A stretch of 29,698 bases of DNA, from IMG/VR virus record IMGVR_UViG_3300045988_079213, positions 1 through 29,698 of that record. One strand, given 5' to 3'. Source of the stretch: a virus. The notes under the pieces were generated by a model. It searched no databases, was not told the DNA's origin, and worked only from the letters and a program-made list of their open reading frames with translations. This document shows positions 1 through 29,698 of this stretch, piece after piece (position 1 is the first letter of the stretch; every line of letters begins with the position of its first letter). Position numbers and translations under genes: made by a program.

Positions 1-55
1 ATATTATGCACTCATTGAGTGCATTTGTCAAGTGTTTTTTATAAACTTTTTTTAT
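1..55 (-). promoter_or_regulatory. Promoter-operator module, the same sequence as 29644-29698 (a third, internal copy lies at 29007-29061)
   Basis: Minus strand reads TTGACA (26-31), a 17-nt spacer, then CATAAT (3-8). A perfect 19-bp palindrome ATGCACTCATTGAGTGCAT lies at 6-24. An A/T-rich UP-like tract lies upstream. Confidence 0.6.
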
Positions 56-63
56 TTTTTTGC

Positions 64-90
64 AATAAAAAAAGAGGGCTTCCGCCCTCT
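64..90 (-). terminator. Rho-independent terminator ending the late/lysis operon
   Basis: Stem AGAGGGC (73-79) / GCCCTCT (84-90) with a 4-nt loop. On the minus strand it is followed by a T-run (plus-strand A-run 67-72). It abuts the endolysin stop codon. Confidence 0.8.
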
Positions 91-1106
91 TATCTGTAGT
101 ATTTTGCAAGTTCACTTTGTACGTCCTCATAGCTAACGCCCGCAGCTGTAACTGCCTTTATTCTATCATTTCCAGTACCCCAGTTTTGACCATATCCATA
201 CCAAATTTGATGTGCGATTTCTGCTGCCGTCAGACTTGTGTTTGAGCCTGTCTTTTTGATATGACCTGGTGGCATTGCTGCTGTGACAACTCCACCTCTG
301 CCAATTACGATTCGATTTGCATTTGATACTTCGATTACCTCGTACTCGCCACTTACAGCAAGCCCTGTGCCGTTGACATCGACAGGATTTGTCACCATAA
401 CCTTGTCGCCTACTGCAAATGTGTCGCTTGGACTTACTGTCGGTGCGATCTGGGGAGCTGGTGCAGTATCAGATAAATTTGTGTGATTAAAGCCTTTTGA
501 CTTTATCAACGTCGGATAGTCAATGTTAGCTACATTAACATCCACACGTCCTGAAACGCCAGCAACGCTACCATCAGAGCTATACTGCCACATACCACAT
601 TCGTAGCTTGGTGCGCTTGTTCCCCACTGAGCCAGCCATAGATCATACCGTTTAACCGCATCAAAATTAATTCTTGACTGTATATAATCAGGATTGAGAT
701 AGTTTGACACGTAGTAGCCATATTGCTCCATGCGTTTACAAAATGCATCAATGATAGTGGTATTTAGTGATCTCGTTGGAGTCACTCCACTATCACGCAT
801 GTATCTTTCTGAGTCATATTCAAAATCGCAAGCCACCGGCATGTCAAATGTGCCTTTATATCTTTCGAGCAAGCTTGCAAACACGTCTGCGTTTGCTCTT
901 GCCTGCTCAATGTTTAGTGCATATATGAACCAATACGCACCGATATGCAGTCCTGCTGCCTTTGCGCTCTCTACATTTTGTGCAAATCGTTCGTCTTCAT
1001 ATCCATAGCCGTAGCCAGCTCTTACCATGACGAAGTCTATTCCGCTTGCTTTGACTTGATTATAATCTATGCTGCCGTTGTGGCTTGATACGTCAATTCC
1101 TTTCAT
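90..1106 (-). CDS. Endolysin: GH25 muramidase plus SH3-like segment plus C-terminal CW_7-like cell-wall-binding motif
   Basis: 338 aa. The N-terminus MKGIDVSSHNGSIDYNQVKASGIDFVMVRAGYG and DFEYD are typical of GH25 lysozymes. The C-terminal NWGTGNDRIKAVTAAGVSYEDVQSEL matches the Cpl-7 (CW_7) repeat pattern. AGGAGG RBS upstream; sits directly after the holin. Confidence 0.9.
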   Translation of the reverse strand: MKGIDVSSHNGSIDYNQVKASGIDFVMVRAGYGYGYEDERFAQNVESAKAAGLHIGAYWFIYALNIEQARANADVFASLLERYKGTFDMPVACDFEYDSERYMRDSGVTPTRSLNTTIIDAFCKRMEQYGYYVSNYLNPDYIQSRINFDAVKRYDLWLAQWGTSAPSYECGMWQYSSDGSVAGVSGRVDVNVANIDYPTLIKSKGFNHTNLSDTAPAPQIAPTVSPSDTFAVGDKVMVTNPVDVNGTGLAVSGEYEVIEVSNANRIVIGRGGVVTAAMPPGHIKKTGSNTSLTAAEIAHQIWYGYGQNWGTGNDRIKAVTAAGVSYEDVQSELAKYYR

Positions 1107-1115
1107 CGTTTCCTC

Positions 1116-1406
1116 CTATTCCAGGTCCTTGAAGTCTTTGACCTCTTCGGTTTTATCTAATTTTAAAAGTTGTTTAAACATCTGATGCAGTCCTGTACTT
1201 GCAAGGCCGCTAATTGCACCTCCCACAATCACCTCTAATGTGATTGACCATGTACTTATGCACCCCAGCAACGCACCCACGATTGCCAGCGTCGTTGGAA
1301 TGTACTTGTTGTCTGAAGGCAAGTACATTTTCATCAGATATCCAATGACCAAGCATGCCACGAGAACAAGTGGCATAATAAGTTTTAATATAAATTCAAG
1401 ATTCAT
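1116..1406 (-). CDS. Holin (phi LC3 / LL-H-like, multi-TM with charged C-tail)
   Basis: 96 aa with 2-3 hydrophobic helices, a GLASTGLHQMFKQ motif and an acidic/basic C-terminal tail. AAGGAGG RBS. Immediately upstream of the endolysin. Confidence 0.8.
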   Translation of the reverse strand: MNLEFILKLIMPLVLVACLVIGYLMKMYLPSDNKYIPTTLAIVGALLGCISTWSITLEVIVGGAISGLASTGLHQMFKQLLKLDKTEEVKDFKDLE

Positions 1407-1457
1407 AGTTTACCTCCTTCTTGAATAAAAAAACGGCCTTTAAGCCGCAACGATTAA

Positions 1458-1757
1458 CTATTTATTGTCTTTAAGTGGTAACTGTTTTACCTCATTTATA
1501 ATTTTTTCAGCCGTGCCATTTCCTCCAAGTTTTTTGTACGGCAAATACAAGTAATCCACAAGGTTTTCGTATTCATCTCTGGTTATAAATCCTCGCTTGA
1601 TGTAAGATTCTCCAAGATAGCAAATGCGATCATGTCCGAGACCACGCATCATTATTGCGTAATCGCTCTTACGTTCTAAAACCCTCTGCACAATCATGCT
1701 TATAAAACTCCAAAGCCCCGTGCTTGCAAACACCGTTATTATTATTGCTTTTTCCAT
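1458..1757 (-). CDS. Membrane-anchored protein of the lysis cassette, function unknown
   Basis: 100 aa from the internal ATG (MEKAIIITVFASTGLWSFISMIV...) with a GAAAGG RBS. The longer track ORF (to 1898) overlaps the upstream gene. One N-terminal TM helix, then a soluble domain ending LGGNGTAEKIINEVKQLP. Confidence 0.5.
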   Translation of the reverse strand: MEKAIIITVFASTGLWSFISMIVQRVLERKSDYAIMMRGLGHDRICYLGESYIKRGFITRDEYENLVDYLYLPYKKLGGNGTAEKIINEVKQLPLKDNK

Positions 1758-1773
1758 ATTTTTACCTTTCTTT

Positions 1774-2100
1774 TTAACCGCCAAAACTTGCATAAAATGC
1801 ATTGATTCCATTGTATCCAATAGCATAAGCCGTTTTATATTTTTCTCCGCGAAAAACCGGAAACATTGTTGTAAATGTTCCGCCGGAACCTTCGCCATAG
1901 AGTGATGCTACTATTTCGCCGTCTTTATTTGATATATAAAGCAGGACATACGCCGCAGATGATGCACATCTGCTTCGCAAAGTTATAAAACCATCTGCCG
2001 GACATGTCCACGTGCCATTATTCCAGTAAACGTCACCTTTTTGTTGCAACGGATTTTGCAACTTTTGAATTATTTTATATAACAAGTTAAACAGTCTCAT
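1774..2100 (-). CDS. Small tail-fibre-associated protein, function unknown
   Basis: 108 aa from the ATG at 2100, which forms an ATGA stop/start overlap with the upstream gene (translational coupling). The track start at 2118 is the alternative. Confidence 0.5.
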   Translation of the reverse strand: MRLFNLLYKIIQKLQNPLQQKGDVYWNNGTWTCPADGFITLRSRCASSAAYVLLYISNKDGEIVASLYGEGSGGTFTTMFPVFRGEKYKTAYAIGYNGINAFYASFGG

Positions 2101-2657
2101 TTTTTGATCAGCTCCCATTTGTCGCTTCGTCCCGGTTCTTGTTCTGTTGTAATTCGCTCTTTTGCTCGATAAAGCTTACCATACCAAATCACGCATGTAC
2201 CTTTATCGTAGCTCTCATCTCTCGACCACGGTTTCGCCGCCTTATAAAGCTTCTCGTACTCGCTTAGTTCCGGTTCTCCAAGTTTTTGCCACTTTGTTGG
2301 CTCAAGTAATGGACTTTGCTGCACGTCATAAACAAAGTCCTCTTTCGCCCTGAACAGCTCGTTGATATAGTTGTAAATCTTGTTTTTCTTGATTTTTAAG
2401 CCATGATTGAGCTTTGGAAAAAGGTTTGGATGCTGCAATAGCTCATCGTCCTTTTTACCTTTCACAAATTCATCAAGTAAAAATTCCTTGTCGTGTTCAA
2501 TTCTTTCTTTTTCGATTTCTTCTTTTGATTTTTGATTGAGCAGTTTCTGCTCAGCCTCTTCAATCGTTTCAAGTCCTGTGAGATCTGTTTCAACGAACCT
2601 GCCGTATGCGTTCATTCCACTAATGCCATATCCGTCTTGTCTCTTTGTTATTTCCAT
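2097..2657 (-). CDS. Tail-tip accessory protein with two CBM5/12-like (chitin-binding type 3-like) aromatic motifs
   Basis: 186 aa. The C-terminal PWSRDESYDKGTCVIWYGKLYRAKERITTEQEPGRSDKWELI fits the W..Y..G..V.Y.GK.Y.A....EP....W pattern. A weaker copy ends in LLEPTKWQKL. Confidence 0.5.
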   Translation of the reverse strand: MEITKRQDGYGISGMNAYGRFVETDLTGLETIEEAEQKLLNQKSKEEIEKERIEHDKEFLLDEFVKGKKDDELLQHPNLFPKLNHGLKIKKNKIYNYINELFRAKEDFVYDVQQSPLLEPTKWQKLGEPELSEYEKLYKAAKPWSRDESYDKGTCVIWYGKLYRAKERITTEQEPGRSDKWELIKK

Positions 2658-2659
2658 TG

Positions 2660-4078
2660 TTACTCTCCTATTAGTTGCGCCAGTGTTTCATATTCTGATT
2701 GTGATATTGTGTAGTCAATGTCACCAACTTTAATTCCTTGTCTAAATTTTGTTTCCAAATTTACGTCAAAAAGATTTGCTTGTTCTGAGACTTTGCCAAC
2801 CGCCATTCCTCTTCCTGAGTGGTGAAAGTCTATCAATGTAAATCCGGTTCCAAGCAGCTGCGTGTAAACAGATTCAGCAAACGCATCTTTAAGTTTTATC
2901 TCTATGTTCCACGCATAGTCGCTTGAGCACTCAATGATAGTATTTCCGCTTGTTTCATAATCCGAAAGTGGTATGCTGTAGTTTGTTTCGCCAATTGCTT
3001 CTTGTTTGCTAAGTTTTACAACTAGGCTTTTAAGGTTTTTATCATTGAGTCTCGAAATATTAACATCATAACTCACATTGATGTAATCGCCATTGCCGTC
3101 CTCAGCTCCATTAGCCTTACATCTCTCTATCCTAACTGTATCAATGATTGGCGGATGCCACGGCATTATCTCCAGTGTATTATTTTTTACCGTCTCACCG
3201 TTTCGACTATCAATAACTTTTCCTGTGATTTTTAATAGCTGATTAACAGCATCCACAGTTTGCGTACCAGTGTTGTACGTAATATCATCTACAGTTATAG
3301 ACTGCGACCTCAAATGTGCATTGTACTTAAATGTATTGTTGAGTGTGATTTTTACTTTTGATTGTCCCTGCACAAAGCCGCCATATTTTGAAAAATTCTC
3401 GGTTTCATCTGCTACGGATATTTCGCATTCCGGAAGCATGTCAGGAGTCGGTCTTACAGTTATAAGCGGTGCATCTATGCGGCCAAGCGATGTACTTCCG
3501 TTAAAGGTAAATACTCGGATCATCAGCTTTACCTCTGCAGTTGGAAAATATTCCTTCCACGATTCTGGAAGCGTCCACGATGTATCAGTTGGAATTTTGT
3601 CCGCTATTTTTGTATATGTGCTTGGATTGTTGTTTGCCATGACGTAGACGTCATGTGTAAACGCTGTTGATTTTCTATGCGTTAAAATCTCAAATGACTC
3701 GCCAAACGTAATTTCAGATTTTGATGTTGTCGGCGAAGAGGCTCTCGGTATTGTTGTGAGCCATGTATAATCTGATGTTGTGAGTGTTCCGACAATTTTT
3801 GTATTAAAGCTTGCCGATGCTGCTACTCTCTTTGTTCCGTCAAATTCATGATCAATCCAAATTCCAACGCTATAAATCACTTGAGAACTGCCATTGACTT
3901 TAAATCGTGTTGTAAACGGATAACTAACTCCATTTACTGTCAAGGTTCCGTATGCATTTGTATGCTCAGCGTAATATCCACTTGAAGCATGCATCGATAA
4001 ATACACTGCAAGATATGTGCGATTATTTACAATGTCTTGTTGCCCTTGTGAAAACGTAATGCTTGTCCAATATCCCAT
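2660..4078 (-). CDS. Receptor-binding / tail fibre-like structural protein (DUF859-like N-terminus)
   Basis: 472 aa, directly downstream of the Tal-like gene. N-terminal pattern ITFSQGQQDIVNNRTYLAVYLSMHASSGYY... resembles the siphovirus DUF859 family. C-terminal TLIDFHHSGRGMAVGK is typical of Gram-positive phage minor structural proteins. Confidence 0.6.
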   Translation of the reverse strand: MGYWTSITFSQGQQDIVNNRTYLAVYLSMHASSGYYAEHTNAYGTLTVNGVSYPFTTRFKVNGSSQVIYSVGIWIDHEFDGTKRVAASASFNTKIVGTLTTSDYTWLTTIPRASSPTTSKSEITFGESFEILTHRKSTAFTHDVYVMANNNPSTYTKIADKIPTDTSWTLPESWKEYFPTAEVKLMIRVFTFNGSTSLGRIDAPLITVRPTPDMLPECEISVADETENFSKYGGFVQGQSKVKITLNNTFKYNAHLRSQSITVDDITYNTGTQTVDAVNQLLKITGKVIDSRNGETVKNNTLEIMPWHPPIIDTVRIERCKANGAEDGNGDYINVSYDVNISRLNDKNLKSLVVKLSKQEAIGETNYSIPLSDYETSGNTIIECSSDYAWNIEIKLKDAFAESVYTQLLGTGFTLIDFHHSGRGMAVGKVSEQANLFDVNLETKFRQGIKVGDIDYTISQSEYETLAQLIGE

Positions 4079-5680
4079 TTAGCCCACCACCTTTACGAAT
4101 GAAAGATTGCCGTTTTTACGTGGCAAAAAAGCGAACTTGCCCAAAATCAAAGAATTTATAAATTCACCATCTGTCACATAAAGTCTATTGTTGCTCAAGT
4201 ATGCAACCTCTGCCCCTGAGTCGTAAAATGCTACTTTTTCACGTCCTAATTTAAGTTTAAAACGATTGCCTCTTTTACCGAGTTCGATTTCGCCATGCTC
4301 AAATCTTATGTACTCCGATATATCCGAAAACTTTGCAGCAGTACCTTCAGCGAGTCCGTCTAATTCTTGCTTAAACGAATTGAAGTTTATTTGCAAAGCT
4401 GTAGCTGTTTGCTCAACTCTTGTTGATAGAGCTTCTACGACTTTCTCGTTTTCGCTTTTTGAAACATATGTACTACTCACCATTCCTATTATTGATGATT
4501 TCGTTTGTTCAATCAGTGATTTTGCTTTTTGTTCCAGCTCGCCCACTTGCCTTTTTGCTTCTTCTGACGCATTTACAATCGGCTTTATCTTTTCCTCATA
4601 TTTTGATTCCAGCACTTCTGAGAGTCGTTCTCGCATGCCCCCAATTGTGATTGCGTTATTTTCGGGATGTAAAAAGTCTAAAGATAGCTTTTCTATGAGA
4701 TAATGCTGGGCAACTCCATGTACAGAGCTCTCAACTTTAACCCATTTCAAAAGTTTAAAACTGTCTATGTCTCCTAAAACACTTGTGTCTACAGCCTTTA
4801 TGCTAATTGATTCTAAGTCGAGCACACCTTGTCCAAGGTCTTTTATAGCTTTGTTTTTTAGATTCATGGGCTCGGTTACATTGTTGTAGCTTATATGCTT
4901 AACAATACGGCCGAATTTTGCTATGGCTTCTTTACTTTCCACGAACGGAGAACCGTCATTTACAGATTCAATCGTGATTGGTGGACCCTCTTCAGATTGA
5001 GGATTTACTCCCTCTTCAGCTGCTGTCTGCTTTCGCGCACCAGTCGGATAAACAACTGTGTATATTTCTCCGCCTGTGCTTTCTTTTGCTAAATCCATTA
5101 AATTCACGCCAAGCTTGATTTCTTGCTGCATGCGGTAAGGGATTTCTGCTAAATAGTCAAGATAATTCTTGCCAGCTTGCTTTCTGACGAGCATATATCC
5201 GCCATATTTTTTTATTACTTTGTTATTTATAAGCTCCATGATGCTTGGTGCATTCATATCGCTATAATTAACATAGTTATTTGGATCTTCAACTGTTATT
5301 GTTCCAGGATAGATTTTTCTGTTATTCTCGACCTGCGAGTTGTGAAAATCTAAAAGCTTTTTAATATACTCGTTTAGTGTACCTTTGTGCTCATACACAA
5401 GGGCTACCGAATCATTGAGATATGAAAAGGACGACTCGCATAGAATTGTCCTGTTGTTGTAAAAATCCTCGCTTATGTTTAATACTCTTCCATCAAAGAT
5501 TATTTCATTTTGCGAATCAAGAACGCTAATCTCCGATTTTAACTTTTTAAATAATTTGTATGCCGGATTTGTCACCGCTATTTGAAATTTTACGGTGCCA
5601 ACCTTGTTGATCTCAAGCGATGCGGATGCGCTTAGTATATCTTCAATTAAGATATTGCCATCAAGCATTATTTTATACAT
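4079..5680 (-). CDS. Tail-associated protein (Tal; prophage-tail endopeptidase/minor structural N-terminal family)
   Basis: 533 aa in the position after TMP and Dit. The N-terminal region resembles the phage minor structural protein / Prophage_tail family. Coiled-coil C-terminal part. Confidence 0.7.
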   Translation of the reverse strand: MYKIMLDGNILIEDILSASASLEINKVGTVKFQIAVTNPAYKLFKKLKSEISVLDSQNEIIFDGRVLNISEDFYNNRTILCESSFSYLNDSVALVYEHKGTLNEYIKKLLDFHNSQVENNRKIYPGTITVEDPNNYVNYSDMNAPSIMELINNKVIKKYGGYMLVRKQAGKNYLDYLAEIPYRMQQEIKLGVNLMDLAKESTGGEIYTVVYPTGARKQTAAEEGVNPQSEEGPPITIESVNDGSPFVESKEAIAKFGRIVKHISYNNVTEPMNLKNKAIKDLGQGVLDLESISIKAVDTSVLGDIDSFKLLKWVKVESSVHGVAQHYLIEKLSLDFLHPENNAITIGGMRERLSEVLESKYEEKIKPIVNASEEAKRQVGELEQKAKSLIEQTKSSIIGMVSSTYVSKSENEKVVEALSTRVEQTATALQINFNSFKQELDGLAEGTAAKFSDISEYIRFEHGEIELGKRGNRFKLKLGREKVAFYDSGAEVAYLSNNRLYVTDGEFINSLILGKFAFLPRKNGNLSFVKVVG

Positions 5681-6074
5681 TGCATTTTCCTTTCATCTCA
5701 ACATCCCAAACTATTCCGTCACTGCGATAACTTATATTTGGTCTCATGATTATGATTGTCTCATCTGGAAGAGTTACCTTACAGCGTTTGCCGTTTAACT
5801 TGCCAATTAACTGATTGATTTTTGCTCTGTCCTCTTCAAAGTTTTTAATTGCTTTAAACGAGAGTTCGCAAATTCCCATACCATATGTGACGCTACCTGT
5901 AAGGCTTTCTGTGAGATCTAATGCGCCGTCTCGAAACGGTACAGTAACATATCTTTCGATCGGTTCGCCCGGGGTTAAATGCCATTTAGTCAACATCAGC
6001 ATATCCTTTGTTGATATTGATTCTGTAACCGTTCCTTCAGGATTTAGTTTTTCAAACAAAATGTAATCGCGCAT
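5673..6074 (-). CDS. Distal tail protein (Dit)-like, short form
   Basis: 133 aa immediately after the tape measure, with an 8-nt overlap with the Tal gene. Assignment is mainly by synteny. Confidence 0.5.
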   Translation of the reverse strand: MRDYILFEKLNPEGTVTESISTKDMLMLTKWHLTPGEPIERYVTVPFRDGALDLTESLTGSVTYGMGICELSFKAIKNFEEDRAKINQLIGKLNGKRCKVTLPDETIIIMRPNISYRSDGIVWDVEMKGKCNV

Positions 6075-7985
6075 TTATATTCCCCTCATTCCAAGTCTTT
6101 CAAAACTTGCTAAATCTCTTGCAATCGCCGGAGTGATTCGTCCTACAAGCGTTCCGTCATCGAGCACTATCGCATGTCCGGATTCAGCAGCTATACCAGG
6201 TATGTACCTTTCAAGTAGTGATAAAATCTTGCTCATCACAAGTTCCATTTCTGCCATGTTTCCCGAAACTGCTTGCGAAACATAATCCTGCAGTTTTGAT
6301 ATTGGAGCGACCGCTTCCGGTCCTGCCTCGCCCACGCCTTTAAGTCCATTTATGGTATCAAAAATTGTAGGCTTATCGAATATAGCACCTTTCGCATACC
6401 AGCTCACATGTAGTTTTGGTACTCCTTGCGTGAGCCATTTTAGCGGATTAGGGCTTCCGGATATGCTAAAATGCGGTAGTGGAATGTGTGGCCATTGAAA
6501 ACGGAAATTAAACAATCCTTTTATTCTGCTGATTATGTTTGATACAACACTAAACGCTCCGGAGATTGCATTTGATATAGTATCTTTTATTCCATTCCAG
6601 ATATTTGATACAACACCCTTGATTGCACCAAAGACGTTGGTTATTACACTCTTAATCGAATTTAAGACGCTCTTTATCTTATTGATGATTCCATCCCAAA
6701 TACTTGAAATTAGATTCAAAATGCCATTCCAAATTGAACTAAACAGCGCCCCAATTGCTTGTAGTGCTATTAAAATTATTTGCTTTACAAGTCCGATTGC
6801 TGTACTTACTATCGTCTTTATATGATCCCATACGGCAGCAAATATCATCTTAATGCCTTCCCAGACGCCCGACCAATCACCTTTTATCAGACTTGTGACC
6901 GCTAAAATTATGCCACGTATGATATTTAGTAAATTTGTAATGACTTCTTTGACGATTCCCCAAACGATTTTGACTGCTGCCATTATGTGCTCACCAAATA
7001 GGTCCCAAATCACTTTGATTGCCTCAGTTGCTTGATGAATTATGTCCTTTATAAGATTAAACACTGTGCCTATAAAGCTTGAAATTTGCGGCCAATTATC
7101 TCTTATCCAGTTAAAAATAAATTGAAGAACCGGTAAGAAATACGTTTGAAAGACATCCGCTGCCGCACTTACAAATTGACCGATGTATTTAAACACCGTT
7201 CCCATCACCATTTGTATCATTGGCATGTTCGCAATCACCCAGTCAGCCGCCTTTTGCATGATTGGCATAACCGCTACGCCAACCTTTGTCACTACAGCGC
7301 CAAGCGAACGCTTTAAGCTGTCCAACGTATCTGTAAATTTTACAGACGCGTCTATGGAATCATCACTTAGTACAATCCCAAGTTCTTTTGCCTTTGCTTT
7401 TAGCTCGTCAACTGATTTTGAGCTGCCATTTAAAAGCGGCATTAACTCACTTCCTGAACGACCAAGGAGCTCATTTGCAAGCGCTGCCTTCTCTGCGCCG
7501 TCCGGCATTCCTTGTAATGCTTTTACTGTCATTTCAAAAACTTGTTCCGGAGACTTGCCTTTTAGATCATCGACCGATATTCCGATTCGGCCGAACGCAT
7601 TAACTGCTGTTTTACTTCCGCCAATCGCGTCATCTATTGTGTTGTTAAGTTTCTTCATGCCGCCTTGAAGCGACTCTATACTCATTCCATTTTGGCTTAG
7701 TATATAGTCCCATTCCTGGAATCCTTTTCGGCTCATGCCTATTTTTTGACTCAGCTTATCAACACGATCCCCTGATGCTGCCGCTTTATTTGCCATTCCA
7801 AATAGCGCCGTTCCTCCAGCTACCGCCATACCAGTCAAGGCAGTACCCATTACTGCAGCAGTTTTTATGCCTTTTTTAAAACCATGTACAAGTTTTGATG
7901 CTCTGCTATCTGTTTCCGATATGCTTTCATTTGCTTTTTTGTTGTCAATCATTATGCTTCCGAAAAGCTTAAATAATTCCATCAA
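6075..7985 (-). CDS. Tail tape measure protein
   Basis: 636 aa. Alpha-helical with Gly/Ala-rich TM-like segments and repeated W-containing motifs (IWNGI, IWDGI, VWEGI). Canonical position after the chaperone pair. Confidence 0.9.
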   Translation of the reverse strand: MMELFKLFGSIMIDNKKANESISETDSRASKLVHGFKKGIKTAAVMGTALTGMAVAGGTALFGMANKAAASGDRVDKLSQKIGMSRKGFQEWDYILSQNGMSIESLQGGMKKLNNTIDDAIGGSKTAVNAFGRIGISVDDLKGKSPEQVFEMTVKALQGMPDGAEKAALANELLGRSGSELMPLLNGSSKSVDELKAKAKELGIVLSDDSIDASVKFTDTLDSLKRSLGAVVTKVGVAVMPIMQKAADWVIANMPMIQMVMGTVFKYIGQFVSAAADVFQTYFLPVLQFIFNWIRDNWPQISSFIGTVFNLIKDIIHQATEAIKVIWDLFGEHIMAAVKIVWGIVKEVITNLLNIIRGIILAVTSLIKGDWSGVWEGIKMIFAAVWDHIKTIVSTAIGLVKQIILIALQAIGALFSSIWNGILNLISSIWDGIINKIKSVLNSIKSVITNVFGAIKGVVSNIWNGIKDTISNAISGAFSVVSNIISRIKGLFNFRFQWPHIPLPHFSISGSPNPLKWLTQGVPKLHVSWYAKGAIFDKPTIFDTINGLKGVGEAGPEAVAPISKLQDYVSQAVSGNMAEMELVMSKILSLLERYIPGIAAESGHAIVLDDGTLVGRITPAIARDLASFERLGMRGI

Positions 7986-8245
7986 ATTCCTCCGTGCGTA
8001 GAATCAAGGATTTTCTTGACCGACTGCAATATTTCTTTTGCACTTCTATTGTCGATTCTTGATTCCTTGTTTTTTACAGTTTGTGATTTAAAGTCGTCAA
8101 AACTCATCTGATCTTGATAAGGTATCCAGCGTTGGAACAGATAATCGTCCATGCGTCTTTCGTTCATTGCTCTTATAATTTCTGCTGCATCGAGGAAGTT
8201 TAACGCAAAAAAGTACTCCAGATTGGAGTACTCATGCATAATCAC
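7982..8245 (-). CDS. Tail assembly chaperone, T-like portion (expressed as a G-T fusion by -1 frameshift)
   Basis: This frame is -1 relative to 8248-8577. It is open from the slippery run at 8284-8290 through to 7982. The stand-alone start would be a GTG. Confidence 0.65.
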   Translation of the reverse strand: MIMHEYSNLEYFFALNFLDAAEIIRAMNERRMDDYLFQRWIPYQDQMSFDDFKSQTVKNKESRIDNRSAKEILQSVKKILDSTHGGI

Positions 8246-8247
8246 AT

Positions 8248-8577
8248 CTAATTGTTTTGCGTAGTCAACTTCTCGACTGTAGTAAAAAAAGCAGCAAACC
8301 CTTCATCCTTTTTCAAACGCTGAAAATCTTCGATGACATCAGATAAGTCTCTGTTCAGATATTCATCCTTTGTCATTCCCTCATCTTCAAGTAGTCCGGA
8401 CATAAACTCAGCAACCTCTTCAGCTACATTGCTAAAGTTTTCTGCAAGCTTCAGCATGAGTGATGCACCCATTGTCTCAGCATCAGCATTTACTGACATT
8501 TCCTTATCTACTCTTAGATTGAGTTTTCTTATGATTTTCGATGCTTTTCCAACATCTTGAAATTTTAACTTTCTCAT
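8248..8577 (-). CDS. Tail assembly chaperone, G-like
   Basis: 109 aa, acidic, located between the major tail protein and the TMP. Confidence 0.75.
   Translation of the reverse strand: MRKLKFQDVGKASKIIRKLNLRVDKEMSVNADAETMGASLMLKLAENFSNVAEEVAEFMSGLLEDEGMTKDEYLNRDLSDVIEDFQRLKKDEGFAAFFTTVEKLTTQNN
8284..8290 (-). promoter_or_regulatory. Programmed -1 ribosomal frameshift slippery heptamer U UUU UUU
   Basis: A7 on the plus strand equals T7 on the minus strand. In the zero frame it reads GC[T TTT TTT] ACT (X XXY YYZ phasing). The -1 frame then reads YYSREVDYAKQLDVIMHEY... with no stop. Confidence 0.7.
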
Positions 8578-9191
8578 TAGATTGCCTCCGTCAACTTTGG
8601 ATAATAAATCACAAACGGAACTTCCTTTGTCTTCATGCCATAGTGGCCGACAAATTCCGTTTCGATTGTAAGCTCTCCCTTGTCTTCAAATGATAACTCG
8701 ACTCCTTTTTCATTCAGTGCGTTAAAAACCTGAATGATGACCGGATCACTTGAGCCACTGATTGTTCCTATCCAAGTGATATTGTCGATATAATCTTTAA
8801 GAGCGATTGAGTTTTTTCCTGTGATTTTTTTGTAGTTTGTTGGTTTCTGCCCTGTTCCAATCGTTTCTACATCAGCCGCCGCTCCAAGTGCCGCCGTGAG
8901 AACTTCCGGTGTTATCTCAGCGATTTTTGCTCCCATAGTGACACTCCAGGACTCAAGGATCTTTGTTCCTTTTGTTGCCCCTCTCATTCCATCAAGTTCA
9001 ATTGTTCTAAAACCTGGAACGGCTTTAAAACTTCCGCCACCCTTTGTTGCTCCAATGAGCTTTCCTCCTGTCACAGCCGTTTCAAACGTATCTGTCTTTA
9101 CGTCAAAGTTTTTGAAAAATGCACCTGCGTCAAAAACAAGGTGCTGTATAGTATTAGCATTTAAGCCGTTTATAATCTTATTTGCGTCCAT
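8577..9191 (-). CDS. Major tail protein
   Basis: 204 aa. Position and sequence style (GATKGGGSFKAVPGFRTIELDGMRGATKG) resemble phi13/TP901-type major tail proteins. Confidence 0.8.
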   Translation of the reverse strand: MDANKIINGLNANTIQHLVFDAGAFFKNFDVKTDTFETAVTGGKLIGATKGGGSFKAVPGFRTIELDGMRGATKGTKILESWSVTMGAKIAEITPEVLTAALGAAADVETIGTGQKPTNYKKITGKNSIALKDYIDNITWIGTISGSSDPVIIQVFNALNEKGVELSFEDKGELTIETEFVGHYGMKTKEVPFVIYYPKLTEAI

Positions 9192-9193
9192 TT

Positions 9194-9553
9194 CTATCCC
9201 TTTCTAACTTGTATCTCAAACGTACAAGTTTTACGTCTAATGCTTGAATCTGTATCAATTACATTGTTTGTTGATACGTGATAAATTGCTGCGCTAATTC
9301 CCTTCTCGGTCAAATGCAATCTATCAAGCTTTGATTCTATTTTTTCTGCGATTTCATCAATATTTTTCGTCGAACCACCTTTATCCCATACATCAAAGTC
9401 TACAACTATGTTGTGTAATCCCTCTTTTACCATATCCATGGTTATATGCATAACGACATGCGGAAAGACGTTGGCTTGTGGTATTACATCAAATGCCAAT
9501 GGTGATATTGGATCAATCTGCTTTTTTACAAGCCTCTTCAGCTCTCTTATCAT
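9194..9553 (-). CDS. Tail terminator / tail completion protein
   Basis: 119 aa, directly upstream of the major tail gene. Assignment by synteny. Confidence 0.55.
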   Translation of the reverse strand: MIRELKRLVKKQIDPISPLAFDVIPQANVFPHVVMHITMDMVKEGLHNIVVDFDVWDKGGSTKNIDEIAEKIESKLDRLHLTEKGISAAIYHVSTNNVIDTDSSIRRKTCTFEIQVRKG

Positions 9554-10026
9554 TCGCCATCTCCTTCATCCTTGCCGTTCGGAATGTCCGGCTTTTTGTC
9601 ATTCATTTTTTTGACGTACTGTGATTGTATGCGGTTGATTTCCGGTATGCTTTTTGCCACTGTGGTTCTAAGCAAGCCTAACCGTGGATAATTGTATTCT
9701 CCAAGTTCTTGCTGCATCATCCAAGATGGATGTTTATATCCTATTTGTACATCAAGCTCTTTTTTGCGAGCCCAATACTGCACCGACTTATTGGCATATG
9801 TCTTTTTAAACTTATTTTTTCTCGGCGCTATTCGTCTGCCTCTTACAAAATTGGGCTTATAGCTTTCGAAAATTGCATTTGCTGTTTGTTTTGACACATA
9901 TTTGCCAACATCACGATTGGCCGCATGGATGAGTTCTTCCAATGTATAAAGGACGGTGTTAACATTTGATTCAAATGTTAACCCGTCCTTCTTTGTAATT
10001 TTCATCCCGGCATTAGGCTTTTGCAT
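9550..10026 (-). CDS. HK97 gp10-like neck protein
   Basis: 158 aa in the position between the head-closure and tail terminator genes. 4-nt overlap with the downstream gene. Confidence 0.6.
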   Translation of the reverse strand: MQKPNAGMKITKKDGLTFESNVNTVLYTLEELIHAANRDVGKYVSKQTANAIFESYKPNFVRGRRIAPRKNKFKKTYANKSVQYWARKKELDVQIGYKHPSWMMQQELGEYNYPRLGLLRTTVAKSIPEINRIQSQYVKKMNDKKPDIPNGKDEGDGE

Positions 10027-10321
10027 GATCTATTCCTCCCACGCAGTTAAGCTCAACCTCTTTACCAATGATTTGTACATTTGCAATTTGCCAAACTTTG
10101 CCATTATATTCGAGGTATTCCTCATCTTCGTAGTCGTAGTAATCAGCAAGTCTAATTCGGATTTGCCTTTTAAACCCTTGCGCCATCGCTTCGAGTGATT
10201 CGCTAAAATATATTCTATCAACTCTGCCAAGTACTTCTTTGCTATCACGCACGATTTCAACGTCACCGTATTCGTTTATAGTTTCTTTTGTCTTTAACAG
10301 TTTGATGATTTCGCCAAACAT
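10013..10321 (-). CDS. Head closure / head-tail adaptor (SPP1 gp16-like)
   Basis: 102 aa. The pattern ...GDVEIVRDSKEVLGRVDRIYFSESLEAMAQGFK...YLEYNGKVWQI is typical of phage head-tail adaptor proteins. Confidence 0.65.
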   Translation of the reverse strand: MFGEIIKLLKTKETINEYGDVEIVRDSKEVLGRVDRIYFSESLEAMAQGFKRQIRIRLADYYDYEDEEYLEYNGKVWQIANVQIIGKEVELNCVGGIDHAKA

Positions 10322-10322
10322 T

Positions 10323-10586
10323 TTATTGCCCCTTTTTATATTTTTTGCTTAAACTCAAAGCGTTTCGCAAGTGATTATATGCGTTGCAATAACGATCAGC
10401 TTGATTTTCAAAATTGTATTGCCACCTCAAATAAAGCTTAATTGCTTTTTCCATCAGCGCATCCATTTTTGTTATATCTATACCGACTCGTTCCATGTCA
10501 AGTTTGCAAGCCTCAATGTTCGCTTCTATATCCGAATTTAGTTTATCATGATGAATCCTTAAATCCGTTTTTGCTTTATCTAACAT
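10323..10586 (-). CDS. Head-tail connector (gp6-like)
   Basis: 87 aa, helical, in the expected position downstream of the capsid gene. Confidence 0.55.
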   Translation of the reverse strand: MLDKAKTDLRIHHDKLNSDIEANIEACKLDMERVGIDITKMDALMEKAIKLYLRWQYNFENQADRYCNAYNHLRNALSLSKKYKKGQ

Positions 10587-10595
10587 TACAGCTCC

Positions 10596-10898
10596 TTACT
10601 TTGACGACTTCTTGCCTCTTCCCTTTGCTTTCTTCTCCGGCTCTTCAGCAACTGCATCAGTGCTTTTCTCTGCAACTGTGTCAGTGATTTTCCCCTCTGA
10701 TTCAGCAGCAAATGTTGCTGTTAGCACTTCATCTGTTGTATGAGCCGTGTCGATTGCCTTGAAATAAACATCGTCCAACGCCGCAGCATTTATTTGCATT
10801 TCCTCATAGCGTTCCGGCGAAATTTCAAGAATTTCGCCTGCTTCTACCTCTCTATCAAGAGATATGTCTAAAAACTTTTTTGTAACTATAATCTTCAT
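10596..10898 (-). CDS. Small head-associated protein, unknown function, basic C-terminal tail
   Basis: 100 aa directly downstream of the major capsid gene. The C-terminus is KKAKGRGKKSSK. Confidence 0.5.
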   Translation of the reverse strand: MKIIVTKKFLDISLDREVEAGEILEISPERYEEMQINAAALDDVYFKAIDTAHTTDEVLTATFAAESEGKITDTVAEKSTDAVAEEPEKKAKGRGKKSSK

Positions 10899-10908
10899 CG
10901 ATTGCCTC

Positions 10909-12090
10909 CTATATGCTTGGTGTTCCTGTGAATGTGATCAAGGCTCCAGCCTTCTGGTTTTCAAGTGCTCCGTCTCCAACAACGTGTGCTGCTACAGTCC
11001 AGTTGCCAGTCTTTACTTCTCTATCTCTCAGAATTTCAAGTGGCGCTACATCGTTCCAGAGGAACTGTGCTGGATCAAGGATAAGAATTTCACCCTTTGC
11101 AAGAGAATCTTCCTGCTTGATTCCGTTACCCAGTAGGTTGCCCTTTACCGCTTCGGATAGATCTGTCACAAAGTTAACTGTCTGATTCTTGTTTGCGAGC
11201 ATTGCGATTGCTCCGTAGATATCAGCTCTATTTGCATACACATATGTAGTGCCAACTTCATTCAGCTTGCTGAGTGCTTCAAGAACTGTGTCAATTCCAA
11301 GGCCCTTTGTTGATTTAACAAGATTATCCTTGTGCAGTCCTTTGCCCTTGCCGTTATCGTTATTTGTCGCATCCTTGATTGTCGCAATAATCGAATCCGC
11401 CATTGCCTTTTCGATGCGCTTTGCGAGCTCGTCTGTGATGTAAGCTTCAAATGCATCAATCGACATGCTCATGAGTTCGTGTGAAATGACGATGTGCTTC
11501 GAAATCTTCTTACCTGCAAGAAGTACCTCTACAAATGTATTCTGCTCATCGTCATTTGCTACGCCTTCCGCAACGACTTTAGCATCGCCTGCAGCTATTG
11601 CAATGTGGCGCACCATTCTAAAGATGCCGCCGGAGCTTATTCTCTTAACATCTGCCACGATTGGATGCATCTGCCCCAATGTGCTATAAATCTTGTTTGC
11701 CGTCTCCGTAGGAATCAGGGCACCTGAATTTTCTGTTGTATGTGTGTATGCTGCTCTTTCCTCTGCAGTCATTTCCTTGCCCTGCAAGTTCTTTAGCCAT
11801 GCGCTCCTGTAAAGCTTATCATTGTTATTTGCTCCTGATCTGTCGCCATTATCTTTAATGACAGTTCCGGCCTGGCCGCTTGCAATCTTGTCAAGCAGCG
11901 ACTGTCTTTTTTCAGCCTTTTCCTCAATCTCCTTTTTCTGCGCTAAAAGTCCATCGCGCTCTTCGATGAGTTTCTTCGACTTCTCCTCAACATCATCAAC
12001 ATCAACATTTTCCTCTTCAAGTCTTGCTTTTAGCTTAGTAAGCTCCTCTGCAATCTCAGCTAATCTCTTTATGATCTCACTTAGTTTCAT
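10909..12090 (-). CDS. Major capsid protein, HK97 family, with N-terminal coiled-coil delta/scaffold domain
   Basis: 393 aa. About 100 aa of N-terminal charged coiled coil are followed by the HK97-fold region. Follows the prohead protease. Confidence 0.9.
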   Translation of the reverse strand: MKLSEIIKRLAEIAEELTKLKARLEEENVDVDDVEEKSKKLIEERDGLLAQKKEIEEKAEKRQSLLDKIASGQAGTVIKDNGDRSGANNNDKLYRSAWLKNLQGKEMTAEERAAYTHTTENSGALIPTETANKIYSTLGQMHPIVADVKRISSGGIFRMVRHIAIAAGDAKVVAEGVANDDEQNTFVEVLLAGKKISKHIVISHELMSMSIDAFEAYITDELAKRIEKAMADSIIATIKDATNNDNGKGKGLHKDNLVKSTKGLGIDTVLEALSKLNEVGTTYVYANRADIYGAIAMLANKNQTVNFVTDLSEAVKGNLLGNGIKQEDSLAKGEILILDPAQFLWNDVAPLEILRDREVKTGNWTVAAHVVGDGALENQKAGALITFTGTPSI

Positions 12091-12091
12091 C

Positions 12092-12700
12092 TTAATCCTC
12101 CATTGCTTTTTCGATTTCTAATTTTAACTTTAATTTTCTTTTGCGCTCTTCAAGTCTCTCCGCTTGAATTTTGTCAATCACTCCGTCAACAAAATTTCGA
12201 GCATTTATCGCAGTGTCGTCATTTGCCGGAATCCCGACCGCTGACACATCGTAAACCTTTCTCACTGATTCATGGACTATCTTATTTGCATCTTCCTCAA
12301 ATCTGTATGAGCCAACTGCAAAGCTCCAGCTCATTTTAGTAATCAGGCCACTTTTTATATCATCATAAAGCTGCCTTGATTCTGTGTTGCTTGATAGATC
12401 TGCTTCTATAAGCATTCCAGTATCGTCAAGTTTCACTTTTAGTGTATTGTTTGATGTTCTCGCAAACACCCTGCCTTGATGATCATATAGCATGATTACA
12501 TCGCTCATATCTGTATTCTCGAAGCATTTCTTCGGAAATTCTTCGTACACCGGACCCTCGTTAGATTCGAATAACACATACGGTTCGAACTTCATCGCAT
12601 AACCTGTCACGATATAGTTTTCACCTTCTGTTTCTTTCGCTCTAATTTCTATAGTCTTCCTAAATTGCCTGGTTTCAAATTTTTCTTTTGGAATTTTCAT
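12092..12700 (-). CDS. Prohead serine protease (HK97 / S78 family)
   Basis: 202 aa. VTGYAMKFEPY, LYDHQ and KMSWSF motifs match HK97-type prohead proteases. C-terminal coiled coil. Confidence 0.85.
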   Translation of the reverse strand: MKIPKEKFETRQFRKTIEIRAKETEGENYIVTGYAMKFEPYVLFESNEGPVYEEFPKKCFENTDMSDVIMLYDHQGRVFARTSNNTLKVKLDDTGMLIEADLSSNTESRQLYDDIKSGLITKMSWSFAVGSYRFEEDANKIVHESVRKVYDVSAVGIPANDDTAINARNFVDGVIDKIQAERLEERKRKLKLKLEIEKAMED

Positions 12701-13869
12701 TCTTGCTCCTCTCCGTTTACACCTGCATCAAGCTTTGTTGTCTCTGAATACTCTTTGCGTATATAGTATTTGTCGCCGCCATCAATTGGTGACATGTTGT
12801 ATATTTCACGTCCTTGATTGTGCGTTATAAAGCCTCGATCAAATAGTTGCGTGACCGTGGATAGCTTTTCAGCAGGTGACAAATACTGCAATCTATTTGC
12901 GGTCAGCATTATAAAATTATCATTTGCGAGCTCTCTTTCAGTAAATGCCAAGTTCGAATGAACTAAACTTGCCTGTATTGCAAATGGTTCGATTTTTCCT
13001 TCGTAGAAAGCTGCCCATTCTTCAGAGTTGAACGAGTTCTGCAGAATCTTATCATTAACTCCAAAATGCGCGTATACATTCTGCTTTATCTGCTGCATCT
13101 GCTTGTCATCAATCATCACCGGATTTGATGTAACCTGCTTGACCTCTTTATACTTTGAGTCAAATAGCATAACTCCTGTAGGATTGTTAGCTAAGTTTTG
13201 CTTTGCGAATTTATTTCGCTCTGCTTCCATGTCATCATCGTTTATTATGTTCATTAACTGCGCCATAAACCTTATGGATGCTCCACTTTTGATAGCTTCA
13301 ATCATTCCCTGATTTTGATAATGCAGCAAATTTAGTGTCGGTTTCATGGAGTGATTTGAACCGCCAAACAATTCGTCCTTAAATTGGAATTGATTCATGA
13401 TTCCGATTTCTGAAATTGGTTTTGCGTGTCGTTTTCCCAAGAATGTATATACGAGATAAAATTCATTTTCGTATTCTACGACCTTTCCATCATCAGCCAA
13501 TAACGGATAAAAACCATTTATATTCTGCGTCGTTTCGTTGTAGGTTGGGATGATTAGCGCATTATTTGTTACTTGCAAAATTGTAGCAAGGCGATATAAA
13601 TATTTTGATGTGTCCTGAACTTCATTTGCTTTCGTCTGCAATCTTCGGCCGAGGTTTGTATTTGCGCTGCCCTTAACTTCCATGTTTAATTTTGATGTAT
13701 GTGTAGCAATTGTGTGTATGGCCGACCGCGTAAGATCCATCTCATATACAGAGCCTTCGAAGCTGGAAAAGCTTGGTGTATATCCGTTAATCATTTTAAA
13801 ATAATCGCGGATTAAACTTTCTGTTTTATCGCCTTTTTTACCAAACCATTTATTTAAAAATCCCATCAT
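12697..13869 (-). CDS. Portal protein (HK97 family)
   Basis: 390 aa between the terminase and the protease. 4-nt overlap with the protease gene. Confidence 0.85.
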   Translation of the reverse strand: MMGFLNKWFGKKGDKTESLIRDYFKMINGYTPSFSSFEGSVYEMDLTRSAIHTIATHTSKLNMEVKGSANTNLGRRLQTKANEVQDTSKYLYRLATILQVTNNALIIPTYNETTQNINGFYPLLADDGKVVEYENEFYLVYTFLGKRHAKPISEIGIMNQFQFKDELFGGSNHSMKPTLNLLHYQNQGMIEAIKSGASIRFMAQLMNIINDDDMEAERNKFAKQNLANNPTGVMLFDSKYKEVKQVTSNPVMIDDKQMQQIKQNVYAHFGVNDKILQNSFNSEEWAAFYEGKIEPFAIQASLVHSNLAFTERELANDNFIMLTANRLQYLSPAEKLSTVTQLFDRGFITHNQGREIYNMSPIDGGDKYYIRKEYSETTKLDAGVNGEEQE

Positions 13870-13877
13870 ATTCCTTT

Positions 13878-15557
13878 CTAAATCAGATTTTTATAATCAT
13901 CATAGTGACGTTTAAATACAACATACGAATCTAATAAGCTTGCAGTTCCATCTATTCGCTTCAAACTTGAATAACCTTTTTTCGGCTGAATGTTTCCCTT
14001 ATTGTCATGCTGCACCGTCGTGTTCCCCAAGCACCACCTGAGGATTGGGTTATTGTTATAATTGATTCTCCTCGCTCTTAGGTCTGCTTCAAGCTCTTTC
14101 ATTGGATTTGAAAGAACTTTAAATATTTGCCTTACCTCTTCAACTGCTGCTTCTCCATATTTTTCACGAGTTCGTTTCATGACAATATCTGCTCCCCATA
14201 TGTCAAACCCGTTCCAAACCGGAATAAAGCCAACTTCTTTTGCAAATTGCCTGTCCCATTCAGCAACAAAATCTTGATCTATTTTATTTCCCGGACAATA
14301 TGTAACAAGCCCTTGATCTCGCCAAACATCATATGGTACTTTGTCTTCGTATATTTTTCGTTCTGCAACCTCTTCAGCAATAAAATATTGCTGATATACA
14401 TATATGGTCTCATCATTTTTAATTTGGAATGTGTACGATAAACACGTAAGGTCTGTGGTGCTTGATAGATCGTATCCGCCTATTACATATTTGGGCTTTA
14501 ACTCTTTAATGTCGAATGTTGCCGGATTTGTTATATCATCTAAACTCAACCAGCTTGCAGAATCGGTTTCTCTTATATTGCAATTCTTTGTCAAAAATGC
14601 CTTGAGGTACATTCTCGGATTTGCAACGGTTTTATCCCACTCGTCTTTTAGTGCTTGTTTATTTCGAATTGTGCCGAGTCCCGGATTTGCTTTAATTAGA
14701 TTCTTAAAATCTTTCCACTCTTCTTTTTTATCGAGTTCATATATAAAAAAAATACTGCGTTCGTCAACAAATGATTCCTGCAGCAATATGTTGCTTCCCT
14801 CTTCATAGATTTCATCATATAGATCTTCGCGGATTGTGCCTGCTGTAGATGTAATAAGAGCAAGAGGTTCAAGTCTGTTATCCATGCCCTTATACATGAT
14901 GTCGTATAAAGCCCTGCCGTTCTTCCACTGATGTATTTCGTCCATATCAACAAAATGTACATCAAATCCATCGAGCGTATCAGAATCAGATGCAAGTGGT
15001 TTGAATTTGCCATCATTAAAATCCGTAACAATTTCGCCCACAAGGTTTCTTGTGTATTTTCTGAGATGACTATCTTTCTTGATCATCTTCTTTGCAACTT
15101 CCCAAACGATTTTCGCCTGGTCTTTTTTTGTTGCAACAGAATAGCATTCCGGACCACCTTCATTGTCAGCAATTAGCATATATAAGCCGATTGCTGAGGC
15201 AAGTAATGATTTGCCATTCTTTTTCGCTATAATGAGTACCGCCCTTTTAGTTCTTCTAAGGTTTGTTTTTTTATAACAAATTCCAAAGATTGATGCTATA
15301 AAAGCTTTTTCCCAGGGATCTAAAACAACAAGTTCTCCTGCTGATTTTCCCTTTATATTTCTGCAAAAATTCTCTATAAAACATATTGCATGATTGCTTT
15401 TTTTGCTATTAAAATATACTTTACTGCCCTTTTTTGTTATATCTTTTACAAGTTTTTTAACCTGAATTTTAACTTTTTGACTAACCTTGTCAGGGTGCTT
15501 TTTGATCCAATTCCAATATTCAATAAGCGGATTGTAATCATCCGGATAGCTTATCAT
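13878..15557 (-). CDS. terL: Terminase large subunit
   Basis: 559 aa. Walker A-like KKNGKS, DEIH Walker B-like motif and a C-terminal nuclease region. Terminase_1-like organisation. Confidence 0.9.
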   Translation of the reverse strand: MISYPDDYNPLIEYWNWIKKHPDKVSQKVKIQVKKLVKDITKKGSKVYFNSKKSNHAICFIENFCRNIKGKSAGELVVLDPWEKAFIASIFGICYKKTNLRRTKRAVLIIAKKNGKSLLASAIGLYMLIADNEGGPECYSVATKKDQAKIVWEVAKKMIKKDSHLRKYTRNLVGEIVTDFNDGKFKPLASDSDTLDGFDVHFVDMDEIHQWKNGRALYDIMYKGMDNRLEPLALITSTAGTIREDLYDEIYEEGSNILLQESFVDERSIFFIYELDKKEEWKDFKNLIKANPGLGTIRNKQALKDEWDKTVANPRMYLKAFLTKNCNIRETDSASWLSLDDITNPATFDIKELKPKYVIGGYDLSSTTDLTCLSYTFQIKNDETIYVYQQYFIAEEVAERKIYEDKVPYDVWRDQGLVTYCPGNKIDQDFVAEWDRQFAKEVGFIPVWNGFDIWGADIVMKRTREKYGEAAVEEVRQIFKVLSNPMKELEADLRARRINYNNNPILRWCLGNTTVQHDNKGNIQPKKGYSSLKRIDGTASLLDSYVVFKRHYDDYKNLI

Positions 15558-15910
15558 CGCTTTTGAATAAATTGACCTAAAAGGTCAACCTCTCCGACTT
15601 CCTTCGGATTGTTTTTATTTATAAATTCATCAAGCTGTTTGAGTGTGGCATTGAATCTTTGGATCATTGTGTTGTATGACTTAAGTGCTGGATTTTCGCG
15701 CATTATAGAGTACTCACCTTGTGGCATCTCGGTAATAACGCCGCCATTATTAACCTCTTCTTTTAGATCTTCAAGAGTTACTTTCATAAAGCCTAATTCA
15801 TTTATCATGTGCATGCACATCTGCTGCTCTTCTTGATTTAAGTTTTTAATAAATTTCTTAAATCTTGTTATCTCTTTTTTAATCCTTTTTTCTCTTTCAA
15901 AGTCCATCAA
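15554..15910 (-). CDS. terS: Terminase small subunit (P27-like)
   Basis: 118 aa with a 4-nt overlap with terL. AGGAGG RBS. Located after the cos/HNH region. Confidence 0.6.
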   Translation of the reverse strand: MMDFEREKRIKKEITRFKKFIKNLNQEEQQMCMHMINELGFMKVTLEDLKEEVNNGGVITEMPQGEYSIMRENPALKSYNTMIQRFNATLKQLDEFINKNNPKEVGEVDLLGQFIQKR

Positions 15911-15924
15911 AGTTTTCCTCCTTT

Positions 15925-16020
15925 CTTTTTGGTGTGGGGGTAGTGTGTGCGCGTCGCGTGTGTTTTACAAAGCTGGGCGTCGGCTCGACTTTCCCTTTGC
16001 TTTTTATTTTTTTATGGGGG
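15925..16020. other. Candidate cos (packaging) site: GC-rich island between the HNH and terS genes
   Basis: GGTGTGGGGGTAGTGTGTGCGCGTCGCGTGTG ... GGGCGTCGGCTCGAC ... GGGGGG sits in an otherwise AT-rich genome. It is non-coding and in the position typical of HNH-dependent cos phages. Confidence 0.4.
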
Positions 16021-16025
16021 GAGTA

Positions 16026-16340
16026 TTATTTTTTCTCAAAGAAAATTGGATTTCCTTTTTCATCAAATCTCACCCCTCTATTTTCTTTGTCAAAAGTCTT
16101 TCGGTTATGACACTTGTTGCATAAGTACTGCAAATTTTTATGATTAAGTGTTATGTATGGATTATTAAGCTTTACCTCGTCAATCTCTTCTATGTGATCG
16201 ACAATAAAACCTAATCTTTCTTTGCAGTGCTCACATAGTCCTCCGTCAATGCTGATTCGTTTTGCTATATATGATTCTCTGCATGACTTCCATGCAGCAC
16301 TGTCATAAAAGCGCTTTGCCGCTTTTGAATACTTTTTCAT
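16026..16340 (-). CDS. HNH endonuclease (packaging-associated)
   Basis: 104 aa from the ATG at 16340 (RBS TAGGAG); the track start at 16358 is a TTG. Motifs are CEHC...DH...N...LCNKCHNRKT. Confidence 0.85.
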   Translation of the reverse strand: MKKYSKAAKRFYDSAAWKSCRESYIAKRISIDGGLCEHCKERLGFIVDHIEEIDEVKLNNPYITLNHKNLQYLCNKCHNRKTFDKENRGVRFDEKGNPIFFEKK

Positions 16341-16499
16341 TTTTCTCCTAATATGCAAAGATACCTCGACTGTGAATCAAGGTATCTTTGTATCGCTTTA
16401 ACATTTGAAAAGAGAAAACTCATGAAAGATGTTGTCCGGTATTCTTTCACACTATCATTTTACCACGCTTATTTTCCCCTATGTTCCGAACTTTTCTTT

Positions 16500-16889
16500 T
16501 TAAATTATTTTTAGGTTTTCTGCTACGAAAAATACAAAGCGTGCTTTATAGATTCCATAAGTAGATTTTGCCGCATCATCAGGATAGCGTTTGTATAAGA
16601 CAATGTTATCCCATATTCCCTGTCTATATTCTCTCGGAATCTTTTCAAGGCCTTTTTCGATTGCGTTAATCTTTGTTAAATATGCATCCCTCTTCAGGGC
16701 CTTGATTTCTATTGCTCCTTTGGATGCTCTACCTTTTGGCTGTCCATCAGGCGGCGGTGGAGACTCGTCAAGTATAGCCTGCGCACTTTCTTTCAGTCTT
16801 TCGTAATCTCTTATTGTCCATATCGTAGCGTTGTATGCTTCGTGTGGCAAATGATATTTATTATTTCTTTTTCTTTGATATTCTTTCAT
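16500..16889 (-). CDS. Late-gene transcriptional activator, ArpU/RinA-like
   Basis: 129 aa. GQPKG and AIEKGLEKIPREYRQGIWDNIVLYKRYP resemble ArpU/RinA phage regulators. Sits just upstream of the packaging genes. Confidence 0.6.
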   Translation of the reverse strand: MKEYQRKRNNKYHLPHEAYNATIWTIRDYERLKESAQAILDESPPPPDGQPKGRASKGAIEIKALKRDAYLTKINAIEKGLEKIPREYRQGIWDNIVLYKRYPDDAAKSTYGIYKARFVFFVAENLKII

Positions 16890-16918
16890 CGCACTTAAAG
16901 TAAGCTTAGATCACTAAG

Positions 16919-17683
16919 CTACAGACTCCCTCCTTCATGTTTTCTAAATTTCAGTAAAAATCTTCTACCGCCTTCGCCCTTTTCGTTTTCACGTTCAATG
17001 ATGCATTGTGTAAATGTCCATCCCGGATATAGCTTCTCGAATAAAAATCTATCTTCGGGACATCTGTCCATATCCTCAAGCTTTTTGTTTGTAAGCTCTC
17101 TTCTGTCATCCTTAATCTCGGCCGTGACTTTTTTGAGATTTATTGACGAGCCCCAAGCTCTTTCGCCTGCTGCCTGTCTTGCCATGTATAAGCTTTTGCC
17201 CTCAACTCCATATTCGTTGTATTGCAACCTGTCTGTGTTCGCATAGCCTTTCTTCCATGTTTGTTCAGCTACATCTCTATCCATGCTGGATGTAATCATA
17301 TGCACATGATATCTGACCTTGTTGCCATCAGTGTCCAGGTTGGAAATCACGTATATATATTTAAGACTTTCTTTTATACCTAATTTATTCCTGGCTCTCT
17401 TTAATCTTGCGATATAATTTTTAACGTCTCTGATAACCTCTTCACGATTGCTTGGTAGATTTTTCTGGCTGTAAGTTAGATCTACATACAAATCTTTGTT
17501 TGTGAAATTTAAGTGCACCAATCTTATAAAATGTCTTTTAGATTTTTTACTGTTTAAATTTCTTTGCGCCGGAGTACTCTCCTGTACCTTTTTTCTTCTC
17601 TTATATTTTTTGCAGTGATTATTTGCCTTAAAGATTTCTACTTCTAAAAAATCTCCACACTTATATTTCTTCTCTCTCAACAT
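16919..17683 (-). CDS. HUH-superfamily rolling-circle replication initiator (Rep)
   Basis: 254 aa. Motif 1-like LYVDLTYS, HUH motif RYHVHMIT and motif 3-like GKSLYMARQ with a candidate catalytic Tyr. Confidence 0.5.
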   Translation of the reverse strand: MLREKKYKCGDFLEVEIFKANNHCKKYKRRKKVQESTPAQRNLNSKKSKRHFIRLVHLNFTNKDLYVDLTYSQKNLPSNREEVIRDVKNYIARLKRARNKLGIKESLKYIYVISNLDTDGNKVRYHVHMITSSMDRDVAEQTWKKGYANTDRLQYNEYGVEGKSLYMARQAAGERAWGSSINLKKVTAEIKDDRRELTNKKLEDMDRCPEDRFLFEKLYPGWTFTQCIIERENEKGEGGRRFLLKFRKHEGGSL

Positions 17684-17773
17684 AATGCTTCACTTGTTAC
17701 TACTCATTACAAGCTCGGAATGCTCTTCGCCCGAGCTCATCAAATTACCGTATATATAATGTAGCTTTTTTAT

Positions 17774-18073
17774 TTATAACGACATTTCGAACTTATCGCA
17801 CATTGCTATAACTTGTATTGCTTCCATAGCCGCATTGACCGCATGCTCTCTTATTCTATCGACTCTTTTCTTTTGCATATTGATGTCTTCATTTCTTCTG
17901 ATATACAACCACCAAGAATTTATTGTTTTTTCCATTTCTGCCGCTTCCTCTGAAAGCTCTTGGACTTCTTCCAGTATCACTGCGTACCCCTCAGGGCTAC
18001 TGTGAAATAGCGGAAATTTTTCATTAGCAGACCTCAATTCTTCTTTTGCAAGCATTTCTATTTCGTTTCTCAT
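17774..18073 (-). CDS. MazG-like all-alpha NTP pyrophosphohydrolase-like protein
   Basis: 99 aa. FHSSPEGYAVILEEVQELSEE resembles the H/EGYAV..EE..EL core of MazG-type phage proteins. Weak assignment. Confidence 0.4.
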   Translation of the reverse strand: MRNEIEMLAKEELRSANEKFPLFHSSPEGYAVILEEVQELSEEAAEMEKTINSWWLYIRRNEDINMQKKRVDRIREHAVNAAMEAIQVIAMCDKFEMSL

Positions 18074-18130
18074 TTCTGTTTGTTCCTTTCATACTGTTTT
18101 ATAGTCCTAAAGGGAAGCTCATGCTCCCCT

Positions 18131-18640
18131 TTAATCCTCGTATATTATTTTCATTCCAAGCTGTAGCGCTGTGAGTCTTTCCATGCACGCCCCCTTTGAG
18201 CCTTCCCAATTTTTCAGCATATAGATTGCCTTGCACATCTTTAGCAACCTTATATCTATATCCATGATTTCATCGTATGTAAGATTTGTGCTTTGATATG
18301 CCGACTCGAATCTCATTGGATTAACGACTCTTTCGTATTCTGTTTCAAGCAACTTTTCAGCTTTTTCAAATGCTGCTCTTGCATCCTCTTCTTTTAGTCC
18401 CGTGATTGGTCCCGAGATATAGATGCTAAGACCCTCCTGATGAGTGTCTTCTTTTGCATTCATCCACACATGTAGTTCTTTCATACATTCTGGACAAAGA
18501 TCTTCAAATTCATGTGCATACGCTTCGTTTTCTTTGTGATTTATGTTTAGTAATGTAAACCCATTAGCTGTTTTTTTGTTTTTATTTTCATTATAAGTTT
18601 CGTAAAATTTGCCACATCTGTTACATTTTGTTGCCATCAT
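18131..18640 (-). CDS. Zn-ribbon fused to a DUF4406 (nucleoside 2-deoxyribosyltransferase-like) domain
   Basis: 169 aa. N-terminal CNRC...CPEC zinc ribbon. The C-terminal LSIYISGPITGLKEEDARAAFEKAEKLL...VVNP matches the DUF4406 pattern. Confidence 0.55.
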   Translation of the reverse strand: MMATKCNRCGKFYETYNENKNKKTANGFTLLNINHKENEAYAHEFEDLCPECMKELHVWMNAKEDTHQEGLSIYISGPITGLKEEDARAAFEKAEKLLETEYERVVNPMRFESAYQSTNLTYDEIMDIDIRLLKMCKAIYMLKNWEGSKGACMERLTALQLGMKIIYED

Positions 18641-18908
18641 ATTTGTTATCCTCCATATCTATGTCTATAAGTTTGCACCAATCAGGTCTTTCAATGTCTT
18701 TTCCAATTTGAGACCGCAGTACTTGTGTATACTTTCCATTTTCGTTAAAGTCGATATTGCATACACATCCGTATGTATTCTTGATATTTAATTTAAAGTC
18801 TATAGGATTCAGCACTTCTTCATCTGACCAAAATGGTTTGTTGTATTGACATCTGCCAAACGGACATTCATTGCAATGCTTCGGAATTTCCATTGGAACT
18901 TTATACAT
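18621..18908 (-). CDS. Cys-rich small protein, unknown function
   Basis: 95 aa. CNECPFGRC...CVC...C pattern. 20-nt overlap with the downstream gene. Confidence 0.5.
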   Translation of the reverse strand: MYKVPMEIPKHCNECPFGRCQYNKPFWSDEEVLNPIDFKLNIKNTYGCVCNIDFNENGKYTQVLRSQIGKDIERPDWCKLIDIDMEDNKYDGNKM

Positions 18909-18910
18909 CT

Positions 18911-19093
18911 CTATTCTCCTGACTTTATATTTTTCATTCGTAAGAATCTTTCAAGCATGCCAACAAGTTCCTCTTCAGCTAATTTATGGCCGGATGTTCC
19001 GATAACGCTTATCATCTTAGGCTTCTTTCTGCTTGCATAAACTTTTTCGCCCTTTTGATAAACGCTCCAATTGTCATCAATTGTTACTCTCAT
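18911..19093 (-). CDS. Hypothetical small protein
   Basis: 60 aa with an AAGGAG RBS, in the early operon. Confidence 0.45.
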   Translation of the reverse strand: MRVTIDDNWSVYQKGEKVYASRKKPKMISVIGTSGHKLAEEELVGMLERFLRMKNIKSGE

Positions 19094-19253
19094 GATTGTT
19101 CTCCTTTAAAATATTGTTTTGCTTTTTGATTTTTAGATAACATCCGAAGCATGCCGTAAGCTCTTCTTCTCCAAGTTCTGTATAAAATGCATTATTGCGG
19201 CTCAGCTTCTTTCCGCACAGAGCACATCGCTTCGCTTTTCCCTTATTCATCAT
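19077..19253 (-). CDS. Small zinc-ribbon protein (58 aa), below the ORF-track cutoff
   Basis: Hand translation gives MMNKGKAKRCALCGKKLSRNNAFYTELGEEELTACFGCYLKIKKQNNILKENNHESNN, with CxxC...CxxC. Its ATG overlaps the stop of the upstream micro-ORF (ATGA). Confidence 0.4.
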   Translation of the reverse strand: MMNKGKAKRCALCGKKLSRNNAFYTELGEEELTACFGCYLKIKKQNNILKENNHESNN

Positions 19254-19333
19254 CTGCCACCTTTCCCTTTTTCATTAATAAGCGTAAGTATCACCAGCGT
19301 TGCGCAAATCACTATTGTTATTTTCAGTGCCAT
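19250..19333 (-). CDS. 27-aa hydrophobic micro-protein
   Basis: MALKITIVICATLVILTLINEKGKGGR. Strong RBS AAGGAGGA 6 nt upstream. Stop/start coupling to the next ORF. Confidence 0.4.
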   Translation of the reverse strand: MALKITIVICATLVILTLINEKGKGGR

Positions 19334-19364
19334 GTCTATCCTCCTTATATAATATGTTTTATCT

Positions 19365-19595
19365 CTACAGCTTAGTGCTTATTTCGTCGCACTTTTCCAA
19401 TGCCTTATTCGACATCTGTGCTATGCTTTGAAATTTTTCTAACAGCATATTAAGAGCGTCAATTGTAGTTTTTAGATGGTCGCATTGAAAAGCTAACGCA
19501 ATTCTCAATATTTCAATATCCTGTTTTGTTTTATGATATTCTTCCACTTCTCCTTGAGCATATGACACTCTGCCCCCTAAATTGTTATCTTCCAT
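19365..19595 (-). CDS. Hypothetical helical protein
   Basis: 76 aa with a GAAAGGAG RBS. Confidence 0.5.
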   Translation of the reverse strand: MEDNNLGGRVSYAQGEVEEYHKTKQDIEILRIALAFQCDHLKTTIDALNMLLEKFQSIAQMSNKALEKCDEISTKL

Positions 19596-19617
19596 TTTTA
19601 CCGCTCCTTTCGGTTAG

Positions 19618-19947
19618 TCACAGCTGCTTTCCGGCAATACTGATGTCTTGGCAAGGGAACCCAAAGCACCAACATTTTGCTCGTGGGATGTCGTCTGAGA
19701 TAACTCTGCGAACATCATTTGCGTACCATTCTCCGTTAAGATACTCATCTTTCAATATCTCCTTTTGTCTTTGTTTTAGTGACAGTGTCATAAGATATTC
19801 TCGTTGCTTATCTGTGATTGTGTGCATTGAGCGATAGCTTGCTTCTGCGTACTTGTCAAACTCGCAGTGACCAACGCACTCATGCCCAGCAAGTTCCATG
19901 CCTCTTGTAAATCCACCGATCCCGCTAAAAAAATCTATAAACTTCAT
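19618..19947 (-). pseudogene. Truncated DNA (cytosine-5) methyltransferase: motifs I-IV only
   Basis: 109 aa. Motif I is FFSGIGGF and motif IV is GFPCQDIS, then a stop four residues later. Motifs VI-X and the target-recognition domain are absent from all downstream frames. Confidence 0.7.
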
Positions 19948-20004
19948 TTTTCGTCCTTGCTCTATTCCTTCAAAATCTTGTTATTATGACTTTCTTGCAG
20001 AACC

Positions 20005-20562
20005 TCATTCCCCCAACAATCCCAATTGTTGACTTCTTCCCTTGCAAACAATTCTATTTTTGCTACCCCCCCCTATAAGGGTTTCTATTCTTTTTATAGT
20101 TTCCTTTGGTTTTTGAGAGTGTTTCATAATTGACTCTTGGATAACTTGATGCACTGCATGCGATTTGACAATTTCTTTTGCTTTAGTGTCTTTGCTAATC
20201 CCTAACAAACATACTTCTGCATTTGCCCTCGTGTATGCTCCCATTCCCCAAAATAAACTATTTGATTTCTTGTTTTGCTTTATCCATACAAACGCAGCCG
20301 TTTTATATTCAAACCCCCATGCTTTCATAACCTTTAAAGCCTCTGAAATATTAGGAAATGTCGCCCACATAAAGCATACGGCTTTGTCCGTACAAATTCT
20401 GCGTATAGGCAAATTACATATTTCGTGAGTGCTCATTGTGTCATAATGCTGTTTTGCCATACCTCGTGAACTTGTTTTACTTCCACTTTGTCGATATTCC
20501 CACGGTGGATCTGCGTAAATTACGTCATACTTTTTATTCGTATCAAATATATCTACAAACAT
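20005..20562 (-). CDS. MT-A70-family N6-adenine DNA methyltransferase, C-terminus displaced by a G8 tract (intact frame would end at 19962)
   Basis: IYADPPWEY (DPPW) motif and HSQKPKE. After the G8 tract the +1 frame encodes the canonical end VAKIELFAREEVNNWDCWGNE. The annotated frame instead ends in unrelated residues. Confidence 0.8.
   Translation of the reverse strand: MFVDIFDTNKKYDVIYADPPWEYRQSGSKTSSRGMAKQHYDTMSTHEICNLPIRRICTDKAVCFMWATFPNISEALKVMKAWGFEYKTAAFVWIKQNKKSNSLFWGMGAYTRANAEVCLLGISKDTKAKEIVKSHAVHQVIQESIMKHSQKPKETIKRIETLIGGGSKNRIVCKGRSQQLGLLGE
20066..20073 (-). repeat. Homopolymeric G8 (plus-strand C8) tract inside the MT-A70 gene
   Basis: Counted directly: tgcta-cccccccc-tataagg. 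Loss of 1 G or gain of 2 G would restore the conserved C-terminus. Confidence 0.9.
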
Positions 20563-20582
20563 TTTTCCCTCTCTTGTTAAAG

Positions 20583-20927
20583 CTATATGTATTTAAAACC
20601 CTGTTCTCTTAATCTCTCTAACCTATTCAGTTCTGCCGTGCAGCTTTTTTCTTCGTTTAATAGCAAGTTGCCACTACGCGGTTTGTTTCTTTTGTATTGC
20701 CGGCTTGCTTCACGCTCCAGGTATGCAATCCTATACTTAAGTCTTTTTATTTCATCATCTATAAAAATAGTTTTGTTGACGATATGCCATGTGCACCGGA
20801 AGTCTTTTGGCTCATAGGTTTCGCAGCTTTCGCAGCACTGCACACATACCGCCACACCTCCACGCTTTGGACATTGTCTCGTTTCATGCGGATTTACTCT
20901 ACCGCAAGCCGGGCAGTTACTGCTCAT
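20583..20927 (-). CDS. Cys-rich zinc-binding protein with C-terminal coiled coil, unknown function
   Basis: 114 aa. CPAC...C...CVQCCESC pattern. Confidence 0.5.
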   Translation of the reverse strand: MSSNCPACGRVNPHETRQCPKRGGVAVCVQCCESCETYEPKDFRCTWHIVNKTIFIDDEIKRLKYRIAYLEREASRQYKRNKPRSGNLLLNEEKSCTAELNRLERLREQGFKYI

Positions 20928-20929
20928 CG

Positions 20930-21301
20930 TTATACTTCCTTCGATGTCGTCGTCTTAGCGTTCCTCTGGACCTTTATTTTGTCTCCACCTCTGACCGTTA
21001 TAGTGCTACCCTGCAGTGTTATGCTTGCTTTATCCACTTTCTCATCAATAACCATATTGCCAATATTTAAGATTAGTCTTGTCTGTTCAAGATCCAACTC
21101 TTTTAGATTTAACAGTTCATCCGCTCTTGATATTTCCTTTATGGCTTGAGCAAGTTTCTTTCTCTTGTCCTCTATCTCCGCTCCTGCGCATATGCATCTT
21201 CTGGAAACCTCTTCATTTGCTCTTTCTTGTGACTCTTCCATGATGATTTCTGTGCATCCGCAATATTTACAAACGCCTTCGTATTCTTTAAATGCCTGCA
21301 T
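20930..21301 (-). CDS. Hypothetical protein with N-terminal Cys cluster
   Basis: 123 aa. CKYCGC...CIC pattern. 14-nt overlap with the upstream gene. Confidence 0.5.
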   Translation of the reverse strand: MQAFKEYEGVCKYCGCTEIIMEESQERANEEVSRRCICAGAEIEDKRKKLAQAIKEISRADELLNLKELDLEQTRLILNIGNMVIDEKVDKASITLQGSTITVRGGDKIKVQRNAKTTTSKEV

Positions 21302-21773
21302 TTTTCAAAATCCTTTCCGCATACTGCTTCCCATCGTGGATATTCCCACTGTTATAGACGCTTAGTGCGTCTTTATAATTTCCGTATTTTTTTAGTAGTT
21401 CTGATAGTATGTCGCAGCCAACCGTGATGTTTTCTTCCGGATCATATAAATCCGTTACTCCAAGCCTCTTCATTCTGTCTTTGTGCCAACGTTTCTGAAT
21501 CTGCATGAGTCCTATCGAGTTCCCGTCGTCTCCTTCTGCTGATTCGCACCATCCACTCTCCTCTTCAATTAGTGCTTTTATGACATCTGGATTTAATCCA
21601 TACCTTTTGGCCATCTTTTCGATATGATTATTTGTTTCAAGTTCCGTTACTGCGACCGGATCAGGCAAATCTTTTGTATAGACTTCCGGATGGTCTATTG
21701 CGGTTGCTATTGCATTAAGTCCAAGCACTATCATTATTCCTGCAATAGCTGTCATCATCTTTTTTATTCGCAT
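21288..21773 (-). CDS. Membrane-anchored lytic transglycosylase (SLT domain)
   Basis: 161 aa from the ATG at 21773 (RBS AGAGGAG). Signal-anchor MRIKKMMTAIAGIMIVLGL. SLT motifs EESGW, GLMQIQ and VYNSGN. Confidence 0.7.
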   Translation of the reverse strand: MRIKKMMTAIAGIMIVLGLNAIATAIDHPEVYTKDLPDPVAVTELETNNHIEKMAKRYGLNPDVIKALIEEESGWCESAEGDDGNSIGLMQIQKRWHKDRMKRLGVTDLYDPEENITVGCDILSELLKKYGNYKDALSVYNSGNIHDGKQYAERILKNAGI

Positions 21774-21789
21774 ATTTTTACTCCTCTTT

Positions 21790-21987
21790 TCAAACGCTAC
21801 TATTGAGGCTATCATGTTGCGCTAATAGGTTTCCTTCAAAGTCCCAGTATTGGTGCAAGTATCTGACTGGGTCTTTTGGTGTCCCTGCACCTAACAAAGC
21901 TGTGGTTTTTATAACTTTTATTACGCATGCCTTTTCAGCTCCTCGTGGGATAACCGCTGATATCAAGCTTTTATCTTCTCTTATCAT
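21790..21987 (-). CDS. Hypothetical small protein
   Basis: 65 aa in the early operon. Confidence 0.4.
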   Translation of the reverse strand: MIREDKSLISAVIPRGAEKACVIKVIKTTALLGAGTPKDPVRYLHQYWDFEGNLLAQHDSLNSSV

Positions 21988-21989
21988 TT

Positions 21990-22199
21990 TTATAAAGTTC
22001 TCCTCTCCGCAAAGACTTCTGCCACGTCATCTACGTAGTACATCTTTGCCTTACCGCGTGGATCATATTGCAAGTCTTTTAGTAAGATGCTTGCACGATC
22101 GCGGCTCATCTTTGTTAGTCTTGCTACTGCTGCAATACTTATCAATATCGAGCCGCCATTTCCTTGCAACAGATCTTTTTTAATTTGTGTCTTAGTCAT
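21990..22199 (-). CDS. Excisionase/AlpA-like HTH DNA-binding protein (Xis candidate)
   Basis: 69 aa. ISIAAVARLTKMSRDRASILLKDLQYDPRGKAKMYYVDDVAEVF resembles the MerR-type excisionase fold pattern. Confidence 0.45.
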   Translation of the reverse strand: MTKTQIKKDLLQGNGGSILISIAAVARLTKMSRDRASILLKDLQYDPRGKAKMYYVDDVAEVFAERRTL

Positions 22200-22257
22200 C
22201 TGCGACTCCTTTCTGCTCTCTTTTCGTGATATAATCTCCCTGAAAGGAGGTGATTGT

Positions 22258-22437
22258 ATGGCAATGAATAATGATCAGTTGAATGCTTTTCTAACAGCTA
22301 AGGAAATTGCAATTGCAAAGCTTTCCTCAAGCGAACCTGCTCCATCTAATAAAATGTCGGGAGCAGAAATCGGTAATATGTTCATTGAGATTTACAAGGC
22401 AATTTTGAGCGTAATCACTAATCCAAACCAGCAATAA
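22258..22437 (+). CDS. Opposite-strand 59-aa protein embedded in the early operon, unknown function
   Basis: ATG at 22258 is preceded by AAAGGAGGTGA and an extended -10 TGATATAAT (22227-22235). It fills a gap with no minus-strand ORF. Confidence 0.5.
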   Translation: MAMNNDQLNAFLTAKEIAIAKLSSSEPAPSNKMSGAEIGNMFIEIYKAILSVITNPNQQ

Positions 22438-22552
22438 CTTTTGCGATTTCAGGTACAGATTGAATTTCAGATGCGGTTCTATTTCTATCTGTATCTGTTA
22501 TTTTTTTGAGATAATCCATTAACAGTTTTCTCAATTCTTCTTTTGTATTCAT
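22418..22552 (-). CDS. 44-aa early protein downstream of cro
   Basis: Hand translation gives MNTKEELRKLLMDYLKKITDTDRNRTASEIQSVPEIAKVIAGLD, with RBS GAAAGGAG. It overlaps the 3' end of the plus-strand gene by 20 nt. Confidence 0.4.
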   Translation of the reverse strand: MNTKEELRKLLMDYLKKITDTDRNRTASEIQSVPEIAKVIAGLD

Positions 22553-22585
22553 TTCTTTCTCCTTTCTTGCTTATCCACTTTATGC

Positions 22586-22786
22586 TTACAATTCTTGTTC
22601 GAAGAGATACTCTGTATCCAGCTTTTCGAAGAATATGTTTCTGATAGATAGCGCTTCTTTGTAAGTAAACGGCGTTTTCCCTGAAATCTTATTTTTTACA
22701 GTTCTTTCTGAACACTGTAGTAATGATGCTATTTCTGATACAGTGACCTTGTGCCTTGCCATTTCTGCCAATAAGTTATTGCACAT
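22586..22786 (-). CDS. Cro-like XRE-family HTH regulator
   Basis: 66 aa. VTVSEIASLLQCSERTVKNKISGK forms the HTH. RBS AAAGGAGGA. First gene of the early operon, divergent from the CI-like gene. Confidence 0.75.
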   Translation of the reverse strand: MCNNLLAEMARHKVTVSEIASLLQCSERTVKNKISGKTPFTYKEALSIRNIFFEKLDTEYLFEQEL

Positions 22787-22806
22787 CTCCAGTCCTCCTT
22801 TCTGTC

Positions 22807-22921
22807 ATATCCAAACTTGGAAACTTTAAATACATATTATATCCAAGTTTGGATATTGTCAACATATTTTTTCCGAATTTGGAAAAATTTTGTTGACTGT
22901 TTTCCGAGTTAGATGTATATT
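22807..22921. promoter_or_regulatory. Lysis/lysogeny switch: divergent promoters and three to four TCCAA-NN-TTGGA operators
   Basis: The minus-strand promoter is TTGACA (22857-22862), 17 nt, TAATAT (22834-22839), with O2 (22839-22856, ATATCCAAGTTTGGATAT) filling the spacer. The plus-strand promoter is TTGACT (22893-22898), 17 nt, TATATT (22916-22921). O1 is at 22807-22824, O3 at 22869-22886, and a degenerate site at 22900-22915. Confidence 0.7.
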
Positions 22922-22948
22922 TGTGTCATCAAGGAAAGGAGCTCTGTC

Positions 22949-23269
22949 ATGGGTTTAGAAAAAATAAAATATATAATGAAAATTAAAGGACTTACTGCCG
23001 AAATGCTATCGCAAAGAAGTGGGGTTCCTAAAAGCACAATAAATAAAATTACTTCTGGCGTAACTCCTGATCCAAGATACGAAACTGTGAAAGCCCTCGC
23101 TAATGCCCTTGACCTTAACATTGATGAGTTGTCGGAATATCTTGGAATTGACGCTACAGATTATGTGCCAGGAACTATCGCAGCTCATCATGATGACGAA
23201 TATTGGACAGCTGAAGAGCTTGATGAGATAGAACGATTCAAGGCATATGTGAAATCAAAAAGAAAATAA
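22949..23269 (+). CDS. CI-like repressor (XRE HTH)
   Basis: 106 aa from the ATG at 22949 (RBS GGAAAGGAG). LTAEMLSQRSGVPKSTINKITSG forms the HTH. Followed by the ImmA-like gene. Confidence 0.8.
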   Translation: MGLEKIKYIMKIKGLTAEMLSQRSGVPKSTINKITSGVTPDPRYETVKALANALDLNIDELSEYLGIDATDYVPGTIAAHHDDEYWTAEELDEIERFKAYVKSKRK

Positions 23270-23301
23270 ACTTCTAAATATATTGACTGCGGAGGTGGAC
23301 G

Positions 23302-23688
23302 ATGAATAGATATGAGGAATTGATTGCTGAGTATGAGAACGAGTTGAGCATTGAAGAACGTACCATGTTTAATAAGGGTCTCTACTGCGACAATGTTGTA
23401 TGGATTAATAGAAGAATGTCCACCGCCGAAAAGCTTTCAATTGTAGCCGAGGAAATAGGTCATTATAAAACCTCTTCAGGCGATATATTAGAGCAGGATA
23501 ATATATCAAATATAAAGCAGGAATTGCAAGCAAGGCGGTGGGCATACGAAAAAGTTCTGCCGCTTGATTTGATTATGCAGGCAATAACAAATGGTTTTAC
23601 TGAGGTTTATGATTTAGCCGAGCATTTCGATGTTACAGAGACATTTATGCGTGAATGCTTAAAGCATTACAGGTTACTAGATATATAA
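23302..23688 (+). CDS. ImmA/IrrE-family metallopeptidase-like protein (anti-repressor protease), variant metal motif
   Basis: 128 aa in the canonical position after the repressor. The expected HEXXH position reads EEIGH (residues 50-54). Confidence 0.65.
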   Translation: MNRYEELIAEYENELSIEERTMFNKGLYCDNVVWINRRMSTAEKLSIVAEEIGHYKTSSGDILEQDNISNIKQELQARRWAYEKVLPLDLIMQAITNGFTEVYDLAEHFDVTETFMRECLKHYRLLDI

Positions 23689-23821
23689 TAGAGATAAAAA
23701 TTTTAGGTGAGTCTGCTGGTGCATTTCGTGACATGAAACAGCCACATGAATTTTGTTATTCGTTTAGCAATCTATTTTGATTGCTTTATGCACATATTGA
23801 TTTTAGAGAGGAGTAAAAAAT

Positions 23822-24091
23822 ATGTTTAATCTCGACAAAGGAAAAGGTACTGCTGCCACTTCAGGAAATGAAGCTTATGTTGTAATCCAGGTAGTATTAA
23901 CCGAAAAATTTATAGGAACAGGCTCAGGTGTTGCCAGTCTTACAAATCTACAAAATACCATCAACGAACAAGCGGCTAAGGGTTATCGACTTCATACAAT
24001 TTCAACTACCGTAGGTGGTTCGAAAGGGTTTTTAGGCGGTGATAAAATCCAGGCGACTATGGTTTTTGAAGCTATCAATTTTAATGCTTAA
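23822..24091 (+). CDS. DUF4177-like small protein (lysogeny-module moron)
   Basis: 89 aa. The beta-alpha pattern ending LQNTINEQAAKGYRLHTISTT...ATMVFE resembles DUF4177. RBS GAGAGGAG. Confidence 0.5.
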   Translation: MFNLDKGKGTAATSGNEAYVVIQVVLTEKFIGTGSGVASLTNLQNTINEQAAKGYRLHTISTTVGGSKGFLGGDKIQATMVFEAINFNA

Positions 24092-24177
24092 CGTTATACA
24101 AATTCAACTTTATGATTATGATTTAAGCCGTAGAAACATAAAAAGTGAATTTATATGTGAAATTTGTGTAAAATACA

Positions 24178-24206
24178 TTGACATAATTTATTAAACATGG
24201 TAATGT
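24178..24206 (+). promoter_or_regulatory. Promoter of the Abi gene
   Basis: TTGACA (24178-24183), 17 nt, TGgTAATGT extended -10 (24198-24206). Confidence 0.5.
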
Positions 24207-24272
24207 ATGGACACGGAACGTACTCAGGTGTCCTTCGGGCCCTGGGTCTTTTTATTTATGTAGGTAAAAAAT

Positions 24273-25283
24273 ATGAATCAAAAACCTTTTAAAACACATG
24301 AAGAACAAATTGAATTACTAAAATCAAGAGGCATCGATTTTAGCGGCCTTGATGCAGAGAGCTGTGCAATAGACTACTTTTCACGAGTTGGATATTATCG
24401 TCTCATAAATGGATATAATAGGCCGTTTCTTGATAAAAGCTCGTTAACACAAGCTGATGACGACAAATATCGTAAAGGAACTACTTTAAAAGAGATTTAT
24501 GCACTCTATGTTTTTGATGATATGTTGAGAGAGTTTGTTTTAAAATATACACTTAAAATTGAGACTCACGTCAAAAGCCTCCTTGCATATAGAATTTCGA
24601 AACAGTATGGTCACGAGAATTATTTACGATACGCAAATTTTGATACTTCTAAAAAAATAGGATACAACGATGTTGTAAATGTTATATCAGAGATACACAA
24701 AACGATCTCTTCCAGAATTTCTGACCCAAGCATAAACCATTATTTGACAAAATATGGTTATGTTCCACTATGGGTATTAAATAACTCTCTTACTTTTGGC
24801 ACAATTAGTAAACTATACAGCATTATGAAGGTACCTGATAGGCAATATGTATCAAAACAGTTTATGATTCCCGATTCACAGCTCGGAAATTTCTTAATCT
24901 ATTTGACAAAGGTTAGAAATACCGCTGCACATTCCAATCGACTCTATTGTATGCGAAATAAACGCCCAATTGTTGATACACCAATCCACGCAGCTATGAA
25001 TATTGCCAAGAATTCTAAAGGTGACGAATATATATATGGCAAACGCGACTTTTTCGCCACTGTTATTATATTTAGGTATTTTTTATCTAATAACGATTTT
25101 AAGAAATTTATAGCCCAGCTAAAAAACATATTAAATAGTTTAAATCAGAGACTGAACTCAATACAAATATCAGCTATAAAGGAAATAATGGGGTTGCCTG
25201 ATGATTGGTATAAAATTCCTAAAAAACAATCTGCTAGGGGAGCATCAAAATGCAAAGATTGCTTATCTGAGGTTGACGATTAA
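24273..25283 (+). CDS. Abortive-infection protein, Abi_2 (AbiD/AbiF-like) family
   Basis: 336 aa. The N-terminal KPFKTHEEQIELLKSRGI...DYFSRVGYYRLINGY and later VRNTAAHSNRLY are hallmark Abi_2 patterns. Confidence 0.8.
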   Translation: MNQKPFKTHEEQIELLKSRGIDFSGLDAESCAIDYFSRVGYYRLINGYNRPFLDKSSLTQADDDKYRKGTTLKEIYALYVFDDMLREFVLKYTLKIETHVKSLLAYRISKQYGHENYLRYANFDTSKKIGYNDVVNVISEIHKTISSRISDPSINHYLTKYGYVPLWVLNNSLTFGTISKLYSIMKVPDRQYVSKQFMIPDSQLGNFLIYLTKVRNTAAHSNRLYCMRNKRPIVDTPIHAAMNIAKNSKGDEYIYGKRDFFATVIIFRYFLSNNDFKKFIAQLKNILNSLNQRLNSIQISAIKEIMGLPDDWYKIPKKQSARGASKCKDCLSEVDD

Positions 25284-25364
25284 AGTTTCTTATATTGTAC
25301 GATGGTAGATCTTTTGTACTTTTGAATTGATTATAAATCTTCGCATGCTATTCGGGAGGTGCGT

Positions 25365-26432
25365 ATGCCAAAAAAATATAAGTTTGAAAAATACTTTAAA
25401 ATAGATGGCGTGCGATATGTGGTTCGTGCTGATTCGGAATTTGAGTTGATTCAAAAATATACAAATAAGGTTCGTGACATTGAGGAGGGTAAAATAGTTC
25501 TTGCTGGTTCTACCACCGTTGAGGATTGGACTATGCAAGCGATTAAAGTTTACAAAACAAGGCAATCAGACTTAACTCAAAGAAAATATATAAGCAAAGT
25601 TAAATCTTGCATACTTGCTCAAATTGGAAAGATGCAGCTTAAAGCAGTTAAGCCTCTTCACTGTCAAAACACATTAAATCTTCAGGCTGGCAAATCCAAG
25701 GCGCAAATCAATGAAGTTTATCAGGCGTTAAACTTTATTTTTTCTAAAGCCGTTGAAAATCACCTCATTGTTGATAATCCAGCAAAGTATATTGTTAAGC
25801 CTCAAGGGACTAAAACACATCGCCGAGCAATCACGGAAATTGAAGAGCTTTATATTAGAGATGTTGCTAAAACCGATAGACGATATTATTTATATCTCTT
25901 AATGCTTGATTGCGGATGTCGTCCATCCGAAGCAGCAGAGTGTAAAGGTATGGATATATTGCTTAAAGACGACATCCCTTTGCTGCATATTCGCGGGACG
26001 AAATCGGTTAATGCTGATAGAACAGTTCCAATTCCGCACGATTTATATGAATTGATAAAGCATACGCCGCCTTTTGAATACATCGCATGCTACAGTTCCG
26101 GAACTGCTATAAAGTATGAAAATCGTAATCGTGTATGGACATCTTTTAAAAGACGACTAAACATCGCGATGGGCTGCAAGATGTATCGCAATCAGCTCAT
26201 ACCGCCTTACCTTGTCGCTCCCGATTTAGTGCCGTATTGCTTCAGACATACATATTGCACCAATCTTGCGCGAAAGGGAATTGACATCAGAATGGCTCAA
26301 AAGCTCATGGGCCACTCTGATATATCTCTTACAGCTAACATTTATACAAATCTTGACGAAAGCGATGTACTTGATGTAGCGAAGATATTAAATCAATCAA
26401 CGGCAAATAATAAAATTTCTAAACTACCATGA
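25365..26432 (+). CDS. int: Tyrosine recombinase / phage integrase
   Basis: 355 aa from the ATG at 25365 (RBS GGGAGG); the track start at 25359 is a GTG. Catalytic pattern is R (CGCRPSEA) ... HIRGTKS ... FRHTY ... GHSDISLTANIYTNL. Confidence 0.9.
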   Translation: MPKKYKFEKYFKIDGVRYVVRADSEFELIQKYTNKVRDIEEGKIVLAGSTTVEDWTMQAIKVYKTRQSDLTQRKYISKVKSCILAQIGKMQLKAVKPLHCQNTLNLQAGKSKAQINEVYQALNFIFSKAVENHLIVDNPAKYIVKPQGTKTHRRAITEIEELYIRDVAKTDRRYYLYLLMLDCGCRPSEAAECKGMDILLKDDIPLLHIRGTKSVNADRTVPIPHDLYELIKHTPPFEYIACYSSGTAIKYENRNRVWTSFKRRLNIAMGCKMYRNQLIPPYLVAPDLVPYCFRHTYCTNLARKGIDIRMAQKLMGHSDISLTANIYTNLDESDVLDVAKILNQSTANNKISKLP

Positions 26433-26449
26433 TTTATGGTAGTTTTTTT
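26424..26449 (+). terminator. Integrase terminator
   Basis: CTACCAT-gattt-ATGGTAG followed by T7. The stem overlaps the stop codon. Confidence 0.75.
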
Positions 26450-26454
26450 GTTAA

Positions 26455-26580
26455 GGTGTTGCACAGGGTGTTGCACGCAAGAGGGCAATTTAGGGCAATA
26501 TAAGGCAATGCATGTTTTAAAAATCCATTGATTTTGAAAACAAAAAGAGCCCTGCATTGCCTGAAAATCAAGCAATTGCA
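26455..26580. repeat. attP arm-type repeat cluster
   Basis: GGTGTTGCAC occurs twice (26455, 26467). RGGCAAT occurs three times at 10-bp phasing (26483, 26493, 26503). An inverted ATTGCC is at 26556 and GCAATTGC at 26572. Confidence 0.55.
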
Positions 26581-26593
26581 AGACTTTTTCTTT

Positions 26594-26642
26594 TGGAGCT
26601 CCCGAGCGGACTCGAACCGCTGACCCGCGCATTACGAATGCG
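26594..26642 (-). other. attP core: 3' half of tRNA-Thr(CGU), from the anticodon arm through CCA
   Basis: Minus strand reads cgca-ttCGTaa-tgcgc gggtc agcgg-ttcgagt-ccgct cgggagc t cca. The expected 5' half (D arm, acceptor 5' strand) is absent upstream. Confidence 0.75.
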
Positions 26643-26723
26643 AGAAAAAACGGCTAAAATTCAACCTTTATCCTATGTGGTGTGCCTTTAGGTGTGTATA
26701 TAGTCGGTATGTTTAACCCCCTA

Positions 26724-27248
26724 TTATCTGTACTTCTCCCATTCCTTAGCTTCTTCGATTTCTTCGTCATAGATAAACCTATATCCGTTGTAGTAATGAC
26801 GACACCCATAAAATGAAAGAATTCTGTCAGTACCTGCCGTTGTATCCTCTGTGTGATTGGGGTATAACCACTTTAATTGTTCAGTGATATATTCAATCAA
26901 CTTGTCTTGATTTATTTCAATTGGTTCAAAGCTATCTATTCTGATAAGAGGTTCGCCGTCTCTACCTTCTCCGACTTTGTCGCCTACTAACAAATACGCC
27001 TGTTTATCGACTCGACACGCTAACGACCTGAGTAAGTCAATAGTATTGCAAAAAGGCAAACCGTTCACAAACTCAAATGCAGATACTCCGCTTTCAAAGC
27101 AATGCTCAGGGATTGACTCGTAAGCGTCATTGACTCCGTAAGCCCTTAGGCACCAACTGAAATACTCGTTATCATCTGACGATAGCTTTATGAAATTAAT
27201 GCTTTTGCCATTTGGAGGAATTGCACCGAATCGAATTGCTTTTATCAT
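26724..27248 (-). CDS. 174-aa protein of unknown function, translationally coupled to the upstream RHH gene
   Basis: ATGA overlap with the RHH gene (27245-27248). I recognise no family. Confidence 0.6.
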   Translation of the reverse strand: MIKAIRFGAIPPNGKSINFIKLSSDDNEYFSWCLRAYGVNDAYESIPEHCFESGVSAFEFVNGLPFCNTIDLLRSLACRVDKQAYLLVGDKVGEGRDGEPLIRIDSFEPIEINQDKLIEYITEQLKWLYPNHTEDTTAGTDRILSFYGCRHYYNGYRFIYDEEIEEAKEWEKYR

Positions 27249-27427
27249 CTTTTACCTTTCTCTTTATTTTTTTCAAGCTCCTTTTTCAACAAAGAAACTC
27301 CTCTTAATACAGCCTCTATTTTTGATATTGAAAGTTGTTCCATGCAATATTCTATGTCGTCCATTTCTGACTTTGCAATTCTCAAAGAGAGCCTCCTATC
27401 TCTTGGGTTGGTTGTAGGTCTGCCCAT
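27245..27427 (-). CDS. Ribbon-helix-helix (CopG/MetJ-type) DNA-binding protein
   Basis: 60 aa from the ATG at 27427 (the track start at 27475 is a TTG). GRPTTNPRDRRLSLRIAKSEMDDIEYCMEQLSISKIEAVLRGV fits the RHH beta-alpha-alpha pattern. The RBS is weak. Confidence 0.55.
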   Translation of the reverse strand: MGRPTTNPRDRRLSLRIAKSEMDDIEYCMEQLSISKIEAVLRGVSLLKKELEKNKEKGKR

Positions 27428-27548
27428 TTTCTTATTTTTGATAAAGCACCTCTTTTCTTTTCTTGCCTTTTTCAATCCAATGTGCTATATTGAAATTGGA
27501 TAAGGTGTACGGGCAAGTCGCACACCTTGAGATTTTGAGAAGATTTGA

Positions 27549-27668
27549 TTATTTTATCAAGTCTTCTATTTTTTTAATCGTTTCAGGCTTTACATTGTCA
27601 TCTTCTAATATCTGAATAATCATTTTTAGTACTACCTGAAATTGTTCGTTCGTCATTCCTTGTTCCAT
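27549..27668 (-). CDS. 39-aa acidic micro-protein, first gene of the RHH operon
   Basis: Hand translation gives MEQGMTNEQFQVVLKMIIQILEDDNVKPETIKKIEDLIK. RBS GAAAGGAG. Confidence 0.4.
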   Translation of the reverse strand: MEQGMTNEQFQVVLKMIIQILEDDNVKPETIKKIEDLIK

Positions 27669-27725
27669 TTTTTCTCCTTTCTGGCACTTGCCACCTTATT
27701 TATCAAGTGTTCCTTGACTATATAT

Positions 27726-27822
27726 AATATAACATATGGCTACCCAAAAGTCAATACTTTTTTAAAAATTTTTTATAAAATTTTAACTTAACTTGACAGC
27801 ATCATATACAAAATGGTAATTT
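27726..27822. promoter_or_regulatory. Divergent promoters of the accessory island
   Basis: Minus strand: TTGACT (27749-27754), 17 nt, TATATT (27726-27731). Plus strand: TTGACA (27793-27798), 18 nt, TGgTAATTT (27814-27822). Confidence 0.5.
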
Positions 27823-27859
27823 GTATTCAAATAACATTTTATTAGAATAGGAGTAGGAT

Positions 27860-28135
27860 ATGGCAAATATAAGACTGGATATTGATGCAGCTATTGCATC
27901 CGGCAAAGATTTTGCTAAAAATCTTGATAAACAGCACTTTGAAAAGCTTAAAAAATTTCTAATTGATAACAACATTTTCGAAGACGATGAATTTATAAGC
28001 GGAATATGTGAAATCGGACTATCCGGGAAAGTAGATGTAAGCTTTTTAACTCACTTGCTTGAGTTAAAATCTTATGATCGCACAAAATTAATCCAAGGTT
28101 TTGTGCTTGGAATAACAGATACTTTCGAAGAATAA
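27860..28135 (+). CDS. 91-aa acidic protein, unknown function
   Basis: RBS AGGAG with its own promoter, followed by a strong terminator. Confidence 0.6.
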   Translation: MANIRLDIDAAIASGKDFAKNLDKQHFEKLKKFLIDNNIFEDDEFISGICEIGLSGKVDVSFLTHLLELKSYDRTKLIQGFVLGITDTFEE

Positions 28136-28136
28136 A

Positions 28137-28163
28137 AAGAGGCTATACAGCCTCTTTTCTTTT
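28137..28163. terminator. Bidirectional rho-independent terminator
   Basis: AAGAGGCT-atac-AGCCTCTT (8-bp stem). T-rich tracts follow on both strands. Confidence 0.8.
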
Positions 28164-28395
28164 GATTATACAAGATACACTTTAAATTCCAATTTGGATA
28201 TATTCAACTAATATAGTATCTTTTATTATAACTCTTTTTTTGATTAAACAAGGTACACTTTAAATTCCAATTTGGATATATTCAACTAATATAGTATCTT
28301 TATTATAACTCTTTTCTTGATTATACAAGACATACTTTAAATTCCAATTTGGGTATGTTCGATGAAATATATTATACTCTCATTATAATATATTT
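28162..28395. repeat. Three tandem direct repeats (77-78 bp), each with the palindrome TCCAATTTGGA
   Basis: Units start at 28162, 28240 and 28317. Units 1 and 2 differ by 2 substitutions and 1 indel. Unit 3 is conserved for about 40 bp and then diverges. Palindromes are at 28188-28198, 28266-28276 and 28343-28353 (the last is degenerate). Confidence 0.9.
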
Positions 28396-28640
28396 GGACT
28401 GTCTGTCAATCTTTTCTTTATGAGTCTTTCAAGAAGTCAATGAGCATTTATCTTTAGAGATGATATATCGTACTATATTACATACGCAATTCTTTATCTG
28501 CACATGAAAAATATTTTTTTACGATTTCAACCGCCAGCTCTCTGTCTGGTCCGTTTGTATTTGAAGTTATTGTGTGTCCAGCATCAAACATATTACATTC
28601 TACAACTTTATATGTTATTTTATTTATAGTCACATTGTGC

Positions 28641-28964
28641 TCATAAACTAACATTTTTTATTAAATTAAACTGTATTATTCCATCATAATATTTCTTTTT
28701 AGCTTCTAATATTGCATTTGCCTGATTTTCTTTGATACTTCTATGTTCCTCTTTTGTTAATGTCCAATATACTTGTTTGTTCATATATTCGAACGCAATG
28801 ACATGGATCCATTCCCCATTATTTTTAACACAGTTTGTTTCTGCACGAAGTTCTTCACCATTATTTATTTTTACAGTCATAGAATTTTTATACGCATTGT
28901 ACAGAAGTTCTATTGTTCTTGAATTTCTTTCTGCCTCAAATATTTTTTTACTTTCAAGTTTCAT
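28641..28964 (-). CDS. 107-aa protein of unknown function under promoter-operator copy B
   Basis: RBS AAAGAGGT. Its 5' UTR and first two codons are shared with the 29366-29593 gene. Confidence 0.65.
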   Translation of the reverse strand: MKLESKKIFEAERNSRTIELLYNAYKNSMTVKINNGEELRAETNCVKNNGEWIHVIAFEYMNKQVYWTLTKEEHRSIKENQANAILEAKKKYYDGIIQFNLIKNVSL

Positions 28965-29006
28965 TTTTTACCTCTTTTCGTTTGCTTTGTTTTATCTTAT
29001 GTCTAT

Positions 29007-29061
29007 ATTATGCACTCATTGAGTGCATTTGTCAAGTGTTTTTTATAAACTTTTTTTATCT
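29007..29061 (-). promoter_or_regulatory. Promoter-operator module copy B
   Basis: TTGACA (29031-29036), 17 nt, CATAAT (29008-29013). The 19-bp palindrome is at 29011-29029. It is an exact 69-bp match to the copy at the window end. Confidence 0.65.
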
Positions 29062-29228
29062 TTTTTGCAATCTGCATCTACTTTAAACTCTAACAGATCT
29101 AATATATATTTTGCCGGCTTGCGACTTCCCTCTTCCCAATTTTGCAAAGTCCTACGTGACATTCCATATTTTTCTGAAAACCGTGCTTGGCTTAATCCAG
29201 TTCGCTTTCTAAGTTCTTTTATATCCAT
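29043..29228 (-). CDS. 61-aa XRE-family HTH regulator (Aca-like / HigA-NadS-like)
   Basis: LRKRTGLSQARFSEKYGMSRRTLQNWEEGSRKP is a classic XRE HTH. RBS AAGGGGG. The 3' end overlaps promoter copy B. Confidence 0.75.
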   Translation of the reverse strand: MDIKELRKRTGLSQARFSEKYGMSRRTLQNWEEGSRKPAKYILDLLEFKVDADCKKDKKSL

Positions 29229-29272
29229 TCTGCCCCCTTGATTTTGTTTTGTTTTTATTTTATAATCTACAA

Positions 29273-29341
29273 AGCCTCAAAAAATAGGCTTTGTTTTGTT
29301 TTAACCGCCCTCTTGATCCTTTCGGATGAGGGCGGTTTTTC
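29273..29341 (+). ncRNA. Candidate antisense small RNA (about 70 nt)
   Basis: Plus-strand promoter TTGATT (29238-29243), 17 nt, TATAAT (29261-29266). Hairpin 1 is ACAAAGCCT/AGGCTTTGT (29269-29294). Hairpin 2 is ACCGCCCTC/GAGGGCGGT (29304-29336) followed by T5. Both hairpins have U-tails only on the plus strand. Confidence 0.45.
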
Positions 29342-29365
29342 TGATTTACCTATATTATTTTTTTA

Positions 29366-29593
29366 TTATTTATCTTCGATTTCGATTTCGATTTCGTTTT
29401 CAATTGTCGCACCGTGTTCTAACGCATATGCTATAGTTTCATCTGTCCAATAATCCTCGGTAATTTCTACATCTTCCATAAATTTTGCATTTCTTACCAA
29501 TACTGTTTTCCCATCAATGAGAAATTCAAGGTCACAAGTATCATTAAAATCATTGTAGTAACTTCCCATCAAATTTGCTTCTGTAAATTTCAT
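29366..29593 (-). CDS. 75-aa highly acidic protein (candidate DNA-mimic / anti-defence)
   Basis: About 20 D/E against 5 K/R. RBS AAAGAGGT. First gene downstream of promoter-operator copy A. The C-terminus is NEIEIEIEDK. Confidence 0.65.
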   Translation of the reverse strand: MKFTEANLMGSYYNDFNDTCDLEFLIDGKTVLVRNAKFMEDVEITEDYWTDETIAYALEHGATIENEIEIEIEDK

Positions 29594-29643
29594 TTTTTTA
29601 CCTCTTTCTTTTTTTTGCTTTTGCTTTGCTTTATCTTATGTCT

Positions 29644-29698
29644 ATATTATGCACTCATTGAGTGCATTTGTCAAGTGTTTTTTATAAACTTTTTTTAT
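29644..29698 (-). promoter_or_regulatory. Promoter-operator module copy A (identical to 1-55)
   Basis: TTGACA (29669-29674), 17 nt, CATAAT (29646-29651). The palindrome is at 29649-29667. Confidence 0.65.

Follow-up and report, generated by a model that had tools for sequence, protein, structure and literature searches.

A Poly-G Tract as a Predicted Slipped-Strand Switch in the MT-A70 Adenine Methylase Gene of a Temperate Phage

A run of eight G residues in the MT-A70 adenine methylase gene of the temperate phage studied here is probably a slipped-strand contingency locus that toggles the enzyme, and, judging by the reading frame and by the alleles of related phages, this genome would carry the gene in the OFF state. 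The window, i.e., the whole stretch of DNA that was analysed, comprises the 29,698 nt of the IMG/VR virus record IMGVR_UViG_3300045988_079213. The tract is located ahead of the last conserved segment of the gene, and its length differs between near-identical alleles. Throughout the methylase family the presence of a tract is linked with frameshifts, and such tracts recur in different lineages as well as in adjacent C5 methylase genes. The first-pass annotation of the window had suggested a phase-variable MT-A70 methylase with G8 as its OFF state, and the comparison of the relatives' alleles and tract lengths supports this suggestion.

Results

Reading Frames around the Tract

The methylase gene is encoded on the minus strand, where a purine-rich, RBS-like sequence GAGAGGG (20567..20573), as read from the sequence, is found 4 nt ahead of the ATG at 20562. 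As encoded, with G8, the ORF runs to a stop codon at 20005-20007 (20005..20562, stop included) and specifies 185 residues, which was derived from the ORF list, a Pfam match and the public protein P0001. With G7, the whole gene would occupy 19962..20562 and encode a 199-aa MT-A70 N6-adenine DNA methyltransferase, as indicated by Pfam, PHROG, solved homologues and the public protein P0002. The catalytic motif DPPW is present in the ORF as IYADPPWEY (residues 15-23), in alignment with its counterpart in MT-A70 enzymes of solved structure. The tract, G8 on the coding strand and C8 on the plus strand, is located at 20066..20073; the sequence and the relatives mark it as a predicted slipped-strand switch, where G7 would be ON and G8 would be OFF. 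The product of the G8 frame ends with ...GGGSKNRIVCKGRSQQLGLLGE and has a 19-residue out-of-frame tail; the tail after the tract, SKNRIVCKGRSQQLGLLGE, is unrelated to the MT-A70 C-terminus. The +1 frame past the tract reads VAKIELFAREEVNNWDCWGNEVLQESHNNKILKE and stops at 19962-19964. This is the frame in which, according to translation and alignments, the conserved C-terminal segment (V)AKIELFAREEVNNWDCWGNEV... is stranded (19962..20065, minus strand, stop included). The ORF with IYADPPWEY, the plus-strand C8, the unrelated tail and the +1 stop had all been described in the first-pass annotation and were reproduced in the present analysis.

The 185-aa product is regarded as a truncated MT-A70 member, because only the G7 alleles of related phages (L163-L165) have the C-terminal segment in frame. 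It covers positions 1-150 of the 172 of the Pfam MT-A70 profile (PF05063), whereas the G7-repaired product covers the entire profile (1-172 of 172, E 2.5e-31) and also matches PHROG 359 'DNA methyltransferase' (E 4e-74). Modelling of different tract lengths gave products of 199 aa for G7, 185 aa for G8, 166 aa for G9 and 200 aa for G10; G6 and G9 lead directly into a TAG stop codon, and G8 and G11 lead into the out-of-frame tail. The earlier expectation of a 199-aa enzyme from either G7 or G10 is correct for G7, but G10 adds one residue. The gene therefore has the anatomy of a contingency locus, namely a mononucleotide run of about seven or more within an ORF, where a change in length switches the frame.

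Function of the Stranded Segment

In a phmmer comparison, the repaired protein matched the chains 7f4r and 7f4l of the Tetrahymena-type MT-A70 DNA m6A methyltransferase (E ~3e-19) and human METTL3 (E ~1e-10). The alignments to solved MT-A70 enzymes span query residues 8-187, ending at 186-187, and include ELFAR...WGNE. In the Tetrahymena-type chains, the counterpart of the lost segment is the C-terminal strand. A BLASTP alignment with a METTL3 sequence whose numbering agrees with PMC5023411 paired ELFAR with ELFGR and GNE with GNQ at the C-terminus. The METTL3 residues Phe534, Arg536, His538, Asn549 and Gln550 contact SAM, and the substitutions N549A/Q550A bring activity down to background (PMC5023411). 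In the window, the SAM-binding segment with the equivalents of F534, R536, N549 and Q550 is intact, but it lies behind G8 in the +1 frame. The Pfam, 7f4r/7f4l and METTL3 alignments thus bear out the earlier statement that the MT-A70 family ends in a conserved ELFAR...WGNE-type segment and that G8 cuts it off.

By these alignments, the G8 product is a protein without the predicted cofactor-binding residues and without a core strand. Since the SAM-binding segment is missing, it is predicted to be inactive, which corresponds to the OFF state. Like 7f4r/7f4l and METTL3, the phage enzyme possesses the DPPW catalytic motif and a C-terminal ELF.R...GN[EQ] SAM-binding segment; unlike them, it is a minimal single-domain protein of 199 aa with no evident partner subunit.

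Chance Occurrence of the Tract

Apart from the G8 tract, no G or C run in the 29.7-kb window reaches a length of seven. Dinucleotide shuffles contained on average 0.15 G8/C8 runs per window, and at least one such run appeared in 12 of the 100 shuffles, so the tract by itself is only mildly unusual. Its significance comes from its position inside a methylase gene, from codon usage and from the comparative data. GGG is the rarest glycine codon of the phage (7% of 403 glycine codons), and the pair GGG-GGG is used in none of the 26 Gly-Gly pairs of the other ORFs. This indicates that the tract is not a by-product of codon usage.

Tract Length in Close Relatives

As was found by an exact-sequence look-up, the G8 product P0001 is present on 6-7 contigs from four sources (JGI, Logan, ENA and NCBI), and the 199-aa G7 product P0002 also occurs in public assemblies (3 contigs). 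Related strains with 92-96.5% nucleotide identity to the window (L163, L164 and L165) have G7 at the same place. Between their genes and that of the window there are 2-3 synonymous substitutions in 600 nt, none of them in the 104 nt past the tract. Tract length is thus polymorphic among near-identical alleles, which comprise the G7/G8 pair and further OFF lengths within the 90% protein cluster. Of the 28 members of that cluster, 15 were listed; the ends are of the G7 type in 11 of these and OFF in the other four. The OFF proteins are P0001 and P0009, both G8, P0012 with GGT+G6 and P0014 with GGT+G8; at the DNA level, the OFF alleles are G8 in L174 and L175, GGT+G6 in L171 and L172, and GGT+G8 in L173. 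The protein ends of P0012 and P0014 had been taken for G9 and G11, and this was ruled out by the interrupted runs found in the DNA. G8 was seen again at the window site in L161, L162, L174, L175, L003, L169 and L100.

The comparison of tract length in related phages, which had been recommended as a check in the first-pass annotation, gave the predicted result, that is, G7 (ON) and G8 (OFF) alleles of an otherwise identical protein.

The G7 and G8 alleles belong to separate phage strains (92-96.5% identity in the flanks) and not to one clone, which counts against switching.

The true tract might be G7 and the gene intact, in which case G8 would be a homopolymer miscall. Several sequencing platforms are prone to errors in homopolymers of eight or more, and the repaired protein is identical to proteins from other samples. 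However, the Logan assembly ERR589350 and the ENA assembly ERZ27263190, produced with different assemblers, match the window with 100% identity along 5.5 kb and 3.8 kb, respectively, including both G8 and the stub of the neighbouring C5 methylase. Two independent identical assemblies make a one-off assembly error unlikely, and the spread of the G8 product over several contigs and four sources also speaks against a miscall.

Tracts across the Methylase Family

Protein-guided scans yielded 80 viral contigs and 80 genome loci with related genes. The closer genome loci (~46% identity or more) belong mostly to gut and rumen Clostridia (Lachnospiraceae, Oscillospiraceae, Faecalibacterium and Flavonifractor); some oddly placed loci and, with 35-41% identity, loci of Actinomycetota are also among them. 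A megablast search with positions 19500-20700 found no match among cultured and GenBank phages. The tblastn search returned only distant homologues with 60% identity at most, the best being an uncultured faecal phage, and revealed no close relative with annotation. Searching IMG/VR and the JGI metagenomes for a degenerate DNA pattern built on the tract region gave one informative locus (L169, with G8) and three chance matches.

The scans provided 151 distinct gene sequences. A G or C run of seven or more is present in 59 of them, and 27 of these are out of frame and 32 in frame. None of the 92 genes without such a run is frameshifted; two carry nonsense mutations and 90 are intact. The association of frameshift with tract presence is strong (Fisher p 1e-11 to 1e-13), and the frame change was located at the run in every frameshifted case inspected, these being not necessarily all 27. 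Apparent OFF calls that arose when tblastn alignments extended past the natural stop or onto a second paralogue were inspected by hand and reclassified. Out-of-frame tracts were also found in cultured isolates, namely Faecalibacterium intestinale CLA-AA-H281, Flavonifractor porci P01024 and Ruminococcaceae AM07-15. Most of the assemblies were built from short-read metagenomes, and errors are more frequent in the long G runs of such data. Nevertheless, a proportion of 46% of tract-bearing genes out of frame, three cultured isolates among them, is far above consensus error, and errors would need to hit methylase genes only. The identical independent assemblies and this family-wide pattern make a homopolymer sequencing error, which the first-pass annotation had named as an alternative, less likely than a true G8, and it seems very improbable that the tract of the window is in fact G7.

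Poly-G or poly-C runs of 7-14 occupy five or more positions in the methylase gene in different lineages. Just after the DPPW motif (nt 79 of the gene), G7 is in frame and G8 and G9 are out of frame. Ahead of the CFMWAT strand (nt 145-166), the in-frame lengths are G6, G9, G10 and G14, and tracts from G7 to G11 are out of frame. A G11 run is found at nt 287, and C8 lies inside the DPPW codons in L062. In the loop that carries the tract of the window (nt 471-490), G8 is out of frame in L003, L169 and L100, and G9 is in frame in L068. At one site, the in-frame lengths G6 and G9 are three nucleotides apart, with out-of-frame lengths in between. The sequences L003 and L169 (85% identity) and L100 (69%) are OFF at the loop of the window and have an intact downstream ELFAR...W..WG[ND]E frame. 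OFF alleles of divergent lineages that keep such long conserved downstream frames are unlike old pseudogenes.

The OFF alleles at this loop in the more distant lineages are all G8, which a random walk of tract length need not predict.

The variety of lengths bears on another alternative, the production of a full enzyme from G8 by programmed +1 ribosomal frameshifting or RNA-polymerase slippage, where G8 would stand for low or regulated expression. Runs of identical bases permit tRNA re-pairing and transcript slippage, and the window, L003/L169 and L100, which are three divergent lineages, all have G8 with the same need for a +1 shift. Meanwhile, close relatives with G7 are in frame and need no recoding, other alleles need the opposite shift, and G7, G8, G9, G10 and G11 are all found at other sites. 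Such a variety argues against a single programmed frameshift. Programmed frameshifting is recognised by a fixed conserved slippery sequence and a downstream stimulatory structure, and neither was found at the G8 tract. The 0 frame contains no rare or stop codon directly past the run, and the predicted folding energy of the downstream RNA (MFE -19.3 kcal/mol) is close to the mean of shuffled sequences (-16.5 kcal/mol, z = -1.04). The varied lengths and the lack of a predicted downstream RNA structure thus weaken the +1 translational frameshift mentioned in the first-pass annotation. Regulated recoding is a rather remote explanation of the tract, and some leaky transcriptional or translational slippage at G8 is possible.

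Runs of seven or more are denser in the methylase gene than in the 3-kb flanks, 11 times in viral contigs and 14 times in genomes. Many of the flank runs are located within adjacent C5 methylase genes. In motif I of the C5 enzymes (FSGVGGF), L001, L025 and L173 have a G7 run and an intact gene, and L171 and L172 have a G8 run and a split gene. The over-representation of tracts is evident for the family, where it follows from density, the rarity of GGG codons and the link with frameshifts, and it is weak for the window alone.

Genome Context and the Neighbouring C5 Methylase

The window represents a temperate phage. Genes of an ImmR-like HTH repressor (22913-23269), an ImmA/IrrE-like peptidase (23302-23688), an Abi-like protein (24273-25283) and an integrase (25359-26432) are located on the plus strand. 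Divergent from this repressor/integrase module, a long minus-strand operon encodes a transglycosylase, the methylase, the replication initiator, the terminase and structural proteins. No tRNA gene and no att site were found in the window, and the ORFs at its right end had no Pfam matches. Gut Clostridia are proposed as the host group.

The location of the methylase gene on the lytic side suggests that the enzyme acts on replicating phage DNA. The position in a minus-strand lytic-side operon, divergent from the ImmR/ImmA-like repressor and the integrase, makes expression in the lysogen doubtful, and the methylase is not assigned to the phasevarions that control a host regulon.

Directly downstream of the MT-A70 gene, the window contains a stub of a C5 cytosine DNA methyltransferase (19618..19947, minus strand). 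This second inactivated methylase of the module has 109 aa with motifs I and IV only and covers positions 1-80 of the 324 of the Pfam profile PF00145. In L163, an intact C5 methylase of 438 aa is located at the same place after the MT-A70 gene, and the homology between the window and L163 breaks at window position 19628. This indicates that the C5 gene was truncated by deletion or replacement in the window lineage.

The loss of the C5 gene raises the question of whether the methylase module is simply being lost, with G8 as an ordinary inactivating mutation at a hotspot and the tract devoid of any maintained function. The C5 partner is irreversibly truncated, so the module may be decaying in this phage and G8 might never revert. 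G8 is identical in every contig found of the window strain, the relatives L012 and L104 are dead by nonsense mutations, and in L066 the G8 frameshift is restored only ~60 codons further on. Other observations are difficult to reconcile with decay. The 34 codons past the tract are still open and do not differ from the G7 alleles (100% identity), and the three divergent lineages that are OFF at the same loop keep both the downstream frame and the motif. The tracts are made of the rarest glycine codon, and they recur at five or more positions; a second methylase family has them too. Roughly half of the genes with a tract are in frame, which fits maintained reversible tracts better. As a general account of the tract, decay of the module is unlikely; one-way decay in the window lineage is a real possibility.

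Discussion

Predicted Switching Mechanism

The reading preferred here is that of a reversible switch. The gene would encode an orphan MT-A70-family N6-adenine DNA methyltransferase of the early (lytic, minus-strand) operon, and the poly-G tract in the loop just ahead of the last conserved strand would serve as the contingency locus. Polymerase slippage in replication would add or remove one G. With G7 (or G10), the frame would be kept and the full enzyme made; with G8, the state of the window, the frame would be shifted, ELFAR...WGNE would be missing and the enzyme would be OFF. The tract persists after slippage, so the change of frame would be reversible, and a population of phages or lysogens would then mix methylating and non-methylating genomes. 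Slippage would be fast and reversible in the host. Switching may represent a bet-hedge, where methylated phage DNA would escape classical restriction, and unmethylated DNA would escape methylation-dependent restriction or spare the phage a cost of methylation.

A wider picture can be drawn only tentatively, with slightly more doubt than belief. Temperate phages of gut Clostridia may carry modules of two to four methyltransferases (MT-A70, C5, D12/Dam-like and N6_Mtase), in which convergent poly-G tracts in MT-A70 genes (at five or more positions) and in C5 genes (at motif I) would generate reversible combinatorial methylation 'coats'. Such coats would be a phage-side counterpart of phasevarions and would hedge classical restriction-modification against methylation-dependent restriction across hosts.

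If the tracts switch, methylation of phage DNA is a stochastic, heritable and reversible trait and not a fixed one. This would bear on host range and on how phage-host arms races in the gut turn out, and it would affect the methylation-based linking of phage contigs to hosts in metagenomes. In annotation, about half of the tract-bearing methylase genes would end up as pseudogenes or split ORFs. Dozens of natural ON/OFF allele pairs are available within the family, as well as lysogens among cultured isolates of Faecalibacterium, Flavonifractor and Ruminococcaceae. The concept of phage contingency loci, a recent proposal, would extend, if the switch is real, beyond virulent coliphages and Campylobacter phages to temperate ones that infect the dominant gut Firmicutes, and also to classical DNA methyltransferases.

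Comparison with Known Systems

In bacterial phasevarions, the length of a simple repeat in a methyltransferase gene toggles the frame and switches methylation ON and OFF (PMC13076061). The phage gene resembles such systems, e.g., Type III mod, in that the ORF of an adenine methyltransferase contains a simple repeat able to switch the frame. The differences are that the phage enzyme is an orphan MT-A70 protein of a temperate phage and not a chromosomal Type III mod, and that it belongs to a lytic-side operon, where its main substrate is probably phage DNA and not host promoters; no effect on a regulon is claimed.

The closest functional analogue on the phage side is the agt gene of phage T2, where a poly-A run frameshifts reversibly and reverts ~1000 times more often than point mutations (Gomez, Barrick & Waters, bioRxiv 10.1101/2025.10.21.683753). 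Owing to this switching, the T2 population alternates between escape from TgvAB, a modification-dependent defence, and escape from McrA/BC (bioRxiv 10.1101/2025.10.21.683753). Both cases involve a phage DNA-modification gene with a mononucleotide run, and the same functional logic is proposed for them. T2, however, is a virulent coliphage with a poly-A run in a gene for a glucosyltransferase acting on hmC, whereas the present case concerns a temperate phage of Clostridia with a poly-G run in a gene for an m6A methyltransferase and is known from sequence comparison only.

Two earlier observations are cited in bioRxiv 10.1101/2025.10.21.683753, namely hypermutable polyG tracts in the receptor-binding proteins of Campylobacter Fletchervirus (Sorensen et al. 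2021, Cell Rep 35:109214) and, as a case that was not followed up, a methylase gene with a polyG tract in the Bordetella phage BPP-1 (Liu et al. 2004). These phages share with the present family the presence of polyG runs in phage genes; their runs of 7-11 are described as generating phenotypic sub-populations, and the BPP-1 gene is likewise a methylase gene. As cited there, neither case concerns an MT-A70 enzyme or shows convergent tracts at many positions. The paper on the Campylobacter CJIE1 prophage was considered as a phage precedent and set aside, because it concerns host tracts and not a phage methylase. The first-pass annotation had remarked that a switchable protective methylase in a temperate phage would be unusual. 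As worded, this is too strong, since contingency tracts in phage genes, DNA-modification genes included, have already been described for T2 agt and, as cited in the T2 preprint, for Campylobacter phages and BPP-1.

An open-access literature search, which is no proof of absence, found no account of poly-G switching for phage methylases of the MT-A70 family or for phages that infect gut Clostridia, and the family-wide pattern of convergent tracts was not found described as far as the searches reached. The mechanism itself is already known from phasevarions, T2 agt and the polyG tracts of Campylobacter phages, and the potentially new element is the presence of convergent tracts in multi-methylase modules.

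Cytosine Methylase Gene Adjoining the MT-A70 Gene

In the window, the MT-A70 adenine methylase gene is followed by a truncated gene for a C5 cytosine DNA methyltransferase (19618-19947, minus strand); this stub encodes 109 aa and retains motifs I and IV as its only C5 motifs. In the related phage L163, by contrast, the same place is occupied by an intact C5 gene encoding 438 aa. The homology between the two phages breaks at approximately position 19628, within the stub, and the rest of the C5 gene of the window has been either deleted or swapped for unrelated small ORFs.

In relatives, the C5 methylases adjoining the MT-A70 gene possess a poly-G run of their own, located in motif I (FSGVGGF). 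The run is G8 and the gene is split in contigs L171 and L172 (position 2148 in both), while G7 runs accompany intact genes in L173 (position 1120), L001 (3776) and L025 (3777). In L171, the MT-A70 and C5 methylases are OFF simultaneously.

The flanking C5 DNA_methylase ORFs of higher-GC relatives contain further poly-G runs of G7-G13, found in L036 (G13 at position 1530), L057 (1184 and 1264), L060 (201 and 466) and L076 (1019 and 1287). Very long runs were also observed in other flanks (G20 in L052, G18 in L056 and G11 in L021); where checked, the ORFs concerned had no Pfam match.

Disrupted MT-A70 Copies and Other Homopolymers

The MT-A70 homolog of L066 (3061-3300) carries an out-of-frame G8 after the DPPW motif and regains the right frame about 60 codons further on, and thus contains a double frameshift; it is probably a dead copy. 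Among the 92 genes lacking a tract (a G/C run of seven or more), the only disrupted copies are those of L012 and L104, inactivated through in-frame stop codons.

Elsewhere in the window, the terminase large-subunit ORF, which is in frame, contains an A8 run that reads as T8 on its coding strand (14745-14752), a G6 run is located at 16016-16021, and a T8 run at 29609-29616, close to the right end.

Lysogeny Module and DNA Modification Genes

The lysogeny module of the window (22913-26432, plus strand) encodes an ImmR-like HTH repressor and an ImmA/IrrE-like metallopeptidase, together with a DUF4177 protein, a 336-aa Abi-like protein ("abortive infection resistance") and a tyrosine integrase. 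The window contains no tRNA genes. Downstream of the methylases, at a distance of about 1.3 kb, lies a DUF4406/nucleoside 2-deoxyribosyltransferase-like gene (18131-18640, minus strand) that may provide a further nucleotide or DNA-modification function.

MT-A70 homologs with 49-55% identity are present in Nitrosopumilaceae spindle-shaped viruses and also in contigs assigned to Thermoplasmatales and Saccharibacteria bins (matches H2 and H3 and contigs L111 and L122 overall). Either this small phage methylase is very widely distributed, or the contigs have been mis-binned.

According to the gene tables of L171, L174 and L175, relatives encode up to four methyltransferase types each (N6_Mtase-like, MT-A70, C5 and D12/Dam-like). 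Together with the PAPS-reductase-family gene additionally present in L174 and L175, these modules suggest that the relatives carry extensive DNA-modification cassettes.

What the first reader, a model, noticed from the sequence alone, without database searches (positions are those of the whole stretch)
28641..29698. Duplicated strong promoter with a perfect 19-bp palindromic operator driving small proteins plus a 61-aa HTH: acr-aca-like anti-defence locus candidate
Seen in sequence:
- A unit of about 110 bp occurs at 28961-29072 and at 29590-29698, continuing into 1-72 if the contig is circular.
- On the minus strand each copy reads: A/T-rich UP-like tract, TTGACA, 17-nt spacer, CATAAT, a leader of about 45 nt, AAAGAGGT RBS, ATGAAA.
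- A perfect palindrome ATGCACTCA-T-TGAGTGCAT fills the spacer and touches the -10.
- Copy A drives a 75-aa protein with about 20 D/E against 5 K/R, then a 61-aa XRE HTH.
- Copy B overlaps the 3' end of the HTH gene and drives a 107-aa protein.

Established: anti-CRISPR operons typically consist of small acr genes followed by a small HTH (Aca). The Aca protein autorepresses a very strong promoter through inverted repeats overlapping the -35/-10. DNA-mimic anti-restriction and Acr proteins are strongly acidic.

Inference: this is an autoregulated immediate-early anti-defence cassette. The HTH is the palindrome binder and two unrelated payload genes are wired to the same operator. A HigA-like antitoxin role for the HTH is an alternative, but the upstream partner is acidic, unlike known toxins.
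Basis: partly seen in the sequence, partly recalled or inferred. Interest (0 to 1): 0.8.

Follow-up and report, generated by a model that had tools for sequence, protein, structure and literature searches.

The report
Repressor-controlled swappable gene cassettes in prophage
A small gut-bacterial virus carries two copies of a strong on-switch, each blocked by the same tiny DNA-binding protein, that drive interchangeable genes of unknown function; the wiring resembles known anti-immunity loci, but nothing yet shows what the genes do.

Summary
The sequence features are real. The window is a circular ~29.64-kb temperate siphophage contig (1-55 repeats 29644-29698), so there are two promoter copies, not three. 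Each copy has an A/T tract, TTGACA, a 17-nt spacer filled by ATGCACTCA-N-TGAGTGCAT, CATAAT, a CA-rich leader and AAAGAGGT-ATG.

Comparative data support the regulatory reading. The identical palindrome lies in the promoter of operons encoding five diverged homologues of the 61-aa HTH (44-89% identity). One of these is a chromosomal AbiE-like locus. In related phages the promoter/operator and HTH are conserved while the genes in both slots are swapped. In the wider HTH family the operator always fills the -35/-10 spacer and varies with the HTH.

The anti-defence label is unproven. No cargo protein matches Pfam, PHROGs, PADLOC or PDB, and the p75 model has no fold match. The commonest variant carries tiny membrane peptides. 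The "107-aa protein" is the front half of a 253-aa gene broken by a 275-bp deletion. The HTH matches no solved Aca or AcrIIA1 structure.

Verdict: a new member of the Aca-like, HTH-autorepressed accessory cassette kind, in the lysin-to-attP moron island. Regulatory model ~0.72; anti-defence payload ~0.3.

The parts
29590..29698 (-). Regulatory cassette copy A. It continues into 56-66 across the circular junction; 1-55 duplicates 29644-29698. Elements: A/T-rich tract, -35 TTGACA 29669-29674, palindrome 29649-29667, -10 CATAAT 29646-29651, ~46-nt CA-rich leader, RBS AAAGAGGT 29600-29607, ATG 29591-29593.
29366..29593 (-). Cargo slot 1: 75-aa acidic protein (p75; pI 4.05). It belongs to a very small family whose domain also occurs fused to other sequence.
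29269..29337 (-). Two conserved stable hairpins (29303-29337 and 29269-29294) that begin the conserved HTH module. They have terminator-type T-tracts only on the + strand. Inferred to let sense transcription through and to stop antisense read-in.
29043..29228 (-). 61-aa XRE-type HTH, the predicted repressor. Recognition helix S-R-R-T-L-Q-N-W-E; tail LLEFKV.
28959..29071 (-). Regulatory cassette copy B. Elements: -35 29030-29035, palindrome 29010-29028, -10 29007-29012, RBS 28970-28977, ATG 28962-28964. Its upstream A/T tract encodes the last codons of the HTH.
28641..28964 (-). Cargo slot 2: 107-aa ORF. It is the N-terminal part of a 253-aa gene that is intact in L003/L082 and is truncated here by a 275-bp frameshifting deletion.
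28478..28654 (-). 58-aa ORF, the C-terminal remnant of the same 253-aa gene. It has its own ATG, which overlaps the stop region of the 107-aa ORF.
1..55 (.). Exact copy of 29644-29698. This is the terminal overlap of a circular assembly, not a third promoter.

Best explanation
This is a repressor-gated accessory-gene module in the variable island between the endolysin gene and attP/integrase of a ~29.6-kb temperate siphophage from uncultured gut Firmicutes.

Proposed mechanism:
- A ~115-125-bp cassette is present twice. Each copy has an A/T-rich upstream tract, TTGACA, a 17-nt spacer, CATAAT, an unstructured CA-rich leader and a strong RBS. Each copy heads one cargo slot.
- The 61-aa XRE HTH encoded between the slots binds as a dimer to the 19-bp palindrome that fills the spacer. 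The two 9-bp half-sites have centres one helical turn apart. Binding blocks RNA polymerase at both promoters.
- The HTH has no promoter of its own. It is made by read-through from promoter A across two hairpins that lack sense-strand U-tracts, so the circuit is a negative feedback loop.
- When the DNA enters a cell without HTH, or on induction, the cargo is made in a burst. Afterwards, and in lysogens, expression is held at a low set-point.

Cargo: the cargo genes are exchangeable cassettes. In this window slot 1 holds a 75-aa acidic protein of a rare family and slot 2 holds a broken 253-aa gene. Their biochemical roles are unknown. Anti-defence is the leading single candidate (about 0.3), but membrane-acting, superinfection-exclusion or toxin-like moron functions are equally compatible.

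Status of each step:
- Shown: sequence anatomy, conservation, cargo swapping, and co-occurrence and co-variation of HTH and operator.
- Inferred: DNA binding, repression, read-through, timing.
For: Anatomy.

The HTH is a dedicated local regulator.
- The half-site occurs only in the two cassettes.
- The phage has a separate CI-like/ImmA/Cro-like switch at 22586-23688.

The HTH and the operator are a cognate pair.
- The identical palindrome, in the TTGACAA...TAAT context, occurs with HTH1 (88-98% identity) in more than 15 phage loci.
- It also occurs with diverged homologues that sit in the same operon: L044 HTH2 (49%), L010 (51%, palindrome ~20 nt upstream of the gene, followed by AbiEii), L045 (44%) and a frameshifted copy in L032.
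- L088, a 49% homologue with a different recognition helix, has a different spacer.

The wider family (46 viral loci) behaves the same way.
- The layout is promoter, cargo, then HTH as the last gene, with the inverted repeat always in the spacer.
- 19 of 27 listed promoters have a CA-N-TG core in the spacer, against ~4% expected by chance per 17-mer.
- Within the ~90%-identical 122-aa subfamily, 'QSWE[MI]G[ED]RVPP' goes with ACTGCACAaTGTGTTA (6 loci). 'QNWELGV[NS][IV]PP' goes with ACACCGAnTCGGTGT (3 loci).

Cargo is swapped while the promoter/operator, the hairpins and the HTH stay fixed.
- Slot 1 holds p75, p77, p83, p170 or 36-aa + 23-aa peptides.
- Slot 2 holds p253, p120/121, p240 or nothing.
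- A p75-like gene also sits in a different mini-operon with an RHH regulator in L168.

Other points.
- No minus-strand promoter is found between the hairpins and the HTH, and the hairpins have T-tracts only on the + strand.
- Literature: Aca proteins are mostly 60-65 aa single-HTH proteins that bind an inverted repeat within the core promoter (PMC9410906). AcrIIA1-NTD binds a conserved palindrome in the Listeria acr promoter (bioRxiv 10.1101/787200).
Against: - No binding or expression data exist.
- Nearly identical HTH2 proteins occur with three operator variants (ATGCACTCAATGAGTGCAT, ATGCACTCAATGCGTGC, AATACGCAATGCGTGTT). Specificity therefore rests on a core (ACnCA-N-TGnGT) rather than on the full 19 bp, and the simple 'R-T-x-Q recognises this palindrome' rule is too strict.
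- HTH and promoter are linked within 0.2-2 kb, so part of the co-variation is co-inheritance.
- The two hairpins could terminate sense transcription partially. The HTH would then need an unrecognised promoter.
- The exact-match search for the palindrome biases the sample towards perfect operators.
- Slot 2 in this window is a broken gene, so copy B may currently drive nothing functional.
Confidence: 0.72

Rival explanations
1. One reading: a genuine acr-aca-type anti-defence locus. The HTH is an Aca-like autorepressor. The cargo proteins (acidic p75 family, the p253 family and others) inhibit host CRISPR-Cas, R-M or Abi systems immediately after DNA entry.
For: - The architecture equals that described for acr-aca operons: a small single-HTH protein downstream of small genes, with an inverted repeat inside a strong core promoter (PMC9410906; bioRxiv 10.1101/787200).
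- Cargo turnover is high while the regulator is conserved.
- Several cargo proteins are strongly acidic: p75, p83, p170 and p240, pI 4.0-4.4.
- A 39%-identical p75 relative lies in an early operon next to an orphan N6 DNA methylase, divergent from a CI-like repressor, in L171.
- The cargo has no homology to anything, as is typical of Acrs.
Against: - No cargo protein matches a known Acr or anti-restriction protein, by sequence or fold.
- The HTH has no hit to solved Aca1, Aca2 or AcrIIA1 chains at E <= 1.
- The same HTH-operator pair drives an AbiEii toxin locus.
- The most frequent phage variant carries 36-aa and 23-aa membrane peptides.
- Cargo in the wider family includes a J-domain protein, DUF3560 and Phage_Gp111, none with a known anti-defence role.
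- According to PMC9410906, most Aca-like genes are not associated with known acrs.
Confidence: 0.3
2. A lysogenic-conversion / moron island. The cassettes are expressed from the prophage at a repressor-set level. They benefit the lysogen, for example through superinfection exclusion, membrane-acting peptides, or defence or toxin functions, rather than helping the phage to overcome immunity.
For: - The position is between the endolysin and attP/attR, each unit having its own promoter and hairpins; this is the classical moron anatomy.
- In integrated copies the HTH or cargo is the last gene before host DNA or the tRNA 3' end.
- Small transmembrane peptides are the commonest cargo.
- The same operator and HTH control an AbiE-type system.
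- The phage also carries AbiD next to the integrase.
Against: - No cargo hits any PADLOC defence model.
- Strong acidic bias and very rapid cargo turnover also fit anti-defence.
- There are no expression data from lysogens.
Confidence: 0.3
3. A toxin-antitoxin-like pair: the HTH is a HigA/MqsA-type antitoxin and the upstream or downstream small protein is its toxin.
For: - There are weak HTH matches to HigA-2 (E 0.013), to MqsA_antitoxin (0.014, below cutoff) and to Xre-like antitoxin HTH.
- In L010 a homologous HTH is fused to a domain that precedes AbiEii.
Against: - The neighbours of the HTH are not fixed: five different genes occupy slot 1 and three or none occupy slot 2.
- No toxin family is hit.
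- The 61-aa protein is essentially only the DNA-binding domain, with no extra neutralising domain.
- p75 is acidic and also occurs without this HTH (L168, L171).
Confidence: 0.07
4. The palindrome is not a protein operator. It would be an RNA hairpin/terminator or a recombination site, and the duplication would merely reflect recombination between promoter cassettes.
For: - The same 19-mer occurs in many unrelated Bacteroidota and Proteobacteria contigs, flanked by A- and T-runs like a terminator.
- The promoter 'chassis' is shared by many loci and looks recombinogenic.
Against: - In the phage loci the palindrome lies upstream of the predicted start site, between -35 and -10. It has a 1-nt centre, which is unfavourable as an RNA loop, and no T-run follows.
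- It is always accompanied by an HTH of one family.
- Family-wide, different inverted repeats occupy exactly the same spacer position.
Confidence: 0.05

Closest known systems
acr-aca operons (Aca1-Aca13 families) and the Listeria prophage acr locus controlled by the AcrIIA1 N-terminal HTH
   Same: - Small genes are followed by a ~60-aa single-domain HTH.
- An inverted repeat lies inside a strong core promoter, giving predicted autorepression.
- Payloads turn over fast and lack homologues.
- The locus sits on a temperate phage; from my memory of Rauch 2017, the Listeria locus is also at the prophage end after the lysis genes.
- Sources: PMC9410906; bioRxiv 10.1101/787200.
   Different: - No payload is a known Acr.
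- The HTH shows no detectable sequence relation to solved Aca or AcrIIA1 proteins.
- Two promoter/operator copies serve two slots, with the regulator between them.
- Conserved antisense-oriented hairpins precede the regulator.
- The same HTH/operator pair also controls an AbiE-type locus.
AbiE (type IV TA / abortive infection): AbiEi antitoxin autoregulating through inverted repeats
   Same: - In L010 a 51%-identical HTH sits right behind the identical palindrome-promoter and is followed by an AbiEii nucleotidyltransferase.
- Negative autoregulation by the DNA-binding domain is the established AbiEi paradigm (my knowledge of Dy et al. 2014).
   Different: - The phage protein is only the DNA-binding domain (61 aa).
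- There is no AbiEii in the window or in the phage relatives.
- AbiEi normally uses a winged HTH, not an XRE HTH.
Morons / lysogenic-conversion cassettes of temperate phages
   Same: They are independent promoter-gene-hairpin units inserted between the lysis module and the att site, and they vary between otherwise similar phages.
   Different: Here the units share a dedicated trans-acting repressor and a standardised promoter/leader 'chassis'. Classical morons are not described as being under a private repressor.
Controller (C) proteins of restriction-modification systems
   Same: A small XRE HTH binds palindromic boxes overlapping its own promoter to time expression after entry into a new cell. 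There is a weak PADLOC 'Control_protein' hit (E 0.003).
   Different: - No R-M genes are present.
- The regulator is the last gene, not the first.
- There is a single palindrome instead of paired C-boxes with an activating site.
HigA2 / MqsA-type XRE antitoxins
   Same: The HTH carries the 'RT-Q-WE-G-RKP' type motif. There are weak matches to HigA-2 and MqsA. PHROG 2104 members carry an N-terminal extension, like HigA2.
   Different: There is no conserved toxin partner and no N-terminal neutralising domain in the 61-aa protein.

Membership tests
acr-aca operon / Aca protein | Small HTH protein encoded downstream of, and co-oriented with, small genes in one transcription unit | tested here: met
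   p75 is followed by hairpins without a sense U-tract and then by the HTH, all on the minus strand, with no promoter in between. In L044 the HTH directly ends the operon.
acr-aca operon / Aca protein | Inverted repeat within the core promoter of the operon (IR1 of PMC9410906) | tested here: met
   The 19-bp palindrome fills the 17-nt spacer and overlaps the -10 at both copies. The position is conserved family-wide.
acr-aca operon / Aca protein | The HTH binds that repeat and represses the promoter | not testable with these tools
   There is only comparative support: co-occurrence and co-variation.
acr-aca operon / Aca protein | At least one associated gene is an anti-CRISPR (known family or demonstrated activity) | tested here: not met
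   No cargo protein matches Pfam, PHROGs or PDB sequences, which include the solved Acrs. There are no fold matches for p75 or p107. Activity is untested.
acr-aca operon / Aca protein | Sequence membership in a named Aca family (Aca1-13, AcrIIA1-NTD) | tested here: inconclusive
   phmmer against all PDB chains at E <= 1 returns only generic XRE proteins (DBP48, Stl, PezA, HigA-2, 434 repressor) and no Aca or AcrIIA1 entry. No Aca HMM library was available, so unsolved Aca families could not be excluded.
Type II TA (HigBA / MqsRA-like) | Conserved, co-evolving toxin gene adjacent to the HTH antitoxin | tested here: not met
   The adjacent genes differ between near-identical loci. There are no toxin family hits.
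Type II TA (HigBA / MqsRA-like) | Antitoxin-family sequence match above curated threshold | tested here: not met
   MqsA_antitoxin scores 16 bits against a cutoff of 30. Xre-like-HTH scores 20.6 against 25.8. HigA-2 E = 0.013.
AbiE (AbiEi/AbiEii) | AbiEii nucleotidyltransferase toxin next to the regulator | tested here: not met
   AbiEii is absent from the window and the phage relatives. It is present only in the chromosomal locus L010 (PF08843 2.7e-7; PADLOC AbiEii 2.4e-9).
Moron (independent transcription unit in a prophage accessory region) | Own promoter and downstream hairpin/terminator, inserted between conserved modules, variably present among relatives | tested here: met
   The position between endolysin (90-1106) and integrase/attP is shown.
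R-M controller (C) protein | Linked restriction endonuclease / methyltransferase genes | tested here: not met
   No R-M genes lie in the island.

The most novel reading that the evidence does not exclude
The 'LLEFKV-tail' XRE proteins are a previously unnamed Aca-like regulator family that marks anti-defence islands in temperate phages of gut Clostridia.
- They use a standardised promoter chassis (AAAGTTTATAAAAAG-NN-TTGACAA) whose 17-nt spacer carries exchangeable operators.
- The p75 acidic domain, p253, p77, p120, p240 and the small membrane peptides would then be new inhibitors of host immunity.
- Homologues of the repressor encoded on the host side of the tRNA attB, and in an AbiE locus with the identical operator, would let the host (or the phage) cross-silence the other's promoter. 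This would be analogous to host-encoded AcrIIA1-NTD acting as an 'anti-anti-CRISPR'.
Probability: 0.22. Interest if true: 0.8.

Novelty: new member of a known kind. Interest (0 to 1): 0.5.

Why it matters
If the regulatory model holds, the HTH and its promoter chassis become a practical search handle (guilt by association). It could find fast-evolving accessory proteins, possibly anti-defence proteins, in phages of uncultured gut Firmicutes, where almost no anti-defence biology is known. At least eight cargo families with no homologues were collected here through this handle alone.

The finding also gives a clean natural example of modular wiring. One repressor and one 19-bp operator are copied to several promoters, and the genes are swapped as cassettes. 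The same module is shared with a chromosomal AbiE-type system, which raises the testable possibility of regulatory cross-talk between phage and host.

If the cargo turns out to be ordinary lysogenic-conversion genes, this is a well-documented but unsurprising moron island.

Tried and rejected
- Homology of all cargo proteins to Pfam, PHROGs, PADLOC and PDB sequences gave nothing.
- The p75 AlphaFold2 model (6-sequence alignment, pLDDT 75) has no Foldseek match below E = 1 in PDB or BFVD.
- The p107 single-sequence model (pLDDT 62) gave only meaningless matches.
- The large protein database search for p107 found no homologue at all.
- p75 has only 6 close clusters and 11 clusters at 50% identity among 1.84 billion representatives. 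It has no match in plasmids or GenBank phages.
- blastn of the locus against GenBank phages gave no match.
- Rfam gave no family for the hairpins, the leader or the neighbouring tandem repeats.
- I considered that the 78-bp tandem repeats downstream encode a structured or type III antitoxin-like RNA. RNAalifold finds no consensus structure for the unit, so this is left open.
- I considered that the HTH is the phage's lysis-lysogeny repressor. This is rejected, because a separate CI/ImmA/Cro set exists and the half-site occurs nowhere else.
- I considered a strict 'R-T-x-Q recognises ATGCACTCA' code. This is rejected as too simple, because L110 and the HTH2 loci with the same helix use ACGCA-A-TGCGT.
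- Most genome and metagenome hits to the bare palindrome are unrelated A-run/T-run hairpins in Bacteroidota or Proteobacteria and were discarded.
- A profile of all eight HTH variants was too diverse for the locus search; a five-sequence profile worked.
- Literature searches for DUF3560 and for acr loci next to endolysins gave nothing usable.
Full report
**What the window is**

The first 55 bases repeat the last 55 exactly, so the contig is a circular assembly of about 29,643 bp.
- The minus strand carries a complete siphophage late region: large terminase, major head protein, holin and a GH25 endolysin at 90-1106.
- The plus strand carries a tyrosine integrase (25359-26432) and an AbiD/Abi_2 gene (24273-25283), plus a CI-like repressor with an ImmA-like protease (22913-23688). 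A Cro-like gene faces them on the minus strand.
- The large terminase is at most ~50% identical to those of cultured Terrisporobacter, Lactobacillus and Bacillus phages.
- The locus has no DNA match in GenBank phages.
- Relatives come from human-gut viromes and metagenomes.

The finding lies in the accessory island that runs, on the minus strand, from the end of the endolysin gene to attP and the integrase.

**Check of the observation**

- Promoters. TTGACA-17-CATAAT promoters lie at 29674..29646 and 29035..29007 (11/12 matches).
- Palindrome. The 9-1-9 palindrome ATGCACTCA-W-TGAGTGCAT begins one base after the -35 and shares CAT with the -10. It is expected 0.02 times per window even with three mismatches. 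Its half-site occurs nowhere else in the phage.
- Repeat unit. It is longer than reported. It starts at ATTGCAAAAAA, ~45 bp upstream of the -35. It is ~99% identical for 93 nt and has indels only in the CA-rich leader.

Corrections:
- There are two copies, not three, because 1-55 equals 29644-29698.
- The last codons of the HTH gene are part of the upstream A/T tract of copy B.
- Two very stable hairpins lie between the 75-aa gene and the HTH gene (29303-29337 and 29269-29294; -36 kcal/mol, z = -5.6). Their T-tracts are on the + strand only. In the sense direction they are not canonical terminators.
- The 107-aa ORF is the front part of a 253-aa gene that is intact in L003 and L082. The window has a 275-bp out-of-frame deletion. 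This leaves the C-terminal 58 aa as a separate overlapping ORF.

**Related loci: a conserved regulator with swapped cargo**

I scanned three public collections for the bare palindrome. This returned many unrelated terminator-like hairpins, which I discarded, and about 25 true relatives in the context TTGACAA-palindrome-TAAT. In the phage relatives the order is always endolysin, terminator, promoter/operator, cargo, two hairpins, HTH, then an optional second promoter/operator with more cargo.

The promoter, leader, RBS, hairpins and HTH are 88-98% conserved. The cargo is replaced wholesale.
- Slot 1 holds one of: p75 (window, L071); an unrelated 77-aa protein (L003, L082, L119-121); an 83-aa or 170-aa protein with a p75-like C-terminal domain (L042, L004); or, most often, a 36-aa and a 23-aa hydrophobic peptide (L002, L005-7, L044, L047, L053, L057, L075, L081).
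- Slot 2 holds one of: the 253-aa gene; a 120/121-aa protein; a 240-aa acidic protein ending in a p75-like domain; or nothing. In the last case host DNA (thrC, mntP) or a tRNA 3' end follows directly.

This pattern argues against a toxin-antitoxin pair, in which the partners would be fixed. It argues for a generic regulator serving exchangeable cassettes.

**Is the HTH the palindrome binder?**

First, the identical 19-mer accompanies HTH homologues that have diverged to 44-51% identity, and in each case it lies in the promoter of the operon that encodes them.
- In L044 the order is promoter/operator, 36-aa gene, 23-aa gene, HTH2, then attR.
- In L010 (an Anaerovoracaceae genome) the palindrome-promoter lies ~20 nt upstream of an HTH-fusion protein, which is followed by an AbiEii toxin (Pfam 2.7e-7, PADLOC 2.4e-9).
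- L045 shows the same arrangement, as does a decayed copy of the L010 arrangement in a Lachnospiraceae genome, L032.
- A 49% homologue with a different recognition helix (L088) has a different spacer.

Second, a profile of these HTHs retrieved 46 viral loci.
- Where a promoter could be recognised, the layout is again promoter, cargo, then HTH as the last gene. The HTH often carries a ~75-aa N-terminal extension.
- The inverted repeat always sits in the -35/-10 spacer, usually with a CA-N-TG centre. This holds for 19 of 27 listed promoters, against ~4% expected per random 17-mer. Most of the others have GA-N-TC.

Third, within one ~90%-identical 122-aa subfamily, two operator types segregate perfectly with two versions of the segment after the recognition helix (six loci against three).

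Caveats:
- Regulator and promoter are closely linked, so co-inheritance contributes to the co-variation.
- Nearly identical HTH2 proteins occur with three operator variants that share only the core ACnCA-N-TGnGT.
- The exact-match search favours perfect palindromes.

The HTH is not the phage's main switch repressor, because a CI/ImmA/Cro set exists elsewhere.

**How it most likely works**

The geometry is that of a dimeric XRE repressor occluding RNA polymerase: two 9-bp half-sites with centres ~10 bp apart, filling the spacer. No minus-strand promoter is detectable between the hairpins and the HTH gene, and the hairpins lack sense-strand U-tracts. So the HTH is most simply made by read-through from promoter A, which gives negative feedback.
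- Promoter B, which overlaps the 3' end of the HTH gene, puts slot 2 under the same control.
- The unstructured CA-rich leader and the AAAGAGGT RBS suggest high translation.
- The result would be a burst of cargo when the DNA enters a cell lacking the repressor, or on induction, and a low set-point in lysogens.
- The antisense-oriented terminators may stop read-in from host DNA. In the commonest prophage form the HTH is the last gene before attR.

All of this paragraph is inference from anatomy. It is consistent with what has been shown for Aca proteins and for AcrIIA1-NTD (PMC9410906; bioRxiv 10.1101/787200).

**What the cargo is**

The cargo is unknown.
- p75, p77, p83, p170, p107/p253, p120, p240 and the peptides match nothing in Pfam, PHROGs, PADLOC or the PDB sequence set.
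- p75 belongs to a tiny family: 6 clusters at 90% identity, and 11 clusters at 50% identity among 1.84 billion representatives. Its ~65-residue domain (NL..SYYN...T.DLEF....W.R......EDYWTDE.I.YA) occurs alone or fused to other sequence.
- The p75 AlphaFold2 model is a small beta-sheet plus one helix (pLDDT 75). It has no fold match in PDB or BFVD.
- p107 modelled poorly and matched nothing.
- p75 relatives are absent from plasmids and from GenBank phages.

Two context clues point in opposite directions.
- In L171 a 39%-identical p75 relative lies in an early operon, in the order SLT transglycosylase, p74, membrane protein, orphan N6 DNA methylase. The operon is divergent from a CI-like repressor. 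This is mildly suggestive of an establishment or anti-restriction role.
- On the other side, the commonest slot-1 cargo is two tiny membrane peptides. The identical HTH/operator controls an AbiE-type defence/TA locus. Cargo in the wider family (J-domain protein, DUF3560, Phage_Gp111) has no known anti-defence role.
- In L168 a p75-like gene sits in a different mini-operon governed by an RHH protein. The cargo therefore moves between differently regulated modules.

**Comparison with known systems**

In wiring, this works like an acr-aca operon. It has a ~60-aa single-HTH protein downstream of small orphan genes, and an inverted repeat inside a strong core promoter. PMC9410906 reports that Acr-associated Aca proteins average 60-65 aa and that IR1 is always inside the core promoter.

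Membership in the acr-aca class is not established.
- No associated gene is a known Acr.
- The HTH has no detectable relation to solved Aca or AcrIIA1 chains.
- I had no Aca HMM set with which to exclude the remaining families.
- PMC9410906 also notes that most Aca-like genes are not linked to known acrs.

The locus equally fits the definition of morons placed under a private repressor. It shares its DNA-binding module with an AbiEi-like protein. It is not a HigBA/MqsRA-type TA, because there is no fixed partner and the scores are sub-threshold. It is not an R-M controller unit, because there are no R-M genes.

**Verdict**

The regulatory interpretation is well supported by comparative evidence (about 0.72). 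The anti-defence function is a reasonable but unproven hypothesis (about 0.3), with a lysogenic-conversion or membrane-acting role just as likely. I rate it a new member of a known kind, the HTH-autorepressed accessory cassette. It has practical value as a search handle for orphan accessory proteins in gut Firmicutes phages. Interest 0.5.

Noticed in passing
window 28135-28409 (minus strand): A perfect consensus promoter (TTGACA-16-TATAAT, 28409..28382) feeds three tandem ~78-bp repeats (28378-28154; 100/94/71% identity), which end at a strong bidirectional terminator (28135-28158). There is no ORF.
- Each repeat contains the palindrome TCCAAATTGGA and a TTGGAA-16-TATAAT promoter-like site.
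- Relatives have 2 (L004) or 3 (L082) copies.
- There is no Rfam match and no consensus RNA structure for the unit.
- It could be a promoter/operator array, iterons, or a repeat RNA (a type III antitoxin mimic was considered). It remains unexplained.
   Followed up: partly
window 26724-27790 (minus strand); L168 5440-6210: A third mini-operon of the island: a chassis-type promoter with a different spacer (TTGACT-tttgggtagccatatgt-TATATT), then a 39-aa gene, a 60-aa RHH-like repressor (phrog_876, 4e-11) and a 174-aa acidic protein, just before attP. In L168 the same promoter, small gene and RHH are followed by a p75-like gene instead of the 174-aa gene.
   Followed up: partly
L089-L117, L126-L167 (viral contigs): The upstream 'chassis' AAAGTTTATAAAAAG-NN-TTGACAA and a '..acataag(a/g)..' leader are shared by many gut-phage loci, often right after the lysin gene. 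The 17-nt spacer carries different inverted repeats in different loci. This looks like a standard promoter scaffold with exchangeable operators.
   Followed up: partly
L010 2600-4051 (Anaerovoracaceae genome contig CAVAON010000004.1); L032 3690-4470: The identical 19-bp palindrome-promoter drives a 214-aa protein whose first 60 residues are 51% identical to the phage HTH. An AbiEii nucleotidyltransferase toxin follows. L032 (Lachnospiraceae) holds a frameshifted, decayed copy. The phage regulator and a chromosomal defence/TA locus share one operator, so cross-regulation is conceivable.
   Followed up: partly
L074 ~3100-3280, L120 5901-6080, L129 3863-4042, L168 6398-6577: A 59-aa HTH of the same family (recognition helix RTIQDWE) is encoded on the host side of the tRNA attB site, just beyond the prophage's right end. 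It may be a host or cryptic-element repressor able to act on incoming phage cassettes, comparable to host-encoded AcrIIA1-NTD in Listeria.
   Followed up: no
L053 3300-3720, L044 (oriented) 5159-5562: The commonest slot-1 cargo is two tiny hydrophobic peptides: 36 aa (MKQKKKNQKLKEFAINTASGIISGVVSGLITWLLTR) and 23 aa (MKIYLIVAVVVAVAVTGILNRRK).
- In L044 they are followed directly by HTH2 and the tRNA 3' end.
- In L053-type loci HTH2 is deleted.
- In L053-type loci an att-like remnant separates the peptides from the hairpin-HTH1 module, suggesting assembly of the locus by recombination at att sites.
   Followed up: partly
L171 2088-3998: A 39%-identical p75-family protein lies in an early operon, in the order SLT transglycosylase, p74, membrane protein, orphan N6 DNA methyltransferase (PF02384, 5.7e-13). 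The operon is divergent from a CI-like repressor.
   Followed up: yes
window 24273-26700: A prophage-encoded AbiD/Abi_2 abortive-infection gene (PADLOC AbiD 6.5e-62) lies next to the integrase. The 79-aa ORF at 26393-26632 looks like translated tRNA-3'-like DNA, which is the probable attP.
   Followed up: partly
L011-L031, L033-L034, L036-L041 etc. (Bacteroidota / Proteobacteria contigs): The same 19-mer occurs in many unrelated genomes, flanked by A-runs and T-runs (terminator-like hairpins) or in GC-rich contexts. These are unrelated to the phage operator. They are a caution for pattern-only searches.
   Followed up: yes
L143-L154 (viral contigs): In the 122-aa HTH subfamily the cargo includes a J-domain protein (PF00226), DUF3560 (3.5e-34), an 82-aa acidic protein, a 113-117-aa protein with a GWNADVY motif, and the p240 protein carrying a p75-like C-terminal domain. 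All are of unknown function.
   Followed up: partly
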